Source: Coriobacteriales bacterium (GTDB taxonomy: Bacteria; Actinomycetota; Coriobacteriia; Coriobacteriales; QAMH01). From it: a stretch of DNA of 64,000 nucleotides. This document shows positions 1 through 64,000 of the stretch, piece by piece (positions within the stretch are counted from its first letter, which is position 1; every line of letters starts with the position of its first letter). The stretch covers positions 4,555-68,554 of the forward strand of contig JBJEHN010000073.1 of the NCBI GenBank assembly GCA_051876105.1, written 5' to 3'. A program made the translations under genes and the position numbers. The notes under the pieces are model-generated. The model was given only the letters and a program-made list of their open reading frames with translations. It made no database searches and was not told the origin of the DNA.

Positions 1-573
1 GCCGTGTGCAGCGGGGAGGTTGGCGGCACCGGGGTTGAAGCCCCAGAGGATGACGCACTTGGACCCGCCCAGGTCGGTCTCGAAGGGAGACCAGCCGGCC
101 ACTGCGGTCTCGACCATGAAGGTGGGGACCCAGCAGAGCAGGGAGTTGTGGCACACGTTGGGCGTGCCGAAGAGGTTCATGAAGCGGCGGCGCGCCCAGT
201 CATCGGTACGCAGGGTACCGGCGATGGCGGCCACGGCCTCTGCGCCGCTCTCTGCCTTGATGGTGTTGATCTTGTCTGCGATCTCGGTCAGGGCCTGGTC
301 CCAAGAGACGCGCTCCCACTTGTTCTCGCCCTTCTTACCCGCGCGCTTGAGCGGGTAGTTGATGCGAGTCGGGGCATCGTAGAAAGTCATTGCCTGATTG
401 CCACGTGCGCACAGACCACCGGCGTTGGACGTGTTGGGATCGCCCTCGGTGTACAGCAGCTCGCCATCCTTAACGTAGGCGAGAACGCCGCAGTTGTGGT
501 GGCAGAAGTAGCAACAGGTTTTCCTGACCTCGACACCCTCCATTTGAAGGACTTCGAGTTTCCTGTCTGTCAC
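1..573 (-). CDS. Molybdopterin (MopB/DMSO-reductase superfamily) oxidoreductase catalytic subunit, first 191 codons; the rest lies beyond the window start
   Basis: Not in the ORF track because there is no stop in the window. Hand translation of the minus strand from GTG 573-571 (GGAGGAG 4 nt upstream) gives VTDRKLEVLQMEGVEVRKTCCYFCHHNCGVLAYVKDGELLYTEGDPNTSNAGGLCARGNQAMTFYDAPTRINYPLKRAGKKGENKWERVSWDQALTEIADKI... This shows the CxxCxxxC...C 4Fe-4S N-domain and the conserved W..VSWD.AL block. The frame stays open to position 1. No twin-arginine signal is seen. Confidence 0.65.
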   Translation of the reverse strand, partial: MTDRKLEVLQMEGVEVRKTCCYFCHHNCGVLAYVKDGELLYTEGDPNTSNAGGLCARGNQAMTFYDAPTRINYPLKRAGKKGENKWERVSWDQALTEIADKINTIKAESGAEAVAAIAGTLRTDDWARRRFMNLFGTPNVCHNSLLCWVPTFMVETAVAGWSPFETDLGGSKCVILWGFNPGAANLPAAHG

Positions 574-876
574 TTGCTCCTCCTTTTCCTTCTTCTCTCT
601 CAGCATCTTGCATATGCCGGGCACCGGGTGCCGGCTGCAAGTATCGTCCGCGCTCTTCAGCCCCCTCCCTTCCCAAATAGAAAGAGGGCACAGAGATACC
701 ACGGGCACGATATTCCAACCCATAATGGACCAAATCGATACCACCCTCAACAGAAAACCCTCCACTAAGAACTTATGAAGTGGCAAATGGTTTATGTTTT
801 TTAAAGTATAATGTCTGGTCCTGAGCTGCACAGTCACGGAACGGGATGAACTGCAACGTCCCTGCAGCTGCATAAC

Positions 877-908
877 AAGCAGGCCCCGGCACGTGCCGGG
901 GCCTGCTT
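877..908 (-). terminator. GC-rich hairpin downstream of the trigger-factor-like gene
   Basis: AAGCAGGCCCCGGC-ACGT-GCCGGGGCCTGCTT forms a perfect 14-bp stem 23 nt after the stop at 931. There is no clean U-tract on the minus strand, so efficiency is uncertain. Confidence 0.45.
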
Positions 909-930
909 GCGCTTATATGCAGATATGGCT

Positions 931-1932
931 CTAGAGGGCCTGCTCCTCGGTGACCTCCGCGTGCTCGAGGAGATGTTTGTTGGCAGCGTAGCGGCGGGCC
1001 GCCATCTCGAGGCCCTTGAGCTGCTCTTCGTCTCCTGCCTCGCGCATGTTGTCCATCATCAGCTTGCCGCGGCCGTTGGACATGAGGTTGGCGACGTAGA
1101 GGACATCCTCCTCCGTCTGCTCAATGCCGTAGTGGCGCGCCCAGGAGTCCAGGACGAAGCCCTGCACCAGCATCTCGCGGACCTGCAGCATCAGCATCAT
1201 GTTGAACTGCTGCTTGTCCATGCCCTGGGCGGCGAGCAGGCCGTCGAGGTCGGTACCCTGGGTGCGAGCCTGCTCCTCGTAAGTGCGCAGGAGATCGTCG
1301 CGTGTTGACTCGTACCAGATGTCGTCGATGCTGCCCTTGAAGCGGGTGGCCAGCGCGCGGACGGCGCGGTCCATGAGCTCGCCCTCTGCCGTCTTGACGG
1401 CTTCTTGCTCGAGCTGCTTGCGCGTGCGGGCGCGGAAGGTCTCGACGTCCTTGCAGAGCATGATGTGCTTGGAAACCCACTCGTCCGTAAGCTCGGGCTC
1501 TGCCTCCTTGAGGACGGCGCGCACCGTGACCTCGGCGTGGAAGGGCCTCTCCTTGGCGTCTGGGTCGTCGAAGTCCGGGGCCTCGAAGTCGAAGGACTTG
1601 GACTCGCCCACCTTCATGCCCACCACGTTGCGGTCGAAGCCGATGGGCATGTAGCCCTGGCCCAGCGAGTAGACCTGCTTCTCGCTGCACAGGCCCTTGA
1701 CGTCCTCACCGTCCTTGTCGACGTGGATGGAGATCTCGATGACGTCCTTGGGGCCGGCGACCTGGCGCTTGGTGGGGACGTAGTCCTTGGAGGCGCCGTC
1801 CATGATCTGCTTGATGCGGGCCTCGAGGACCTCGTCTGTCACCACGTAGACCGGGCGGGTGACCTTGACGGGCTCGTAGCTCTCGAGCTCGTACTCGGGA
1901 GTGGGTGGGAGCTTCCTCTTGGTGTCTGCCAT
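931..1932 (-). CDS. Trigger-factor paralogue lacking the N-terminal ribosome-binding domain (FKBP-type PPIase plus TF C-terminal domain)
   Basis: 333-aa ORF. By eye it aligns to the PPIase and C-terminal parts of E. coli Tig: SLGQGYMPIGFDRNVVGMKVGE matches [20 protein letters not shown], and KLMMDNMRE matches ELMDNMRN. About 115 N-terminal residues, including the GFRxGxxP ribosome-binding motif, are absent. The start lies 9 nt after the mrp stop. Confidence 0.75.
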   Translation of the reverse strand: MADTKRKLPPTPEYELESYEPVKVTRPVYVVTDEVLEARIKQIMDGASKDYVPTKRQVAGPKDVIEISIHVDKDGEDVKGLCSEKQVYSLGQGYMPIGFDRNVVGMKVGESKSFDFEAPDFDDPDAKERPFHAEVTVRAVLKEAEPELTDEWVSKHIMLCKDVETFRARTRKQLEQEAVKTAEGELMDRAVRALATRFKGSIDDIWYESTRDDLLRTYEEQARTQGTDLDGLLAAQGMDKQQFNMMLMLQVREMLVQGFVLDSWARHYGIEQTEEDVLYVANLMSNGRGKLMMDNMREAGDEEQLKGLEMAARRYAANKHLLEHAEVTEEQAL

Positions 1933-1941
1933 GCGTAACCC

Positions 1942-2766
1942 CTAGAGCGCCTCGAGCTTGTCTGCGATGCCGGCGTACCAGCTGTTCTCGATGTCCTCGA
2001 CCTTGCCGGCGTCGACCTGAGCGGTGACCTGGGGCTCCATGGGGATGCGGGCCCAGGCGTCGATGTGCTTCTCCTTGGCGATGTACTCGACTTCCGACTT
2101 GCCGAAGATCTCGTGCTTCTCGTTGCAGGTGGGGCACTGGTAGTAGGACATGTTCTCGACGAGGCCCAGGACGGGGACCTTCATGCTCGCGCACATGCGG
2201 ATGCACTTCTCGACGATCATGTTCACCAGGACCTGCGGGGATGAGACCACGATGGCGCCGGCGATGGGGAACTGCTGGAAGACGGTCATGGGGATGTCAC
2301 CCGTGCCCGGGGGCATGTCGATGAGCAGGTAGTCCAGCTCACCCCAGTTGATGTCGCTGTAGAACTGGGTCAGCACGCCGTTGAGGACGGGGCCGCGCCA
2401 CAGGAAGGGGGTGGCCTCGTCTGCGGTGAGCATGTTGGTGGAAACGATCTTGATGCCGGTCTTGGTCACCGCGGGCAGCAGCATGCCGTCCTCATCGACC
2501 TGCGGGGCGCTGTGCACACCGAAGGAGCGCGGGATGGACGGACCGGTGATGTCGCCGTCGAGGATGCCGACCTTCTTGCCGCGGCGCTGGAGCTCGCAGG
2601 CGAGCAGCGCGGTGGTGAGGGACTTGCCCACGCCGCCCTTGCCGCTGGCGACGGCGATGATCTTGTCGATCTTGGTGCCCTCGTGCTGCTTGAGGGCCTG
2701 AGGTTCTGTGCGCTCGCCGCAGGAAGAGTCCCCGCAGGAGCCGCAGCTTCCGCTGCATCCAGCCAT
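1942..2766 (-). CDS. mrp: Mrp/ApbC/NBP35-family P-loop ATPase, Fe-S cluster carrier, with a Cys-rich N-terminus
   Basis: Deviant Walker A SGKGGVGKS, the conserved CPTCNEKHEIFG (CxxC) motif, and an N-terminal MAGCSGSCGSCGDSSCG stretch. I chose ATG 2766 (GGAGGA 6 nt upstream) rather than the track start at 2787. Confidence 0.9.
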   Translation of the reverse strand: MAGCSGSCGSCGDSSCGERTEPQALKQHEGTKIDKIIAVASGKGGVGKSLTTALLACELQRRGKKVGILDGDITGPSIPRSFGVHSAPQVDEDGMLLPAVTKTGIKIVSTNMLTADEATPFLWRGPVLNGVLTQFYSDINWGELDYLLIDMPPGTGDIPMTVFQQFPIAGAIVVSSPQVLVNMIVEKCIRMCASMKVPVLGLVENMSYYQCPTCNEKHEIFGKSEVEYIAKEKHIDAWARIPMEPQVTAQVDAGKVEDIENSWYAGIADKLEAL

Positions 2767-2858
2767 GATGTTTCCTCCAATAGCCAAAGGTAACGGCAGG
2801 CGCGGGCCTGCCGCTGCATATGTACGTCTGTTCCTTATAACCCAAAGGGTATGGCCCT

Positions 2859-2880
2859 AAGGTGACGAATCGGTGACCTT
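2859..2880. promoter_or_regulatory. Candidate operator in the mrp/tetR divergent region (imperfect inverted repeat)
   Basis: AAGGTGAC-GAATCG-GTGACCTT, with arms matching at 7 of 8 positions. It lies between the divergent mrp and TetR-family genes. Confidence 0.3.
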
Positions 2881-2908
2881 ATGCCCGCCTCGCTCCCGCC
2901 GCTGTGTG

Positions 2909-2938
2909 TTGGAAGAGCGGGCGCGCAGCTGTCATAAT
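2909..2938 (+). promoter_or_regulatory. Candidate sigma-70-type promoter for the TetR-family gene
   Basis: TTGGAA-N18-CATAAT, about 70 nt upstream of ATG 3008. Confidence 0.35.
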
Positions 2939-3007
2939 CACCCTCAAGCAGCCCCGGGGCCCGTTTTGCGGGCGCCCGCACAGGGCCGGATGCGAGAGGA
3001 GCAGGCT

Positions 3008-3619
3008 ATGGAGCCCGGAAAGACCGCAGCACGCGAGGGCCAGCGGGGCCTCAAGACCAGGGAGTCCCTGGCAGATGCCTTCGTGGGCCTGCTCTCGCAG
3101 GGGGTGCCGCTCAGCAAGCTGCGTGTGAAGCAGATCACGGACGCCTGCAGGGTGGACCGCCAGACCTTCTACTACTACTTCAAGAGCATCCCGCAGCTGG
3201 CCCAGTACGTCTACGAGCGCGAGCTGGAGCGCGCCTTCGGGCGGCAGGGCGCTCAGGACGGCGATCAACGGGGCTGGAAAGAGCGCGTGGGGCATACGCT
3301 CAACTGGCTGGCTGAAAACCCGGCCCTCAAGGAGATGATCGTGCCCTCGCTGGGCGACAAGGGCCTGCGCGAGGAGATCTGGAAGCTCGTGTACCGCGAG
3401 CTGGAGCTGGAGTTCCTCCCCAAGCTGCTCGCGGCGGGCATGGAGAGCGACGGCGCCCGGGAGCGCTGCCGCTACATCGCGCATATGTTGGAGTCCGCCC
3501 TCATGGGCTGGCTCAACGGCGAGATCGCGGCAGAGCCCGCCCGCGTGCTCGACTGCATCGAGGAGATGCTCGAGGACTACCTCGCCGGCCTGGGGGCGCG
3601 CCTGGGAGGCCGCTCCTAG
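3008..3619 (+). CDS. TetR/AcrR-family transcriptional regulator
   Basis: N-terminal HTH block LKTRESLADAFVGLLSQGVPLSKLRVKQITDACRVDRQTFYYYFKSIPQL. ATG 3008 has GAGGAG 6 nt upstream. The track ORF starts earlier, at GTG 2873. Confidence 0.85.
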   Translation: MEPGKTAAREGQRGLKTRESLADAFVGLLSQGVPLSKLRVKQITDACRVDRQTFYYYFKSIPQLAQYVYERELERAFGRQGAQDGDQRGWKERVGHTLNWLAENPALKEMIVPSLGDKGLREEIWKLVYRELELEFLPKLLAAGMESDGARERCRYIAHMLESALMGWLNGEIAAEPARVLDCIEEMLEDYLAGLGARLGGRS

Positions 3620-5043
3620 TCCAGGCCGCCGTCCTTCATCATCTTGGCGATGGCCTTCATGTCGACGCCCTCGAGCCCGGGGATGCCGGCGCCGCGGCCG
3701 AAGAGGCCCTTGCGCTTCTTGCCCTTCTTGCCCTTCGATGCCTGCTCGGCCTGCTTGGCCTTGGCGGTGAGCTTCTTCACCATCTTGCGGGTCTCGTTGA
3801 ACTTCTTGATGACCTGGTTGACCTCTGTGACGCTCAGGCCGCAGCCGCGGGCGATGCGCGCGCGCCTGCTGCCGTTGAGCACCTGGGGCTTGCGGCGCTC
3901 CTCTGGGGTCATGGAGTTGATGATGGCCTCGACGCGGTCGAGCTCGCCCTCGTCGACCCTTCCCTCCGCCTGGGCCTTGGCGCCGCCGGGCAAGGCCTCG
4001 ACGAGCTTGTTGAGGCCGCCCATCTTGCGGGTCTGGCCGATGACCGTGTAGAAGTCCTCGAAGGTGAACTCCGCCTTGGCGAGCCGCTCAGCCTCTTCTG
4101 CGGCGATCTGCTGCTCCTGGACCTCGACGGCCTTCTCGATGACGGAGAGGACGTCGCCCATGCCGAGGATGCGCCCGGCCATGCGGCTGGGGTGGAAGAC
4201 CTCAAGGGAGTCGGGCTTCTCGCCCGCGCTGATGAAGGCGATGGGCTTGCCAGTGACCTCGCGGATGGAGAGCGCGCCGCCACCGCGGGCGTCGCCGTCC
4301 ATCTTGGACATGATCACGCCGTCGAAGTCGACCTTCTCAGCGAACGCGGCGGCAGTCGTGACGGCGTCCTGGCCGGTCATGGCGTCGACCACGAAGAAGA
4401 TGTAGTCGGGCTTCACGGCATCGCGGATGGCGACGGCCTCGTCCATCATGGCCTCGTCCACGTGCAGGCGACCGGCAGTGTCGATGATGACCACGTCGCG
4501 CAGGTTGTCGATAGCATCGCGCACCGCGCCCTTGGCGATGCCGACCGGGTCGGCCCCGTCGCCGCGGAAGACGCGCACGCCCTGCTCGTCGCCGAGGGTC
4601 TGCAGCTGGTCTGCCGCTGCGGGGCGGTAGACGTCGCAGGCGGCGAGCAGCGGGGAGTGGCCCATCTTGGTGAGGCGATAGGCCAGCTTGGCGCTGGCGG
4701 TGGTCTTGCCGGAGCCCTGCAGACCCACCATCATGATGACGCCGGGGATGCGGCTGCCGAAGTCGAGGCGCACGGTCTCGCCGCCGAGCAGCGCCGTGAG
4801 CTCGTCGTTGACGATCTTGACGACGTTTTGGGCCGGCGTCAGGCTCTCCATCACCTCGGCGGCGAGGCAGCGCTCCTTGGTGCGCTTGACGAAGCCCTTG
4901 ACCACCTTGAAGTTGACGTCCGCCTCGAGCAGCGCCATGCGGATCTCCTTCATGGCAGCGTCGATGTCGGCCTCCGTCAGGCGGCCCTTGCTCTTGAGGC
5001 CGCCGAAGACTCCCTGGAGCTTTGCAGAAAGGTTCTCGAACAT
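3616..5043 (-). CDS. ffh: Signal recognition particle protein Ffh
   Basis: 475 aa: MFENLSAKLQGVFGGLKSKGRLTEADID..., GTPase motif GLQGSGKTT, and a Met-rich M domain with a basic tail. Confidence 0.97.
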   Translation of the reverse strand: MFENLSAKLQGVFGGLKSKGRLTEADIDAAMKEIRMALLEADVNFKVVKGFVKRTKERCLAAEVMESLTPAQNVVKIVNDELTALLGGETVRLDFGSRIPGVIMMVGLQGSGKTTASAKLAYRLTKMGHSPLLAACDVYRPAAADQLQTLGDEQGVRVFRGDGADPVGIAKGAVRDAIDNLRDVVIIDTAGRLHVDEAMMDEAVAIRDAVKPDYIFFVVDAMTGQDAVTTAAAFAEKVDFDGVIMSKMDGDARGGGALSIREVTGKPIAFISAGEKPDSLEVFHPSRMAGRILGMGDVLSVIEKAVEVQEQQIAAEEAERLAKAEFTFEDFYTVIGQTRKMGGLNKLVEALPGGAKAQAEGRVDEGELDRVEAIINSMTPEERRKPQVLNGSRRARIARGCGLSVTEVNQVIKKFNETRKMVKKLTAKAKQAEQASKGKKGKKRKGLFGRGAGIPGLEGVDMKAIAKMMKDGGLD

Positions 5044-5076
5044 AGGATCTTCCTCGGTACTGGTTGCTTGACGTTG

Positions 5077-5982
5077 CTAGGCCCGGCGCATCTCGCCGAA
5101 GAGCGCCTCGGCGAAAGCATGGGCGTCGAAGGGCTGGAGGTCCTCGATGGACTCGCCCACGCCCATGCGCAGGATGGGGAGCTGCAGCTCGTGCGAGACC
5201 GCCACGGCGATACCGCCCTTGGCCGTGCCGTCGAGCTTGGTCATGACCACGCCGTCGAGGCCCAGGGCCTTGTTGAACTCGCGCGCCTGCTGCAGGCCGT
5301 TTTGGCCGGTGGTGGCGTCGATGACGAGCACCACGCGCACGGGCATGGAGGCGCGCTTGCGGGTGACGGAGACGACCTTCTCGAGCTCGCGCATGAGGTC
5401 GGCGCTGGTGTGCAGGCGCCCGGAGGTGTCGATGAGCACGAGGTCGCTGCCCAGCTCCTCCGCGCGCTCGAGCACGTCGTAGCACACCGAGCCCGGGTCT
5501 GCGCCGCGCTCGCGCTTGACGACCTCGACGCCGCTGCGCTCGCCCCAGGCGTCGAGCTGCTCGATTGCCGCGGCGCGGAAGGTGTCCGCGCTGCCGATGA
5601 GGGGCTTGCGCCCTTGGGAGAGCGCCTGGTTGGCAAGCTTGCCAACCGTGGTGGTCTTGCCCGCGCCGTTGATTCCGACGAAGAGTATGCACACGGGGTC
5701 CTCGTCGAAGGGGTCCGGGTCCGCCTGGGCGAAGAGGCCCTCGATGGTCTGCGCGAGCAGGTCGAGGACGGCGTAGGCGTCCGGAAGGGCCTTGCGCGTG
5801 GCGGTGTCGCGCAGGCGCTCGACTATCTCGTCGGCGGCCTGGGCTCCGAGGTCGGCCAGGATGAGGGTCTCCTCGAGATCCTCCCAGAACCCCTCGTCTA
5901 CCTCCGGGCCGCGTTTGAACAGGACGTTCATGCTCTCGGTCAGGCTCTGGCGGGCCCTCGCGAGGCGTTCTTTCAGGGACAT
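5077..5982 (-). CDS. ftsY: SRP receptor FtsY (short form, NG domain only)
   Basis: 301 aa with GINGAGKTTTVGKLA, DTSGRLH and TKLDGTAKGG motifs. GGAGGAGG RBS. Confidence 0.96.
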   Translation of the reverse strand: MSLKERLARARQSLTESMNVLFKRGPEVDEGFWEDLEETLILADLGAQAADEIVERLRDTATRKALPDAYAVLDLLAQTIEGLFAQADPDPFDEDPVCILFVGINGAGKTTTVGKLANQALSQGRKPLIGSADTFRAAAIEQLDAWGERSGVEVVKRERGADPGSVCYDVLERAEELGSDLVLIDTSGRLHTSADLMRELEKVVSVTRKRASMPVRVVLVIDATTGQNGLQQAREFNKALGLDGVVMTKLDGTAKGGIAVAVSHELQLPILRMGVGESIEDLQPFDAHAFAEALFGEMRRA

Positions 5983-6010
5983 GGGAACCTCCTCCCCTGC
6001 TTGGTTGACA

Positions 6011-9000
6011 CTACTGGGCGCCGCTGAACGACTCCACGTCGCGCGGCGCGTTCGGCCCGCTGGCGTTGCGGATGGCTTGGTCGAGCTTCTGGCTCACGAG
6101 CTTGGAGACGCCGTCGCTGCGCATGGACACGCCGTAGAGGAGGTCTGCCATCTCCATGGTGCGGCGCTGGTGGCTGATCATGATGACCTGGGTGGTGGTG
6201 CGGATGGAGTCCAGGTACGAGAGCAGCCTGCGGAGGTTGGTGTCGTCGAGGGCGGCCTCGACCTCGTCGAGGATGTAGAAGGGCGTGCTGTTGACCTTGT
6301 ACACCGCGAACATGAGGGCCAGGCTCACCAGGCTCTGCTCGCCGCCCGAGAGCAGGCTCTGCTTGCGCACCGCCTTGCCGCGCGGCTGGGCGTGGACCTC
6401 GACGCCGGTCGTCTCCGGGTTCTCCGGGTCGGTGAGCTCGAGGTGGCCCTGACCTCCGGGGAACAGCGACTGGATGATCTCCTGGAAGTTGGCGTTGACC
6501 TGGTTGAAGGTCTCCATGAAGCGGTTGCGCATCTTGCGGTCGATGGCGGCGACGATGCGGTCGAGCGCCTTGGCCGCGCCCTCGAGGTCCTCGACCTGGA
6601 TGGCGATGAAGTCGCGGCGCTCCTTGAGCTTGCGGTACTCCTCAACGGCGACGGGGTTGACGCTGCCGAGGCCCTTGATGCGCTTGGCGAGCCTGTCGCG
6701 GCGCTGCTCGAGCTCCACGCGGTCCTCGGGGGCCGGGATCTCCAGGGCGATGTCGAGCAGGACGCCGTTTTCCTCGGTGATGACCTTGATGGCCTGCTCG
6801 ACGCGCACCTCGAGCTTGGACTTCTCGATGCGCGCCTGCACCAGGTCCTCGCTGGCGGCGTCGAGCTGGGCCTGCTGCTCCTGGGCGGCGCGGCGCGCCT
6901 CCTCGATGGTGTTGCGCAGGTCGCCCTGACCCGCCTGCTCGAGCTGTGCGCGGCCCCTCAGCATCTCGGCCTTCTCGCGCACGATGTCGCGCAGCTCGGT
7001 GAAGACCTGGTAGAGGGGCTCGACCCGCAGGCGCAGGATCCCGAGATTGCGCTCGGTCTGGTGGGAGACCTCGAGCTGGCCCTCGAGCTGCTCGATGGTG
7101 CGGGAGCTGGTGTCGCAGGTGGCGCGCAAGTGGCGTTCGCGCTCGCGCACGGTGGCGAGCTCGACCTGGAGCTGCTGGATGCGGGTAGTGGAGGCGGTCT
7201 CCTCCTGGAAGAGCCTGGTGCGCTCGACCTTGGCAGCGGCGGCCTGCTCCTCGAGCTCGGCGCGCTCTGCGCAGAGCTGCTCCTTGCGCTCCTGGAGCTC
7301 TGCCACGCGCTGGCGCGTCTCCTCGGTCTCGCGCGCGACCTTCTCGCGGCGCAGGCTTATCTCCTCGCGCTCCTGCATGAGGCCGGTGATGCTCGCCTCG
7401 AGGCGGCCCACCTCCTCGCGCAGGGAGTCGCGCTCGCCGTTGAGCTGCGCGATCGACTGCGAGAGCTCGAAGTCGTCTGCCTGAGCTACTTGGAGGCGCG
7501 CCTCGGCCTGGGAGAGCTCCTCGAGCGCGGCCTCGACGGCGGTCTGGGCGGCGGGGACCTCCTCGCCCAAGGCAGCGATGCGGCGCTTGCGGGCGAGCAC
7601 GCCCTCGGTGTCTGCAGAGGGCTGGCCGATGCAGATCTTGCCGCTGGGCCACACGACCACACCCTCGCGCGTAACGAAGCGTGCGCCTGCGCCGGCGCCG
7701 ACGGCGCTGAGCGCTTCCTCGAGGCTGTCTGCCAGGTAGACGTCGCCCAGCAGGACCTCTGCCACAGCCGCGTTGCGCGGGTCGACGTCGAGCAGCTCGA
7801 GCAGGCGGGTCCCGCGCGCGGCGGCGCCCTGCGCCTTAGCGCAGCCCTCGAGGGGCACGAGCGTCAGCTCGCCGCCCTCCTCGTCGCCGGCGAGCAGGCG
7901 CTCGGCGAGCTTGAGGGCGCTGGAGGTGTCTTGCGTGGCCAAGCCGAAAAGGTCCTCGCCCAGCAGCAGCTCGACGAGGTGCTCGAGCTCTGCAGGGGCC
8001 CTCAGCAGCTCGCTCAGGGGGGCGACGATGCCATCGCCGTCTACGCGCTGGGCGAGGGCGCGGCTCAGCAGGGGGCTCGCCTCGTCGAAGGCGCGGTCGA
8101 CCTCCTTGAGGCCCCTCAGCTCCGCTTGGAGCCCGGCGGCGGCATCGCGCTTGTCGCCCACCACGCGGCGGGCGTCGTCGACGAGGCGCACGCGTTTGTC
8201 GATGTCGCTTTTTGCCAGGGCGGACTCGTGTTGCAGTTCCTCGAGGCGCTCCTCGAGCTCACCGATGCGCGAGCGGCGCGCGGCAAGCGTGGCCTGCGTT
8301 GCGCCGAAGCTGTCGTCGATCTGCTGGGCGCGGCGCTGCAGCAGGTCGTCTTCGACGTCTGCGGTTGCCAGGCTCTCCGTGGCCTTGAGCGCCTGCAGGG
8401 TGAGCTCGTCGATCTGGCGCTCGTGAGCGCGCAGCGCGCCGTTGAGGCGCCCGAGCTCGATGTCGTGGCCCTTGCGCTGGCGGCGGGTCTCCTCGAGGGC
8501 GATGCTCGCCTCCGAGACCTGGCCCTGCACGGCCTTGAGCGAGGCCTCGGCCTCAGCCTGATCCACGCTCGCTCTCTCGAGGCGCTCGCGGGCCTCGGCC
8601 AGGCCCCTCTCGCTCTGGTGAATGGTCTGGCGCAGCTCGGAGAGGCGGGTCACCATGTTGCGGCCCTTCTCCTCGAGCAGCAGCATGCCGCTGTCGAGCT
8701 GGGCGAGCACCATCTGGCAGCGGCGGCGCTGCTCGGCCAGGTCGCCCACGAAGAGGCCCTTCTCCTCGAGCAGGCGCTGGAGCTTCTCGAGCTCGCGATT
8801 GCGCTCGTCCAGGCGGTAGCGCACCAGCTCGACACCGGCGTCCGCTTCCCTCTCGCGCAGCTCGAGGGCCTCCCACTCGCGCTGCAGCGAGCGCAGGTCG
8901 TCGACGGCGAGGGTCAGGTTGACCTCCTTGAGCTCGCCGGCGAGCTGCTCGTACTGCTTGGCGCGGCTGGCCTGGCGCTCCAGCGGCCTGAGCTGGCGGT

Positions 9001-9595
9001 CGATCTCTGCAGCGATGTCGTTGACGCGCTCGAGCTCCGCGTCCATGTTGCGGAGCTTCTTGGCGGCGCGCTCCTTGCGCTTCTTGTGTTTGAGGATGCC
9101 CGCCGCCTCCTCGATGAGCACCCTGCGGTCCTCCGGGCGCGACTGCAAGAGCGTCTGCAGCGAGCCCTGGGAGATGATGGAGTGCGCGTCGCGGCCCAAG
9201 CCGGAGTCGTTGAGGACGTCGAGGATGTCCATGAGGCGGCTGGGACTGCCGTTGATGAGGTACTCGCTGTCTCCGCTGCGGTACATACGGCGCGTGATGA
9301 CGACCTCGTTGAAGTCGAGGGGGAGCGTGCCATCGCTGTTGTCGAGCACGAGGTCGACCTCCGCGAGGCTCACCGCCTGGCGGGCGCTGCTGCCTGCGAA
9401 GATGACGTCTTCCATGGCCTGGCCGCGCAGCTGCTTGGCGCTCTGCTCGCCAAGCACCCACAAGACTGCGTCGCTGACGTTGGACTTGCCGGAGCCGTTG
9501 GGACCTACGACGACGGTCATGCCGGGCTCGAGCCTGAGTACGGAGCGATCAGCGAACGACTTGAATCCTTTGAGAACAAGCGATTTGAGATACAC
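6011..9595 (-). CDS. smc: Chromosome segregation protein SMC
   Basis: About 1195 aa: N-terminal YLKSLVLKGFKSF..GPNGSGKSN, long coiled coils, a hinge, and C-terminal LSGGEQSLVSLALMFA..ILDEVEAALD. The likely start is GTG 9595 (AAAGGG 6 nt upstream). The track uses TTG 9601. Confidence 0.96.
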   Translation of the reverse strand: MYLKSLVLKGFKSFADRSVLRLEPGMTVVVGPNGSGKSNVSDAVLWVLGEQSAKQLRGQAMEDVIFAGSSARQAVSLAEVDLVLDNSDGTLPLDFNEVVITRRMYRSGDSEYLINGSPSRLMDILDVLNDSGLGRDAHSIISQGSLQTLLQSRPEDRRVLIEEAAGILKHKKRKERAAKKLRNMDAELERVNDIAAEIDRQLRPLERQASRAKQYEQLAGELKEVNLTLAVDDLRSLQREWEALELREREADAGVELVRYRLDERNRELEKLQRLLEEKGLFVGDLAEQRRRCQMVLAQLDSGMLLLEEKGRNMVTRLSELRQTIHQSERGLAEARERLERASVDQAEAEASLKAVQGQVSEASIALEETRRQRKGHDIELGRLNGALRAHERQIDELTLQALKATESLATADVEDDLLQRRAQQIDDSFGATQATLAARRSRIGELEERLEELQHESALAKSDIDKRVRLVDDARRVVGDKRDAAAGLQAELRGLKEVDRAFDEASPLLSRALAQRVDGDGIVAPLSELLRAPAELEHLVELLLGEDLFGLATQDTSSALKLAERLLAGDEEGGELTLVPLEGCAKAQGAAARGTRLLELLDVDPRNAAVAEVLLGDVYLADSLEEALSAVGAGAGARFVTREGVVVWPSGKICIGQPSADTEGVLARKRRIAALGEEVPAAQTAVEAALEELSQAEARLQVAQADDFELSQSIAQLNGERDSLREEVGRLEASITGLMQEREEISLRREKVARETEETRQRVAELQERKEQLCAERAELEEQAAAAKVERTRLFQEETASTTRIQQLQVELATVRERERHLRATCDTSSRTIEQLEGQLEVSHQTERNLGILRLRVEPLYQVFTELRDIVREKAEMLRGRAQLEQAGQGDLRNTIEEARRAAQEQQAQLDAASEDLVQARIEKSKLEVRVEQAIKVITEENGVLLDIALEIPAPEDRVELEQRRDRLAKRIKGLGSVNPVAVEEYRKLKERRDFIAIQVEDLEGAAKALDRIVAAIDRKMRNRFMETFNQVNANFQEIIQSLFPGGQGHLELTDPENPETTGVEVHAQPRGKAVRKQSLLSGGEQSLVSLALMFAVYKVNSTPFYILDEVEAALDDTNLRRLLSYLDSIRTTTQVIMISHQRRTMEMADLLYGVSMRSDGVSKLVSQKLDQAIRNASGPNAPRDVESFSGAQ

Positions 9596-9661
9596 GCGCA
9601 ACCCTTTGTTTGCAGGTGGGCATAACTGATTGATTCTATCACGGGCCTGCCAGCGACCGGC

Positions 9662-10408
9662 TTACTTGACAACCCCCAGGGTCTCGAGCGCCTGCTGCGC
9701 GGCAGCGGCCTCGGCCGCTTTCTTGCTGTGACCCTCTCCTGTGCCGATGAGCTCGTCGCCGCAGTACACGGCAGCCTGGAAGACACGGTCGTGCGGGGGG
9801 CCGATGATGTCTGTGATGCGGTAGGTGGGCTTGCGGCGGCGCGCCTGCAGGTACTCCTGCAGCGAGCTCTTGGGGCTCTCCGGCTCGGTGGCGATGTCGC
9901 GGCTGATGTGGGGGCCGAGCGTCCTCAGGACCCACTCGCGCGCGATGTCGATGCCGGCGTCGAGGTAGAGTGCGGCGACGATTGCCTCGTAGACGTTCTC
10001 GAGGGCGCTGTGCAGGCCGCGGCCCTGGGTGCCCGCCTCAGAGTCGCCGAAGATGATGCACTCGCCCAAACCCAGGTCGCCGCACACCTGCGAGAGGCTC
10101 GCGCCGCTCACCAGGCTCACCTTGATGCGGGTGAGGCCGCCTTCCTCCAGATCCGGGAACAGCCCGAAGACCTCCTCGGCGATGATGGCGCCGAGGATGC
10201 TGTCGCCCAGGAACTCCAGGCGCTCGTAGTTGTCCCCGCTCTTGGTGTGCTTGACGTAGCTGGGGTGCGTGAGCGCGACCTGCAGGAGGCCGGGGACGTT
10301 GAACTCGCGGCCGATGATCTCCTGGGCCTGCTTGATGCGCTGCTCATGCTCCGGGCTGACCTCAGGGATGTTGAGCTTGGAGAGCAGCTTGCTGGGGCGG
10401 CGCGCCAT
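9662..10408 (-). CDS. rnc: Ribonuclease III
   Basis: 248 aa from MARRPSK; signature ERLEFLGDSILG plus a C-terminal dsRBD (GEGHSKKAAEAAAAQQAL). Its ATG overlaps the plsX TGA (ATGA). The 474-aa track ORF is an in-frame upstream extension that overlaps plsX. Confidence 0.93.
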   Translation of the reverse strand: MARRPSKLLSKLNIPEVSPEHEQRIKQAQEIIGREFNVPGLLQVALTHPSYVKHTKSGDNYERLEFLGDSILGAIIAEEVFGLFPDLEEGGLTRIKVSLVSGASLSQVCGDLGLGECIIFGDSEAGTQGRGLHSALENVYEAIVAALYLDAGIDIAREWVLRTLGPHISRDIATEPESPKSSLQEYLQARRRKPTYRITDIIGPPHDRVFQAAVYCGDELIGTGEGHSKKAAEAAAAQQALETLGVVK

Positions 10409-11400
10409 CACTGGGCCTCCCCGATCGCTGCGGCGAGCTTTGCGGGCATACCCATGCGGATGGCGGAGGCCGTTGCCAGCACACCGCTGCAGACGGCCTG
10501 CGCGTTGCTGTTGCCGTGGCCGATGAGGCACACGCCCTTCACGCCCAGCAGCTGGGCCCCGCCGTACTCGTCTGCGCTCACCTTGGACATGAGCTCCTTG
10601 AGCGCGGGCTTGATGAGCAGCGCGCCGAGCTTGGTCCTGAGCGAGCCGAGCAGCGTCTCCTTGAGCGAGCCGAGCAGCGCCTTGCCCACGCCCTCGTAGG
10701 TCTTGAGGGCGACGTTGCCCGTGAAGCCGTCCGTGACGATGACGTCGAAGCCGCCCAGGGCGATGTTCTTGCCCTCGGCGTTGCCGGCAAAGCCGGGGAG
10801 CTGCTCCTTGAGGAGCTGGTGGCAGTCCTGCGCGAACTGGGAGCCCTTGGTCTCCTCCTCGCCGATGTTGAGCAGGCCCACGCTGGGCTGCTCGGTACCG
10901 AGGGCAACCTGAGCGTAGACCTGCCCCATCTTGGCGAACTGCAGCAGGTGCTCGGGCTTGCAGTCTGCGTTGGCGCCCATGTCGCAGAGTATGGTCTTGG
11001 CAACCGGGCTGGGGACCACGCTTGCGATGCAGGGGCGCTTGACCCCGGGGATGCGGCCCATGACGAGCGTTGCGGCGGACATGCACGCGCCGGTGCTGCC
11101 GGCGCTGAAGAAGCCCTGGGCCCTGCCCTCCTTCACCAGGCGGCAGCCCACGACGATGCTGGAGTCCTTCTTCTTGCGCACGGCGTTGGCCGGGTGCTCG
11201 CCCATCTCGATAACCTGGGTGGTTGCAACGGCCTCGCAGCGCTCGTGTGCGGCCGCAAAGGGCTCGACCACCTCTGCCGGGCCGGTGAGTATCACCTCGA
11301 TGTCCGCCGCCGCGGCCAGCGCCTGCTCGACGCCCTCGAGCACAACGGCCGGGGCGTCGTCGCCGCCCAGCGCGTCAACGACTACTTTGACCATCTCCAT
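10408..11400 (-). CDS. plsX: Phosphate acyltransferase PlsX
   Basis: MEMVKVVVDALGGDDAP..., GNAEGKNI, VTDGFTGNVALK. ATG 11400 has GAGGAG 6 nt upstream. Confidence 0.93.
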   Translation of the reverse strand: MEMVKVVVDALGGDDAPAVVLEGVEQALAAAADIEVILTGPAEVVEPFAAAHERCEAVATTQVIEMGEHPANAVRKKKDSSIVVGCRLVKEGRAQGFFSAGSTGACMSAATLVMGRIPGVKRPCIASVVPSPVAKTILCDMGANADCKPEHLLQFAKMGQVYAQVALGTEQPSVGLLNIGEEETKGSQFAQDCHQLLKEQLPGFAGNAEGKNIALGGFDVIVTDGFTGNVALKTYEGVGKALLGSLKETLLGSLRTKLGALLIKPALKELMSKVSADEYGGAQLLGVKGVCLIGHGNSNAQAVCSGVLATASAIRMGMPAKLAAAIGEAQ

Positions 11401-11421
11401 GACGGTCTCCTCTCTGGGGGT

Positions 11422-11469
11422 ATCGCACACGCTTCCACGGGCCGCAGGGCCCCCGCAAGCTTGTGCGAT
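11422..11469 (-). promoter_or_regulatory. Long imperfect hairpin in the plsX-rnc 5' leader
   Basis: Outer stem ATCGCACA/TGTGCGAT (8 bp), middle stem GCTT/AAGC, inner stem GGGCC-GCAG-GGCCC. It ends about 20 nt upstream of the plsX start. Confidence 0.4.
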
Positions 11470-11488
11470 GCGTAACGGTCGTCCTTAC

Positions 11489-11517
11489 AGGATACCCGCA
11501 GCGTGCAGGGCGCGCAA
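11489..11517 (-). promoter_or_regulatory. Candidate promoter for plsX-rnc-smc
   Basis: On the minus strand, TTGCGC-N17-TATCCT. Confidence 0.3.
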
Positions 11518-11543
11518 AAACCGGCGGGCAACGGTTTTGCCCG
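11514..11543 (-). terminator. Second terminator-like hairpin downstream of rpmF
   Basis: Minus-strand RNA CGGGCAA-AACCG-UUGCCCG followed by CCGGUUUUUGCG. An alternative pairing is AAAACCG/CGGUUUU. Confidence 0.4.
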
Positions 11544-11577
11544 GCACCCCAGAGCGCCCGGCTGGCTGCAAAACGAA

Positions 11578-11609
11578 GGGAGCCGGCAGTCGCTAGACCG
11601 CCGGCTCCC
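11578..11609 (-). terminator. Rho-independent terminator after rpmF
   Basis: GGGAGCCGGC...GCCGGCTCCC (10-bp stem) followed on the minus strand by TTCGTTTTGC. Confidence 0.6.
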
Positions 11610-11641
11610 TCTCAAGAGCGTTGTATGACTGCTGGCGCAGC

Positions 11642-11821
11642 TTACTCGACCTCGAGCACCTCGCGGTCCTTGTAGTAGCCGCAGCTGGGGCACACGCGGT
11701 GGGGCAGCTTGACCTCTCCGCACTGAGGGCAGACGGAGCGGGCGGGGGTGGCGCAGCGGTCGTTTGCAGAGCGGCGAGCATGGGTGACAGCTCGGCCGGT
11801 CTTCCTTTTGGGTACAGCCAT
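11642..11821 (-). CDS. rpmF: 50S ribosomal protein L32
   Basis: Below the ORF-track size cut-off. Hand translation gives MAVPKRKTGRAVTHARRSANDRCATPARSVCPQCGEVKLPHRVCPSCGYYKDREVLEVE (59 aa), with the MAVPKRKTS-like N-terminus and a CxxC...CxxC zinc ribbon. Confidence 0.93.
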   Translation of the reverse strand: MAVPKRKTGRAVTHARRSANDRCATPARSVCPQCGEVKLPHRVCPSCGYYKDREVLEVE

Positions 11822-11924
11822 GATCGTAACCTTTCCTACACGGCCCTCCGTGTGGGGAAGCCGTAAATCCTAAACACGCGAATCGGTATATTAACATGCA
11901 AGGGCGCAAAAGGGAAGGAAGATT

Positions 11925-13295
11925 TTACTCCTCCTCTTGAGGTGCCTGAGTAGCGGCTGCCGGCTCCGGGGCGGGATCCCCGGGCTGGGGCTGCCCCTGC
12001 GGCGCCTCCCCTCCTGCAGCGGCGGGGCCAGCCTTGGCGGCAGGGGCGCGCACCAGCAGTGCCACGGTCTCGAGGTGCTTGGTGTGGGGGAACATGTCCA
12101 CGGGCACGAGCCGCTTGAGTGTGTACGCACCCTCCAGGGCCTGGATGTCCCTGAGCTGGGTCTCCGGGTTGCAGCTGATGTAGACGACGCGCTTGGGGCG
12201 CGCCGCCAGCAGCCCGCTGATGAAGTCCTCGGAGACACCCGCGCGCGGCGGGTCGAGGAAGACCACGTCGAAGCGCTCCCCGCAGTCGCGCAGGAAGGCG
12301 CCCGCGTCCGCCTGGATGAAGAGCGCCCCGTTGACCTTGTTGATGCGCGCGTTCTCGGACGCTATCTCGACCGCGGCGGGAGTCGTCTCGACGCCCACCA
12401 GGGTCACTGGCTTGACCTGGGGCTCCTTGCCCGCCTTCTTGCCCTTGGCCGCGGCCTTGGCGGCCTTCTTCTTGTGAAAGCCCGCAGGATGGCCCTCCCT
12501 CTGGCGCTGCAGGCAGCGCTTTGCGGCCACGATGCCGATGGTGCCGATGCCGCAGTAGGCGTCGAGCACGCTCTCGCCGCCCTTGAGGCCCGCAAGCTCG
12601 ACAGCGGTCTCGTAGAGGCGCTCGGTCTGGCGGGGGTTGGTCTGGTAGAACGCCGAGCTGGGGATGCGGAAGGTCTGCCCGCAGAGCCTGTCCTCGATCC
12701 AGCCCTGGCCGTAGGCCACCTGCTCCCGGCTGCCCAACACGGCGTTGGTGTCGCGCGTGTTGATGTTGAAGACCACGGTGGAGATCTCCGGGTGGGCCTC
12801 CCTCAGCGCCTTGACGAACTCCTTCTTGTGCGGGAACTCCTTGCTGTTGACCACCAAGGTGACCATGACCTGGCCCGTCTCCGCCGCGCAGCGCACCACG
12901 GCATGGCGCAGCAGGCCCTTGCCCTCGTCCTCGCGGTACGCCTTGATGCGGAAGCTGCGGCACAGCTGGGCGATGCTCTCAAGGATCGGGCGGGCGCGGG
13001 GGTCCTCCACCAGGCAGCTGGGGCAGGCGACGAGCTGGTGCGTGCCCGCCTTGTACATGCCGTGGCGCAGGGTGCCCTTCTCGCCCGGCTGGTAGGGCGT
13101 CATGGCCTTGGCGCGGTAGTGGAGGGGCTCCTCCATCCCCACAACCTCCTGGGGCTCCACGCCCGTGGGAGCGAAGAGCTCGGCCAGGGCCGCGCGCTTG
13201 CGCTCGAGCTGTATGGGATAGGGAACGGCCAGCCACTCGCAGCCGCCGCACTGGGCGGCCTGCGGGCAGGTGGGAGTCTTGTAATACTCGGTCAT
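11925..13295 (-). CDS. 23S rRNA (uracil-C5)-methyltransferase, RlmD/RumA (TrmA) family
   Basis: 456 aa. N-terminal Cys cluster CPQAAQCGGCEW...CPSC (4Fe-4S), SAM motif DAYCGIGTIG, and catalytic-region motifs DPPRAG and YISCNP. It carries a Lys/Ala-rich insertion and a Pro/Ala-rich tail. Confidence 0.85.
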   Translation of the reverse strand: MTEYYKTPTCPQAAQCGGCEWLAVPYPIQLERKRAALAELFAPTGVEPQEVVGMEEPLHYRAKAMTPYQPGEKGTLRHGMYKAGTHQLVACPSCLVEDPRARPILESIAQLCRSFRIKAYREDEGKGLLRHAVVRCAAETGQVMVTLVVNSKEFPHKKEFVKALREAHPEISTVVFNINTRDTNAVLGSREQVAYGQGWIEDRLCGQTFRIPSSAFYQTNPRQTERLYETAVELAGLKGGESVLDAYCGIGTIGIVAAKRCLQRQREGHPAGFHKKKAAKAAAKGKKAGKEPQVKPVTLVGVETTPAAVEIASENARINKVNGALFIQADAGAFLRDCGERFDVVFLDPPRAGVSEDFISGLLAARPKRVVYISCNPETQLRDIQALEGAYTLKRLVPVDMFPHTKHLETVALLVRAPAAKAGPAAAGGEAPQGQPQPGDPAPEPAAATQAPQEEE

Positions 13296-13364
13296 GGGTT
13301 CTCCTCAGACGAAACGAGGCTCACGCAACGCGAGCCTCGTCAAACGCGGTGTGCGGCAGCGGGC

Positions 13365-14111
13365 CTAGTCCTCGGGCTCCTGCGGCTCTTCCTCGATGAA
13401 GACCAGGTTGCCCTGCTCGTCGAACTCCAGGTAGCCGTCTGCCCCGTCCTCGAAGATCGCGGAGAGCGCCTTTTCGAGCTCGGCTGCCTCCTCCGCGGAG
13501 AGCTCGGGGAGCTCTTCTTCGGGCAGGGTGGCGACTGCATCCCCGAACTCCCTGGCCGCCTCCTGGCCGCGGGCGACGTCGTCCTCGCTGAAGCTCAGGC
13601 CGGCGAGCGCAGCGAAGGGGTTCATCGGGTCCGGCTTGCCCGCGCAGTCGCAGCTGGCCTCGTTGAGGTCCTGGCCGCAGTGGGGGCACAGGCCCTTGCA
13701 GTCATCCTTGCACAGCACGACGAAGGGGGTCGCATAGCACAGCGAGGCGAGGATGTTGTACGAGATGTCGAAGTTGCCGTTCGCATCCACGGCGTCGACC
13801 TCGTCTTCCTCGTAGCCCTCTGAGAGGTCCGCCTCGTTAAGGAGGAAGTAGCCCTGCAGCTCGGCGGAGACCTCCACGGTGGCCGGCTCGAGGCAGCGGG
13901 CGCACTCCGTGGTGGCCACGGCGCTGACCTCGCCCTGGAGCAAGATCGCCTCCCCGGTGTTGGTGAGGGTGGCGGTGTAGCTCCAGCCGGCAGGGGTCTC
14001 CATGACCATGCCGCCGACCTCGTAGGAGGGCTCGTCCAGCACGCCGCTCAGCCTGCGGACGCCCCCGAGCTCGGCGAGCTCTGGGTAGATTGACTGCTCG
14101 AAGGCCTGCAT
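13365..14111 (-). CDS. yceD: YceD/DUF177-family protein with a long acidic C-terminal tail
   Basis: 248 aa with C..C....CKGLCPHCGQDLN Cys motifs typical of DUF177. This family is usually found next to rpmF. Confidence 0.8.
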   Translation of the reverse strand: MQAFEQSIYPELAELGGVRRLSGVLDEPSYEVGGMVMETPAGWSYTATLTNTGEAILLQGEVSAVATTECARCLEPATVEVSAELQGYFLLNEADLSEGYEEDEVDAVDANGNFDISYNILASLCYATPFVVLCKDDCKGLCPHCGQDLNEASCDCAGKPDPMNPFAALAGLSFSEDDVARGQEAAREFGDAVATLPEEELPELSAEEAAELEKALSAIFEDGADGYLEFDEQGNLVFIEEEPQEPED

Positions 14112-14137
14112 GGCCCTCCCTTCATGAAGCTCGCGAG

Positions 14138-14602
14138 CTAGTCTGCGGAGCTGTTGTTGAGGCGCGCGCGGCAGCGGGTGACGTTCTTCAGGAGGTTGTC
14201 CAGGTTGGTCTCGAGGTTTGCGAAGATCTGGTCTGCGTAGTCCTCGGCGCCGACGCGCATCTCGCGCTCGCGCATCATGGCCTCCTCGACGATGTCGGTG
14301 GCCTTGGCCTCGGCGATACGGACGATCTCCTGCTCAGAGGCAATCTGGTCGGCCTGGCGCTCCGCGTCCTCGAGGATGCGGTTGGCGTCTATCTCTGCGG
14401 CCTCGATCATGCCCTGGCGGTCGCGCACGATGATGCGCGCCTGGCGGAGCTCCTCGGGCAGGATGTCGCGGATCTCGTCGATAATCTCGAAGACAGGGCC
14501 GATCTCGACCTGACGCTTCTGGCTGTTGCCCAGGACAGGCTTGGAATTCTCGATGCGCTCGGCAAGCTCGTCAAGCAGCTCCTCGATGCCGGCTTCATCC
14601 AT
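14138..14602 (-). CDS. Conserved coiled-coil protein of unknown function (resembles proteins labelled ATPase subunit b/H-like)
   Basis: 154 aa, strongly charged heptad-like sequence (EIIDEIRDILPEELRQARIIVRDRQGMIEAAEIDANRILEDAERQADQI...). GAAGGAGG RBS. Confidence 0.6.
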   Translation of the reverse strand: MDEAGIEELLDELAERIENSKPVLGNSQKRQVEIGPVFEIIDEIRDILPEELRQARIIVRDRQGMIEAAEIDANRILEDAERQADQIASEQEIVRIAEAKATDIVEEAMMREREMRVGAEDYADQIFANLETNLDNLLKNVTRCRARLNNSSAD

Positions 14603-14734
14603 GGGGCACCTCCTTCTGGTGTGTTTCTGCTACGTTTTGCGGTGCGCCGGGAAAAAGGGCGCACGATGACACCCATACTAGCATAGGCACCCGCCGTTGA
14701 AGATGAGCATGATGCCAGCCTCGTGCATGCGGCT

Positions 14735-16036
14735 CTAGGATGCGCGCAGCACCCCCGTCACAGCGCCGCAGCTCAGGCGCTCGCGCGTCACGGGGCACCC
14801 GTCTGCGAGCACGTAGCCGTCGAGCAGCTCGAGCAGGGGCGTGACGACGAAGTCGCGCTCCAGCAGCCGGGGGTGCGGCAGGGTGAGCTGGGGGCTGGCG
14901 CTGGTGACGCCCTCGTAGTCGAGGATGTCGAGGTCGAGGGTGCGCGGGCCGTTCGGCTCAAGGCGCAGCCTCCCCTGCCCGTCCTCGATTGCGTGGAGCA
15001 ACTCGAGCAGCTCGGAGGGACCGAGGGTGGTCTCGAGCACGGCCACCGCGTTGGCAAAGGGGGCCTGGTCCTCCTTGTAGGCGGGCTCGCTTTCCACATA
15101 GGAGCTCACGGAGTAGACCCACACGCCGGGCGAGCGCCTCAAGGCAGCGACGGCGGCGTCGAGCTGGGCACAGCGCTCCCCGATGTTGGAACCCAGGGCG
15201 ATCACGGCCCGTTTGGACTCGGCAAAGGCGCGCGCGGTGGCGGCCACGTCGTGCACGCGGGCCACGATCGCTCCTTCGCGGCAGGCGGCTGCGGCGCACA
15301 GGGCGCTCGCGGCGTCGCGCTCGCGGGGGACCTCAATGCCCGTCGCCGCGCCGATGTAGCTCTTGCGGCTCACGGCAACCATGAGCGGGTAGCCGAGCTG
15401 TGCGAGCTGGCGGGTGTGCGATATGAGCGCTTGGTTGTGCTCGAAGGTCTTGCCAAAGCCCGGACCGGGGTCGATGCAGATGCGCTCGGCCTCGACGCCC
15501 GCTTCCTCGAGCAGGCGCGCCTGCTGCACCAGGTAGCTGCCCACCTCAGCGACCACATCGCCATAGCGGGGGTCGTCTTGCATGGTGCCGGGCTCGCCGA
15601 GCATGTGCATCACAACCACGCCGCAGCTGCTGCGGGCGACGAGCTCGCGCATGCGGCTGTCCCTGAAGCCGGAGACGTCGTTGATGATGTGGGCCCCCGC
15701 CTCGAGGCAGGCCTGGGCGACCTCCCAGTGACGGGTGTCGACGCTCACGCACGCGCCGCGCCCGACCAGCGCGCGCACAACCGGCAGCACGCGGGCGAGC
15801 TCCTCGTCTGTGCCCGGTGCCGCCGAGCCGGGGCGCGTCGACTCCCCACCGACGTCGATGATGTCGGCGCCCTCCGCGATCATGCGCTCGGCATGGGCAA
15901 GCGCCTGCTCCAAGCCGTTGTGGAGCCCGCCGTCGCTGAAGGAGTCGGGGGTGACGTTGAGGACCCCCATGATGTAGGAGCCGCAAGGGAACTCGAAGCC
16001 GCCGCACTTCCACATGGCCGCGCACACCTCCTGCAT
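14735..16036 (-). CDS. folP: Bifunctional dihydropteroate synthase / HPPK (FolP-FolK fusion)
   Basis: 433 aa. The N-terminal part has IMGVLNVTPDSFSDGG...RVHDV (FolP). This is joined directly to AVIALGSNIGERCAQLD...LDLDILDYEG...LTLPHPRLLERDFVVTPL (FolK). No FolB segment lies between them. Confidence 0.9.
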   Translation of the reverse strand: MQEVCAAMWKCGGFEFPCGSYIMGVLNVTPDSFSDGGLHNGLEQALAHAERMIAEGADIIDVGGESTRPGSAAPGTDEELARVLPVVRALVGRGACVSVDTRHWEVAQACLEAGAHIINDVSGFRDSRMRELVARSSCGVVVMHMLGEPGTMQDDPRYGDVVAEVGSYLVQQARLLEEAGVEAERICIDPGPGFGKTFEHNQALISHTRQLAQLGYPLMVAVSRKSYIGAATGIEVPRERDAASALCAAAACREGAIVARVHDVAATARAFAESKRAVIALGSNIGERCAQLDAAVAALRRSPGVWVYSVSSYVESEPAYKEDQAPFANAVAVLETTLGPSELLELLHAIEDGQGRLRLEPNGPRTLDLDILDYEGVTSASPQLTLPHPRLLERDFVVTPLLELLDGYVLADGCPVTRERLSCGAVTGVLRAS

Positions 16037-16042
16037 CGGGCG

Positions 16043-16609
16043 CTAGCGGCCCTGGGTGATGAGGCGCATGGCCTCGGCACGGGTGCGGTCGCTGCTCTGG
16101 AAGGTGCCGCGCACGGCGGATGTGGTGGTTTTGGAACCGGGCTTCTTCACGCCGCGCATGGTCATGCACATGTGCTCGCACTCCATGACGACCATCGCGC
16201 CCAGGGGCTTCATGTAGCGCACCAGGGCGTCTGCCACCTGGCTGGTGAGGCGCTCCTGCACCTGCGCGCGGCGGGCATAGAGGTCCACCAAGCGCGCGAG
16301 CTTGGAGATGCCGCAGACGCGGCCGGACTCGTTGGGGATGTAGGCCACGTGCGCCACGCCGTAGAAGGGCACGAGGTGGTGCTCGCAGATGCTGTAGACG
16401 GGGATGTCGTGGACGATGACCATCTCCTGGTGGCCCTCGTCGAAGGTGGTGGCGAAGAGCTCGGCCGGGTCCTGGCTCATGCCGGCGAGGATCTCCTCGT
16501 ACATGCGCGCCACACGCGCGGGGGTGTCGACGAGGCCGGGGCGGGTGGGGTCCTCCCCCACACCCTCGAGGATCAGGCGGACGCCCTCTTCGATCTTTGC
16601 GTGGTCCAT
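16043..16609 (-). CDS. folE: GTP cyclohydrolase I
   Basis: 188 aa with [10 protein letters not shown] and MCMTMRGV motifs. Confidence 0.95.
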
Positions 16610-16666
16610 GCGGTGGTTCTCCTAACGTTGTGCCTACCGGGCCATGATAGCCCAGCGCAAACGGCA

Positions 16667-16686
16667 GCGGCCCCGAGCGGGGCCGC
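16667..16686 (-). terminator. Hairpin after ftsH (weak U-tract)
   Basis: GCGGCCCC-GAGC-GGGGCCGC, followed on the minus strand by TGCCGTTTGCG. Confidence 0.4.
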
Positions 16687-16702
16687 CGGCGCGGTTGTCT
16701 TG

Positions 16703-18787
<2,085 letters not shown>

Positions 18788-18832
18788 GCTGATGGTTCTC
18801 CTCGGAGTAGTGGGTGCGGGGGATGTGGGCGC

Positions 18833-19372
18833 CTAGGCCAGGTAGACCCTGGGATCGAGGACGCCCACGTAGGGCAGGTTGCGGTAGCGCTCCGCGTAGT
18901 CGAGGCCGTAGCCCACCAGGTACTCGTCCGGGCAGGCGAAGCCGGTGTACTTGCACTCGACGGCGGCCTTCTGCGCCCCCTCCTTGACGAGGAAGGCGGC
19001 CACCTCGATGCTCTTGGGGTTGCGGCTCTTGAGCATCTTGACGACGTAGTTGAGCGTGAGGCCGGAGTCTAGGACGTCTTCTGCGATGAGGACGTGGCGG
19101 CCCTCAACGGGGGTGTTGAGGTCCTTGATGACGCGGACCACGCCGCTGGACTCGTGGGAGCTGCCGTAGGAGCTGACGGCCATGAAGTCCATCTCGACCG
19201 GAAGGTCGATGGCGCGGACGAGGTCTGCCATGAAGATGGCAGCGCCCTTGAGGACGCTCACGACGAGCAGCTGCTCGCCCTGGTAGTCGGCGGTGATGCG
19301 GGCGCCCAGCTCGGCGACCTTACCGCTGATCTGCTCCCGGGTGATCAGGACCCTCTGGACATCCTCGTTCAT
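18833..19372 (-). CDS. hpt: Hypoxanthine phosphoribosyltransferase
   Basis: MNEDVQRVLITREQISGKVAELG...; PRPP motif VLIAEDVLDSGLTL. ATG 19372 has AAGGAG 7 nt upstream. Confidence 0.93.
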   Translation of the reverse strand: MNEDVQRVLITREQISGKVAELGARITADYQGEQLLVVSVLKGAAIFMADLVRAIDLPVEMDFMAVSSYGSSHESSGVVRVIKDLNTPVEGRHVLIAEDVLDSGLTLNYVVKMLKSRNPKSIEVAAFLVKEGAQKAAVECKYTGFACPDEYLVGYGLDYAERYRNLPYVGVLDPRVYLA

Positions 19373-19450
19373 TGGACAACTCCTTACTGTCACGACATCC
19401 GCCGATTGTCTCACACCTTGGGCAGCGCCCCACAGCAATCGCGGGAATCG

Positions 19451-20482
19451 TCAACGTATGGAAATGCAGAGCTCCCCCTCGCGGCCCTGGGCGCGCAGGC
19501 CGCCGTCGAGCTCGGTGGTGAAGGGGCGGCCCTGGGCGATGCCGTCGACCACGCGCTGGATCTGGCGCGACTCCAGGCGCGCCTGCGGGCTGACGACGAG
19601 CATGCTCTGCCTCACCACGCGGCGCAGCATGGGCTCGTCGAGCCCCCGCAAGGCGGCGAGGGGCAGGCGGGCCGCCCCGTCGTCCCACAAGAGGTTGCGG
19701 TAGACGAGCGCCGCAGCCGCCGAGGAGAGGGCCTCGTCCTCCTGGGCGATGAGGTCCATGGTACGTGCGAGGCTGCGCTGGAAGCCCGGCTTGAGGGCCT
19801 CCATCACCGGGACGAGCTGCGTGCGCACCCTGCTGCGGAAGTTGCTGCCGTCCCCGTTGGTAGCGTCCTCGCACCACAGCTGGGCGGGGGTAGCGCCGGG
19901 GTGCAGCTCGAGCAGCAGCTCGCGCAGCTCCTGGCGGGTGGCGTCAAGCAGGGGGCGCACGATGCTCCCGCGCCTGCGCGGGATGCTGCCCAGGCCGCCG
20001 GGCCCGGTGCCCACCATCGCGCGCATGAGGAAAGTCTCGACGCGGTCGTCGAGGGTGTGGGCCGTGAGGACGAGGCCATCTTGCAGCGGGGTGCGGCAGC
20101 GGGCGCAGTGCCGCTCGAGCGCCTGGGCGGCCGCCTCGTAGCGCAGCTCGCGCGCCGCCGCCTCCATGCCGGCGGCGCCCTCCCCCACCCGGGCGGCCAC
20201 GTCGACGCGGCTCAGCTCGAACGGGACGCCCAGCTGGCGGCACTGCCGTTCGACGAAGGCCTGGTCGCGCTCGGAGTCCTCGCCGCGCAGCTGGTGGTTC
20301 ACATGTAGGCACAGCGGCAGCAGCTGGGCCCGGGGAGGCAGGCAGGCGCACAGCATGGCGCGCAGGCGCTCCTCGAGGGGGCCCGCGGGCGCGGTGCCGG
20401 CAGCGGCGCGGGCGCAGAGCTCCAGCAGCGCCGTCGAGTCGGAGCCGCCGGAGACCATGAGGATGAGGGGTGCGGTGTCCAT
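19451..20482 (-). CDS. tilS: tRNA(Ile)-lysidine synthetase
   Basis: 343 aa with the PP-loop MVSGGSDSTALL. It sits upstream of hpt-ftsH, the usual arrangement. Confidence 0.9.
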   Translation of the reverse strand: MDTAPLILMVSGGSDSTALLELCARAAAGTAPAGPLEERLRAMLCACLPPRAQLLPLCLHVNHQLRGEDSERDQAFVERQCRQLGVPFELSRVDVAARVGEGAAGMEAAARELRYEAAAQALERHCARCRTPLQDGLVLTAHTLDDRVETFLMRAMVGTGPGGLGSIPRRRGSIVRPLLDATRQELRELLLELHPGATPAQLWCEDATNGDGSNFRSRVRTQLVPVMEALKPGFQRSLARTMDLIAQEDEALSSAAAALVYRNLLWDDGAARLPLAALRGLDEPMLRRVVRQSMLVVSPQARLESRQIQRVVDGIAQGRPFTTELDGGLRAQGREGELCISIR

Positions 20483-20515
20483 GCGCCGATTATAGGGCCG
20501 CTGCGGCCGGCAGCC

Positions 20516-22846
20516 CTACGCGGGGTCCTTGCTGCGCAGGGGCATGTGGGCGATCACGTCTGCGTCGAGGCCGGTGAAGAGGCCCTCCTCGTAGAGGTCG
20601 ACGGCACAGCTCGCGATCATGGTGGCGTTGTCCGTGCAGGCGTGGGCATCCGGCATCACTACGCGTACCCCGCGGCGGCCGAGCTTGTCGGCGAGTGCGG
20701 CGCGCAGGGCGGGGTTGCTCGCCACGCCGCCGCCCATGCAGAGCGTGCGGCAGCCCGTTTCCTTGCATGCCTGCCAGGCCTTGTGCACCTGCACATCCAC
20801 GACAGCCGCCTGGAAGCTCGCAGCCAGGTCGGGGATGTTCACCGGCTCGCCCGCGGCGTTCCTCTTGTTGATGTAGGTGACCACTGCCGTCTTGAGCCCG
20901 CTGAGCGAGAAGCGCAGATCGCCGCTGTGCATCATCGCGCGCGGGAAGTCGATGGCCTGCGGGTCGCCCTGCGCGGCCAGGCGGCTGATGATGGGGCCGC
21001 CTGGGTAGCCCAGTCCCAGGGCCTTGGCAACCTTGTCGAAGGCCTCCCCCACCGCGTCGTCGAGGGTCGAGCCCAAGACGGCATAGTCGCCCCACTCCCT
21101 CACGTGCACGAGCATGGTGTGCCCGCCGCTCACCAGCAGGGCGATGAAGGGGGTCTGGATGTCCGGCGCCACGTAGCGGTTGGCGTAGAGGTGGCCCTCC
21201 AGGTGGTTCACCCCGATGAGCGGCAGCCCGGTGGCAAAGCACAGCCCCTTGGCAAAGGCCAGGCCCACCACCAGCGCGCCCACGAGGCCGGGACCCTGGG
21301 TCACCGCCACGGCGGAGAGGTCCTCCCAGCGCGCGCCGGCCTGCCCCATCGCGTCCATCACCACAGGGACGATGGCCTCGGTGTGCTTGCGCGAGGCGAT
21401 CTCCGGCACGACGCCGCCAAAGCGGCTGTGGAAGTCGATCTGGCTGGCCACCTGGTCTGCCCAGATGCGGCGCTCTCCGTCGACGACGGCCGCGGCGGTC
21501 TCGTCGCAAGAGCTCTCGATAGCCAGGATGAGGGGGCGGGCCGAGGCCGCGCAGGCACCCGCCTGCGCACGCGGGCCGCCGCCGGTCTCCATGCGCGCGC
21601 TGGCCCCTGAGGTGGCATAGCTGTAGGTCAAGGGCAGCTGGCCGCGCATGATCAGGGCGTCTGCGCGGTCGTGGTAGTAGCGGGGGCGCACCCCCACGTC
21701 CTCCAGGCCCAGCCGGTGGTAGAGCGCGATGGCAGGGGCGTTGTCTGTGCGGACCTCGAGGGTCACCGTCTCCGCACCTAAGGCGCGGGCGTCTGTGGCC
21801 ACGCGCTCGATCAGGCGCTGGGCGATGCCTTGGCGGCGCTGGGCCGGGTCGACGCAGATGCTGAAGATGCAGAGCTCTCCATCGACCACCTGGCCGCCGG
21901 CACAGCCAACGAGACGCCCCTCCTTGCGGGCGACCCACCAGCTGCGGTCCGGGCGGCCGACCTCGTCAGCCAGCTTGCCCTCCGTCCAGGCGTCCTGCGG
22001 CATCGCGCGCTGCTGGAGCCCGACCGCGGCAGCGACGTCGTTCACCGAGAGCGGGTGCAGGAAGAGGCCTCCCACGGCGCGGCCGTCTGCCACGCCGCTT
22101 TCGGGCAGGGCGTCTGCGATGCCCAGCCGCGCGCGTTCCGCCTCCTCGGCGTCGGAGAGGCGCGTATAGACAGGCAGCAGGACCGCCGGGTCCCCGCTGC
22201 CCAGCTCGCCGGCGCGGCGCAGGGCCGCATAGGCCTGCAGCAGGCCCTGGCCGTCGGGCGTCCACAGCTCCTCGGGGCCGATCGTGAAGGGGCCCTCCCC
22301 AAAGCATTCCGCGTGCTTGCGCAGGCCGTCGCCCAACAGCACCAGCTCCTCGCCGGCCTCGCGCCACGCCTGCGCGACCTGCGCAGGCTTGCAGACGCTG
22401 TCGAGGTCGAGGCGGCTGACGCCCTCGTCATCCAGCTCGAAGCGCACCGGGTAGACCTCCTTGCGCATGGCGTCCTCGACGACGCCCACGCGGCCGCGCA
22501 GGCCGGCGCGCCAGGCATGCCAGGCCACAGCGTCGATGGTCGACACGCCGTGGACGGGGCAGCCCAGGCCACAGGCGAGCCCCTTGGCTGTGGCGATGCC
22601 GATGCGCACGCCGGTGAACGAGCCCGGCCCCCTGCCCACGACGACCACCCCGACGTCGCGCGGGGCCAGGCCGCTGCTCTCCAGCAGCGCAGCTGCCCTG
22701 TCGAGGAGGACCTGGTCGGACTGGCGCGGCGCAGGTGCGTCGCCGCTGGCGATGACGCGGGGGTCGCTGGGCGCCACATCGCCCACGCAGAGGGCGAGCA
22801 TGTCGCTGGCGGTGTCGAAGGCCAGCGCGATCTTAGCTTGGGTCAC
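20516..22846 (-). CDS. tsaD: Triple fusion: TsaB (YeaZ) + RimI-type GNAT acetyltransferase + TsaD (Kae1/Gcp), for t6A biosynthesis
   Basis: One 776-aa ORF. Residues 1-240 are TsaB-like (GRGPGSFTGVRIGIATAKG). Residues about 258-405 are GNAT (QRRQGIAQRLIE..TLEVRTDNAPAIALYHRLG). Residues about 437-776 are TsaD (LAIESSCDETAAAVV, GVNHLEGH, GGGVASN). Confidence 0.9.
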   Translation of the reverse strand: MTQAKIALAFDTASDMLALCVGDVAPSDPRVIASGDAPAPRQSDQVLLDRAAALLESSGLAPRDVGVVVVGRGPGSFTGVRIGIATAKGLACGLGCPVHGVSTIDAVAWHAWRAGLRGRVGVVEDAMRKEVYPVRFELDDEGVSRLDLDSVCKPAQVAQAWREAGEELVLLGDGLRKHAECFGEGPFTIGPEELWTPDGQGLLQAYAALRRAGELGSGDPAVLLPVYTRLSDAEEAERARLGIADALPESGVADGRAVGGLFLHPLSVNDVAAAVGLQQRAMPQDAWTEGKLADEVGRPDRSWWVARKEGRLVGCAGGQVVDGELCIFSICVDPAQRRQGIAQRLIERVATDARALGAETVTLEVRTDNAPAIALYHRLGLEDVGVRPRYYHDRADALIMRGQLPLTYSYATSGASARMETGGGPRAQAGACAASARPLILAIESSCDETAAAVVDGERRIWADQVASQIDFHSRFGGVVPEIASRKHTEAIVPVVMDAMGQAGARWEDLSAVAVTQGPGLVGALVVGLAFAKGLCFATGLPLIGVNHLEGHLYANRYVAPDIQTPFIALLVSGGHTMLVHVREWGDYAVLGSTLDDAVGEAFDKVAKALGLGYPGGPIISRLAAQGDPQAIDFPRAMMHSGDLRFSLSGLKTAVVTYINKRNAAGEPVNIPDLAASFQAAVVDVQVHKAWQACKETGCRTLCMGGGVASNPALRAALADKLGRRGVRVVMPDAHACTDNATMIASCAVDLYEEGLFTGLDADVIAHMPLRSKDPA

Positions 22847-22852
22847 AGGGCA

Positions 22853-24133
22853 TCAGGCTCCAGAGAGGTCGGTGCGGATACTCATACCCTCGGTCAGGGA
22901 GGCGCCCTGGACGACCAGTTGGCCGTCTGGCGCGGTCCCGATCTGGGTCACGTTGCATTGCTTGACAGTAGCCGCGTCGACGACGGCCTCGACGTACATG
23001 CCGAAGCGGCCGTTGGCCACGGCTGTTGCGGGAACGTAGTATACCGTCCCGTAGTCGAGGACGCTGATCTTGGCAGAGACCGCCATGCCCAGCTCGAGGC
23101 CCTGGGGCGCCTCGTCGAAGGCCAGCGTCACGCCGTAGAGCGTCCCGTTGCCGGCGGCGTCCCCCATCACCGCGCTGCTAGAGCTGCCAGCGGAGCTCTT
23201 GGCCGTGGGCGTGTCAGCCACCTTGAGGACGCTTGCCGCGAGCACCTGCCCGGGCAGGGCGCTGCAGGTGACGCTTGCGAGCTGGCCCTTGCTGATGCTG
23301 CCCACCTTCGACTCGGGCACCTGCACCACGCAGTTGACCTTGGCGGTGTCCACCACTGTCATCAGCGTCCCCGCTGTAGCGGGGTACAGCTGCTGGCCGG
23401 GCTCAACCTGCAGACCCGCGACGGTGCCCCCTTGGGGCGCGGTCACGGCCAGCTTGCCCTGCTCGCGCTTTGCCTTGGTGAAGGCAGAGCGCGCCTTGGC
23501 GGTGTCCTTCTCCGCCTTGGAGAGCGCCGCCTCCTGCTGGCTGGCTACCGCCTGGGCGTCGTCGACGGCAGCCTGGGCGCTCTCGACGGCCTCCTGGTAG
23601 GGAGTCTCGTCGAAGGGCTCATCGGGCCGCTGCGCGGCGGTGTCGCGGGCGGCCTCGAGGTTGCCCTGGGCCTTCTCGAGCCGCTCGGCAGCCCCTGCAA
23701 GCGCCTCCTGCGCCGCAGCGAGCGCGTCTTGCGCCTCGCGCTGGGCGGCCTGGCACGCACGGTAGTCGGCCAGGGCCTCCGCCAGCGCCTGGCTCACCGC
23801 CTCGTTCTCGAGCGTGAGCAGCAGGTCGCCCTTCTTGACGGCATCGCCTTCCGCAACCTCGACGGAGAGGACGGTCCCCTCCACCTCGACGCAAACAGCC
23901 GAGACGCTGGCAGACTGGATCGCGCCGGTGACGTCGAGGTCGCTGGAGTAGCTGCTCGCGGCAAGGAGCATGGTGTCGTACTGCGCGGCAGGGCGGCTCT
24001 GGTTGGCAGAGAGCGTCTTGGTGAGCAGGTATGAGCCGCCCCCGAAGATGAGGACGGCGGCGGCGATGGCGATCCCAGCCGCCAAGCCGACCTGGCGGTT
24101 GCGAGCGCGGATCTTCTCGCGGGATGCTGGCAT
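22853..24133 (-). CDS. HlyD/membrane-fusion-protein family adaptor (periplasmic adaptor subunit), with no adjacent transporter
   Basis: 426 aa: N-terminal TM segment, lipoyl-like VEVAEGDAVKKGDLLLTL, a long Ala/Gln/Glu coiled coil, and beta-barrel-like C-terminal domains. It ends 6 nt before the tsaB-rimI-tsaD start. Confidence 0.8.
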   Translation of the reverse strand: MPASREKIRARNRQVGLAAGIAIAAAVLIFGGGSYLLTKTLSANQSRPAAQYDTMLLAASSYSSDLDVTGAIQSASVSAVCVEVEGTVLSVEVAEGDAVKKGDLLLTLENEAVSQALAEALADYRACQAAQREAQDALAAAQEALAGAAERLEKAQGNLEAARDTAAQRPDEPFDETPYQEAVESAQAAVDDAQAVASQQEAALSKAEKDTAKARSAFTKAKREQGKLAVTAPQGGTVAGLQVEPGQQLYPATAGTLMTVVDTAKVNCVVQVPESKVGSISKGQLASVTCSALPGQVLAASVLKVADTPTAKSSAGSSSSAVMGDAAGNGTLYGVTLAFDEAPQGLELGMAVSAKISVLDYGTVYYVPATAVANGRFGMYVEAVVDAATVKQCNVTQIGTAPDGQLVVQGASLTEGMSIRTDLSGA

Positions 24134-24185
24134 GTGCCCCTCCAGGTGAAGAATGCGTACCCGTGGATTCTAGGGCATGGGGCGC

Positions 24186-24929
24186 CTAAGCGGTGCCGGC
24201 GGCAAAGGGGGCGCCCTGGCTGCTGCTGGAGGAGGAGCCCTGCTGGCCCTGGTTGGGGGATCCCTGTTCCTGGGTGGAGCCCTGCGTGCCGCCCTGGGAG
24301 CCGCTGCCGGAGTAGACCTGGCTGTAGCTGCTGTTGGGCCCGGAGCTCTGGCTGTAGTACACCGGTGTGTAGAAGAGCCGCGTGCAGGCCCCCATGAAGA
24401 GGTTGATCAGGAGATTGAGCGCCAGGAAGGCGATGATCCAGGTCATGCAGCCGCCGCCGAAGACCGTGGTCTGCTGGCGCTGCTGCTGTTGGCGCTGGTA
24501 CTGCTGTTGCTGCTGGCTGCGCTGCTGTTCGTAGTAGCTCGAGTCGTGCTGGGAGCCCTGGTTGCCGTACCAGCTGCGGAAGAACTCCTCGAAGGGGTCG
24601 TAGTACTCCCCCTGGCCCGAGCCGCCGGAGCGGGTGTAGCGGCCGGTGGTGGGGTCGTAGGTGTAGGTCTGGGTGTTGGCATAGCCGCCAGAGCTCTGCT
24701 GGGCATAGGGGTTGGATGCCTGCTGGCGCGCGCGGGGGCCGTACGGGGTGCCGTTGGTGATGGCGTCGTAGGCGGCGTTGACCTCGGCCATCTTCCTGGC
24801 GGCTGCCTCGTCGCCGGGGTTGAGGTCGGGGTGGTACTTCTTTGCCAGCTTGCGGTACGCGCGGGTCACCTCGTCCTTCGAGGCGCCCTCGTTCAAGCCC
24901 AGGACCTTGTAGGGGTTTGTCTCTGCCAT
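24186..24929 (-). CDS. Membrane-anchored J-domain (DnaJ-like) protein with Q/S/G/Y-rich low-complexity regions
   Basis: 247 aa: [36 protein letters not shown] (HPD motif), a Q-rich stretch ([15 protein letters not shown]), one TM segment ([20 protein letters not shown]), and an S/G/Q-rich tail. Confidence 0.85.
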
Positions 24930-25001
24930 AGTGGTTCCCTATCTTACAGGGATTGCTTGAAGATTGGCTGAATGCCGCTCAACATGACGGCAACAGCTGC
25001 C

Positions 25002-25418
25002 CTAGCTCAGCGTTACGAGGCGCGAGCCGTCGTCGCGCACGCGCACGTCCACATAGCGGCAGCCTGACGGCAGGGCGTCGGGGAACTTGTCGCCCCACTC
25101 CACCAGGCTCACCGCCCCGCTCTCCGTAAGGCCGTACCAGTCGACGTCCTCGAGCTCCCACTCGCTCTCCAGGCGGTAGAGGTCCCAGTGCAGCAGCGGG
25201 AGCCGGCCGCTGTCGTAGCGCTCGACGATGGCGAAAGTGGGGCTCGTGACCTGCTCGGTCACGCCGAGCCCCTCGGCAAAGCCCTTCGAGAGGTGCGTCT
25301 TGCCGGCCCCGAGGTCGCCGGTGAGCACAAAGCAGCTGTCTGGCGCCGCCTCGAGCGCCAGGCGGCGCCCCAGCTCTATGGTCTCCTCGACGCTGTTGGA
25401 GATGAATGTCTCACCCAT
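25002..25418 (-). CDS. tsaE: tRNA t6A ATPase TsaE
   Basis: P-loop GDLGAGKTHLSKG and HWDLYRL. ATG 25418 has GAGGAG 7 nt upstream and overlaps the udg stop by 8 nt. Confidence 0.9.
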   Translation of the reverse strand: MGETFISNSVEETIELGRRLALEAAPDSCFVLTGDLGAGKTHLSKGFAEGLGVTEQVTSPTFAIVERYDSGRLPLLHWDLYRLESEWELEDVDWYGLTESGAVSLVEWGDKFPDALPSGCRYVDVRVRDDGSRLVTLS

Positions 25419-26007
25419 CGGCGCGCTCCTCACCCCCGCCGGCGGAGAGCTTGGCATCGCGCTCGAGCAGGGCGCGCAGCAGGTCGAAGTCCTCCTCCAA
25501 AGCGGCGACCTTGGAGCGATCGTAGATCGCTGCCGCCGGGTGGAACATGGGGATCACCCGCAAGGGGCCGGCGCTCTGCACGCGGCCGCGCAGGCGGGTG
25601 ATCCCCTCGTTGGTCTGCAGGATGAACTTGGTGGCGAAGTTGCCCAGGGTCACGACGACGGTGGGGTGCACGCTGGCAACCTGCTGGCGCAGCCAGGGCG
25701 TGCACGCCTCTATCTCCTCCGGGCGCGGGTCGCGGTTGCCCGGCGGGCGGCACTTGAGGATGTTGGCGATGTAGATGTCCTCGCGCGGGATGCCGGCGCG
25801 CTGGAGCATCTGGTTGAGCAGCTGGCCGGCCGCGCCCACGAAGGGCTCGCCCTGCAGGTCCTCGTTCTTGCCAGGGCCCTCGCCTACGAACATCACGTTG
25901 GCATGGGGGTTTCCCACGCCGAAGACGAGGTTGGTGCGCGTGGCGGCGAGCGCGCACTTGGCGCAGCCCGCGCACTCGCGCTCTATGTCTGCGAGGGGGC
26001 GCGGCAT
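25411..26007 (-). CDS. udg: Family-4 uracil-DNA glycosylase (4Fe-4S)
   Basis: 198 aa from MPRPLADIERECAGCAKCALAATRTNLVFGVGNPHANVMFVGEGPG..., with HPAA near the C-terminus. Its ATG overlaps the alr TGA. Confidence 0.9.
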   Translation of the reverse strand: MPRPLADIERECAGCAKCALAATRTNLVFGVGNPHANVMFVGEGPGKNEDLQGEPFVGAAGQLLNQMLQRAGIPREDIYIANILKCRPPGNRDPRPEEIEACTPWLRQQVASVHPTVVVTLGNFATKFILQTNEGITRLRGRVQSAGPLRVIPMFHPAAAIYDRSKVAALEEDFDLLRALLERDAKLSAGGGEERADG

Positions 26008-27323
26008 CAGACGTACACCCTGGGCAGGCGCAGGCCGAAGAGGCAGGTTATCTCGTGGGTGATCGTGCCCAGGGCCTCGGCCATGGTGTCTGCCGTGAGC
26101 TCGTAGTCGCCCTGGGTGCCGATGATGACGACCTCGTCGCCCGGCTGGGCGCCGCCGCCCTTGATGCCCGTCACGGAGTAGCCCAAGGGGATCTCGATCA
26201 TCATCTGGTCCATGCAGATGTTGCCCACCTGGCTCACCGGGCGGCCGTTCCACAGCACCTTGAAGCCCTTCTTGGTGAGCTCTCGCCTGACACCATCTGC
26301 GTAGCCGAGCGGCAGGGTGGCGATCTGCACGGGCTTGCCCACGCGGTAGTTCATGCCGTAGCTCACGCCCTCGCCCACCTGGGGCTCCTTGACGGCGGAG
26401 ATCTCTGCCTTGATGCTCATGGCCGGCTTGAGGACGACGCTGCCGCCGGAGACCTCGGGGTTGTAGTCGAGGCCGTAGAGGCAGATGCCCAGGCGCACCA
26501 TGTCGTAGTGCACCTGCGGGTAGCGGAAGATCGAGGCGCTGTTGGCGGCATGGACGATGCCGGGGTTGAAGCCCGCCTCGCGGATGAGGCGCAGGGCCTC
26601 CTCGAAGCGGCGGTGCTGCTCGTAGAAGTCGAGCTGCTCGGCGCAGTCGGCGGTGGCGAAATGCGTGAAGGTACCCTCGTACTTGAGCGCCCTGTGGAAC
26701 GAGATGCCCTTGATGAAGTCGCCCGCATCCAGGTAGAAGACGCCGATGCGGTTCATGCCGGTGTTCACCGCCAGGTGGAAGGGGGCCTCCCTGCCCTGGA
26801 GGTCTGCCTGCTCGGCGTAGTCGAGGGCGAACTCCTGGGTGTAGACGGCGGGGGTGATGCTGTAGGCCAGCAGCAGCGGGATGGTGCGCTGCGGGGGCTG
26901 GGCCAGCAGGAGGATGGGCTCTGTGAAGCCGGCCTGGCGCAGCTCGACGCCCTCTTCCGGGGTGGCCACAGCAAGGCGGTCGGCACCGGCGTCGAGTGCG
27001 GCGCGCGCAACGCGGACGGCACCGTGGCCGTAGGCGTCTGCCTTGACGACGGCGCAGAGCAGGCGCTGCGGGCCGCAGGCGCGGCGGGCCTGCTGCACGT
27101 TGAACGCGATGGCGGAGAGGTCGATCTCTGCCCAGGCGCCGCGCGGGACGCTCTGGCGGGTGTAGGAGTCGTGGAGCGTGACGCTGGGCGCGCTCGCAGC
27201 CCGCTCGACCTCAGCCCCCAAGGTGAGCTGGGTGTCTCCAGCACTGTCGAAGGGCCTGTCCCCTGCCGCTGTGTCGTTGGGCAGCTTGGGGTTGGAGCCG
27301 AAGTAGTTGATGGAATCAGTCAT
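26007..27323 (-). CDS. alr: Alanine racemase (with about 60-aa N-terminal extension)
   Basis: VVKADAYGHG (PLP lysine) and the typical C-terminal ..VCMDQMMI... block. The start MTDSINYF at 27323 overlaps the nnrD stop by 8 nt. Confidence 0.92.
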   Translation of the reverse strand: MTDSINYFGSNPKLPNDTAAGDRPFDSAGDTQLTLGAEVERAASAPSVTLHDSYTRQSVPRGAWAEIDLSAIAFNVQQARRACGPQRLLCAVVKADAYGHGAVRVARAALDAGADRLAVATPEEGVELRQAGFTEPILLLAQPPQRTIPLLLAYSITPAVYTQEFALDYAEQADLQGREAPFHLAVNTGMNRIGVFYLDAGDFIKGISFHRALKYEGTFTHFATADCAEQLDFYEQHRRFEEALRLIREAGFNPGIVHAANSASIFRYPQVHYDMVRLGICLYGLDYNPEVSGGSVVLKPAMSIKAEISAVKEPQVGEGVSYGMNYRVGKPVQIATLPLGYADGVRRELTKKGFKVLWNGRPVSQVGNICMDQMMIEIPLGYSVTGIKGGGAQPGDEVVIIGTQGDYELTADTMAEALGTITHEITCLFGLRLPRVYV

Positions 27324-28293
27324 GCTCGTCCTCTTTTGCCTTGTTGCTTCCAGTCCCGCAGGCGCGTTGCAGTGCACCGGAGCGAGCGGCCGCCAAACGC
27401 GGCGAGAGCTCCTCCAGGCTGCACGCGGCACGCCCGATCCTTGCTATCAGGTCCTCTGGCATGACGCCGGGCACTCCCAGCTCGGCGGCGGCCAGCGCTC
27501 CGCTGCGCCCATGAAGATACACCCCAAGGCAGGCTGCGTCCACGTCGCGCAGGCCCTGAGCGCAAAACGCAGCGATCATGCCCGCTAGCACATCGCCGGT
27601 GCCGGCCTTCGCGAGCTCCGGGCCGGCGTTGCGGCACACCAGCAGGCTGCCGTCCGGGGCCGCCACCAGGGTCTGCGGGCCCTTGAGCACCGCGATGGCG
27701 CCATAGCGGCGTGCGAGCTCCCTGGCCGCGTCCTCGCGCGGGCCCAGCGCGCCGCCCAGCAGGCGTGCGGCCTCGCCCTCGTGCGGGGTGAGCAGCGTGC
27801 GGCACCCGCCCGCACGGCGCGCGTCCAGCAGCCCGGGGCTGCAGGCGAGCGCGAAGAGCGCGTCTGCGTCGAGCAGCAGGGGCAGGCCCATCAGCGCCGG
27901 GCTGCCCGCCACGGCGCGCACGAAGGCCGCGCACTCCGCCGTGCGGCCGATGCCCGGCCCCAGCAGCAGGGCTTTGGCCCGCGGGGCGCGCGCCTCCAGC
28001 TCGTCCAGCGCTGCAGCGGCAAAGCAGCCCCCCTCCTGGGCGCAGGGCACCACGGGAATGCTCAGCAGGTGTGCGCGGGCATCGTGAACGGCGGGCTCCG
28101 GGGTCAGCAGGGTCACGTAGCCGGCCCCGCTGCGCGCTGCGGCCTGGGCTGCGAGCACCGCTGCGCCCGGGTAGGCCCCAGAGCCTGCAGCTGCCAGCAC
28201 CTGGCCCGCGCTGTACTTGTTGGCGTCTGCGGCGGGCAGGGGCAGCAGCCCGGCCGCATCGCAGGCCGTGAACTCGCGTGGAGGAGCTGCCAT
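27316..28293 (-). CDS. nnrD: ADP-dependent NAD(P)H-hydrate dehydratase (YjeF C-terminal type)
   Basis: 325 aa with KYSAGQVL..GSGAYPGAAVLA, GPGIG, LTPHEGE and AKAGTGDVLAG motifs. There is no N-terminal epimerase domain. Confidence 0.88.
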   Translation of the reverse strand: MAAPPREFTACDAAGLLPLPAADANKYSAGQVLAAAGSGAYPGAAVLAAQAAARSGAGYVTLLTPEPAVHDARAHLLSIPVVPCAQEGGCFAAAALDELEARAPRAKALLLGPGIGRTAECAAFVRAVAGSPALMGLPLLLDADALFALACSPGLLDARRAGGCRTLLTPHEGEAARLLGGALGPREDAARELARRYGAIAVLKGPQTLVAAPDGSLLVCRNAGPELAKAGTGDVLAGMIAAFCAQGLRDVDAACLGVYLHGRSGALAAAELGVPGVMPEDLIARIGRAACSLEELSPRLAAARSGALQRACGTGSNKAKEDEHD

Positions 28294-28294
28294 G

Positions 28295-28864
28295 CTAGGC
28301 GCCCTCCCCGCCTGCGGGCTCGGCTGGTGCCGGGGCGTCGAGCTCGTCGAGCATGCCGCGCAGCTCCTTGAAGGCAGAGGCGATCTGGCGCTTCTGGCTA
28401 TTGCCCTGCTCGGGCGGGGCGGGCTTGGTGTCCTCGCGTGTGGCGATGGCGTTTGCCACCGCCGTGCCGTGGGTGCGGCTTAACGACACGGGGATCTCCA
28501 GGACACCCATCTCCTGAGCGATCTGCCGCGCGCGGTTGTGCAGCAGCACCACCGGCTTGCCGCGGTCGTTGTGGGTGACCTCAACGTCCGCGAAGCCCAC
28601 GCCGCTGCCAAAGCCGGTGCCGAGCGCCTTGACCACCGCCTCCTTGGCAGCGAAGTGCGTGGCGTAGTGCACGGCGGGATTGTGCTTGGCATCGCAGTAG
28701 GCGCGCTCGCCCTCGGTGAAGACCTTCCTCGCAAAGGCAGGGCTGCGCTGCAGTATCGCCTCCATGCGGGGGATCTCCACGATGTCGACGCCGAGCCCCG
28801 CGATGGGGACGGTTGGCTGCGTTTGGGGCGCCTCGTTCAGCTCTTGGGGTTCTTCAACGCTCAT
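28295..28864 (-). CDS. acpS: Holo-[acyl-carrier-protein] synthase with N- and C-terminal extensions
   Basis: GLGVDIVEIPRM...HFAAKEAVVKALGTG...SLSRTHGTAVANA. About 45 extra C-terminal residues. Confidence 0.9.
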   Translation of the reverse strand: MSVEEPQELNEAPQTQPTVPIAGLGVDIVEIPRMEAILQRSPAFARKVFTEGERAYCDAKHNPAVHYATHFAAKEAVVKALGTGFGSGVGFADVEVTHNDRGKPVVLLHNRARQIAQEMGVLEIPVSLSRTHGTAVANAIATREDTKPAPPEQGNSQKRQIASAFKELRGMLDELDAPAPAEPAGGEGA

Positions 28865-28867
28865 GTC

Positions 28868-30694
<1,827 letters not shown>

Positions 30695-30842
30695 AGAGGC
30701 GCTCCTTCTTGTGGATTTGCGTACCGAACGATTTTACCCGCAGGCACAGCCCGCTGGCCTCAGAGCCCGCCGCAGGGTGCCAGCGGTGGCAATGCAGCGC
30801 CCGCGAAGCGAAGGCGGCCCGAAAACCGCCTCGCTCATTGCA

Positions 30843-30893
30843 AAGAATGGGACAGTGGGGACAGTCCCCACTGTCCCCCACTGTCCCATTCTT
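30843..30893. repeat. Palindromic repeat element, copy 1 (variant with an internal 10-nt duplication)
   Basis: AAGAATGGGACAGTGGGGACAGTCCCCACTGTCC[CCCACTGTCC]CATTCTT. It shares a 32-nt core, AATGGGACAGTGGGGACAGTCCCCACTGTCCC, with the copy at 62779-62819. It lies between the rpmA terminator and the glmS upstream region. Confidence 0.85.
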
Positions 30894-30902
30894 CGGGGAC
30901 CA

Positions 30903-30929
30903 AATGAAAAGACCCCCGTGCGGGGGCCC
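30903..30929 (-). terminator. Rho-independent terminator after rplU-rpmA
   Basis: The minus strand reads GGGCCCCCGCACGGGGGTCTTTTCATTT (5-6-bp G/C stem followed by a T-tract), about 27 nt after the rpmA stop. Confidence 0.6.
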
Positions 30930-30955
30930 TTCCATTGCTATGTCGCCAAGAGGCT

Positions 30956-31210
30956 TTAGGCCTCTGCGGGGATGACGTGCACGCGACGCTTGTCGCCGCG
31001 GGTGTACTTGACGGTGCCGTCTGCCAGGGCGAACAGGGTGTCGTCCTTGCCGCGGCCCACGTTCTCACCGGGGTGGAAGTGGGTGCCGTGCTGGCGGACC
31101 AGGATCATGCCGGTGGTGACGACCTCGCCGGCGAACTTCTTGCAGCCCAGACGCTGTGCGCGGGAGTCGCGACCGTTGCGAGTGGAGCCTAGACCCTTTT
31201 TATGTGCCAT
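30956..31210 (-). CDS. rpmA: 50S ribosomal protein L27
   Basis: [31 protein letters not shown]... Confidence 0.97.
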
Positions 31211-31230
31211 TGTCTTTCGCCTCCCTTACC

Positions 31231-31758
31231 TTAAGCGTTCTGGATGGTCTCGATGATCTCTGCCTTGCGGGCGGAGGAGGAAAGCTTGACGCCGCGCTCT
31301 GCTGCGAGCTCCTTGAGCTGGGCGACCGTCATCTTGTTCAGCTCTTCGACGGAGGGAAGGGCAGCGGCCTGAGCTGCGGGCTCTGCAGCGGCAGCGGGCT
31401 CTGCGGGGGCCTCTGCCTTTGCGGGCTTGGCAGCCTTGGGCTCGGCCTTGACGCCTGCGACCTCGGTGATGACGATCTTGGTGAGGTTCTGGCGATGGCC
31501 GCGGAGCTTCTTGTAGCCCTTGCGCTTCTTGAACTTGAAGATGATGGCCTTGGGGCCCTTGTGCTGGTCAACGATCTCTGCGGTGACGGTGGTCTGGGCG
31601 AGAGCGTCTGCATCGGTCACGACGTCGGTGCCGTTGTTGAGGAACAGGACGGGGAGCTGCACCTGGGTGCCAGCCTCGCCCTCGATCTTCTCAACGTCGA
31701 TGACGTCACCCGGCTTGACGGTGTACTGCTTGCCACCGGTTTTGATGATTGCGTACAT
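31231..31758 (-). CDS. rplU: 50S ribosomal protein L21 with a C-terminal A/P/K-rich linker and a SAP/Rho_N-like helix-extended-helix module
   Basis: MYAIIKTGGKQYTVKPGDVIDVEKI... is the L21 core (about 100 aa). About 75 further residues end in LNKMTVAQLKELAAERGVKLSSSARKAEIIETIQ. I chose ATG 31758; the track uses TTG 31776. Confidence 0.93.
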   Translation of the reverse strand: MYAIIKTGGKQYTVKPGDVIDVEKIEGEAGTQVQLPVLFLNNGTDVVTDADALAQTTVTAEIVDQHKGPKAIIFKFKKRKGYKKLRGHRQNLTKIVITEVAGVKAEPKAAKPAKAEAPAEPAAAAEPAAQAAALPSVEELNKMTVAQLKELAAERGVKLSSSARKAEIIETIQNA

Positions 31759-31851
31759 TCTGGTTTTGCCTTTCAACTTTTAACCGAAGTGCCCTGCGTC
31801 GCATTCCTGCGTGAGGGAATTACGCACCAATGCACACAGACGCGAATGGGA

Positions 31852-31880
31852 ATGATAACAAATCAAACCCGCCTTTACAA
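31852..31880 (-). promoter_or_regulatory. Candidate promoter for rplU-rpmA
   Basis: The minus strand reads TTGTAA-N17-TATCAT, about 90 nt upstream of the rplU start. Confidence 0.4.
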
Positions 31881-31903
31881 CGCCTGAGAGCAGCTTTTTT
31901 AGC

Positions 31904-31927
31904 CACGCCGCCGGGTGTAGCGGCGTG
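31904..31927 (-). other. Hairpin immediately after the DUF2344 gene stop
   Basis: CACGCCGC-N8-GCGGCGTG (8-bp stem). On the minus strand it is followed by an A-run rather than a U-run, so it is not a canonical terminator. Confidence 0.3.
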
Positions 31928-31929
31928 CC

Positions 31930-32604
31930 CTAGCCCTCGCCCCTGAGCAGGGTGCGTGTGAGGCCCGCCAGACGCGGCGCCGGCCCCTGCATCATGCCCA
32001 GCGCCTGCTCGATGAAGCGGTCTGGGCGCAGCGAGCCCTGGTCTTGCGCGCGCGTCGAGAAGCGCGCCACCACGTCCGGCCCGCGCTGCTCGAGCTCCGG
32101 TGCGCCCAGCAGGCGCCCTTCGAGCGGGACCTGCTTGACCTCCATCGGCCCGCGGCGCTTCTTGGGCTTGCGCATGACCTCGACGTAGCCGCGCTCGATC
32201 AGCGCGCCGAAGGCGGCCTGCAGTTCCTCGCAGCGGCAGTCCTCGAAGCTCGCCTCCCAGTCGCTTATGGGGAAGGCCACGGTCACGGCGTCTGCACGCA
32301 CGTCGATGTAGCTGCACTCCACGGGGGCGAGGTCGCCCACGCTGCCCTCGAGCATGCGCTCAAGGGCCAGCTCGGGCCTCACGTGCTCGCGCAGGCGCAG
32401 GTCGAGGTACTCGCACTCGCTGGCCGCGCCCACCGGCAGCGCCGGCCCGAAGCTCACCTTCATGTGCGGGTTGAAGCCCTCCGTGACCGCGTAGGGCAGC
32501 TGGGCGCGGCGGATGATGCGCTCCATGCTGCGTATGGTCTCGAGATGGGAGAGGAAGGCCAGGCGGCCGCGCTTGACGTACTTGATGCGCATCAGGAACC
32601 CCAT
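31930..32604 (-). CDS. Radical-SAM-linked protein, TIGR03936/DUF2344 type
   Basis: 224 aa from MGFLMRIKYVKRGRLAFLSHLETIRSMERIIRRAQLPYAVTEGFNPHMKVSFGPALPVG. The start lies 8 nt after the upstream radical-SAM stop. The 336-aa track ORF is an upstream extension. Confidence 0.8.
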   Translation of the reverse strand: MGFLMRIKYVKRGRLAFLSHLETIRSMERIIRRAQLPYAVTEGFNPHMKVSFGPALPVGAASECEYLDLRLREHVRPELALERMLEGSVGDLAPVECSYIDVRADAVTVAFPISDWEASFEDCRCEELQAAFGALIERGYVEVMRKPKKRRGPMEVKQVPLEGRLLGAPELEQRGPDVVARFSTRAQDQGSLRPDRFIEQALGMMQGPAPRLAGLTRTLLRGEG

Positions 32605-32612
32605 GTTCTCAC

Positions 32613-34514
32613 TCACAGCACACGCTCCCTCTCGGTGAAGGTCTTGACGGGAAGGTCCTGGCAGACGCCGCAAGCGCTGCAGGGCCCAAAGCTGCAGTCC
32701 GGGGTCGTCTTGCCCAGCTGCGCCTGGCGCCGCTCCCTCAGCAAGAACTCCTCGGTGACGCCGCAGCTGATATGGTTCCACGGCAGGGCCTCGCCTTCCT
32801 CGAAGGTGCGCGTGGCGGCCTCGAAGATGCCCACCCCGCTCTCCTGCGCGCCCTGCTCCCAGGCGGCAAAGTCGAACTGCTCGCTCCAGGCGTCGAAGCG
32901 CGCGCCGTGGCGCCACGCCTGCTCGATGAGCGCAGCGCACTCGCGCCCGCCGCGGGCGAGCACGGCCTCGATGTAGGAGGTCTGGCTGTCGTGGTAGTGC
33001 AGGTCAACGCCCTTCTTGGGCATGCTCGCCCTCAGCACCTGGATGCGGTGCTCGATCTGCTCGAGGCCAATCTGGCCGTCCCATTGGAAGGGGGTGCAGG
33101 GCTTGGGGATGAACAGCGAGGCACTGGCGCTCATGCGCACGTTGCCGCGCTGGTCGTCCGGCACGGAGTCCTTGGCGGCGTTGTAGAGGCGGCGGCAGAG
33201 GTCGCCGATGCCGGCGACGTCCTCGTCGGTCTCGCCCGGCAGGCCGATCATGAAGTAAAGCTTGCAGCGGCGCCAGCCCGCCTGGAAGGCGCTGGTGACG
33301 GCGTTGAAGATCTGCTCTTCGGTCACACCCTTGTTGATGACGTCGCGCATGCGCTGGGTGCCCGCCTCCGGGGCCAGCGTGAGGCCCGGCTTGCGCTCGC
33401 CGGCCACCAGCGTGGCCAGCTCGATGCCGAAGGCGTCGACGCGCTGGCTGGGCAGCGAGATGCCGATGCCCGTCCCCCGGTACTGGTTGTTGATGCGGCG
33501 CACCATGTCCATGATGCAGCTGTGGTCCGTGGACGAGAGGCTGGTGAGGCTCACCTCGTCGTAGCCCGTGAAGGCCAGCCCCTGGCACACGGCCCCGACC
33601 ACCGGGTCGACCGTGCGCTCGCGCACCGGACGGTAGATCATGCCCGCCTGGCAGAAGCGGCAGCCGCGGGCGCAGCCGCGCAGGATCTCCACGGCCAGGC
33701 GGTCGTGCACCAACTCCTGGTAGGGCACGATGGGCGTGGGCAGCGCCTTGGTGGCGTCGAAGTCCGCGATGACGGCCTTGCGCACCAGCGCGGGCACGCC
33801 CTCCTCGGCCGGGGCGTAGCGCGTGCAGATTGTGTCGCGCACACCCTCGAGCGGGCGGGCCTGCTCCTCGGAGGTCTTCTCGCGGTAGAGGCTTGGAACG
33901 TACATGCCCTCGAGCTTGGCGATCTCGCGCAGGATCTGGGCGCGGCTCGCCCCGGCATCGCGTAAGGAGCGGTGCGTGCGCGCGACGAGCAGGTCGAGCT
34001 CTTCTCCCTCGCCGACGAAGAAGGCGTCGAAGAACTCCGCGTAGGGCTCGGGGTTGTAGGCGCAGGGGCCGCCTGCCATGACCAGCGGGTCGCCCTCGCC
34101 GCGCTCGCAGGCATGCAGGGGGATGCCGCCTAAGTCGAGAACCTCGAGCACGTTGGTGGCCGCGAGCTCATGGGGCAGGGTGATCCCCACGAAGTCGAAC
34201 TCGCTCAAGGGCGCGTAGCTCTCCAGCGAGCACAGCGGCAGGCCCTGCTCGCGCATGAGGGCGATCATGTCGATCCAGGGCAGGAACGCGCGCTCGCACA
34301 GGATGTGCGAGTCGGCGTTGAGGCAGTCGTAGAGGATCGCGATGGCCTGGTTGGCCTGGCCTATCTCGTAGGTGTCGGGATAGATGAAGACGGCGTGGTA
34401 GTCGGCTTGCGGCTTTTCGGCCGGGTCGACCGCCCCGTACTCCCTGCCCAGGTAGCGGGAGGGCTTCTCCACCTTGGAAAGCAGCGGCGCGTAGCGCGGC
34501 CACAGGTCTGTCAT
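32613..34514 (-). CDS. B12-binding-domain radical SAM protein, TIGR03960 type (function unknown)
   Basis: About 633 aa: LSKVEKPSRYLGREYG N-terminus and the CxxxCxxC radical-SAM motif (RGCARGCRFCQAG). ATG 34514 has AGGAAGGA upstream; the track uses TTG 34535. Confidence 0.85.
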   Translation of the reverse strand: MTDLWPRYAPLLSKVEKPSRYLGREYGAVDPAEKPQADYHAVFIYPDTYEIGQANQAIAILYDCLNADSHILCERAFLPWIDMIALMREQGLPLCSLESYAPLSEFDFVGITLPHELAATNVLEVLDLGGIPLHACERGEGDPLVMAGGPCAYNPEPYAEFFDAFFVGEGEELDLLVARTHRSLRDAGASRAQILREIAKLEGMYVPSLYREKTSEEQARPLEGVRDTICTRYAPAEEGVPALVRKAVIADFDATKALPTPIVPYQELVHDRLAVEILRGCARGCRFCQAGMIYRPVRERTVDPVVGAVCQGLAFTGYDEVSLTSLSSTDHSCIMDMVRRINNQYRGTGIGISLPSQRVDAFGIELATLVAGERKPGLTLAPEAGTQRMRDVINKGVTEEQIFNAVTSAFQAGWRRCKLYFMIGLPGETDEDVAGIGDLCRRLYNAAKDSVPDDQRGNVRMSASASLFIPKPCTPFQWDGQIGLEQIEHRIQVLRASMPKKGVDLHYHDSQTSYIEAVLARGGRECAALIEQAWRHGARFDAWSEQFDFAAWEQGAQESGVGIFEAATRTFEEGEALPWNHISCGVTEEFLLRERRQAQLGKTTPDCSFGPCSACGVCQDLPVKTFTERERVL

Positions 34515-34574
34515 GCTCGGTTCCTTCCTCTGCAAGCCGCGGGGCGGCGCCCGCAGCTCTCCCTTGCTGGCATA

Positions 34575-35540
34575 CTACTCGCCTTGGTGCGAGAGCTCCC
34601 CAGCGGCGCGCTCGAGCGCGGCCCCCAGGCTGTTGAGGGTACCACCCTCCTCGAAGCAGTCGATGGCCGCACGGCCCATGGCCACGGTGCCAGAGTACGC
34701 CACGGCGCCCTTGACGCCCCAGCCCAGCCCCGGGACGGCGTCTGCCAGCTCGCGCGCGACAGCCCGCAGCCCAAAGGCCCCCGCCACCACGGCGAGCACC
34801 TCGCGCATGCGGCCCGTGTCGAGCGGCTGCCCGTAGAGGCCCGCGACCTGCAGCACCAGCTTGGCCTGGTTCATGGTGATGACGGGCATGTCCGCGCCGG
34901 GGACCATGACGAGCGCCCCCACCCCGGCGTTGAGCAGAGCGGCGCGGCGGGTGAGCTCGAGGGCCACCGGCCTGCGGCAGAACGCGTAGCTGCGCGCCAG
35001 GGCGAGCCGCGCCTGCGGGGCGTTGCAGGCGATCCAGGCGCCCAGCTCCGCCAGGGGCTCCTCCCCGCCCGGATCGACGGCGACGATGCAGTCGAGCGGG
35101 ATGCCCGCTGGGGCCGCCGCGGCGGGGTCATCGCCTTCCAGGCCCAAGATCTCCGCCGCCTGCTCCGGGCTCTGGGCGAAGTAGGTCTCGCCCTCCTCCA
35201 GGGCAACCACGACCGGCACGCCCTGCGCCTGGCCCTGGGCCACGACCTCGCCCAACAGCAGCGACTGCCCGGCAACCACCACGCACAGGTCGCACTGCCA
35301 GCCCAGCTGCGGCAGCTCCCCGGCCAGCACCGTGCAGCGCAGGTCGATGCTGGGCTCTTGGGTGCGCAGGGCCCCGAGCAGGCAGTTGATGAGCCCGTCG
35401 CCTGCCGTGGCGTCGATGACGAGGCTGATGTTGAGCGGTGCCTCGAGGCTGGCGGTGTACTCCTCCGCCGCCGCGCGCAGCTTGCCCAGGTCGACTGGGT
35501 TCCTCGTGCGCTTGCGCTTCTTTCCCTTCTGCGCTCCCAT
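34575..35540 (-). CDS. Hypothetical protein; the C-terminal half resembles DUF697, the N-terminal half is a P-loop-less alpha/beta-like domain
   Basis: 321 aa with a basic N-terminus (GAQKGKKRKRTRNP). The C-terminal VPGADMPVITMNQAKLVLQVAGLYGQPLD...AVVAGAFGLRAVARELADAVPGLG matches my memory of the DUF697 pattern (P.AD...L...Q..M...IA..YG). The start lies 6 nt after the rodA stop. Confidence 0.55.
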   Translation of the reverse strand: MGAQKGKKRKRTRNPVDLGKLRAAAEEYTASLEAPLNISLVIDATAGDGLINCLLGALRTQEPSIDLRCTVLAGELPQLGWQCDLCVVVAGQSLLLGEVVAQGQAQGVPVVVALEEGETYFAQSPEQAAEILGLEGDDPAAAAPAGIPLDCIVAVDPGGEEPLAELGAWIACNAPQARLALARSYAFCRRPVALELTRRAALLNAGVGALVMVPGADMPVITMNQAKLVLQVAGLYGQPLDTGRMREVLAVVAGAFGLRAVARELADAVPGLGWGVKGAVAYSGTVAMGRAAIDCFEEGGTLNSLGAALERAAGELSHQGE

Positions 35541-35546
35541 AGCCGC

Positions 35547-36797
35547 CTACACGCTCCCCGGCGCCTTGGCAGCGGCAACGCCCCTGCGCATCCACACGTT
35601 CATGAGCAGGCCGATGCAGATGAAGTTCGCGATCATGAAGCTGCCGCCGTAGCTCATGAAGGGCAGGGGGATGCCCGTGATGGGCATGAGGCCGATGTCC
35701 ATGCCGATGTTCTCGATGATCTGGAAGAGCCACATGCCCATGACGCCCGCCACGATCAGCGAGCCCTCCAGGCAGCCGGCTGAGAGGCCTATCCACAGGG
35801 TGCTGGCCAGCAGCGCCAGGTAGAGCAGCAACAGCAGCGCCGAGCCCACGAAGCCGAACTGCTCCGCATACACGCAAAAGATGAAGTCCGTTGCGGACTC
35901 CGGCAAGAAGCCGCCGTTGGACTGCGTGGCATTGCCCCAGCCCTTGCCGGTTATCTCGCCGCTGCCGATGGCGATCTTGGCCTGGTTGAGGTTGTAGGCG
36001 TCGTTGGCGTAGTCGGGGTTGTCGGGGTCGACGAAGACGAGCAGGCGGCTCATCTGGTACTCCTTGATGATCTGGGTCTCGCCGCCCGTCCAGGTCGAGA
36101 CGGCGTAGTTGCCCACCAGCAGGCCGGCGACGCCCACCGCGCACACCATCACCGTCACGAGGATCCAGCGCATGTTGGCACCGCCCACGAAGATGATGAC
36201 AAAGCCGATGATGAGGATGACCAGGCCGGTGCCCAGGTCCTCCTTGGCCAGCAGCAGCGTGGGCACGAGCAGCAGCCCCACGCACTTGAGGAAGTCCTTG
36301 CCGCTGCTGATGTTGCCCCCATAGCGCGACACGAAGAGCGCCATCATCACGATGGTGATGGGCTTGCCTATCTCCGAGGGCTGCAATGTGAGCGGCCCGA
36401 TGGCGATCCACGAGCGCGCGCCGTTGGCGTCGAAGCCCAGCGGCGTCATGGGCAGCAGGATGACGAAGACGTCCAGCGCCAGCAGCCCGAAGACCGCCGC
36501 GTTGCCCGTGCCGAGCCTGCGGTAGTCGACCGCCCAGACCACCGCGCCGGCCACCACGCCGATGCCGATGCTCATGCACTGCTTGGAGATGGAGTAGTCC
36601 TTGTCGGTGAGCGTGACCGCGTAGAGGGTCACGAGGCCCAGGGCGAGCAGTGCCAGGACGCACAGCAGCAGGGGGATGTTCACAGCATGCAGCACGCCCC
36701 CGAGCCCACCGATGGAGAGCTTGGGGCCGTGACCGGAGCCGCCGGTGCCCATGCTCGACGGCTTGGAGATGCGTTTTGAGAACTGAAGAGGTGCCAT
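35547..36797 (-). CDS. rodA: Rod-shape peptidoglycan glycosyltransferase RodA (SEDS family)
   Basis: 416 aa from MAPLQFSK; polytopic, with SEIGKP, TDFIF and PLPFMSYGGS motifs. It starts 4 nt after the mrdA stop. The 500-aa track ORF is an extension. Confidence 0.9.
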   Translation of the reverse strand: MAPLQFSKRISKPSSMGTGGSGHGPKLSIGGLGGVLHAVNIPLLLCVLALLALGLVTLYAVTLTDKDYSISKQCMSIGIGVVAGAVVWAVDYRRLGTGNAAVFGLLALDVFVILLPMTPLGFDANGARSWIAIGPLTLQPSEIGKPITIVMMALFVSRYGGNISSGKDFLKCVGLLLVPTLLLAKEDLGTGLVILIIGFVIIFVGGANMRWILVTVMVCAVGVAGLLVGNYAVSTWTGGETQIIKEYQMSRLLVFVDPDNPDYANDAYNLNQAKIAIGSGEITGKGWGNATQSNGGFLPESATDFIFCVYAEQFGFVGSALLLLLYLALLASTLWIGLSAGCLEGSLIVAGVMGMWLFQIIENIGMDIGLMPITGIPLPFMSYGGSFMIANFICIGLLMNVWMRRGVAAAKAPGSV

Positions 36798-36801
36798 GTG
36801 C

Positions 36802-38841
36802 CTACCTCTCGTGGGTGGAGCCGCCGGAAACGTGCTTGGCGTCCTTGCCGAGCGCCTTCGCGAGCACCGAGCGCACGGCCGGGGCCGCCGAGGTGGCGCC
36901 GGCGCCGCCCTGCTCGATGATGCATGCGCACACGTACTTGGGCTTGCTGGCCGGGGCGTAGCCCACGTACCAGGCGTAGTTGTCCTTGCCGGCGACCTCG
37001 CCGGTGCCGGTCTTGCCGGCGGTGGTGACGCCCATGCCTCTGAAAACATCCTTCACAGAGCCCTCGGAGACGACGCCCTCGAAGCCGCGGCGCATGGTCT
37101 TGAGGTTCTTCTCCTCGTACTGGGGCGTGAGCACGGAGCCCTGGAAGCGCTCGCCGTCGACGACGACGGTCTTGCCGTCTGCCGCCAGGACGGAGTGCAG
37201 CAGCACCGGCTTGGGCACGGTGCCCGTGGCCAGGCCCGCATATCCGCAGGCGATCTGCAGCGGCGTGACCAGAAGGTCGCCCTGGCCGATGATGAGGTTG
37301 GAGACGTCGCCAGGCTGCCATGCTTGGCTCTCCGGGGCATCGCGGTTGTACTCCTTCTTCCACTGCGGGGTGGGCACACGGCCCTCCTGCTCGCCAGAGA
37401 GCTCGATGCCCGTCTTGGAGCCGAAGCCCCAGCTCTGCAGGTACTCCTGCAAGACGGTGTCCGAGCCCTTGTAGTAGTAGAACTTCTTGGCTATCTCGTA
37501 GAAGACGACGTCGCAGGACTCCACGATGCCCTTGTAAAAGCCGATGTGCCCGTGGCCGTTGAGGTTCCAACACTTCTGGGGCCAGGCCTTGCCGAAGCCG
37601 GTCCACGTGCCCTTGCAGTCCCAGACGCTGCCGTTGTCCGCAAAGCCGTATTCCAGGCCCGCAAGCCCCGTGAAGCCCTTGAAGGTCGAGGCCGCGGGGT
37701 AGAGGCCGGCGATGCAGCGGTTGGAGAGCGGGTACTCGTTCTCCTCGTCGACGAGCCACTCCCAGGTATCCGACGAGATGCCGCCCACGAACTCCGCGGG
37801 GTCGTAGGTGGGGGCGCTTGCCATGGCGATGACCTCGCCGGTGTTGGCGTCGAGGCAGACTATGGCGCCGGCGGCTGCCTTGGTGTACTTGGCGCGGGCC
37901 GCGTCTGCAAAGGCCTTCTGCAGGACCTGCTCGGCGACCTTCTGCACCTTGGCGTCGATGGTGAGGCGCACGTCGTTGCCCTGGATGGGGTCGATGGTGT
38001 CGACCGTGCCCACCACGTTGCCGGCAGCGTTGATCTCCACGCGCTTGACGCCGCGGTCGCCCTGCAGGTAGCTCTCGAATGCCTGCTCGGCACCGTCCTT
38101 GCCCACGATGTCGCCGCTCTCGTAGCTGTGGGCGTTGTTGGTCTGGGCAAGCTCCTCTTGGCTGATGGTGCCGGCGTAGCCCAGCACGTGGGCGGCCAGA
38201 GTGCCCTGGGGGTAGGTGCGCACGGTGCGCGCCTCGACGCTCACGCCGGGAAAGGCGCTGGGGTGCTCGGTGATGTAGGCGACAGCGCGCTCGTCGACGT
38301 CGAGGGCAATGAGGCGGTCTGCCTGGGCGCCCTCAGTGGAGCTGCCCGCAAGCTGGGCCACCGTCTCGCGCGGGATGCCGAGCACGTTGGAGAGGCGGCG
38401 GATGACCTTCTTGTTCGACTGCTCGTCTGCGCTGACGAGAACGGCGAAGGACGAGCGGTTGCCCACGAGCTCCACGCCGTTGCGGTCGAAGATGCGGCCG
38501 CGCGGGGCCACGGTGGTGTACTCCGTGATGCGGTTCTCCTCGGCCTTCTCCGTGTAGTCCTGGCCGCTGATGACCTGCATCGACCACAGCTTGACGAAGA
38601 GCGCGCCCAGGCCCACGCCCGCGATGCCCATGAAGGCGAGGAAGCGGCGGCGCATGTTGGCCTCGCCATCGACGGAGTCGTTGTCGACGGTCTGCGTTGC
38701 CGCCATGGTGGAGTTGGTCTTGGTCGAGTCGAGCTTGAAGACGCTGCCGGGCTTCTTGCCGGAGCGTATGACGACGATGATGAGGGCGATCGCCGCGATG
38801 AACAGCAAGACGATCAACGATGCACGCACAGCCTCGGTCAC
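36802..38841 (-). CDS. mrdA: Penicillin-binding protein 2 (elongation transpeptidase)
   Basis: 679 aa with an N-terminal TM segment, STFK and KTGT motifs. GTG start with a GAAGGAGG RBS. Confidence 0.92.
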   Translation of the reverse strand: MTEAVRASLIVLLFIAAIALIIVVIRSGKKPGSVFKLDSTKTNSTMAATQTVDNDSVDGEANMRRRFLAFMGIAGVGLGALFVKLWSMQVISGQDYTEKAEENRITEYTTVAPRGRIFDRNGVELVGNRSSFAVLVSADEQSNKKVIRRLSNVLGIPRETVAQLAGSSTEGAQADRLIALDVDERAVAYITEHPSAFPGVSVEARTVRTYPQGTLAAHVLGYAGTISQEELAQTNNAHSYESGDIVGKDGAEQAFESYLQGDRGVKRVEINAAGNVVGTVDTIDPIQGNDVRLTIDAKVQKVAEQVLQKAFADAARAKYTKAAAGAIVCLDANTGEVIAMASAPTYDPAEFVGGISSDTWEWLVDEENEYPLSNRCIAGLYPAASTFKGFTGLAGLEYGFADNGSVWDCKGTWTGFGKAWPQKCWNLNGHGHIGFYKGIVESCDVVFYEIAKKFYYYKGSDTVLQEYLQSWGFGSKTGIELSGEQEGRVPTPQWKKEYNRDAPESQAWQPGDVSNLIIGQGDLLVTPLQIACGYAGLATGTVPKPVLLHSVLAADGKTVVVDGERFQGSVLTPQYEEKNLKTMRRGFEGVVSEGSVKDVFRGMGVTTAGKTGTGEVAGKDNYAWYVGYAPASKPKYVCACIIEQGGAGATSAAPAVRSVLAKALGKDAKHVSGGSTHER

Positions 38842-38892
38842 GGGCGACTCACCTCCTTCTGGGATCTCTCTCTGCGCAAGCGGCGGGCCGTG

Positions 38893-39429
38893 CTAGCCCA
38901 GGAAGCCGCCCCTGCCGCCGAGCCCGAGCCCGGAGCCCATGCGGGGCGCCTCGGCCGGGGTCACCATGCTCATGGTCGCCAGCCCGATGGCGGCAAACAC
39001 GGCGGTGTAGGCGCCGCAGGGCAGGGCGTAGGTCACCATGGTGCCCAGCGAGCCGCCCACAGCGGAGCTGCCGAGCACCGTTGCCACCCCGAAGAGCAGC
39101 GACGCCAGCATGCTCACGACGATGCCGATGACGGCGGCCATCACCGGCCCGGTCTCCATGTTGCTCCCGAGCGCGCCGCAGACGACGCCCGCGATGACCA
39201 AGGTGAGTGCCATCGCGCCGATCACGCCGTCCCCTGCGAAGTCGTAGAGCAGCCCCAGGGCAAAGCCGGCCACCGCTCCCGCCGCAACCCCCGAGCGCAG
39301 CCCGATGAAGAGCACCGGGATGATGAGGAAGTTGGGCAGCGCGCCGAAGAGCTGCACCGCCGGCGCGATCGCAAGCTGGAGCAGGGTGCACACGGCGACC
39401 GTGATGATGTAGACGAGACCCTTGTCCAT
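38893..39429 (-). CDS. mreD: Rod shape-determining protein MreD
   Basis: 178 aa, highly hydrophobic and multi-TM. It starts 3 nt after the mreC stop. Confidence 0.75.
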   Translation of the reverse strand: MDKGLVYIITVAVCTLLQLAIAPAVQLFGALPNFLIIPVLFIGLRSGVAAGAVAGFALGLLYDFAGDGVIGAMALTLVIAGVVCGALGSNMETGPVMAAVIGIVVSMLASLLFGVATVLGSSAVGGSLGTMVTYALPCGAYTAVFAAIGLATMSMVTPAEAPRMGSGLGLGGRGGFLG

Positions 39430-39432
39430 GGG

Positions 39433-40434
39433 CTACTCCCCCTCTCCGGGCTGCGGGTCCTGCCCGCCACCGTCACCGTCGCCCTCGCCGGCGCCCTGGT
39501 CCTCGCCGTCCTGGGGGGTGGCGGTGCTGCCCACAACCGGGGCGAGGATGCTTTCCAGGAGCTCCTTGTCGACCAGGCTCTTGGTGGCGTCCTCGTTGCC
39601 GGTGAGAACCAGCACCTCCTCGCAGTTGCGGATGGAGGAGATGGGGTTGACGATGATGCGGTAGTACATCTTGGAGGCATCCCTCTCCACCGAGCCAACC
39701 GTGCCCACCACGATGCCGCGCGGGTAGGTGCCGCCGGCACCGGAGGTGATGACGATGTCGCCCTCGCCCACGGAGCTGTCGACGCTGACGTACTCCATCA
39801 TCAGGGTGCCGTCGTAGGAGCCGGTGATGATGCCGGTGGCCCTCGTGCCCTGGATCATAGCGGAGACGCTGCTGTCTGCGTCTGTGATGAGGCGCACCAC
39901 GGAGGTGCCGGCGCTCACGCTCTCGACCTGGCCGTAGAGGCCGCAGGAGCTCATGACGCCCATACCGACGCGCACGCCGTCGTCGCTGCCAACGTTGATA
40001 GTGGCGGTGTGGTCCCAGCCGCTCTTGACGTTGAGGACCCTGCCGGAGACCGTCTCCAAGCCGTAGCTGTCCGACAGGCCGAGCAGAGCTGTGAGGCGCT
40101 GGTCCTGCTGGCGGTACTCCTCGAGCTGGGCAACGAGCACGCGGAGCTGCTCGTTCTCCTGCTTGAGCGCGGAGACGTCCTCCTCGCTCATGCCCGCCGT
40201 GCCGTCAGGCTCGCTGCTGAGCGCCCTGAACGGGGTGGCGATGACGGAGGTCAGCTCCTGGAGGGGCGACGCGACGGCGTGCACCGCGTTGCGCACCACG
40301 CCGAAGGCCCCGCCGTTGTCCATGCGGACGGAGACGGTCATCAGGAGAACGGACACAACAACCAAGACGACCGGGATGATCCATCCACCCGGTCGCCTCG
40401 GTTGGTTTTGGTTTGAGAAGCTCAAGCCGGGCAT
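39433..40434 (-). CDS. mreC: Rod shape-determining protein MreC
   Basis: 333 aa: N-terminal TM segment, coiled coil (LKQENEQLRVLVAQLEEYRQ), beta-rich core (GIITGSYDG..GDIVITSG..YPRGIVVG), and an acidic G/D/E tail. Confidence 0.9.
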   Translation of the reverse strand: MPGLSFSNQNQPRRPGGWIIPVVLVVVSVLLMTVSVRMDNGGAFGVVRNAVHAVASPLQELTSVIATPFRALSSEPDGTAGMSEEDVSALKQENEQLRVLVAQLEEYRQQDQRLTALLGLSDSYGLETVSGRVLNVKSGWDHTATINVGSDDGVRVGMGVMSSCGLYGQVESVSAGTSVVRLITDADSSVSAMIQGTRATGIITGSYDGTLMMEYVSVDSSVGEGDIVITSGAGGTYPRGIVVGTVGSVERDASKMYYRIIVNPISSIRNCEEVLVLTGNEDATKSLVDKELLESILAPVVGSTATPQDGEDQGAGEGDGDGGGQDPQPGEGE

Positions 40435-40443
40435 CGGTGGGGC

Positions 40444-41493
40444 CTATCTGCGCTGGCCCACGCCCTGGGTCCCCTGGGCGAGGAAGTCCGGGGACTCCAA
40501 CACCGCGGCACAGCCCTCGACCACGTTGATGAGGGCGGTCTCGGAGACGTGAACGGGGATGCCGATCTCCTTGCGGAGGCGCTCGTCGAGGCCCCTGAGC
40601 AAGCCGCCGCCGCCGGTGAGCGTGATGCCGTACTCCATGAGGTCGCTGGCGAGGTCGGGCGGGGTCTCGTCGAGGGTGTCCTTGACCGCTTGGATCATCT
40701 TGGCGACGGGCTCCTCGAGGGCCTCGCGCACGTCCTCGCTCTCGATGCGCACCGTGCGGGGAAGGCCACTGAGCAGGTCGCGGCCGCGAACCTCGACGTC
40801 GACCTCCTCGACCAAGGGGGCGGCAGAGCCGATGGTGATCTTGATCTCCTCGGCCGTGCGCTCGCCGATGGCGAGGTTGTAGTGGGTCTTGGCATACTGG
40901 ACCACCGCGGTGTCGAAGGCGTCTCCGGCAACGCGGATGGAGGTGGCGTTGACGATGCCGCCGAGCGAGATGACGGCGACCTCCGTGGTGCCGCCGCCGA
41001 TGTCGACGACCATGGAGCCGGTGGGGCTCTCGACGGGCAGGCCCGCGCCGATGGCGGCTGCCATGGGCTCCTCGATCAGGAAGCACTGGCGGGCGCCGGC
41101 GGTGATGGTGGCCTCGAAGACAGCGCGCTTCTCGACGCTGGTGACGCCGCTAGGCACGCACACGACGACGCGCGGCTTGGCGCTCCAGGGCATGCGACGG
41201 CCCTGGGCCTTGCTGATGAAGTAGCGCAGCATGGCCTCGGTGGTGTCGAAGTCGGCGATGACGCCGTCTTTGAGAGGCCTCATGGCAACGATGTTGCCAG
41301 GGGTGCGGCCAAGCATCTCCTTGGCCTCGGCGCCGACAGCGAGCACGCGCTGCTGGGACTGGTCGATGGCGACGACAGAGGGCTCGTTGATCACGATGCC
41401 CTGGCCGCGGACGGACACCAGGGTGTTGGCGGTGCCCAGGTCGATGGCCATGTCGTTGCCGAAGTTACCGAAGAGGGAGTCGAATAGCGACAT
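40444..41493 (-). CDS. mreB: Rod shape-determining protein MreB
   Basis: MSLFDSLFGNFGNDMAIDLGTANTLV..., with VDIGGGTTEVAV. ATG 41493 has GAAAGGG upstream. Confidence 0.96.
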   Translation of the reverse strand: MSLFDSLFGNFGNDMAIDLGTANTLVSVRGQGIVINEPSVVAIDQSQQRVLAVGAEAKEMLGRTPGNIVAMRPLKDGVIADFDTTEAMLRYFISKAQGRRMPWSAKPRVVVCVPSGVTSVEKRAVFEATITAGARQCFLIEEPMAAAIGAGLPVESPTGSMVVDIGGGTTEVAVISLGGIVNATSIRVAGDAFDTAVVQYAKTHYNLAIGERTAEEIKITIGSAAPLVEEVDVEVRGRDLLSGLPRTVRIESEDVREALEEPVAKMIQAVKDTLDETPPDLASDLMEYGITLTGGGGLLRGLDERLRKEIGIPVHVSETALINVVEGCAAVLESPDFLAQGTQGVGQRR

Positions 41494-41536
41494 AGTCGCC
41501 CTTTCTCTAATCACGAGCAGGGTGTTGCAAACGCTA

Positions 41537-41566
41537 ATAGTAACAGAGGGTCATAGGCGGGGCCAA
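41537..41566 (-). promoter_or_regulatory. Candidate promoter for the mreB cluster
   Basis: The minus strand reads TTGGCC-N18-TACTAT, about 40 nt upstream of the mreB start. Confidence 0.35.
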
Positions 41567-41584
41567 TGGAGACCCTGTGAACAA

Positions 41585-41614
41585 GGGGGCCGCTGCACCC
41601 AGGCAACGGCCCCC
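41585..41614 (-). terminator. Terminator-like hairpin after ndk
   Basis: GGGGGCCG-N14-CGGCCCCC, followed on the minus strand by TTGTTCAC. Confidence 0.45.
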
Positions 41615-41638
41615 TCGGATTCTGCTGTCAAAAGCGGC

Positions 41639-42046
41639 TTACTCGCCGAAGAACACCTTGATCTCGCGCTCGGCGGAGGCGACGGAGTCGGAGCCGTGGA
41701 TGACGTTCTCGTCGACGGTCAGGCCGAAGTCGCCGCGGATGGTGCCGGGGGCAGCCTCTGCGCAGTTGGTGGCGCCCATGAGCTTGCGCATGGTGGCAAC
41801 GGCGTTCTCGCCGGAGACGACCATCTTCACGACGGGGCCGGAGGTGATGTAGGAGATGAGGCCCTCGTAGAAGGGCTTGCCCTTGTGCTCGCCGTAGTTG
41901 GACTCGGCCTCTTCCATGGTGACCATGCCGAGCTCCATGCGCTCGATGGTCAGGCCGACGCGCTCGATGCGGGTGATGATCTCGCCGATGTGGCCGTTGC
42001 GGACGCCGTCGGGCTTGATCATGTTGTAAGTCTTCTCGATGGCCAT
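41639..42046 (-). CDS. ndk: Nucleoside diphosphate kinase
   Basis: 135 aa: TYNMIKPDGV, NVIHGSDS. AAAGGAG RBS. Confidence 0.96.
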   Translation of the reverse strand: MAIEKTYNMIKPDGVRNGHIGEIITRIERVGLTIERMELGMVTMEEAESNYGEHKGKPFYEGLISYITSGPVVKMVVSGENAVATMRKLMGATNCAEAAPGTIRGDFGLTVDENVIHGSDSVASAEREIKVFFGE

Positions 42047-42127
42047 CTAGATGGCTCCTTTCATCTGTGTTCCTTCTCTTTCACCGGCAGCGCGGCGCGC
42101 GCCCCGCTGCCTATTACCACCCGCGGG

Positions 42128-43765
42128 CTAGTGCTCGCTGGGGAAGTACAGCTCAACATACTCGATGTTCCAGCTGATGAGGTCGCGCCCCATCATAACC
42201 TCGTAGTATGCGGTGCCCCCCTCTTCGAGGGCGGCCTCGACGTAAACGGTGCTGTTGGAGAGCCCGCGCTCGACAGCGGCCACCTCGTACGACTCGATAC
42301 CTTCGAGCACGGCCATCTGGGTCTCGCGCGACTCCTGGGTCACGGACTCGTTCCAGTAGACGTCGGTGCTCTCGGACGCGATGGCTGCGTCGAGGAAGCG
42401 CTGGGCGACCTGCTCTTGCAGGGGGTAGCCGTAGCCGCGCACGTAGGCGAAGGCGGCTGCGGCAGCCAGCAGGATGAGGACGATGACGATGCCCAGCGCC
42501 ACCTTGAGACCGCGGTTGCCCTTGCGGGCCTTGCGGCGCTCCTCCTTGGCAGCCTGTTCGATAGCCTCCTCCGTGATGGTGAAGAAGGCGGTGTCCTCCG
42601 GGCTGGGGATAAGGGTGTCCTCCTGCGGCTGCAGGGGCTCGGGCTCGTACTCGGGCTCGGGTGCGGCCTCTTCCTCGCCCTCCGCCGCCTCGCCGATGAC
42701 GGGCAGGGAGATGACGGGGAAGGTCTCGGTCACAGCCTCGGAGATGTCTGCAGCGGGCTCTTCGGCGGGGGCGTCCGCAGGCTCGGGCTCCTGCTCGCCT
42801 TGCACGAGCGGAGAGGGCTCCCACATGGCGGCGCTGTCCTCGGGCTCGCCGCCCTGCGGCTGCTCGGCCGCGGGCTCAGCTTCGTCCTCCCCGGCCTCGT
42901 CTGCGGGAGCAGGAGCGGCCTCGGGGGCCGGCTCGGGCTCGGGGGCAGGATCTTCGGCCGGCGAGGGCTCCGCTAGCTCGGCGGGCTCGAGCTCTTCGGC
43001 GGCAGGCCCTGCCTGCAGGGAGCGCCCGTCAACTGCGCCCAGCACCGCGCCGAAGCGGTCGCGCAGGGAGCGCGCCATCACCAGGTCGTGTGCGGCAACG
43101 GCCGAGAGGCGGTAGCTGCCGTCCGCGGTGGCGGCCTCGAGGGAGGCCACGGCCTCTGCCACCCTGCCGCATGCCAGGTAGGCCTGGCCCAGGCAGGCGC
43201 GGCACTTGTTGGCGCTCGCAGCGGAGAGCCCCAGGTCGAGCGCTGTCTCCAGCGTGGAGACGGCGTCTGCGTGGCGCTCGAGCCCCATGAAGCAGATGCC
43301 GAGGTTGATCAGAGCCTTGCCCGGAGCGGGGTTGGCAGGGTCGAGCGCGGCCTCGCGGTACGCGGTGCCGGCCTCTTCCATGGAGCCGAGCTTGAGCTGC
43401 ACGGCGCCGATGCCGCTGAGAGCCTTGTAGGGCGTGGGGTAGCCGGGGTAGTCCAGGGCCTTGGCGAACGCCGCAAGGGCCCTGGGATAGTCCTCCGAGG
43501 ACAGGTAAGCCGTGCCCAGGTTGACCAGCAGCGAGGGCTGGCGCTCCGGCTCGACCAGCTCGATGGCCTTACCGTAGTACTCAGCCGCCTTTGCGGGCTG
43601 GCCGCTCTTGATGTAGCAGTTGCCGATCAAGTGGAAAAACTTGCCGGCCTCTGCGTCAGAGAGCTCCTCGACGTCATGGCTGCACGCAGAGAAGCCCACG
43701 AGGGCGGTCTTGTAATCGCCCCGAGCGTATGCCTCCTGTGCCTCTGTGAAAACCGCGATGTCCAC
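42128..43765 (-). CDS. TPR-repeat protein with an acidic P/E/A-rich linker, a single TM segment and a small C-terminal extracytoplasmic domain
   Basis: 545 aa. The N-terminal ~230 aa show TPR-like repeats (GNCYIKSGQPAKAAEYYGKAIEL, LGTAYLSSEDYPRALAAFAKAL). The TM segment is VALGIVIVLILLAAAAAFAYV. GTG start. Confidence 0.7.
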   Translation of the reverse strand: MDIAVFTEAQEAYARGDYKTALVGFSACSHDVEELSDAEAGKFFHLIGNCYIKSGQPAKAAEYYGKAIELVEPERQPSLLVNLGTAYLSSEDYPRALAAFAKALDYPGYPTPYKALSGIGAVQLKLGSMEEAGTAYREAALDPANPAPGKALINLGICFMGLERHADAVSTLETALDLGLSAASANKCRACLGQAYLACGRVAEAVASLEAATADGSYRLSAVAAHDLVMARSLRDRFGAVLGAVDGRSLQAGPAAEELEPAELAEPSPAEDPAPEPEPAPEAAPAPADEAGEDEAEPAAEQPQGGEPEDSAAMWEPSPLVQGEQEPEPADAPAEEPAADISEAVTETFPVISLPVIGEAAEGEEEAAPEPEYEPEPLQPQEDTLIPSPEDTAFFTITEEAIEQAAKEERRKARKGNRGLKVALGIVIVLILLAAAAAFAYVRGYGYPLQEQVAQRFLDAAIASESTDVYWNESVTQESRETQMAVLEGIESYEVAAVERGLSNSTVYVEAALEEGGTAYYEVMMGRDLISWNIEYVELYFPSEH

Positions 43766-43791
43766 TGGCAGCCCCTATCCTCGCATTCGGT

Positions 43792-44274
43792 CTAGTTGGC
43801 GTTCTCGATGACGATGGACTCCATCACATCGCCCTTGCGCAGGCTGTGGACAACCTCGATGCTCTCTGCATCCATGCAGTCGCCGAAGACGGTGTAGTTG
43901 GGGTCCAGGAAGTGCTGGGCACCCAGGCAGAAGTAGAACTGGGAGCCGGCGGAGTTGGGCATGGAGGAGCGGGCCATGGCCATGGTGCCGTCCTCGTGGC
44001 TGTTGTGGGGGTTGGTGGAGTACTCCTCCTGGATGGAGTAGCCGGGGTTGCCGGTGCCGTTGCCCAGCGGGCAGCCGCCCTGGATCACGAAGTCCGGCAC
44101 GTAGCGATGGAACTTGAGGCCGTCGTAGTAGCCCTTCTGGGCGAGCTCGACGAAGTTGCCCACGTGGATGGGCGCGTCCTCGCCGTGGAGCTGGACGCGG
44201 ATGACGCCCTTGTTGGTGGTGATGGTTGCGGTCTCGCGGCCGTTGGGCTTGTACTCGGGGGTGTAGAGTGCCAT
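43792..44274 (-). CDS. ppiB: Peptidyl-prolyl cis-trans isomerase, cyclophilin type
   Basis: GNFVELAQKGYYDGLKFHRYVPDFVIQGGCP..GTGNPGY..., SAGSQFYF. ATG 44274 has AGGAGGA upstream. Confidence 0.93.
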   Translation of the reverse strand: MALYTPEYKPNGRETATITTNKGVIRVQLHGEDAPIHVGNFVELAQKGYYDGLKFHRYVPDFVIQGGCPLGNGTGNPGYSIQEEYSTNPHNSHEDGTMAMARSSMPNSAGSQFYFCLGAQHFLDPNYTVFGDCMDAESIEVVHSLRKGDVMESIVIENAN

Positions 44275-44413
44275 TTCTGTTCCTCCTGAGAGCACGCTAA
44301 CGCGCGCCGTTATACGACATTAACTCCCCAATTCTAGCAGTTATCGGCTGCGAGCCACTTTAGCAGCGGCGTTGTGGTAGATTTCTTGCTTGCAGCTGCC
44401 CGTGGCAGCGCAC

Positions 44414-44490
44414 GTCCTCTTAGCTCAGCTGGATAGAGCGTCTGCCTCCGGAGCAGAAGGCCGCAGGTTCGAACCCTGTAGAGGGCACCA
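44414..44490 (+). tRNA. tRNA-Arg (anticodon CCG), CCA encoded
   Basis: GTCCTCTTAGCTCAGCTGGATAGAGCGTCTGCCTCCGGAGCAGAAGGCCGCAGGTTCGAACCCTGTAGAGGGCACCA. It folds as a cloverleaf by hand: acceptor GTCCTCT/AGAGGGC, anticodon loop CTCCGGA, T-loop TTCGAAC. Confidence 0.92.
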
Positions 44491-44500
44491 GCAAAACCGC

Positions 44501-44528
44501 AGGTCAAAGGCACACCCGCCTTTGGCCT
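44501..44528. terminator. Bidirectional terminator between tRNA-Arg(CCG) and gshA
   Basis: AGGTCAAAGGC-ACACCC-GCCTTTGGCCT (11-bp stem with one G-T pair). The minus strand continues GCGGTTTTGC. Confidence 0.6.
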
Positions 44529-44537
44529 GCTCTGCGT

Positions 44538-45818
44538 TTACAGGCGCTCTTGCTGGCGCTGCCTGGCAAGCTCGAGGCCCTTGGCCACAAAGCCGCCGGA
44601 ATAGCGCTCGCGGATGATGTGGGTGTAGCGGTTCGAGCTGTCGACGAACTTGGAGAGCTGGTAGTCGAGGCAGGCCATGACCTCGCCGCCGGCGCCGATG
44701 CCCTCGTAGAACTCCCGCATGAAGCCGATGACGTGGCGCGCCGCCTTGGCTGCCGTGTTGGCCGTGCCCAAGGGGCTCACGATGCGCACCGTCTTGAGGT
44801 CGTAGTGGCTGGCGTTCTTGAAGTTCTGCGCGGCCTGGACCTGGTGCCTCTCCTCGAAGGGCTCGGCCGGCGTCGAGGCGAGCCACACCAAGAACAGCTG
44901 CGCGAAGAAGACGTCGCTCACGTTGACGCCCGCTGGGTAGAGCGGGTTGAGGTCGAACATCCTCAGCTCGATGTGGCTCACGTCGCCCGCCCTCAGGGCG
45001 TCGAGCCCGTAGGCGCCGCGCGGCTTGATGCGGATGGGGTAGTAGAGCTCGCTGGGCGCGCAGACGAGCCCACTGTCCACGTAGCGCTGGATGCTGTCCG
45101 CGTAGGCCCGCACGTTGGAGTAGTCGAGCACCGGGGTGAAGTAGTTCCAGTAGCCCAGCTCGCTGCAGCGCACCGTGCCCAAGCCCAGGAAGAGGTCCTC
45201 TCCCATGCGCTTCTTCTCCACAAACGACGAGTCCATGAGGGGGCTTGCCGCCGTGACGGCCGTCATGAGCCAGCCGTAGGCCACCGCGCGCTCTGCCAGG
45301 CGAACGTAGAGCTCGTCCTTGTAGGCGGTGAAGTCCTGCTCGCCGCTCGCCTCGAAACTCGCCTGCAGCAGCTCGTCGGCAAACGAGTAGTTGAAGTGGA
45401 TGCCGGAGAACGCCATCTTATAGCGGCCGTAGCGCTCGCTGAGGTACTCGCGGTAAGCGGTCTTGTAGGCTTGCTCGCCCGTGTACTGGGCGATGGGGAT
45501 GTCCTGCTCGCTGCGGATGTAGGGCGGGTTGGAGAAGGGCCACAGGAGCTCCGGCTCCGGCAGGGCCGCCAGCGTGCGCTGCACGAGTGCGTCGTGAGCC
45601 TCGAGCTCGGCCACAGCCTCCTGGGGGCTGCCGCTCACGCCTGTGTTGATCTCGAGCTGGTTCTCGGAGAAGTCGCAGAGGATGTTGGGGTGGTCCGGGA
45701 AGGGGCTGGGGGTCTGGGCGAGGAAGCCGTCGCGCGTGATGCGCAGGCTCTCGCGCTCGAGCCCGAAGTTGCCCTTGAAGAGCAGGGACCTGACCCGGCT
45801 GTCCTCGACGTGTAGCAT
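44538..45818 (-). CDS. gshA: Glutamate--cysteine ligase (GshA type), stand-alone
   Basis: 426 aa. By eye it aligns to E. coli GshA: GLERESLRI matches GLERETLRV, and LWPFSNPPY..IPIAQYTGEQAYKTAYREYLSERYGRYKMAFSGIHFNYSF matches [51 protein letters not shown]. Confidence 0.85.
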   Translation of the reverse strand: MLHVEDSRVRSLLFKGNFGLERESLRITRDGFLAQTPSPFPDHPNILCDFSENQLEINTGVSGSPQEAVAELEAHDALVQRTLAALPEPELLWPFSNPPYIRSEQDIPIAQYTGEQAYKTAYREYLSERYGRYKMAFSGIHFNYSFADELLQASFEASGEQDFTAYKDELYVRLAERAVAYGWLMTAVTAASPLMDSSFVEKKRMGEDLFLGLGTVRCSELGYWNYFTPVLDYSNVRAYADSIQRYVDSGLVCAPSELYYPIRIKPRGAYGLDALRAGDVSHIELRMFDLNPLYPAGVNVSDVFFAQLFLVWLASTPAEPFEERHQVQAAQNFKNASHYDLKTVRIVSPLGTANTAAKAARHVIGFMREFYEGIGAGGEVMACLDYQLSKFVDSSNRYTHIIRERYSGGFVAKGLELARQRQQERL

Positions 45819-45845
45819 GCGGCCCCTCTCTGGTGGAAACGGTGG

Positions 45846-45874
45846 CTAAATCCTAGTCCTTCAGTAGGATTTAG
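45846..45874. promoter_or_regulatory. AT-rich perfect inverted repeat upstream of gshA (candidate operator or 5'-UTR hairpin)
   Basis: CTAAATCCTA-N9-TAGGATTTAG, 10-bp perfect arms, 28-56 nt upstream of the gshA ATG (45818). Confidence 0.45.
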
Positions 45875-45997
45875 TCCAGCCTGCTCAGCATAATGTAGCG
45901 CATGGGCGGCGGCGTGCGGCGGGTGACGCGCTGCCGCCGCACGCCGCACTGCGCGCGCCCGCGGCGCGCATAACCGCTAGAATGTGGTCTCACACAC

Positions 45998-46074
45998 GCC
46001 TCCTTAGCTCAGTTGGATAGAGCATCGGACTTCTAATCCGGCGGTCGCAGGTTCGAGCCCTGCAGGGGGCGCCA
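45998..46074 (+). tRNA. tRNA-Arg (anticodon TCT), CCA encoded
   Basis: GCCTCCTTAGCTCAGTTGGATAGAGCATCGGACTTCTAATCCGGCGGTCGCAGGTTCGAGCCCTGCAGGGGGCGCCA. 77 nt, cloverleaf checked by hand, anticodon loop CTTCTAA. Confidence 0.92.
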
Positions 46075-46087
46075 GCTCGAGCAACAC

Positions 46088-46116
46088 GGGCCGGGGGCGG
46101 CGCACGCCCCCGGCCC
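46088..46116. terminator. Bidirectional terminator between tRNA-Arg(TCT) and the RHH gene
   Basis: GGGCCGGGGGC-GGCGCAC-GCCCCCGGCCC (11-bp stem), followed by GTTCGCGTTCTTC. Confidence 0.6.
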
Positions 46117-46143
46117 GTTCGCGTTCTTCGGCAGGCCGCGCGC

Positions 46144-46530
46144 CTACAGGCCCTTGGCCTTGAGCAGCTTCACGGTCTCGACGAGCTCGCGCAAGGTGAG
46201 GTCGATCTGCCCCTCGAGCTCGCGGAGGTTGCGCAGGTCGTCTGCCACCGTCATGTCGACGGTGCCCTGGCTGCGCGCGAGGTGGCGGCGCAGCTGGGTC
46301 TCGACGTCTACCAGGCGCTTTTTCACACCCACGACCTCGAGCCCAATGCGCGCCAGGCTCTCGCTGCTGCCCGCGCGCTGGCTCTCCTCGTAGAGGTCGA
46401 GCAAGTACGACGAGATCGACTTGCCCTGCTCCGTGGCAGACGCGGCGATGGCGTCCTTCTGCGCGGGGTTGCAGCTGATGTTGAGGCGGCCGGTGTGGTA
46501 CTCGCCCTCTTTCTTCCTGCGTATAGCCAT
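46144..46530 (-). CDS. Small ribbon-helix-helix (CopG/MobC-like) protein with a C-terminal coiled coil
   Basis: 128 aa from MAIRRKKEGEYHTGRLNISCNPAQKDAIAASATEQGKSISSYLLDLYEES (a beta-strand then helix-helix pattern). High GC3. The ATG lies 8 nt after the moaB stop. It is hidden inside a 385-aa composite track ORF. Confidence 0.6.
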   Translation of the reverse strand: MAIRRKKEGEYHTGRLNISCNPAQKDAIAASATEQGKSISSYLLDLYEESQRAGSSESLARIGLEVVGVKKRLVDVETQLRRHLARSQGTVDMTVADDLRNLRELEGQIDLTLRELVETVKLLKAKGL

Positions 46531-46538
46531 GGAGCCCC

Positions 46539-47015
46539 CTACTTGTGGCCCTCGCCGGCCATCATGTGAACCGCATGCTCGAACTGCCCGTACACGGCCT
46601 CGAAGTTCTCCTCTGCAGCCTTCTTGCTGCCAGGGAGGTTGACCACCAGGCAGCGCCCGCGCTGGGCGGCGGTTGCGCGGCTCAGCATGGCGCGGCCGGT
46701 CTTGGTCATGGAGTATGCCCTCATTGCCTCGCCGATGCCGGGGACCTCGCGGTCGCAGACGGCGAGCGTGGTCTCCGGGGTGACGTCGCGCAGGCTCAGG
46801 CCGCTGCCGCCGCAGGTGAGGACGATGTCTGCCTTGAGCTCGTCGGCTGCGGCGATGATCGCGCTGCCGATCTGGGAGGCCTCGTCCTTGACGATGACAT
46901 GGCTTGCCACCTCCCAGCCGTTGGCGCGGATGAGTTCCTCGAGGCGCATGCCGGCGGTGTCTTCCTCGATGGTGCGGGTGTCGCTGCAGGTGATGATCGC
47001 AAAGCGCAGTGCCAT
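46539..47015 (-). CDS. moaB: MoaB/MogA-family molybdenum cofactor biosynthesis protein
   Basis: 158 aa: FAIITCSDTRT...DIVLTCGGSGLSLRDVTPE...NLPGSKKAA. Confidence 0.88.
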   Translation of the reverse strand: MALRFAIITCSDTRTIEEDTAGMRLEELIRANGWEVASHVIVKDEASQIGSAIIAAADELKADIVLTCGGSGLSLRDVTPETTLAVCDREVPGIGEAMRAYSMTKTGRAMLSRATAAQRGRCLVVNLPGSKKAAEENFEAVYGQFEHAVHMMAGEGHK

Positions 47016-47030
47016 GGTGTTCCTCGCTCC

Positions 47031-47585
47031 CTAGTCCCTGGTCCAAAGGCCGGTCTTGCCGCCCTCCTTGCGCAGCAGGCGCACGTCGCAGATCTCCATG
47101 CCGCGGTCGACGGCCTTGCACATATCGTAGACCGTGAGCAGCGCGATCGAGACGCCGGTGAGGGCCTCCATCTCGATGCCGGTCTTGCCGGTGACGCCGG
47201 TGGTCATGACGGCGTGGATGCCCACGCGGCCGTCCTCGCGCTCGCCGGGCAGGATGGGCTCGAGGTCGCACTTGGACTTGGTGAGGTTGAGCGGGTGGCA
47301 CATGGGGATGAGGCTGCTGGTCTGCTTGCAGCCCATGATGCCCGCCACGCGAGCGCAGGCCAGGACGTCGCCCTTGGCCGCAGTGCCCTCGACGATCATG
47401 TCGAGGGTGTCTTGGTGCATGAAGATGAAGCCCTCTGCGGTGGCGATGCGCTGGGTGTCTGCCTTGGCAGAGACGTCGACCATGCGCACGGCGCCGTGCT
47501 CGTCGACGTGGGTCAGCGCGCCGGTGTCTGCTCCGGTGATCTGCGCGGTGCCGGCAGAGAGCCCGCCGGGGATGGTGTCGCTCAT
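47031..47585 (-). CDS. moaC: Cyclic pyranopterin monophosphate synthase MoaC
   Basis: 184 aa: LTHVDEHGAVRMVDVSAK...KGDVLACARVAGIMGCKQTSSLIPMCHPL...GIEMEALTGVSIALLTVYDMCKA. Confidence 0.93.
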   Translation of the reverse strand: MSDTIPGGLSAGTAQITGADTGALTHVDEHGAVRMVDVSAKADTQRIATAEGFIFMHQDTLDMIVEGTAAKGDVLACARVAGIMGCKQTSSLIPMCHPLNLTKSKCDLEPILPGEREDGRVGIHAVMTTGVTGKTGIEMEALTGVSIALLTVYDMCKAVDRGMEICDVRLLRKEGGKTGLWTRD

Positions 47586-47655
47586 GGGTTGGCTTCCTTT
47601 CGTGTTCGCTGGCCCCGCGATGCGGGGCGTGTGGCTGGTGTGGCTGGTGGGGCGG

Positions 47656-48654
47656 CTAGCCGCCGATCTGGCTCATGCGGCGATCGGTGCCCTCGCGGTG
47701 GTGGTGGGCGTCGGGCTTGACGTTGAGGGCGGCGTAGAGGGCGTTGCGGACGTCGTCGTCGCTGCCCTGCAGGGCCGCCTTGACGTCGATCTCCTCGTCG
47801 CTGAACAGGCAGGGGCGGATCTTGCCGTCTGCCGTAAGGCGCAGGCGGTTGCACTGCGCGCAGAAGTGGTTGCTCACCGCGCTGATGAAGCCCACGGTGC
47901 CCTGGGCGCCCGGGAACCTCCAGTAGCGGGCGGGGCCGCCTCCGCCGGGGGCGTCCTCCTTGGAGAGGGGCTCAAGCGCGGGCAGACCCTCCGCGGCTGC
48001 CGCGTCGTCGATGATCTGGCGCAGCTCCTCACTGGGGATGGTGTCGTGGATGTCCCAGCCGGAGCCCGTGCCGCCGCTGCTCTCTCCCACGGGCATGTAC
48101 TCGATGAAGCGCACGTGCAGCGGGCGGTCGAGCGACATCTTGGCGAACTCCAGGAAGTTCTGGTGCTCGCTGCGCACGGCCACAGCGTTGATCTTGACCG
48201 GGTCGAAGCCGTACTCCAGCGCGCAGTCGATGGCGGCGAAAACGTCCTCTATCTTGCCGAGGCGGGTTATCTCGCGGTACTTGTCCGCATCGAGGGTGTC
48301 GAGGCTGATGTTCACGCGGTCGAGCCCGGCGTCCTTGAGCTCGCGCGCCATGCGCGGCAGCAGAATGCCGTTGGTGGTGAGGCTCACGTCCTGGATGCCG
48401 GCGGCCTTGATGTCTGTGATGAGGCTCACGAGGCCCTTCTTCACCAGGGGCTCGCCGCCGGTGAGGCGCACCTTCTTGATGCCCTCCTCGGCTGCGATGC
48501 GGGCCACGCGGGCGATCTCCTCGATGCGCAGCATCTCCTTGTGCGACTTCCACGCCACGCCCTCGGCCGGCATGCAGTAGATGCAGCGCAGATTGCAGCG
48601 GTCTGTCACAGAGATGCGCAGGTAGTCTATCTCTCTGCCAAGATGGTCCTTCAC
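47656..48654 (-). CDS. moaA: GTP 3',8-cyclase MoaA (radical SAM)
   Basis: 332 aa: YLRISVTDRCNLRCIYCMP. GTG start with a GGGAGGAGAG RBS. Confidence 0.95.
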   Translation of the reverse strand: MKDHLGREIDYLRISVTDRCNLRCIYCMPAEGVAWKSHKEMLRIEEIARVARIAAEEGIKKVRLTGGEPLVKKGLVSLITDIKAAGIQDVSLTTNGILLPRMARELKDAGLDRVNISLDTLDADKYREITRLGKIEDVFAAIDCALEYGFDPVKINAVAVRSEHQNFLEFAKMSLDRPLHVRFIEYMPVGESSGGTGSGWDIHDTIPSEELRQIIDDAAAAEGLPALEPLSKEDAPGGGGPARYWRFPGAQGTVGFISAVSNHFCAQCNRLRLTADGKIRPCLFSDEEIDVKAALQGSDDDVRNALYAALNVKPDAHHHREGTDRRMSQIGG

Positions 48655-48705
48655 GGTCTCTCCTCCCTTGGTCCGGGGCCGATGATAGCGCCCCGGCGCA
48701 TTACG

Positions 48706-49257
48706 TTAGAGCTTGGGGTCGCGGATGCCAGCGAGCTGGCAGAAGTAGCGGGCGACCTCCAGGTGGTCTTCCAGCCCGAAGACGGGCTTGCCTTCCGCGC
48801 ACACCTGCTCGGCGAACGCGGGGTTGTCGGTGATGAGGGCGATGCGCTCCTCGGGGGCCAGCTTGAGGCCCTTGCCGTTGGCGACGCGGCTGAGCTCAAC
48901 GGCGCCCTCCGCATCCACGCGGAAGCCCTCGACGATGACGAAGTCGACCTCGGCGCCGATCTGCGCGATGAGCTCGTCGCGCGTGACCTCCCCCTGGGGT
49001 GTCGAGCGAAAGATCGCGTACTGCATGGCGCTGGAGAGCACCACGGGGTTGGCGCCGGCCTGGGCGTACTTCCAGGAGTCCTTGCCCTTCTGATCCACCG
49101 TCTCTGCCTTGTGGCCGTGGTGCTTGATGACGCCCACGCTGTAGCCCGCGGCGGTGAGTATCTCGACTACCTTGGTGAAAAACGTCGTCTTACCGGAGTT
49201 GGACCAGCCGGTGACGGTGATGACGGGCACACCCGCCGTTACGGGAGCTAGCTGCAT
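48706..49257 (-). CDS. mobB: Molybdopterin-guanine dinucleotide biosynthesis adapter MobB
   Basis: 183 aa with P-loop GWSNSGKTT..VGVIKHHGH. Confidence 0.85.
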   Translation of the reverse strand: MQLAPVTAGVPVITVTGWSNSGKTTFFTKVVEILTAAGYSVGVIKHHGHKAETVDQKGKDSWKYAQAGANPVVLSSAMQYAIFRSTPQGEVTRDELIAQIGAEVDFVIVEGFRVDAEGAVELSRVANGKGLKLAPEERIALITDNPAFAEQVCAEGKPVFGLEDHLEVARYFCQLAGIRDPKL

Positions 49258-49371
49258 GGAGCCTCCATTTGGTGCAGTTTATTTGACGTTAAGGATACCC
49301 CATGCGCGCACTGAGCGCCCCCAGGGCTCCCCCTCCCCCGCCAAGGCGTTACCTCGCCCGCCAAAGGCGCT

Positions 49372-50289
49372 CTAGCTGCGCGGGGCGGCCTTCTCCCCAG
49401 ATGCCTTGGGCCCGCTCAACTCGGAGACGAGGATAGCGGCGAAGATGAGGGCAAACCCCAGCAGCAGCCGCGGTGTGAGCGCCTCGCCGAAGAAGGCCAC
49501 GCTGAAGACCGTCCCGAAGACGCTCTCCAGGGCGAAGAGCAAGCTCACCTGGGCGGGTGGCACGTGGGTTTGGGCGAGGTTCTGCGCCGTGCTGGCATAG
49601 CAGCTGCCCAAGACGACGATGTAGGCCATCTGCAGCAGGAAGGCGGGCTCGGTGAACGCCTGCGGCTCGAAGGGGATGCCGAGCAGCAGGCCCGCGACGG
49701 CGGCGAAGGCCCCGCTGCTGAGCATCTGCACCACGGTGACGGCCACCACGTCGTGCTGGCGGATGAGCAGGGCGATCGAGACGATCTCTGCGCCGTAGAG
49801 CACGGCCGAAAGCGCGCTCACGCCGTCCCCCCAGCTGACGCTCAGGTCGCCCTGCAGGGTCACGAGCGCCATGCCCGCAACGCACACGGCAGCAGCGAGG
49901 AGCTTGCGCGCACTGGGGCGGCGGCGGGCCACGAGCCACCAGATGAAGGGCACGGTCACGCAGTAGCAAGCCGAGAGGAAGGCGTTCTTGGCGGGCGTCG
50001 TGCCGCTCAGGCCCCAGAACTGGCTGCCGTAGCCCAAGAAGCTGAAGAAGCCGATGACGATGCCGGCCTTGAGGAGCCCGGGGCTCATGGTGCGGCGCAC
50101 CCGCGGGAGGAAGGCGAGCCCCAGCAGCGCGCCTGCCAGGGCAAAGCGCACGGCGATGACCCAGACGGGGTGCAGGGAGCCCACGGCGAACTTGGACACG
50201 ACGAAGTTGCCGCCCCAGATGACGGTGGCGCTCACCAGCACCAAGCGGAAGAACCACTCGGGGCGCTCTGCGGGCTTGTCCTGTGCCAA
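49372..50289 (-). CDS. DMT-superfamily (EamA-type) transporter
   Basis: 305 aa, about 10 TM segments, two EamA-like halves. TTG start per the track. Confidence 0.8.
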   Translation of the reverse strand: MAQDKPAERPEWFFRLVLVSATVIWGGNFVVSKFAVGSLHPVWVIAVRFALAGALLGLAFLPRVRRTMSPGLLKAGIVIGFFSFLGYGSQFWGLSGTTPAKNAFLSACYCVTVPFIWWLVARRRPSARKLLAAAVCVAGMALVTLQGDLSVSWGDGVSALSAVLYGAEIVSIALLIRQHDVVAVTVVQMLSSGAFAAVAGLLLGIPFEPQAFTEPAFLLQMAYIVVLGSCYASTAQNLAQTHVPPAQVSLLFALESVFGTVFSVAFFGEALTPRLLLGFALIFAAILVSELSGPKASGEKAAPRS

Positions 50290-50344
50290 GATAGGCCCCC
50301 AACATCAAAACAGGCCGCCACGAGGGCAGCCCGGTACAGTGCTA

Positions 50345-50419
<75 letters not shown>

Positions 50420-50545
50420 GCGTAGCGAGGTAGTCTAGCACAACTTGGCCCCACACGCAGGCAGCGGCTGGTATCATCGGCCCCAAACGCACGCAGAAGC
50501 CGACCCCGGCTCACGCAGCCACCCGTACCAGAGAAGGAGCAGAGC

Positions 50546-51163
50546 ATGAAGGTTCTCATGATTAACGGAAGCCCCCGCGAAGGCGGCAACACCGCCTTGG
50601 CGCTGGCAGAGATGGCCAAGGTCTTGCAGGAGGAGGGCGCAGAGGTCGAGACCGTCCAGGTGGGCCGCGAGGCAGTCCGCGGCTGCGTGGCCTGCTACGG
50701 CTGCGGCAAGCTCGGCAAATGCGTCTACGACGACATGGTCAACGAACTGGCACCCAAGTTCGCCGAGGCAGACGGCCTGGTGGTGGGCTCGCCCGTCTAC
50801 TATGCCAGCGCCAACGCCACCCTGAGCGCCCTGCTCGACCGCCTCTTCATGAGCACCAAGTTCGACAAGACCATGAAGGTGGGCGCGGCCGTGGCCGTGG
50901 CCCGCAGGGGCGGCATCACCGCCACCTTCGACCAGCTCAACAAGTACTTCTTCATCAGCGGCATGCCCGTGGCCAGCGGCCAGTACTGGAACGGCGTGCA
51001 CGGCCGCATCCCCGGCGAGGCAGACCAGGACCTCGAGGGCATGCAGCAGATGCGCACCCTGGCACGCAACATGGCCTTCCTCATGAAGTCCATCGCCTTG
51101 GGCAAGGAGGCCTACGGCCTGCCCGAGCGCGAGGAGAGCATCCACACCAACATGATCCGCTAA
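50546..51163 (+). CDS. Iron-sulfur flavoprotein-like NAD(P)H-dependent FMN reductase (flavodoxin fold)
   Basis: 205 aa: MKVLMINGSPREGGNT, a compact Cys motif CVACYGCGKLGKC (CX2CX2CX5C), and SPVYY. AAGGAG RBS. Confidence 0.85.
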   Translation: MKVLMINGSPREGGNTALALAEMAKVLQEEGAEVETVQVGREAVRGCVACYGCGKLGKCVYDDMVNELAPKFAEADGLVVGSPVYYASANATLSALLDRLFMSTKFDKTMKVGAAVAVARRGGITATFDQLNKYFFISGMPVASGQYWNGVHGRIPGEADQDLEGMQQMRTLARNMAFLMKSIALGKEAYGLPEREESIHTNMIR

Positions 51164-51195
51164 GCCAGCGCAGGGTAGCGCAGGCCACAGCATGG

Positions 51196-51221
51196 AAAAG
51201 GCGCCCCGCGAGGCGCCTTTT
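51196..51221. terminator. Bidirectional terminator between the flavoprotein gene and tRNA-Pro
   Basis: AAAAGGCGCC-CCGCGA-GGCGCCTTTT, with A- and T-tracts on both sides. Confidence 0.7.
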
Positions 51222-51231
51222 GCGTTTGAGG

Positions 51232-51308
51232 TGGTCGGGGTGACAGGATTCGAACCTGCGACATCCTGCTCCCAAAGCAGGCGCGCTACCAGGCTGCGCC
51301 ACACCCCG
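51232..51308 (-). tRNA. tRNA-Pro (anticodon TGG), CCA encoded
   Basis: The minus strand reads CGGGGTGTGGCGCAGCCTGGTAGCGCGCCTGCTTTGGGAGCAGGATGTCGCAGGTTCGAATCCTGTCACCCCGACCA. Confidence 0.92.
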
Positions 51309-51361
51309 ACGTGCGAGCGGGCCCCATGATACCCGATTGGAGGGGCCCTGGGGCAAGGTCT

Positions 51362-52576
51362 TTAGACCAGGCGGGCGAACTTGCGCTTGCCCACCTGCAG
51401 CACGGCGCCTGCCAGCTCCTGAGCGGGGACGTTGTAGGTCTTGGCGGCCAGGGCCTGTCCGTTGACCTTCACGCCGCCGCCGTCGATGAGCCTGCGGGCC
51501 TCGCCGTTGGTGCCGGCCAGCTTGCAGGCAACCAGCACGGGCGGCAGGAAGACCCCGCCCTTCTCCGCGTCGTCCACCAGCTCGATGGAGAACTCCTCGA
51601 TGTCCTCGGGGGCCTCGTGCTCCTTGAAGAGCTTGTCGAAGGCCTCCTCGGCCGCCGCGGCGTCTTGCGCGGAGTGGTAGATGGTGACGAGCTCGCGGCC
51701 CAGCTGGCGCTTGACCTTGTTGGGGTGCAGCTCGCCGCTGGCCAGGCCGGCCTCGATGGCGTCGACCTCGGCAACAGGCATGGCGGTGGCCACGCGGAAG
51801 TACTTGACCATCAGCTCATCGGGGATGCTCATGACCTTGCCGAACATGTCAGCCGGCTCGTCTGTGAGGCCGATGTAGTTGCCGTAGCTCTTGGACATCT
51901 TCTTCACGCCATCAGTACCCTCGAGCAGGGGCAGGGTGAGCGCCACCTGGGGCTCCATGCCCAGCTTCTCCATGAGCTCGCGGCCCGCCAGCAGGTTGAA
52001 GAGCTGGTCGCTGCCGCCGATCTCCACGTCTGCCTTGATGACGACGGAGTCGTAGGCCTGCATGACCGGGTAGAGGAACTCGTGCAGGGCGATGGGCAGG
52101 TGGTTGGTGTAGCGGTTGTTGAAGTCGTCGCGCTCGAGGATGCGGGCAACCGTGAAGTTGGAGAGGATGCTCAACAGCTTTGCCAGGTCAAGGCTGAGGA
52201 TCCACTCGCTGTTGTGGCGGACGTCGGTCTTGGCGGGGTCGAGGATCTTCATGGCCTGGTCCATATAGGTCTGGGCGTTGGCCTCGATCTGCTCCTTGGA
52301 GAGCTGGGGGCGGGTTGAGTTGCGCCCGCTGGGGTCGCCGATGAGGGCGGTGCCGTCGCCGATGATGAGGGTGACGCGATGGCCCAGGTCCTGGAACTGT
52401 CGCAGCTTGCGCAGGGGCACGGCGTGGCCGATGTGCAGGTCCGGGCTGGTGGGGTCGACGCCCAGCTTGATGTTGAGGGGCTCGCCGCGGTCCAGCTTCT
52501 CCTTCAGGCCGTCGAGGGGCTTTATCTCATGAACACCCGACTGGATGATGTGGAGCTGTTCTTCTGTGGAAAGCAT
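51362..52576 (-). CDS. tyrS: Tyrosine--tRNA ligase
   Basis: About 404 aa from MLSTEEQLHII; HIGH motif (DLHIGHAV), KMSKS, and a C-terminal S4-like domain. The track ORF extends to 52642 through the upstream hairpin. Confidence 0.94.
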   Translation of the reverse strand: MLSTEEQLHIIQSGVHEIKPLDGLKEKLDRGEPLNIKLGVDPTSPDLHIGHAVPLRKLRQFQDLGHRVTLIIGDGTALIGDPSGRNSTRPQLSKEQIEANAQTYMDQAMKILDPAKTDVRHNSEWILSLDLAKLLSILSNFTVARILERDDFNNRYTNHLPIALHEFLYPVMQAYDSVVIKADVEIGGSDQLFNLLAGRELMEKLGMEPQVALTLPLLEGTDGVKKMSKSYGNYIGLTDEPADMFGKVMSIPDELMVKYFRVATAMPVAEVDAIEAGLASGELHPNKVKRQLGRELVTIYHSAQDAAAAEEAFDKLFKEHEAPEDIEEFSIELVDDAEKGGVFLPPVLVACKLAGTNGEARRLIDGGGVKVNGQALAAKTYNVPAQELAGAVLQVGKRKFARLV

Positions 52577-52602
52577 AGGTGCCTGACCTTTCCGTGGAAA
52601 TG

Positions 52603-52636
52603 CGAAAACGTCCCGCGATGATACCACCACGGGACG
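52603..52636 (-). terminator. Hairpin plus U-tract between upp and tyrS (upp terminator or tyrS attenuator)
   Basis: Minus-strand RNA CGUCCCG-UGGUGGUAUCAUCG-CGGGACG followed by UUUUCGCAUUU. It ends about 27 nt upstream of the tyrS ATG. Confidence 0.6.
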
Positions 52637-52675
52637 CTGCATGCCTACACGCTGGAGCCTGCCGGCTGCCGGGCG

Positions 52676-53305
52676 CTACTTGGTGCCGAAGATGCGGTCG
52701 CCCGCGTCGCCCAGGCCGGGGACGATGTAGGCGTCGTCGTTGAGGCACTCGTCGACGGCGGCGACGTAGATGTCGACGTCCGGATGGGCAGCCCGCACGG
52801 CCTCGATGCCCTGAGGTGCCGCCACGAGGTTCATGAGGCGGATGTTGGCGCAGCCGCGGGCCTTGAGGGCGCTGATGGCGTCGACGGCGCTGCCGCCCGT
52901 TGCGAGCATGGGGTCGACGACGATGACCTCGCCCTTCTCGATGCCCACGGGCATCTTGTAGTAGTACTCGACAGGCTGCTTGGTCTCCTCGTCGCGGTAC
53001 ATGCCGATGTGGCCCACGCGCGCTGTGGGAAGGAGGTTCTGCAGGCCGTCGACCAGCCCCAAGCCGGCACGCAGGATGGGGACGATGGTGATGGGAGTGT
53101 CCTCGAGCATGGGGAACTCGGCCTTGCAGATGGGCGTCTCGACCTCGACCATCTTGGTCTTGAGGTCGCGGAAGACCTCGTAGCCCATGAGCATGGAGAT
53201 CTCTGTGAGCTGGTGGCGGAAGTCCATCGACGAGGTCTCCTTGCGGCGCATGCGAGACAGCTTGTCGGAGATCAGCGGGTGGTCGAACACGTGGACTTGG
53301 CTCAT
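52676..53305 (-). CDS. upp: Uracil phosphoribosyltransferase
   Basis: 209 aa from [20 protein letters not shown]; [47 protein letters not shown]. Confidence 0.96.
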
Positions 53306-53446
53306 GGCAGACCCTTCCTTGTCTGTGCGGCGGCCGGCCCGGAAGCAAAGCGCGCGCTCCCTGTGCAACGACGCCACCATAGTTCATTTCCCTAAAGTAT
53401 ACTTGCGGCGGTTTTGCCTTGAAGCCTCAATCGCAAAGGAGATGGA

Positions 53447-54991
53447 ATGGCTACGTCACAAGAAGACCTCGTCCCCACCATGGGCGCTGAGGACAGCCCC
53501 GAGGCAATATACGACGCGCGCACGCTGGGGGCGCCCAAGATGGTGGTGTTCGGGTTCCAGCACATGTTCGCGATGTTCGGTGCCACGATCCTAGTGCCCA
53601 TCCTCACCGGTCTCTCGGTCAGCGCGACGCTGCTCTTCGCCGGCTTGGGCACCCTGCTCTTCCATTTCCTGGCCAAGGGGCGCGTGCCTGCCTTCCTGGG
53701 CAGCTCCTTCGCCTTCATCGCAGGCTACGCCGCCATCGCCCCCAACGGCGAGGCGGAGCTGCTGCCCTACGCCTGCTTCGGCGTGGCGTGTGCGGGCCTG
53801 CTCTACCTGGTGCTCAGCGCCTGCTTCAAGGCCTTCGGCACCGAGCGTGTCATGCGCTTCTTCCCGCCGCTGGTCACCGGCCCCATCGTCATCGCCATCG
53901 GCCTCACCCTGGCGCCCAGCGCCATCAACAACTGCTCCGCCAACTGGCTCATGGCAGCTGTGGCCGTGGTGATCATCTTCATCTGCAACATCTGGGGCAA
54001 GGGCATGATCAAGATCATCCCCGTCCTCATGGGCGTGCTCGTCTCCTATGTGGCCGCGATGCTGCTCATCCCCACCTGCAGCCAGGTGGTCGACATCGCC
54101 GGCACCGCCACCTACTGCATGTTCGGCAACCCCAACCTGCAGCTCGTGAGCGTGGCCGCGCTCGAGGGCATCGCCACTGCCCCGTGGATCGGCCTGCCGG
54201 TGGCCTTTGACAACACGGTCTTCGGGCTGTTCGCCAACGGCTGCGACACCGGCCTGCTGATTACCGCCGTCATCACGATCATGCCGCTGGCCTTCGCCAC
54301 CATGATCGAGCACATCGGCGACGTCTCCGCCATCAGCTCCACCTGCAACCGCAACTTCATCGCCAACCCCGGCCTGCACCGCACCCTGCTCGGCGACGGC
54401 CTGGCCACTATCCTGGCAAGCCTCTTCGGCGCGCCGGCCAACACCACCTACGGCGAGAACACCGGCGTGCTCGCCCTCACCAAGGTCTACGACCCGCGCG
54501 TCGTACGCCTGGCGGCTTGCTTCGCCATCGTGTTCAGCTTCTGCCCCAAGTTCGCCGCAGTCATCGGCGCCATGCCCACCTGCGTCATCGGCGGCGTCTC
54601 CATGGTGCTCTACGGCATGATCTCTGCCGTGGGCGTGCGCAACCTGGTCGAGGCCCGCGTCGACTTCTCGCACACCCGCAACGTCCTCATCGCCGCCATC
54701 ATCCTGGTCCTGGCGCTGGGCATCGCCTACAGTGCCGGCGGCGCCATCGCCTTCACCGTGGGCGGCGTGGCCATCAGCCTTTCCGGCCTGGCCGTGGGCT
54801 CCCTGGCGGGCATCATCCTCAACGCCGTCCTGCCTGTTGACGACGACAAGCCCACGAACCCCCTCGAGGGCCCGAGCAAGGCCCTGCGCGAGCAGATGGA
54901 CGACCTGGGCACCCCCGTTAGCGCAGACGACCCGGCCACCGAGCTCGTCAACGCCGAGCGCAAGGCCAAGGAGCAGCTCGAGCGGCAGTAG
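53447..54991 (+). CDS. NCS2-family nucleobase permease (uracil/xanthine permease-like), divergent from upp
   Basis: 514 aa: FGFQHMFAMFGATILVP, about 12-14 TM segments, and a hydrophilic ~60-aa C-terminal tail. AAAGGAG RBS. Confidence 0.88.
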   Translation: MATSQEDLVPTMGAEDSPEAIYDARTLGAPKMVVFGFQHMFAMFGATILVPILTGLSVSATLLFAGLGTLLFHFLAKGRVPAFLGSSFAFIAGYAAIAPNGEAELLPYACFGVACAGLLYLVLSACFKAFGTERVMRFFPPLVTGPIVIAIGLTLAPSAINNCSANWLMAAVAVVIIFICNIWGKGMIKIIPVLMGVLVSYVAAMLLIPTCSQVVDIAGTATYCMFGNPNLQLVSVAALEGIATAPWIGLPVAFDNTVFGLFANGCDTGLLITAVITIMPLAFATMIEHIGDVSAISSTCNRNFIANPGLHRTLLGDGLATILASLFGAPANTTYGENTGVLALTKVYDPRVVRLAACFAIVFSFCPKFAAVIGAMPTCVIGGVSMVLYGMISAVGVRNLVEARVDFSHTRNVLIAAIILVLALGIAYSAGGAIAFTVGGVAISLSGLAVGSLAGIILNAVLPVDDDKPTNPLEGPSKALREQMDDLGTPVSADDPATELVNAERKAKEQLERQ

Positions 54992-55013
54992 CTGCCTCCC
55001 CCACAACAACGAG

Positions 55014-55050
55014 GGACGCCCCCGGCAGCAGCGCCGGGGGCGTCCTTTTC
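55014..55050 (+). terminator. Rho-independent terminator after the permease gene
   Basis: GGACGCCCCCGGC-AGCAGC-GCCGGGGGCGTCC (13-bp stem) followed by TTTTCTCG. It lies between convergent genes. Confidence 0.8.
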
Positions 55051-55077
55051 TCGTATCACAGTGTTCGGCGTCACGCC

Positions 55078-57567
55078 CTAGCGCTTGCCGCCGCGCTTGT
55101 TGGCGTTGAACTTGCCCCGGTTCTCCTTGCGAACCACGCCGCGCTTGGTGCCGGCGTCGCCGCGGGCCTGCATGTTCTTGGCACCGGCCAGGCCGCCCTT
55201 CTCCTTGCGCTGGGCGCGCGCCTGGCTGCGGGCCTCCTGGAGCTCGAACTCAGCGCGGGCCTCCCTGCCTGCCTTGACAGAAGCCTCGCTGTCGATGCGG
55301 TTGCCGTCGAAGGTCTTGCCCCAGCGTTGCTCGCGCTTGGCGGCGCGGCGCTCGGCCTCCTTCTCCTTGACCGTCTTCTTGGCGCCGGTGCGGTTGCGGA
55401 AGAGGTTGCCGGCAGTGCAGCCCTCCTCCTTCTCGAGCGGCTTGCCCTGCAGGGCGCGGCGGGCGCGGTAGAACTGCTCCTCGCCCTCCTGCTCTTCAAG
55501 CAGGGTGGTGTCGACGGCAAAGCCCGTGACGCCGGCGCGGCGCAGGTCGCCGATGGCATGGGAGATGTCGAGCTTGACGGCGTTGTAGAGGTGGCCGCGG
55601 CCGTAGATGTCAGCCGTGACCGGGAAGAGGTAGCCCTTGCGGTCCTTGTAGAAGCGCGGAGCTCCCTTGCGGCGCTTGCATTTGGCGCACTTGCCGTCGC
55701 AGGGGCCCTCTGCCATCAGGAAGCAGTGGTCCGAGACCATGAGCTCCTGCCTGCCGTGGACCACCACGCCCAGGGGCAGCGGGCTGGCGTCTGCGAGCTG
55801 CTTGATCTGGGCCAGCGTGAGCTCCGGGCTGATCCAGGCGAAGTCGGCACCCAGCGCCGCCCAGACGCGCAGGGCGTCGGAGTTGGTGGCGTAGAGCTTG
55901 GGGCCAGCGGCCTTGCCCGCCTCCAGCTCGCTGATGGTCTGGGCAACGCTGGTGGTCTCGTTGAAGTTGATGCGCGTGACGAAGGCGCTCATCTTGTCTG
56001 CCAGCTGGGGCACGGCGGAGGTGTCGAGCTTGCCGCAGGCCAGGCCCCTCTCGCGGGACTCGTGCGCAGCGAGGTCGAGCACGGCCTCCTCGTAGGCGGC
56101 GATGGCAGCGGCGCGGCACTTGTGCAGGGCGGAGAAGCCCATGCCCACACCTTCGTCGAGCTGGATGTCCCACTCGATGATGCGGTAGGGGGTGCCGCCC
56201 AGGCGGTTGACATGCTCCATGACGTCGTCTTCTGTGATGGCGATGCTGCGCGCCTCCTCCACCACGGCGCCCTCGGCCTGGCCGTGGTTGCCCTTGTCGT
56301 CGCTGACCACGACCATCAGGGGCTGGCCCTTGAGTGCGGTCACAGACGCGCGCAGGGCCACGGTCTGCAGGCCCTCCTGGGTGCGCTCGCGGCACTCGCG
56401 CGCCAAGGCGGCGCTGCGGATGCGGAAAAGGCGGTCTCCCGGGCTCACCGCGCCGCGGATGTAGAGCTCCACGCGGCCTGGGCGCAGGTCGTCTGCCTGC
56501 TGCACCTCGTAGGTGGTGCGGCCCTTGGAGGTCCAGACCTCCAGCAGGTCGCCAGCCTCGATCTGCTCGCTCGTCTCCACCTGGACCATGCCGTTGCGGA
56601 AGCCGGAGACCCTGCCCACCAGCACGCCGCGGTTGTTGGGGCGCTTGTAGCCCATCATCTCGTTGCCGCGCTCGCCAGCCAGATAGGCCGGGGAGAACCC
56701 GCGCGAGAAGGCCTCGGAGAGGCCGGCTTTCTCCTCGGGCGCTGCCTCATAGCCATCCTCCTCGAGCCAGGCGCGGTCGAGGGCGGCGCGGTAGGTGCCC
56801 ACCGCGGTGGAGACGTACTCGGCAGACTTCATGCGGCCCTCAATCTTGAGCGAGGCCACACCCGCCGCGATGAGCTGCGGCAGGTAGTCGATGCCCATGA
56901 GGTCCTTAGGGCTGAGCAGGTACTCGCCGGGGTCGGCGAGCTTCTTGCCGTCTGCATCGACGAGAGCGTAGGGCAGGCGGCAGGGCTGGGCGCACACGCC
57001 CCTGTTGGCGCTGCGGCCGCCGATGAGGCTGCTCAGCAGGCACTGGCCGCTCTGGCAGATGCACAGCGCGCCGTGGACGAAGACCTCGAGGTCCATGCCC
57101 AGCTCGGCCAGCTTGGCGATCTGCTCGACGGAGAGCTCGCGGGCCAGGGTCACGCGGCCGAAGCCCAGCTGGCGCGCGAACTCGATGCCCTTGGCGTCGC
57201 GGATGTTCATCTGGGTGGAGGTGTGCAGCTCCAGCTGGGGCAGCTCCTCGCGCAGGCGCTGGGCCAGGCCCACGTCCTGGATGATGGCGGCGTCGACGCC
57301 GGCCTCCGCGGCAGAGCACACCAGGCCCAGCGCCTGGTCCATCTCGCCGGGGTAGACCAAGGTGTTGGCGGTGAGGTAGACCTTGCGGCCCCTCAGGTGG
57401 GCATCGCGGCAGGCGGCCTTGAGGTCCTCCGGCGCGAAGTTATCTGCGTTGCAGCGGGCGTTGAAGCCCTCCCCCGCCCCCAGGTAGATGGCATCTGCGC
57501 CGGCGGCCAGGGCGGCCTCGAAGGCCTCGCGGTTGCCGGCAGGGGCAAGGAGCTCGGGTTTTCTCAT
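55078..57567 (-). CDS. U32-family peptidase, long form, with a highly basic C-terminal tail
   Basis: 829 aa from MRKPELLAPAGNREAFEAALAAGADAIYLG (typical U32 N-terminus). The last ~110 aa are K/R/E/A-rich. The 938-aa track ORF is an upstream extension. Confidence 0.85.
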   Translation of the reverse strand: MRKPELLAPAGNREAFEAALAAGADAIYLGAGEGFNARCNADNFAPEDLKAACRDAHLRGRKVYLTANTLVYPGEMDQALGLVCSAAEAGVDAAIIQDVGLAQRLREELPQLELHTSTQMNIRDAKGIEFARQLGFGRVTLARELSVEQIAKLAELGMDLEVFVHGALCICQSGQCLLSSLIGGRSANRGVCAQPCRLPYALVDADGKKLADPGEYLLSPKDLMGIDYLPQLIAAGVASLKIEGRMKSAEYVSTAVGTYRAALDRAWLEEDGYEAAPEEKAGLSEAFSRGFSPAYLAGERGNEMMGYKRPNNRGVLVGRVSGFRNGMVQVETSEQIEAGDLLEVWTSKGRTTYEVQQADDLRPGRVELYIRGAVSPGDRLFRIRSAALARECRERTQEGLQTVALRASVTALKGQPLMVVVSDDKGNHGQAEGAVVEEARSIAITEDDVMEHVNRLGGTPYRIIEWDIQLDEGVGMGFSALHKCRAAAIAAYEEAVLDLAAHESRERGLACGKLDTSAVPQLADKMSAFVTRINFNETTSVAQTISELEAGKAAGPKLYATNSDALRVWAALGADFAWISPELTLAQIKQLADASPLPLGVVVHGRQELMVSDHCFLMAEGPCDGKCAKCKRRKGAPRFYKDRKGYLFPVTADIYGRGHLYNAVKLDISHAIGDLRRAGVTGFAVDTTLLEEQEGEEQFYRARRALQGKPLEKEEGCTAGNLFRNRTGAKKTVKEKEAERRAAKREQRWGKTFDGNRIDSEASVKAGREARAEFELQEARSQARAQRKEKGGLAGAKNMQARGDAGTKRGVVRKENRGKFNANKRGGKR

Positions 57568-57683
57568 AACGTCTCTCGTCCTTTCTTCAGGGCGTCCTAC
57601 AGCCCTCCGGCGCCTTTCGACGGCGCGCGCGGGGGCTGTCTCATCTCGTGCAAGCGGGCCGGACCCGCTCCGTTCCTTGGGTT

Positions 57684-59102
<1,419 letters not shown>

Positions 59103-59159
59103 GATGATCCTCTCGCACCGCCGCTCAGGCAGCGGGACTGGTTTACCGGTGAATGCAAG

Positions 59160-59183
59160 CGTTTCATTGTATCAGGTGAAACG
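59160..59183. promoter_or_regulatory. Inverted repeat overlapping a TACAAT -10 box upstream of argH (candidate operator)
   Basis: CGTTTCA-N10-TGAAACG. On the minus strand the spacer contains TACAAT (59171-59166). The adjacent TGAAACGCTTGCATTCA is loosely ARG-box-like. Confidence 0.35.
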
Positions 59184-59192
59184 TATGTGCAC

Positions 59193-59237
59193 ACAGCAAA
59201 GCGGCCCGGGCCCCGCACACGCGGGAACCCGGGCCGC
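59193..59237 (-). terminator. Rho-independent terminator after the NSS transporter gene
   Basis: GCGGCCCGGG(CCCCGC-ACAC-GCGGG)AACCCGGGCCGC forms a nested stem, followed on the minus strand by TTTGCTGTG. Confidence 0.65.
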
Positions 59238-59258
59238 TGGGCAGGCAGCCTCAGGCCG

Positions 59259-60641
59259 CTAGAACGATATGACGCCGAACTGCGCGCCCACGTAGGCGAG
59301 CAGCACCACGAAGACCAGGATGGGGGCGATGTACTTGATCATCACGGTCCAGGCACCCGCCAGCTTGAACGGGGAGGACTTGCGCACTTCCTCGACCAGG
59401 GTCTTGGGCTTCATCACAAAGCCCACGAAGAGGCAGGTGAGGATGCAGACCACGGGCATCATGACGGTGTTGGACAGGAAGTCCGCCAGGTCGAGCAGCG
59501 AGCTGCCCTCGCCCAGGGGCTGGATGAAGCTCAGGACGTTGTAGCCCGCGTTGATGAGGCAGCCCATGAGAAGGGTGTAGACGGCGATGATGACGCCGGC
59601 CTTGGTGCGGGAGCACTTCATGCCGTCTGCCACGATGCTCACGCAGGCCTCGGCGATGGAGATGGCCGAGGTGACAGCCGCGAAGAGCGCCAGCAGGAAG
59701 AACAGGAAGCCCACAACCTGCGCGGCCCCGCCCATGCGGGCGAAGACCTGGGGCAGGGTGATGAACATGAGGCCGGGGCCGGAGGAGGAGGCGACCGCCT
59801 CCGCGCTGCCCAGGGCGGCGAAGGCGCCGGGGACGATCATCAGGCCGGCGAGGATGGAGACCAGCAGGTCGAAACCCACGATTTGGGTGGTGGAGCTGGT
59901 GAGGGACTCATCGTCTTTCACATAGGAGCCGTAGGTGACCATGATGGCCATAGCGATGGACAGGCTGAAGAAGCACTGGCCGATCGCAGCGAGCACCAGC
60001 TCGGGCGACATCTTGGAGAAGTCCGGGGTGAAGAAGTACCTCACGCCGTCCAGGGCGCCGGGGATGGTCATGGTGAAGATGGCGATGCCGACGGCCATGA
60101 GGATGAGCAGGGGCATGAGGACCAGGTTGATGCGCTCGATGCCGCCCTTGACGCCCATGAAGATGATGGCCATGACGATGGCGGCGAACAGGATCATCCA
60201 CAGGTAGCTCTCCAAGCCGCCACCGATGAAGCCCACGAAGAACCCGCCGCCGTCTGCCAGAGCAGCCGGGCTGGAGGTGATGTAGGCGGCGGTGTACTTG
60301 GCGACCCAGCCGCCGATGATGCTGTAGTAGGGCAGGATGATGAAGGGGACAGCCGCGGCCAGGATGCCGATGATGCTGTACTTCTTGCCGTAGCGGCTGA
60401 AGACGCCCACCACGGATTGCTTGGCGTTGCGGCCGAGGGCGATGTCCTGCAGCAGCAGGGAGATGCCCAGCGTGAACACGCAGATCAGGTACACCAGCAG
60501 GAAGGTGCCTCCACCGTACTTGGCGTCCAAGTAGGGGAAGCGCCACATGTTGCCCAGGCCCACGGCGGAGCCTGCGCCGGCCAGCACGAAGGCCCATTTG
60601 CCGGACCACGACGCGCGGGCGTGCTTCTTCTCGTTATCCAT
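59259..60641 (-). CDS. Sodium-dependent transporter, NSS/SNF family
   Basis: About 460 aa: GSAVGLGNMWRFPY, about 11-12 TM segments. ATG 60641 has GAGGAAG upstream. Confidence 0.9.
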   Translation of the reverse strand: MDNEKKHARASWSGKWAFVLAGAGSAVGLGNMWRFPYLDAKYGGGTFLLVYLICVFTLGISLLLQDIALGRNAKQSVVGVFSRYGKKYSIIGILAAAVPFIILPYYSIIGGWVAKYTAAYITSSPAALADGGGFFVGFIGGGLESYLWMILFAAIVMAIIFMGVKGGIERINLVLMPLLILMAVGIAIFTMTIPGALDGVRYFFTPDFSKMSPELVLAAIGQCFFSLSIAMAIMVTYGSYVKDDESLTSSTTQIVGFDLLVSILAGLMIVPGAFAALGSAEAVASSSGPGLMFITLPQVFARMGGAAQVVGFLFFLLALFAAVTSAISIAEACVSIVADGMKCSRTKAGVIIAVYTLLMGCLINAGYNVLSFIQPLGEGSSLLDLADFLSNTVMMPVVCILTCLFVGFVMKPKTLVEEVRKSSPFKLAGAWTVMIKYIAPILVFVVLLAYVGAQFGVISF

Positions 60642-60810
60642 ACTCTTCCTCACTCGCACTCAGTAACAAAACGGTTACAGGTGACTCGAGACTTTACCAT
60701 CTGGAAGAGCCGGATTAAACGGGGATTTGAACTCGCTCCGCCAAGGGGCCCCTGTCCGCCAACCTGCGCTAGACTTACGGCGTCTTGACAACCCTGCGAT
60801 TGGAGCGCCC

Positions 60811-62322
60811 ATGTTCCAGCACGACAGAATCTGGATGGCGGCGGGCGAGAACCCCTGCAGCCTGCTCTTGAACCAAGCCAACCGCCACGGCCTGATCGCC
60901 GGGGCATCCGGCACCGGCAAGACCGTCACCCTCAAGGTGATGGCAGAGGGCTTCTCCAAGGCGGGCGTGCCCGTCTTCCTAGCAGACGCAAAGGGCGACG
61001 TGCTGGGCATGTGCCAGCCGGGCGAGAGCTCGGAGAAGATGCAGGCGCGCATCGAGCGCTTCGGCATCGAGGACTGGCGCTACGAGGGCTGCCCCTGCCG
61101 GCTGTGGAACATACTCGAGGGCCAGGGTCTGCCGGTGCGCGTCACCGTGAGCGACATGGGCCCGCTGCTGCTCTCGCGCCTGCTGGGGCTCACGGAAGTC
61201 CAGGAGGGTGTGCTCAACATCGCCTTTCGTGTGGCAGACGACCAGCAGCTCCTGCTCATCGACCTCAAGGACCTGCGCTCCATGCTCAACCACCTGGCCG
61301 AGCACGCCAAGGAGATTGAGACCACCTACGGCAAGGTCTCGAGCGCCTCCGTGGGTGCCATCCTGCGCGCGCTCATCGCCGTGGAGGACCAGGGCGGCGA
61401 GCGCTTCTTCGGAGAGCCTGCCTTGCAGCTCAGCGACTGGTTCAGCTGCACGGAAGACGGCCAGGGCTACGTCAACATCCTCGACGCGCGCGGCCTCATC
61501 CAAAGCCCGCAGGTCTACTCGATGTTCCTGCTGTGGATGATGAGCGAGCTCTTCGAGGCCCTGCCCGAGGTGGGCGACCCGGACAAGCCGCGCTTCGTCT
61601 TCTTCTTCGACGAGGCGCACCTGCTCTTCAACGGCATGCCCAAAGAACTGCTGTCCAAGATCGTGCAGGTGGTCAAGCTCATCCGCTCCAAGGGCGTCGG
61701 GATCTACTTCATCACCCAGAGCCCCAGCGACATCCCAGACGAGGTGCTCGCCCAGCTCTCCAACCGCGTGCAGCACGGGCTGCGCGCCTACACCCCCGCC
61801 GAGCAGAAGGCCGTGCGTGCCGCCGCGCAGAGCTTCCGCGCCAACCCGGCCTTCAAGACCGAGGACGCCATCATGAACCTCGGCACCGGCGAGGCGCTCG
61901 TGAGCTTCCTCGACGAGGAGGGCCGCCCCTCCGTTGTCGAGAACGCCAAGATCCTGCCGCCCCAGTGCCTCATGGCCGCCCCCGAGCAGCGCTACGTGGA
62001 CGTGGTCTTGGCAGAGCAGGCAGAGCTCATGGGCAAGTACGGCGCCGCCGTTGACCGCGAGAGCGCCTACGAGCAGCTGGCCGAGGCCGCGCAGAGGCAG
62101 GCCGAGCAGGCCGCCCTGGAGGCAGAGCGCGCTGCCCTTGAGAAGGAGAGGGAGCAGCTCGCCAAGGAGAAGGAGCGCCAGGAGAAGGCCGCTGCGAAGA
62201 AGGCCAGCGGCTCCAAGCGCATGAGCGCTACCGAGCGCGCCGTGGGCAACATGGCAAGCACCATCGGCCGCGAGGTGGGCAAGCAGCTCATACGCGGTAT
62301 CTTCGGCTCGCTGAAGAGATAG
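60811..62322 (+). CDS. DUF853/YjgR-family (HerA-like) P-loop ATPase
   Basis: 503 aa from MFQHDRIWMAAGE; Walker A GASGTGKT, Walker B-like FVFFFDEAHLLF, and a C-terminal coiled-coil/basic tail. Confidence 0.85.
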   Translation: MFQHDRIWMAAGENPCSLLLNQANRHGLIAGASGTGKTVTLKVMAEGFSKAGVPVFLADAKGDVLGMCQPGESSEKMQARIERFGIEDWRYEGCPCRLWNILEGQGLPVRVTVSDMGPLLLSRLLGLTEVQEGVLNIAFRVADDQQLLLIDLKDLRSMLNHLAEHAKEIETTYGKVSSASVGAILRALIAVEDQGGERFFGEPALQLSDWFSCTEDGQGYVNILDARGLIQSPQVYSMFLLWMMSELFEALPEVGDPDKPRFVFFFDEAHLLFNGMPKELLSKIVQVVKLIRSKGVGIYFITQSPSDIPDEVLAQLSNRVQHGLRAYTPAEQKAVRAAAQSFRANPAFKTEDAIMNLGTGEALVSFLDEEGRPSVVENAKILPPQCLMAAPEQRYVDVVLAEQAELMGKYGAAVDRESAYEQLAEAAQRQAEQAALEAERAALEKEREQLAKEKERQEKAAAKKASGSKRMSATERAVGNMASTIGREVGKQLIRGIFGSLKR

Positions 62323-62373
62323 GGTGCTACCCTTCTAGGAGCGCATGATTCCCACCAACGAGAGGAGACCACC

Positions 62374-62763
62374 GTGACCGACCCGGATTGCATCTTCTGC
62401 AAAATCGGTGCCCATGAGATCGGCACCAAGGTTGTGTACGAGAACGAGCATGTCATCGCCTTCGACGACATGGAGCCCCTGATGCCCGTCCACACCTTGA
62501 TCATCCCCAAGGACCACTACGCCAACATCGGCGACAACGTCCCCGAGGAGACCCTGGGCCACGTCTTCGCCGCCGTGAAGGAGGTCGCAGCCATCAAGGA
62601 GCTCACCAACGGCTACCGCCTGCTGATCAACACGGGCGAGGACGCCAGCCAGAGCGTCCCGCACTTCCACGTGCATGTGCTCGGCGGCGGCTGGATGCCC
62701 CGCCCCAACGACCAGGACTGGGGCCCCAACGCCACCAACGCTGCCGAGCTGGGCTACAAGTAA
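62374..62763 (+). CDS. HIT-family (histidine triad) protein
   Basis: 129 aa: CIFCKI..., HFHVHVLGG. GTG start with GAGGAG 7 nt upstream. Confidence 0.92.
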   Translation: MTDPDCIFCKIGAHEIGTKVVYENEHVIAFDDMEPLMPVHTLIIPKDHYANIGDNVPEETLGHVFAAVKEVAAIKELTNGYRLLINTGEDASQSVPHFHVHVLGGGWMPRPNDQDWGPNATNAAELGYK

Positions 62764-62778
62764 ACCAGCAAGGGCACG

Positions 62779-62819
62779 GAAAATGGGACAGTGGGGACAG
62801 TCCCCACTGTCCCATTTTC
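62779..62819. repeat. Palindromic repeat element, copy 2: 41-bp perfect palindrome acting as a bidirectional terminator
   Basis: GAAAATGGGACAGTGGGGAC-A-GTCCCCACTGTCCCATTTTC: 20-bp perfect arms, with an A-tract on the 5' side and a T-tract on the 3' side. It lies between the convergent HIT gene (stop 62763) and DUF2064 gene (stop 62821). Confidence 0.9.
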
Positions 62820-62820
62820 G

Positions 62821-63675
62821 TTATAGGTCGATCTCGTCGCGGGGGTCGAAGAGGTCGTTGGGCATGACGCGCACGTCGACCAGCCCCAGCTCGCCCAAGG
62901 CGGCGAGCGTGCGGTATGGAACGGTCAGGTCATCCTGGAAGCGCGCGGCATATTCGATGGCCTGCATGAGCGTGATGTTGTGGCGCAGATCCGCCCAGGT
63001 GTCGACATCCGGCATGGCCGGGAGGTAGTGCGCCGGCAGCCCCAGGCGGCGGGCTTTATCGATGTAGGCGGGCAGGACGGTGAGGCCGTTGGCGCAGTAG
63101 TAGACGCCGCTGTGGTCGAAGGGCGTCTGGCGCGTCCAGCCCACGATGCTCACACCCATCTCCTGGTCCGGGCTCAAGACGATGCCGCCGCGCTCCTTCT
63201 CGCACAGGCGGTGCAGGTAGCTGAAGCCCAGCTCGAGCACGTCTTGGGTAAGGGCGGGCATGTCACAGCCCATGGAGAGCACGGTGCTGTAGCCCATCTC
63301 CCACACCTGCTGGAAGGCATCGTTGTAGTGCTCGTCGAAGCTGGCACCGTTGTCTTGGATGAAGGTGATGGGGCGCGGCCAGCTGCCAGATGCAGCGAAG
63401 AGCGCGCGCATGGCCTCCTGCTGGGCCTGCCCGGGACTCGAGATGATGATGTCGTAGCTGTCCAGCGGCTGCGCGCCGGCGCTGGCGCTGGCGGCCTCGA
63501 GCCGCGCCGCAAAGCTGCAGCAGCACTCCACAACGTCGAAGAGCATGCAATGGTAGAGGTTGCTCGCCCACTCCGGGGCCAGAAAGCCGTCCTTGAGCGT
63601 GGTGAGCCTGGTTTTGACCTTGCCCTCCTGCGGGACCTTGCTGAAGAGCAGGATGGCGTTCTTGCGCTGCTGCAC
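62821..63675 (-). CDS. DUF2064-family (TIGR04282-like, nucleotidyl/glycosyl-transferase fold) protein
   Basis: NAILLFSKVPQEGKVKTRL matches the DUF2064 N-terminal signature as I remember it. The likely start is GTG 63675 (GAGGAG 6 nt upstream); the track uses GTG 63735. Confidence 0.7.
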   Translation of the reverse strand: MQQRKNAILLFSKVPQEGKVKTRLTTLKDGFLAPEWASNLYHCMLFDVVECCCSFAARLEAASASAGAQPLDSYDIIISSPGQAQQEAMRALFAASGSWPRPITFIQDNGASFDEHYNDAFQQVWEMGYSTVLSMGCDMPALTQDVLELGFSYLHRLCEKERGGIVLSPDQEMGVSIVGWTRQTPFDHSGVYYCANGLTVLPAYIDKARRLGLPAHYLPAMPDVDTWADLRHNITLMQAIEYAARFQDDLTVPYRTLAALGELGLVDVRVMPNDLFDPRDEIDL

Positions 63676-63732
63676 GGGAGCCTCCTCGTATCGGTGTGCA
63701 GGCCAGAGTATAAGCGCGCCGCCCCCTGCAAG

Positions 63733-63768
63733 CACCGAGGCCCGGCTGTTGGGAGCCGGGCCTCGGTG
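63733..63768 (-). other. Strong hairpin in the DUF2064-gene upstream region
   Basis: CACCGAGGCCCGGC-N8-GCCGGGCCTCGGTG (14-bp stem). It is either the terminator of an upstream minus-strand gene outside the window or part of a structured leader. Confidence 0.45.
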
Positions 63769-64000
63769 GAGCCGCCGTTTGGGCGGCGTGGTGCGCCTGC
63801 TTGAAGAGGAGAGGAGAGCCGCGCACCCTGTTGGAAAGAGAAAGGAGAGGACTTACAGCACTTACTATACGCAGGCACGGCAACGAGCAAGACTCGCAGC
63901 AGCCTCGGTTCGGTTACGCCAGGTTACAGCAGGTCAACAGCCAGCCGCGCATCGCCTGCCCCGAACGCGTTGAATCCGTCAAAGGATTGCCAGATTATTC

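Follow-up and report, generated by a model that had tools for sequence, protein, structure and literature searches.

The window, a 64-kb stretch of DNA from an uncultured Coriobacteriales bacterium, contains in its ORF listing one unbroken reading frame, tsaB::rimI::tsaD, which starts with GTG, encodes 776 aa and occupies positions 20516..22846, stop codon included. The frame lies on the minus strand, a detail absent from the original prediction made for this DNA. It was characterised by profile matches, codon GC and start context: third-position GC is 0.91, similar to that of the genes beside it, a GGAG motif lies 12 nt 5' of the GTG, and the stop codon of the upstream gene is 7 nt from this start. 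As judged from the DNA alone, the product would be one polypeptide of about 82 kDa.

One ORF with three modules had been predicted, and this was borne out, with each module scoring above the curated NCBIfam cut-off and apparently intact. Pfam domain calls agree with NCBIfam on TsaB, RimI and TsaD, and the module boundaries first proposed (residues 1-240, ~258-405 and ~437-776) are correct to within a few residues. The TsaB (YeaZ) module covers aa 1-241 (22124..22846, minus strand, as are all features described below). Profile TIGR03725 matches it at aa 8-229 with 207.3 bits against a cut-off of 69.3, and Foldseek aligned its model with the E. coli and Salmonella YeaZ chains 1OKJ, 2GEL and 4YDU_C at target-normalised TM scores of 0.84-0.88. 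The module includes a conserved C-terminal helix (PVYTRLSDAEE), and its motif GRGPGSFTGVRIG is invariant in the alignment of homologues. At the other end of the chain, aa 438-776 (20516..21535) form the TsaD (YgjD/Kae1) catalytic module, matched by TIGR03723 at aa 440-751 (438.3 bits; cut-off 296.1). Its model has the bilobal ASKHA fold, with target-normalised TM scores of 0.90-0.92 and rmsd values of 2.6-2.9 A against 4YDU and 4WQ5 (Foldseek). His548, His552 and Asp739 correspond to the metal triad His111/His115/Asp300 (HxxxH...D) of E. coli TsaD (4YDU_A) and are invariant in the 44 aligned sequences. The triad is intact, and a t6A transferase function is predicted for this module.

Between them, aa 262-404 (21635..22063) constitute a RimI-type GNAT acetyltransferase. 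TIGR01575 matches this module at aa 273-400 with 103.2 bits (cut-off 86.4), and it can be aligned to E. coli RimI (5ISV) and Salmonella RimI (2CNM). The acetyl-CoA motif (R/Q-x-x-G-x-G/A) reads R337-R-Q-G340-I-A342, and the catalytic residues of the Salmonella enzyme in published structure work, Glu103 and Tyr115, have Glu364 and Tyr376 as their counterparts in the alignment. Both residues are retained in 38/40 triple fusions over a wide divergence, a conservation that shows that in most lineages RimI activity is under purifying selection; the fused position could matter as well. The module is most likely a working N-terminal acetyltransferase, with bS18 as the target expected by orthology. 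The gene for bS18 is absent from the 64-kb window, and no second GNAT gene, tsaC or sua5 was found in it.

The original prediction described the connecting segments as Ala/Gly/Ser linkers, a description that suits the second linker only. Linker 2 (aa 405-437; 21536..21634), with the sequence LPLTYSYATSGASARMETGGGPRAQAGACAASAR when taken from about aa 404 to 437, is indeed rich in Ala, Gly and Ser. Linker 1 (aa 242-261; 22064..22123) reads GIADALPESGVADGRAVGG over about aa 242-260 and is instead a mixture of Ala, Gly and Asp. AlphaFold2 predicted residues 231-259, which overlap the end of the TsaB module, and residues 410-423 to be disordered (pLDDT <50). Linker 1 differs in length and sequence between homologues, and linker 2 is the most variable segment of the chain, with 28-95 residues across homologues.

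The fusion belongs to a co-directional array of genes. Upstream lies tsaE (25002..25457), which encodes the ATPase subunit of the t6A complex (TIGR00150, 107.7 bits; cut-off 60.1) as a separate gene; almost every related locus likewise has tsaE on this side of the fusion. Further upstream is alr, for alanine racemase (26007..27431; TIGR00492, 327 bits). The Alr domain covers aa 99-474 of the annotated ORF, whose true start is probably internal. This gene is the first of the actinobacterial alr-tsaE-tsaB-rimI-tsaD cluster; an alr-groEL1 operon has been described in M. tuberculosis (PMC5335608). Genes for a UDG-family protein, a J-domain protein (24186-24929) and an HlyD/membrane-fusion-like protein (22853-24133) are interposed, the last two as a pair (22853..24929) between tsaE and the fusion that is found in this sub-lineage only. 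With alr and tsaE upstream, the order is that of the M. tuberculosis alr-tsaE-tsaB-rimI-tsaD operon, but the fusion is followed by tilS-hpt-ftsH and not by the groES-groEL of the actinobacterial alr-tsaE-tsaB-rimI-tsaD(-groES-groEL) operon, which is found at that place beside a 621-aa relative discussed below. A scan for promoters and terminators from glmS to folE gave nothing informative, its sole convincing hairpin being located after rpmA.

In a genome scan, the frame was open over the whole match in 28 other loci (L001-L007, L009-L025, L028, L030, L032 and L040), of which L001-L007 and L009-L025 are mostly from Coriobacteriia. The best match (L001) is a Coriobacteriales metagenome-assembled genome, PUUB41_bin.032, with a protein 93% identical to the one studied here. 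Isolates with the fusion include Collinsella tanakaei YIT 12063, C. vaginalis, C. ureilytica and Collinsella sp. An307 and An7, and the fusion is also found in assemblies of Raoultibacter, Eggerthellaceae and Atopobiaceae. The architecture was also surveyed among 1.84 billion cluster representatives, with local profile-based domain calling, and among the best 150 representatives of clusters at 50% identity, about 36 are triple fusions. Judged by these genomes and clusters, the triple fusion is the rule throughout the class Coriobacteriia and not a rarity. In Acidimicrobiia, on the other hand, TsaB, RimI and TsaD are encoded by three separate, overlapping ORFs (e.g., L043).

Three loci, L037, L038 and L039, have other arrangements. 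We considered them as evolutionary intermediates, with either TsaB apart from RimI-TsaD or TsaB-RimI apart from TsaD, and rejected this for L038 and L039, given that domain mapping places the frame breaks of these two within TsaB and RimI themselves; a triple fusion with assembly frameshifts, or one that has become a pseudogene, is the more likely explanation. From its gene arrangement, L037 may be a true TsaB + RimI-TsaD combination, the only one of the three.

The nearest sister lineage encodes a 621-aa protein in which TsaB is fused to TsaD and the RimI module is gone. The 621-aa proteins are 62% identical to the fusion studied here in TsaB and 76% in TsaD, above the Collinsella-type triple fusions (about 50-57%), and their loci have the same lineage-specific insertion of a J-domain and a membrane-fusion-like gene. 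No rimI was found within 8 kb of these genes. A weak remnant of the RimI N-terminus is detectable in the 621-aa proteins (6.0-6.7 bits; the highest score among 500 shuffled sequences was 5.1). The 621-aa form appears, from these sequence comparisons, to derive from the triple fusion through an internal deletion of RimI. In two other lineages (P0028 and P0032), the catalytic Glu and/or Tyr of RimI has been lost, while TsaB and TsaD are still well conserved. Since one lineage lost RimI and kept TsaB joined to TsaD, and two lost the catalytic residues of RimI, our data suggest that the tether between TsaB and TsaD matters more than RimI.

Structure prediction is in agreement with a pairing of the two outer modules. 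AlphaFold2 gave a mean pLDDT of 84.9 and a pTM of 0.74 for the 776-aa fusion, and a pTM of 0.88 for the RimI-less 621-aa relative. TsaD makes up 44% of the former chain and 55% of the latter, and the two pTM values would be out of reach if TsaD alone were the largest rigid unit, which fits a pairing of TsaB with TsaD in the chain. The Foldseek matches against the PDB are single-chain matches, and what they confirm is the fold of each module. The intramolecular pairing, for which structure prediction had been proposed as a check, is suggested but not proved by pTM values too high for independently tumbling modules. The linker lengths would agree equally well with a domain-swapped dimer, in which the TsaB of one chain is bound to the TsaD of another. 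As the original prediction stated, the fusion fixes TsaB and TsaD at 1:1, which follows from the covalent link.

We consider it probable that this is a vertically inherited fusion of Coriobacteriia that holds the TsaB-TsaD core in one chain and carries RimI as a passenger. The starting point would have been the actinobacterial operon genes tsaB, rimI and tsaD, whose ends overlap in Acidimicrobiia, and the loss of two intervening stop codons would have produced one reading frame. In the protein, the chain would bend back so that the N-terminal TsaB meets the C-terminal TsaD and the two make up the heterodimer at the core of the bacterial tRNA threonylcarbamoyltransferase for t6A37, a pairing to which the AlphaFold pTM values and the conserved interface helices point. 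In the bacterial TsaBDE system, a separate TsaE ATPase and TsaC or Sua5 complete the t6A pathway; here, the same would be achieved by the TsaE encoded at 25002-25457 and by a TsaC or Sua5 encoded elsewhere. RimI, placed between two disordered linkers, would be a co-expressed passenger, trapped when the genes on both sides were fused and not obligatory for the t6A reaction. The covalent tether between TsaB and TsaD, which would guarantee both 1:1 stoichiometry and assembly, survives where RimI is lost or decays.

A different explanation is that RimI is a working component of t6A synthesis, acetylating the complex, TsaE or a bound substrate, or coupling the pathway to acetyl-CoA, and that the fusion was selected for this coupling. 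We regard it as unlikely. The synthesis of t6A has been reconstituted with TsaC, TsaB, TsaD and TsaE, without RimI, in other bacteria, which counts against such a role. The catalytic residues kept in nearly all triple fusions speak in its favor, as do the repeated adjacency or fusion of rimI with tsaB and tsaD in Gram-positive bacteria and the independent occurrence of TsaB-RimI and RimI-TsaD double fusions. Moreover, the RimI of M. tuberculosis acetylates an N-terminal peptide of TsaD and is reported to interact with TsaD and, weakly, with TsaB (PMC4926160; PMC5335608). The same enzyme, however, left folded TsaB-TsaD unacetylated in vitro (PMC4926160), and the TsaD N-terminus acetylated in vitro is no longer a free end in the fusion. 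The sister lineage without RimI has TsaB and TsaD still fused in identical synteny, two lineages have degenerate catalytic residues, the linkers that lead to RimI are disordered and highly variable, and pTM falls from 0.88 without RimI to 0.74 with it. The original prediction that the fusion places RimI physically inside the t6A machinery is weakened by the same RimI-deleted, RimI-degenerate, linker and acetylation data.

A functional coupling of RimI to the t6A core, in which RimI would, for example, sense acetyl-CoA or acetylate TsaE, the N-terminus of the fusion or a partner associated with the ribosome, seems to us distinctly improbable. If it were true, the RimI deletions would be compensated changes and not neutral losses, and the Coriobacteriia would provide a natural test series for the long-unexplained linkage of rimI to the t6A genes.

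It is also very unlikely that the frame is a polyprotein, yielding separate TsaB, RimI and TsaD through internal initiation or proteolysis of the linkers, in which case the fusion would make no difference to the proteins themselves. Disorder is predicted for both linkers, which would make them open to proteases, and linker 2 contains a methionine, M419, that some homologues share (in GMEL or RMET). Nevertheless, M419 is missing from many other homologues and is not conserved, and our search for a Shine-Dalgarno-like motif paired with an in-frame start codon at the module junctions found none at either; such pairs exist only within the folded modules. The linkers have no conserved cleavage motif over their range of lengths in homologues, and the frame is kept open class-wide, which would be unnecessary if separate products were wanted. 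As for the possibility that two collapsed frameshifts or lost stops falsely joined three adjacent genes during sequencing or assembly, the contig is GC-rich (68-72%), metagenome-assembled genomes do carry indel errors and the breaks in L038 and L039 resemble such errors in the opposite direction, but an artefact or chance is excluded by the frame that is open over the whole match in the 28 other loci, which come from independent assemblies with isolate genomes among them, and the same architecture is shared by dozens of protein clusters, the most distant at about 40-50% identity, with linkers that are in frame and conserved in their start and end, so that this explanation is, on comparative grounds, already refuted in practice.

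The vertically inherited fusion with RimI as passenger can be compared with several known systems. The fusion is real and already known: it is the norm for a class, is present in public annotation and was reported in 2013, when a yeaZ::rimI::ygjD "triple fusion" was described in Coriobacterium glomerans (Oberto, SyntTax, BMC Bioinformatics 14:4, PMC3571937). That fusion has the same module order in one ORF, belongs to the same class and has alr and tsaE (yjeE) upstream; the present one comes from a different genus, and its sub-lineage has two extra genes between tsaE and the fusion. An association of RimI with the YgjD complex had also been inferred earlier (PMC3571937; PMC4926160; PMC5335608). 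The linkage of rimI to the t6A genes was called near-universal in the original prediction, which is wrong: the tsaB, rimI and tsaD genes are dispersed in most bacterial phyla (PMC3571937), and about 20% of genomes show a conserved rimI-t6A gene context (PMC4926160). Of the refuting outcome named in the original prediction, an architecture both common and already characterised, only the first half applies: the architecture is common and has been described, but our literature search turned up no biochemical work on the triple fusion, which is unmentioned in both a 2022 review of t6A (PMC9654439) and the paper on TsaN (PMC10484737).

Both outer modules score as equivalogs of the stand-alone TsaB-TsaD heterodimer or TsaB2D2E2 complex (E. 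coli 4YDU, Salmonella 3ZET, T. maritima 6N9A and 6S84). The predicted folds (TM 0.84-0.92), the metal triad, the interface-helix motifs and the separate TsaE are all kept, whereas the fusion is covalent, with a 143-residue GNAT domain and two linkers in between. The TsaB-RimI fusions of M. leprae, Bordetella and Achromobacter involve the same operon genes with only two modules joined. RimI-TsaD fusions likewise join two of the three, and so does the 621-aa TsaB-TsaD protein of the sister lineage. Archaeal Kae1-Bud32 (MJ1130, 2VWB, 3EN9) and the Pandoravirus TsaN (TsaD-TsaC-SUA5-TcdA, 8IDE) are further cases in which Kae1 or TsaD is covalently linked to another member of the t6A pathway. In both of these, the linked partner has been shown to act in the reaction; RimI has no such demonstrated role.

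The NCBI annotation names the fusion proteins as TsaD only, and such labels from annotation pipelines conceal that Coriobacteriia genomes also encode TsaB and RimI functions. Structural and enzymological studies of the bacterial t6A complex could find a convenient object in a TsaB-TsaD that is a single chain by nature. Moreover, the graded series formed by separate genes in Acidimicrobiia, the triple fusion, the degenerate RimI and the deleted RimI could test the role of RimI directly; the evidence gathered here points to a RimI without an obligatory role in t6A synthesis.

The minus strand of the window carries, at 20516-22846, an uninterrupted ORF of 776 aa with a GTG start, in which TsaB, RimI and TsaD modules follow one another. 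All three exceeded the curated cut-offs of the NCBIfam equivalog models, that is, TIGR03725 for TsaB (aa 8-229; 207.3 bits, cut-off 69.3), TIGR01575 for RimI (aa 273-400; 103.2 bits, cut-off 86.4) and TIGR03723 for TsaD (aa 440-751; 438.3 bits, cut-off 296.1). Because the ORF call, NCBIfam and the consistent Pfam calls match them, the coordinates, length and module boundaries given in the original prediction are correct. GC by codon position (GC3 0.91, GC2 0.50) is like that of the real genes adjoining, and the start codon has a GGAG 12 nt ahead of it. His548 and His552 of the TsaD module align with His111 and His115 of E. coli TsaD (4YDU_A), an alignment that also places Asp739 inside the CTDN motif, and these three residues are invariant in 44/44 aligned sequences. 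The RimI module was aligned with Salmonella and E. coli RimI (2CNM, 5ISV); its Glu364 and Tyr376 match Glu103 and Tyr115 of the Salmonella enzyme, and the acetyl-CoA motif is R337-x-x-G340-x-A342. The sequence determinants of TsaD, TsaB and RimI are present as a complete set in a single frame.

In t6A synthesis, TsaC produces threonylcarbamoyl-AMP, transfer of the threonylcarbamoyl group to A37 is the work of TsaD, which TsaB holds, and the ATPase activity of TsaE resets the complex. We consider it likely that the fusion arose from an overlapping tsaB-rimI-tsaD operon by loss of stop codons, that TsaB and TsaD would pair within the chain, fixing their stoichiometry at 1:1, and that RimI, a co-expressed passenger, would keep working as an acetyltransferase in its own right. 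In the Acidimicrobiia loci (L043 and others), TsaB, RimI and TsaD are encoded by three separate, slightly overlapping ORFs.

The AlphaFold2 model of the fusion, based on a 44-sequence alignment, had a mean pLDDT of 84.9 and a pTM of 0.74, with residues 231-259 and 410-423 disordered. Compared with crystal chains, target-normalised TM was 0.90-0.92 for the TsaD module and 0.84-0.88 for the TsaB module. A RimI-less relative of 621 aa reached a pTM of 0.88. Such values would be out of reach with TsaD alone as the largest rigid unit (44% of the chain in the fusion, 55% in the 621-aa form), from which we infer that the two modules probably pair inside one chain. Pairing between chains, as a domain-swapped dimer, is a possible alternative. 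That pTM is lower for the chain with RimI (0.74) than for the one lacking it (0.88) is in keeping with a flexible tether for this module.

The large 621-aa family (P0091 and others; 6001-7848 in L029 and L031, 8001-9866 in L067-L069) consists of direct TsaB-TsaD fusions with a linker of ~45 residues and no GNAT domain. It is 62% identical to the window's fusion in TsaB and 76% in TsaD, compared with ~50-57% for triple fusions of the Collinsella or Eggerthellaceae type. Synteny is identical (rpmA, glmS, acpS, NAD(P)HX dehydratase, alr, UDG, tsaE, J-domain, HlyD-like, fusion) and includes the J-domain and HlyD-like insertion specific to the window's sub-lineage. The linker also gives a weak match to the N-terminal portion (positions 15-47) of a RimI profile that excludes the 621-aa sequences (6.0-6.7 bits, against a maximum of 5.1 bits in 500 shuffled controls). 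Together, the identity, synteny, common insertion and profile remnant suggest that the 621-aa form arose from a triple fusion by secondary internal deletion of RimI, keeping the TsaB-TsaD bond. No rimI was found within 8 kb of the 621-aa fusion, and groES-groEL lies downstream of it in this sister lineage. Two triple fusions have a shortened RimI module, P0028 (locus L007) with the catalytic Glu replaced by His and Tyr by Cys, and P0032 with Tyr replaced by Cys. Since their TsaB and TsaD modules stay well conserved (64-76% identity to the query) while catalytic residues are gone, RimI appears to be decaying in place.

These lineages bear on the interpretation in the original prediction, which made RimI a functional part of the t6A machinery and its linkage to the t6A genes near-universal. 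This interpretation holds in part: the fusion and its intact modules stand, but a near-universal linkage does not, as t6A and rimI genes are dispersed in most phyla (PMC3571937) and the rimI context is kept in ~20% of genomes (PMC4926160). Recurrent linkage and fusion with t6A genes, conserved catalytic residues and interaction data from M. tuberculosis speak for a role of RimI in the machinery. Even so, with RimI deleted or degenerate in some lineages, the linkers disordered, the fusion lacking a free TsaD N-terminus and folded TsaB-TsaD not acetylated by M. tuberculosis RimI, we regard such a role as rather unlikely. Still less probable is a polyprotein cut or split into separate TsaB, RimI and TsaD products; scanning the fusion ORF revealed no Shine-Dalgarno-like motif with an in-frame start codon at either module junction.

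That assembly error created the single ORF can be dismissed almost entirely. Searching GTDB at one genome per species gave 66 related loci, and in the 49 matching over most of the query, where reading frames were checked, one frame was open over the whole match in L001-L007, L009-L025, L028, L030, L032 and L040. Open frames occur in isolates (Collinsella tanakaei YIT 12063, C. vaginalis, C. ureilytica, Collinsella sp. An307 and An7) and in Raoultibacter, Eggerthellaceae and Atopobiaceae assemblies; the fusion is no artefact, and its prediction as one real ORF was borne out. As for split-gene arrangements, L038 and L039 have frame breaks inside domains that look like assembly frameshifts, and only L037 may truly have TsaB apart from a RimI-TsaD fusion. 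In L002, L005, L030, L040, L036 and L062, this typically coriobacterial fusion lies on contigs bearing the names of unrelated organisms, Akkermansia muciniphila, Agathobacter rectalis, Eubacterium sp. CAG:786, Prevotella sp. CAG:279 or Clostridiales bacterium, probably mis-binned or mislabelled metagenome bins.

A protein-database search returned dozens of full-length homologues (766-910 aa, identity down to ~50%) with the same Pfam set, labelled by NCBI as TsaD of Coriobacteriia. Among 1.84 billion 50%-identity cluster representatives, 4,319 proteins matched with E below 1e-30; local profiles called ~36 of the best 150 as TsaB-RimI-TsaD, ~10 as RimI-TsaD, 7 as TsaB-RimI, ~4 as TsaB-TsaD and the rest as plain TsaD. 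The triple fusion is therefore confined to one clade, yet standard there, being conserved across the class Coriobacteriia. It is also already known: the same module set is fused as yeaZ::rimI::ygjD in Coriobacterium glomerans (Oberto 2013, BMC Bioinformatics 14:4; PMC3571937), and TsaB-RimI fusions occur in M. leprae, Bordetella and Achromobacter (PMC3157347, PMC4926160). No biochemical work on the triple fusion came up in our literature search, and neither the 2022 t6A review nor the TsaN paper mentions it.

In the window, tsaE (25002-25457) is a separate gene upstream of the fusion, with genes for a J-domain protein (24186-24929, minus strand) and an HlyD/membrane-fusion-like protein (22853-24133, minus strand) between them; the stop codon of the latter is 7 nt from the fusion start codon. 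This pair is limited to the window's sub-lineage (L001-L007, L029, L031, L067-L069), and tsaE immediately precedes the fusion in Collinsella, Eggerthellaceae and Atopobiaceae. Farther upstream, alr is flanked by genes for NAD(P)HX dehydratase (27316-28293, minus strand) and a UDG-family protein (25411-26253, minus strand). Under the first-start rule the alr ORF is extended by ~98 aa at the N-terminus, and the UDG ORF runs into the alr end on one side and the tsaE start on the other, so the true start codons are probably internal. Downstream, a FolP-FolK fusion of 433 aa (14735-16036, minus strand) joins pterin-binding (dihydropteroate synthase) and HPPK domains in one ORF, adjoining folE (16043-16609). 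Between rpmA and glmS, a strong terminator-like hairpin (30849-30877, minus strand) has 13 pairs, of which 9 are G-C. No second site of this kind was found on the minus strand of the scanned region (16000-31500), in keeping with a long array of co-directional genes from glmS to folE.

Intact, degenerate and deleted forms of RimI within a single class make up a natural series, which could settle the question of rimI and t6A experimentally.

Follow-up and report, generated by a model that had tools for sequence, protein, structure and literature searches.

Why should a membrane-anchored J-domain protein and a membrane-fusion adaptor be encoded next to each other within a set of t6A genes, do the two act together, and with which partner would the adaptor work? 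The two genes lie on the minus strand between tsaE and a tsaB-rimI-tsaD fusion, in what is called here the window, i.e. the whole 64-kb stretch of DNA that was analysed.

Gene order and transcription

The genes and the spacer on which the argument rests are the following.

25002..25457, minus strand: tsaE, encoding the t6A ATPase subunit (Pfam TsaE, 3.4e-34; TIGR00150, 3.8e-31, above cutoff)
24930..25001, minus strand: spacer of 72 nt between tsaE and the J gene, with an RBS-like AGGGAA site
24186..24929, minus strand: gene of the J-domain protein (J gene), 247 aa, stop codon included (Pfam DnaJ; GC3 0.93)
22853..24133, minus strand: gene of the MacA-type membrane-fusion adaptor, 426 aa (Pfam, NCBIfam, AF2, Foldseek and profile search)
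20516..22846, minus strand: tsaB-rimI-tsaD triple fusion, 776 aa (TIGR03725, TIGR01575 and TIGR03723, all above cutoff)

The longest open reading frame of tsaE starts at 25457, and the second methionine, at 25418, is an equally plausible start. Within the fusion protein, Pfam and NCBIfam models delimit TsaB (8-229), RimI (273-400) and TsaD (440-751). The intergenic gaps amount to 72 nt between tsaE and the J gene, 52 nt between the J gene and the adaptor gene, and 6 nt between the latter and tsaB; RBS-like sites precede both genes of interest, AGGGAA in the case of the J gene and GGAGG, 6 nt upstream, in that of the adaptor gene. No consensus match to a promoter-like or terminator-like element was found in the tsaE-J spacer (24930..25001), nor was a terminator-like site found on the minus strand from glmS to ftsH. 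Co-transcription with the tsaB fusion, proposed in an earlier note on this DNA, is therefore likely, given the 6-nt gap and the terminator-free glmS-ftsH stretch.

Both genes carry a strong coding signature (GC3 of 0.93 in the J gene and 0.88 in the adaptor gene), and the opposite-strand reading frames that overlap them (e.g. 24177-24971, plus strand) failed the coding-pattern filter (GC3 above 0.75 and GC2 below 0.6) and were discarded as high-GC artefacts. A search of the cluster against Rfam returned no regulatory RNA. A heat-shock operator (CIRCE or HAIR) 5' of the J gene was considered and rejected, only a weak and imperfect inverted repeat being visible by eye. A dnaK gene is absent from the 64-kb window. 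A link to FtsH, encoded downstream in the window, was also dropped; most related loci run on into groES-groEL.

A single-pass J-domain protein

The J protein can be divided into four segments.

24750..24929, minus strand: J domain, aa 1-60, with the HPD motif at H33-P34-D35 (Pfam match over aa 5-58; AF2 pLDDT 80-92)
24450..24749, minus strand: G/Y/Q-rich linker, aa 61-160 (alignment conservation and AF2 secondary structure)
24378..24449, minus strand: transmembrane (TM) helix, aa 161-184 (TM prediction; AF2 pLDDT 86-88)
24189..24377, minus strand: Ser/Gly/Gln-rich disordered tail, aa 185-247 (pLDDT 40-50; 26% Ser)

An identical protein, P0001, is annotated as "J domain-containing protein [Coriobacteriales bacterium]", and the Pfam DnaJ model (PF00226) matches residues 5-58 at 1.3e-17, with 64.1 bits against a cutoff of 27.8. 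The HPD motif is invariant across 25 aligned homologues, which share 36-85% identity with the window protein and keep the J domain, a DPFEEMFRxW helix and the TM helix. Together with the single TM helix at 161-184, these results bear out the earlier description of a 247-aa J-domain membrane protein. Sequences of this lineage are abundant in metagenome data, and some J-protein clusters hold more than 160 members.

The linker contains a conserved NGTPYGPRA motif, a predicted beta-hairpin (88-101) and a conserved helix (112-124) in the AF2 model, and its Q/R-rich tract adjoins the membrane. The Gln-rich tract noticed previously was confirmed. Two conserved cysteines, C161 and C182 (C-x20-C), flank the TM helix, and conserved asparagines lie within it, whereas the tail differs among orthologues in both length and sequence. 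The J domain would lie on the cytoplasmic side, and the Ser-rich tail is probably extracytoplasmic.

The unusual Q/S/Y-rich composition that had been remarked upon is real, all three residues exceeding the window background in the whole protein (Q 13.0% vs 4.0%, Y 8.5% vs 2.5%, S 11.3% vs 5.3%). The linker, a putative prion-like region in the earlier note, reaches 22% Q and 12% Y with only 3% N, and the tail 26% S. Nevertheless, because the NCBIfam DnaJ models align with residues 7-140, i.e. the J domain and the G/F region, part of this odd composition is that of an ordinary flexible J-protein linker. The conserved YYDPFEEMFRxW helix resembles motifs known from G/F regions, namely D-I/V-F and "DPF..FF".

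Among known J proteins, the class A and B members DnaJ and CbpA also begin with a J domain and have behind it a flexible linker rich in Gly and aromatic residues, but they continue into a zinc-finger (in class A DnaJ) and C-terminal client-binding domains where the window protein has a TM helix. The canonical DnaJ model (TIGR02349; cutoff 377) gives 63.5 bits, over aa 7-140 only, and the protein has just two cysteines, both flanking the TM helix, and no CxxCxGxG zinc-finger domain. DjlA of E. coli and Caulobacter crescentus likewise crosses the membrane once, carries a J domain with an HPD motif on the cytoplasmic side and brings DnaK activity to the membrane; its order is reversed, however, the TM helix being N-terminal and the J domain C-terminal, and it has neither the Ser-rich external tail, nor the Cys-flanked TM helix, nor the DnaJ-like G/F linker. 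The NCBIfam DjlA model (NF006948; cutoff 162) gives 29 bits.

The conserved C182 raises the question of an internal lipoprotein-type signal, in which Lgt and Lsp would lipidate this cysteine and cleave the protein, parting a "signal peptide" that bears the J domain from a lipid-anchored Ser-rich peptide. The TM helix ends in L/M/F-G-G/A/S-Cys in most high-GC homologues. At its core this motif agrees with the PROSITE lipobox, and what follows the cysteine is usually Ser and then Ser-rich sequence, a feature of Gram-positive lipoproteins. Yet the motif stands at residue 182, some 180 residues from the N-terminus, and not, like an [LVI][ASTVI][GAS]C lipobox, where an N-terminal signal peptide ends, an arrangement for which we know of no precedent. 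Moreover, the low-GC clade keeps the cysteine but not the motif, with Arg or Ser at -2 (FLRGC, LMSSC, FRGC), the equally conserved C161 on the cytoplasmic side is left unexplained, and the AF2 model has no folded mature domain after the cysteine. We consider lipidation at this site very improbable.

The adaptor is of the MacA type

Three segments of the adaptor are needed for what follows.

24005..24100, minus strand: N-terminal TM anchor, aa 12-43, with a conserved IFGGGxYL motif (AF2 helix and alignment)
23456..23803, minus strand: alpha-helical hairpin, aa 111-226 (AF2 helices 111-168 and 177-226, pLDDT above 90)
23141..23197, minus strand: Ser-rich low-complexity loop in the beta-barrel, aa 313-331 (pLDDT below 50; alignment)

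The assignment of the 426-aa product to the HlyD/membrane-fusion family, made at first reading, was sustained by three models above cutoff, namely Pfam HlyD_D23 (7.6e-18; 65 bits vs 30) and HlyD_3 (9e-15; 55.8 vs 22.2) and NCBIfam TIGR01730 RND_mfp (103.7 vs 94.9). The AF2 model (pLDDT 81.9) comprises a TM helix, a hairpin, a lipoyl domain, a barrel and a membrane-proximal domain (MPD), and in Foldseek comparisons it shows the complete adaptor fold, with the lipoyl domain split by the alpha-hairpin. The best Foldseek matches are the MacA chains of MacAB-TolC (3.9e-23, TMt 0.67-0.68), with alignments of 376-383 columns at E values from 1e-20 to 4e-23. Likewise, a profile of adaptor orthologues matches MacA (4dk0) at 1.7e-34, and its positions 22-411, TM helix included, align to E. 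coli MacA (9qgy/5nik). The single TM helix expected in each of the two proteins was thus found, here at 12-43, and the short basic N-terminus ahead of it is likely to be cytoplasmic. At the level of narrower families, the score is 31.6 bits with the MacA equivalog model (NF008606; cutoff 342) and 45.5 with that of the HlyD type I secretion adaptors (TIGR01843; cutoff 208.65); MacA is still the best relative of solved structure.

Like MacA of MacAB-TolC, YknX and Spr0693, the adaptor has a TM anchor, a lipoyl domain, a beta-barrel and an MPD, and the hairpin of the window protein is long; YknX and Spr0693 also share its monoderm setting, and Pfam BSH_YknX and Beta-barrel_YknX match its orthologues. 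It differs from these three proteins in a hairpin that is hypervariable or absent, and in the Ser-rich low-complexity inserts that it bears at the tip of the hairpin and within the barrel. The adaptor evolves fastest of the four genes, its lipoyl, barrel and MPD regions being conserved at 31-47% identity. The hairpin is its least conserved part, with a mean identity of 20% and a length of 4-144 residues across orthologues, and the Ser-rich barrel loop (14% identity) is variable and in some orthologues expanded. The TM helices of both the adaptor and the J protein are unusually well conserved. Orthologues of 303-305 aa without a hairpin (L003 and L095-L102) recall the hairpin-less BesA of Borrelia, which is among the Foldseek matches; BesA, however, is a diderm RND adaptor, and the window protein has a full hairpin.

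A role in defence was considered and set aside. PADLOC gave only weak matches to the adaptor (JetC, 1.9e-05; LmuB, 0.0025), over aa 109-232 in the hairpin region, which we read as coiled-coil noise, and no match to the J protein.

Conservation of the gene pair

Related loci were taken from among the matches listed in scans of contigs and metagenomes, and their lineages were told apart by GC content and synteny; the "Collinsella-like" label and the sampled environment are presumed on these same grounds. The contig scan with the full J-family alignment listed mostly canonical DnaJ and unrelated small J proteins of Firmicutes, with L006 the one useful locus among the matches listed; in metagenomes, scanning with the C-terminal module gave at least eight loci, all of one lineage; and a profile search for adaptor orthologues in an index of 5.8 billion proteins returned mostly generic HlyD-family members, missed known orthologues and added no taxonomic breadth.

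The J-(adaptor)-tsaB synteny was observed in 17 loci. All of them have the J gene directly upstream of tsaB, so the expected link to the tsa genes held throughout for this gene; for the adaptor it held in part, an orthologue lying between the J gene and tsaB in 14 loci from eight lineages, including that of the window, and being missing from three low-GC loci with the J gene in the same place. L005 and L089, with more distant J relatives, have no adaptor at all, and distant J-protein relatives pair with a different protein. The order outlasts upstream rearrangements in L006, L087 and L090. Judged from these sequences, the arrangement appears to be a lineage trait of Coriobacteriales-type genomes and no one-off.

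Whether the two genes also form a functional pair is a separate matter. They may be independent neighbours, the J protein being a general membrane recruiter of DnaK, e.g. in the quality control of membrane proteins or of secretion, and the adaptor serving a MacB-type pump for efflux or resistance that is not linked to it, in which case they would share the site only through insertion into a conserved and constitutively transcribed housekeeping cluster. We regard this as possible, though on the unlikely side. It agrees with the loci that have the J gene and no adaptor, with the different partner of the distant J relatives, and with the small, unrelated or mobile genes that intervene between J and adaptor; L001 has an XRE HTH regulator gene there, and L006 a BrnT/CopG-like cassette, BrnT being a toxin. 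These insertions, the three low-GC loci and the adaptor-free L005 and L089 weaken the idea of an obligate module. The J-adaptor spacers (21-880 nt) also exceed those from the adaptor into tsaB (-11 to +48 nt) and, since the whole glmS-tsaD region is syntenic across related loci, the adjacency may reflect inheritance only. On the other hand, the J-adaptor order has been kept in eight lineages while adaptor identity has fallen to 27-45%, it persists in L006 despite the altered upstream context, and DjlA and AcrA of Caulobacter show that such a functional link is possible.

A correlation of residues in the J-protein TM helix (the Trp after the first Cys, the second Asn and the Gly at -2) with the presence of the adaptor was suggestive in a small sample and was dropped; P0043, without the Trp, and P0048, without the second Asn, both occur with an adaptor.

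An adaptor without a neighbouring pump

The earlier remark that no pump lies nearby was upheld. In the 64-kb window, a crude motif scan, as opposed to an HMM search, for ABC-like genes (Walker A plus signature) found none apart from one protein of 1196 aa, which from its length and motifs we read as SMC, and no multi-TM permease was found beside the adaptor. Nor does a transporter gene adjoin it in the 13 related loci listed, for which linkage only was assessed. Characterised MacA-type adaptors, in contrast, adjoin their own MacB-type ATPase and permease, and P0130, the nearest non-orthologous adaptor relative examined, lies in an adaptor-ABC_tran-MacB_PCD/FtsX operon.

Could the adaptor-like protein then act independently of a pump, as a scaffold or sensor of the wall zone coupled to the J protein through their TM helices? 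The state of the envelope would in that case govern how active DnaK is at the membrane, or DnaK would itself govern assembly of the scaffold. A review treats what adaptors do in monoderms as unsettled (PMC5985334), and such a function would suit a pump gene adjoining the adaptor in none of the 14 loci, a dispensable and highly variable hairpin, well conserved TM helices in both partners, and exposed Ser-rich low-complexity segments in both. The absence of a neighbouring pump is, however, weak evidence, and the closest adaptor relative examined is pump-linked. Within MacAB-TolC it is the barrel and MPD that are turned towards the transporter of the inner membrane; the hairpin contacts TolC in diderms and is free to vary here. 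The barrel and MPD, which contact MacB in MacA, are among the most conserved parts of the window adaptor, and the conserved lipoyl, barrel and MPD regions are those closest to the membrane. Furthermore, to our knowledge no pump-free function has been established for the adaptor fold, and we find this proposal rather unlikely. To the same degree improbable is a dedicated two-component membrane complex of the J protein and the orphan adaptor, in which an extracytoplasmic ring would be driven or controlled by DnaK with no classical pump, for instance in envelope proteostasis or wall-zone assembly, with coupling through the J-protein TM helix, which is flanked by Cys and bears Asn.

A proposed function for the J protein and the adaptor

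The explanation that we judge best, and hold with about even confidence, combines a membrane J protein that recruits DnaK with a MacA-type adaptor for an unlinked MacB-type partner, the former possibly aiding the assembly of the latter. Both genes would go back to an old insertion, shared across the lineage, into the housekeeping cluster that in actinobacteria comprises tsaE-tsaB-rimI-tsaD(-groES-groEL). On the inner side of the membrane, DnaK would be recruited and activated by the cytoplasmic J domain, with its HPD motif, and by the DnaJ-like linker; the single conserved TM helix would serve as anchor, with the disordered Ser-rich tail pointing outward. The adaptor would most likely assemble as a ring upon an ABC partner of the MacB/FtsX type whose gene lies elsewhere in the genome. 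Both the recruitment of DnaK and the unlinked pump partner are putative, and the "DnaK-recruiting envelope module" suggested at first reading stands as a conjecture of the same kind. Of the two, the J protein would be older or under tighter constraint and would work independently of the adaptor; where the adaptor is present, it would plausibly help the adaptor or its pump to insert into the membrane or to assemble, as DjlA of Caulobacter does for AcrA. Since a 303-aa orthologue without a hairpin cannot form a long conduit, the role as pump adaptor may fail in some lineages.

The functional link between the two proteins is thus proposed by analogy. The pairing had been called one that could not be named; an experimental precedent does exist (PMC10754441), as Caulobacter DjlA and AcrA represent the same pairing of proteins. 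Pull-downs of DjlA-HA recover AcrA, directly or indirectly, and DjlA lowers AcrA aggregation and raises efflux by AcrAB-NodT, with complementation requiring the HPD motif (PMC10754441). The Caulobacter djlA gene is co-induced with the acrAB-nodT operon and is not described as a member of it (PMC10754441). Adaptors are widespread in Gram-positive bacteria, and stimulation of MacB needs the TM segment and cytoplasmic N-terminus of MacA (PMC5985334). A second parallel is found in Bacillus, where the small membrane protein YknW, encoded beside a Gram-positive adaptor, may influence the oligomerisation of YknX; no J domain is mentioned for YknW, however, and the yknWXYZ operon includes the pump (PMC5985334).

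Significance

What adaptors do in bacteria that have no outer membrane is the wider issue on which this locus bears (PMC5985334), for it offers a conserved adaptor that is never adjacent to a pump, can dispense with its hairpin, and is fixed beside a lineage-specific membrane J protein. Were the two genes merely neighbours, the result would be a refinement of annotation, with a J-protein family that marks the tsa-groESL cluster of this lineage. If, on the contrary, the J protein chaperones the assembly of the adaptor or its pump, the single precedent of DjlA and AcrA in Caulobacter would be extended to monoderms, and the gene pair would provide a genetically compact test system.

Gene cluster

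The earlier note had placed two co-directional genes between tsaE and a tsaB-rimI-tsaD fusion, and both ORFs were recovered at 22853-24929 (-) with the lengths described. The features discussed are:

20516-22846 (-), TsaB-RimI-TsaD fusion gene
22853-24133 (-), adaptor gene, 426 aa
23600-23630 and 23141-23197 (-), Ser/Thr/acidic low-complexity inserts of the adaptor, at the hairpin tip and inside the beta-barrel, respectively
24186-24929 (-), J gene, 247 aa
24378-24449 (-), TM helix of the J protein, aa 161-184, with two flanking Cys and conserved Asn residues inside
25411-26253 (-), UDG-superfamily (uracil-DNA glycosylase-like) gene between alr and tsaE, overlapping the tsaE start
30849-30877 (-), terminator-like site, a 13-bp GC-rich hairpin followed by a T-rich tail, the sole such site in 13 kb

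Both genes display the coding signature of 67%-GC sequence (GC3 of 0.93 for the J gene and 0.88 for the adaptor) and are preceded by RBS-like sites, AGGGAA and GGAGG. Their assignments were upheld by Pfam, with DnaJ for the J gene (1.3e-17) and HlyD_D23 (7.6e-18) and HlyD_3 (9e-15) for the adaptor, which also scores 103.7 against the curated cutoff of 94.9 of NCBIfam TIGR01730 ("efflux RND transporter periplasmic adaptor subunit"). Likewise, profile matches identify the flanking genes as tsaE and the triple fusion, and the adaptor ends 6 nt before tsaB, as claimed; the tsaE-J and J-adaptor spacers measure 72 and 52 nt.

The minus-strand order is glmS, acpS, nnr, alr, the UDG-family gene, tsaE, the J gene, the adaptor, tsaB-rimI-tsaD, tilS, hpt and ftsH. 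Within 18.5-31.5 kb the only terminator-like hairpin lies 5' of glmS and probably marks where the rplU-rpmA unit upstream of it ends; Rfam gave no match to a glmS ribozyme. The UDG-superfamily gene keeps its alr-tsaE position in most related loci. As its longest ORF (280 aa) runs into alr and its homologues have only 184-219 aa, the 5' end of this ORF probably extends too far. No evidence for a role of either the J protein or the adaptor in t6A synthesis was found in the present analysis, and we infer that, most simply, the tsa location lets them be expressed constitutively together with housekeeping and chaperone genes.

The J protein

A protein identical to that of the window (P0001) carries the annotation "J domain-containing protein [Coriobacteriales bacterium]", and homologues of comparable length number more than 100. 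In an alignment of 25 of them, 36-85% identical to the window protein, the J domain with its HPD motif is invariant, NGTPYGPRA and a YYDPFEEMFRxW segment are conserved, the Q/R-rich tract is present and the Ser-rich tail is variable. The AlphaFold2 model (mean pLDDT 61) comprises the J domain (1-60), a beta-hairpin (88-101), a helix (112-124) and the single TM helix expected from the earlier description (161-184, pLDDT 86-88), the remainder being disordered. Based on this architecture, the J protein would be a membrane-tethered DnaK co-chaperone.

The composition is indeed unusual for this genome (Q 13%, Y 8.5% and S 11.3%, against backgrounds of 4%, 2.5% and 5.3%). Nevertheless, DnaJ models extend to residue 130-140, which corresponds to the G/F region of DnaJ, and therefore part of the "prion-like" linker is an ordinary flexible J-protein linker, Tyr/Gln-rich instead of Phe-rich. 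A search with aa 96-247 against 1.84 billion representative proteins returned only nine matches, all from the same J family (224-284 aa), which marks the C-terminal module as lineage-restricted.

The TM helix is strikingly conserved (G-C-[LMF]-[RKT]-W...IINL..N...G-G-C-S), and about 110 of 120 homologues keep the flanking Cys pair at the fixed spacing C-x20-C. Most homologues, though not those of a low-GC clade, have a lipobox-like motif around the second Cys. An internal lipobox at this position is very improbable, because the motif is broken in that clade although the Cys persists, and the cytoplasmic-side Cys is conserved to the same degree.

The adaptor and its missing pump

The AlphaFold2 model of the adaptor (pLDDT 81.9) confirms the N-terminal TM anchor (helix 12-43), followed by a split lipoyl domain, a long hairpin (helices 111-168 and 177-226), a beta-barrel whose Ser-rich loop (313-331) is disordered, and a membrane-proximal domain. 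Its top Foldseek PDB matches are MacA chains in MacAB-TolC (9qgy_G, 3.9e-23; 5nik_D, TMt 0.68), and in an orthologue profile MacA also ranks first by sequence, the E. coli protein covering profile positions 22-411 including the anchor. Across eight orthologues, the lipoyl, barrel and membrane-proximal segments are 31-47% identical to the window protein; the hairpin shows 20% identity, spans 4-144 residues and carries acidic or Ser/Thr-rich inserts at its tip. The adaptor would accordingly be of the MacA type, its conserved parts including those predicted to face an inner-membrane MacB-type partner. The low-complexity inserts grow to 40-70 residues in three loci (L006, L086, L092) and are similar in character to the external, Ser-rich tail of the J protein; they may be wall-spanning or glycosylated segments.

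A motif scan of the 52 likely genes of the window found a Walker A motif with an ABC signature only in one 1196-aa protein, read as SMC, and no permease-like gene near the adaptor; the label "orphan" therefore stands for at least 64 kb. The nearest non-orthologous adaptor relative examined belongs to a standard adaptor-ABC_tran-MacB_PCD/FtsX operon. A MacB-type partner would be encoded elsewhere in the genome; that J protein and adaptor instead form a pump-independent module is unlikely.

Conservation of the pair

Ten further loci with distinct J-family members were obtained by exact-protein look-up or genome scan. L001, L003, L006, L086, L088, L092 and L094 have an adaptor orthologue between the J gene and tsaB; L087, L090 and L091 have none, and only 0-5 nt separate their J gene from tsaB. 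The latter loci have 41-47% GC versus 54-68% for the adaptor-bearing ones, and probably form one clade in which the adaptor was lost or never gained. A metagenome scan added at least eight loci of one lineage (60-63% GC), and among the matches listed a hairpin-less adaptor of 303-305 aa occurs in all six sufficiently long loci; among the 80 genome-scan matches listed, only L006 has the adaptor.

The J-tsaB linkage is kept despite rearranged upstream regions, with AddAB-like genes in L006, a radical-SAM insertion in L087 and clp/ispDF genes in L090. Downstream, most loci continue as tsaD-groES-groEL, the typical actinobacterial order (e.g. Mycobacterium), and the window and L001 as tilS-hpt-ftsH. 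TsaB-RimI-TsaD is one protein of ~770-840 aa in the window, L001, L086, L088, L090-L092 and L094; a single lineage (L003, L095-L102) has a ~620-aa fusion in which no GNAT domain was detected, and L087 has tsaB-rimI and a separate tsaD. With the window proteins as reference and over one set of genome pairs, identity declines from TsaBD (53-82%) through TsaE (50-74%) and the J protein (42-56%) to the adaptor (27-45%).

The J-adaptor junction tolerates insertions of foreign genes, as it holds an XRE-type HTH regulator gene in L001 (9007-9321) and a BrnT/CopG-like pair in L006:

7001-7693, J gene of L006
7776-8295, within the 880-nt J-adaptor spacer of L006, gene for a toxin of the BrnT family (Pfam 1.4e-14) and a candidate CopG-like antitoxin that scored below cutoff
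8574-10073, adaptor gene of L006

L006 (CAVFDV010000003.1) is titled Oscillibacter sp. MSJ-31, yet its GC content is 68%, it has the Coriobacteriales-type J-adaptor-tsaBD order, and its J protein shares 49% identity with that of the window; mis-binning or a wrong label is the probable explanation.

More distant J relatives (L005, 8001-9096; L089, 7001-8187; 36-38% identity, loci of 48% GC) pair with a two-TM zinc-ribbon protein of 154-164 aa instead of the adaptor, and in L005 the two genes overlap by 20 nt. Their surroundings concern cell-wall polysaccharide (DUF348-G5-3D, UDP-galactopyranose mutase, GT2 glycosyltransferases, GH25 lysozyme), and L005 also has a nearby ABC-2 exporter.

Significance

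Both proteins fall into known superfamilies and already carry generic annotations; in the literature searched, neither this J-protein family, nor the J-adaptor pairing in these bacteria, nor the presence of a J gene in tsa operons was described. A precedent for a membrane J protein functionally linked to an adaptor is DjlA of Caulobacter: AcrA comes down with DjlA-HA in pull-downs, whether the contact is direct or indirect, DjlA overexpression lowers AcrA aggregation by about 40%, and DjlA enhances AcrAB-NodT efflux, the HPD motif being required for complementation (PMC10754441). Adaptors are widespread in Gram-positive bacteria, many sharing operons with macB homologues, and what they do where there is no outer membrane is described as unclear; the TM/cytoplasmic N-terminus of MacA stimulates MacB, and the oligomerisation of YknX may be influenced by YknW, an accessory membrane protein (PMC5985334).

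The J-adaptor pair is a conserved trait of a Coriobacteriales-type lineage and not the peculiarity of one genome. In it the J protein is the constant partner, and the adaptor, which evolves fast, often accompanies it. That the two genes are simply co-inherited neighbours is possible, if doubtful. The reading we favour, and to which we assign about an even chance, is that a membrane J protein would tether DnaK beside an adaptor serving an unlinked MacB-type partner, with the J protein possibly aiding adaptor assembly.
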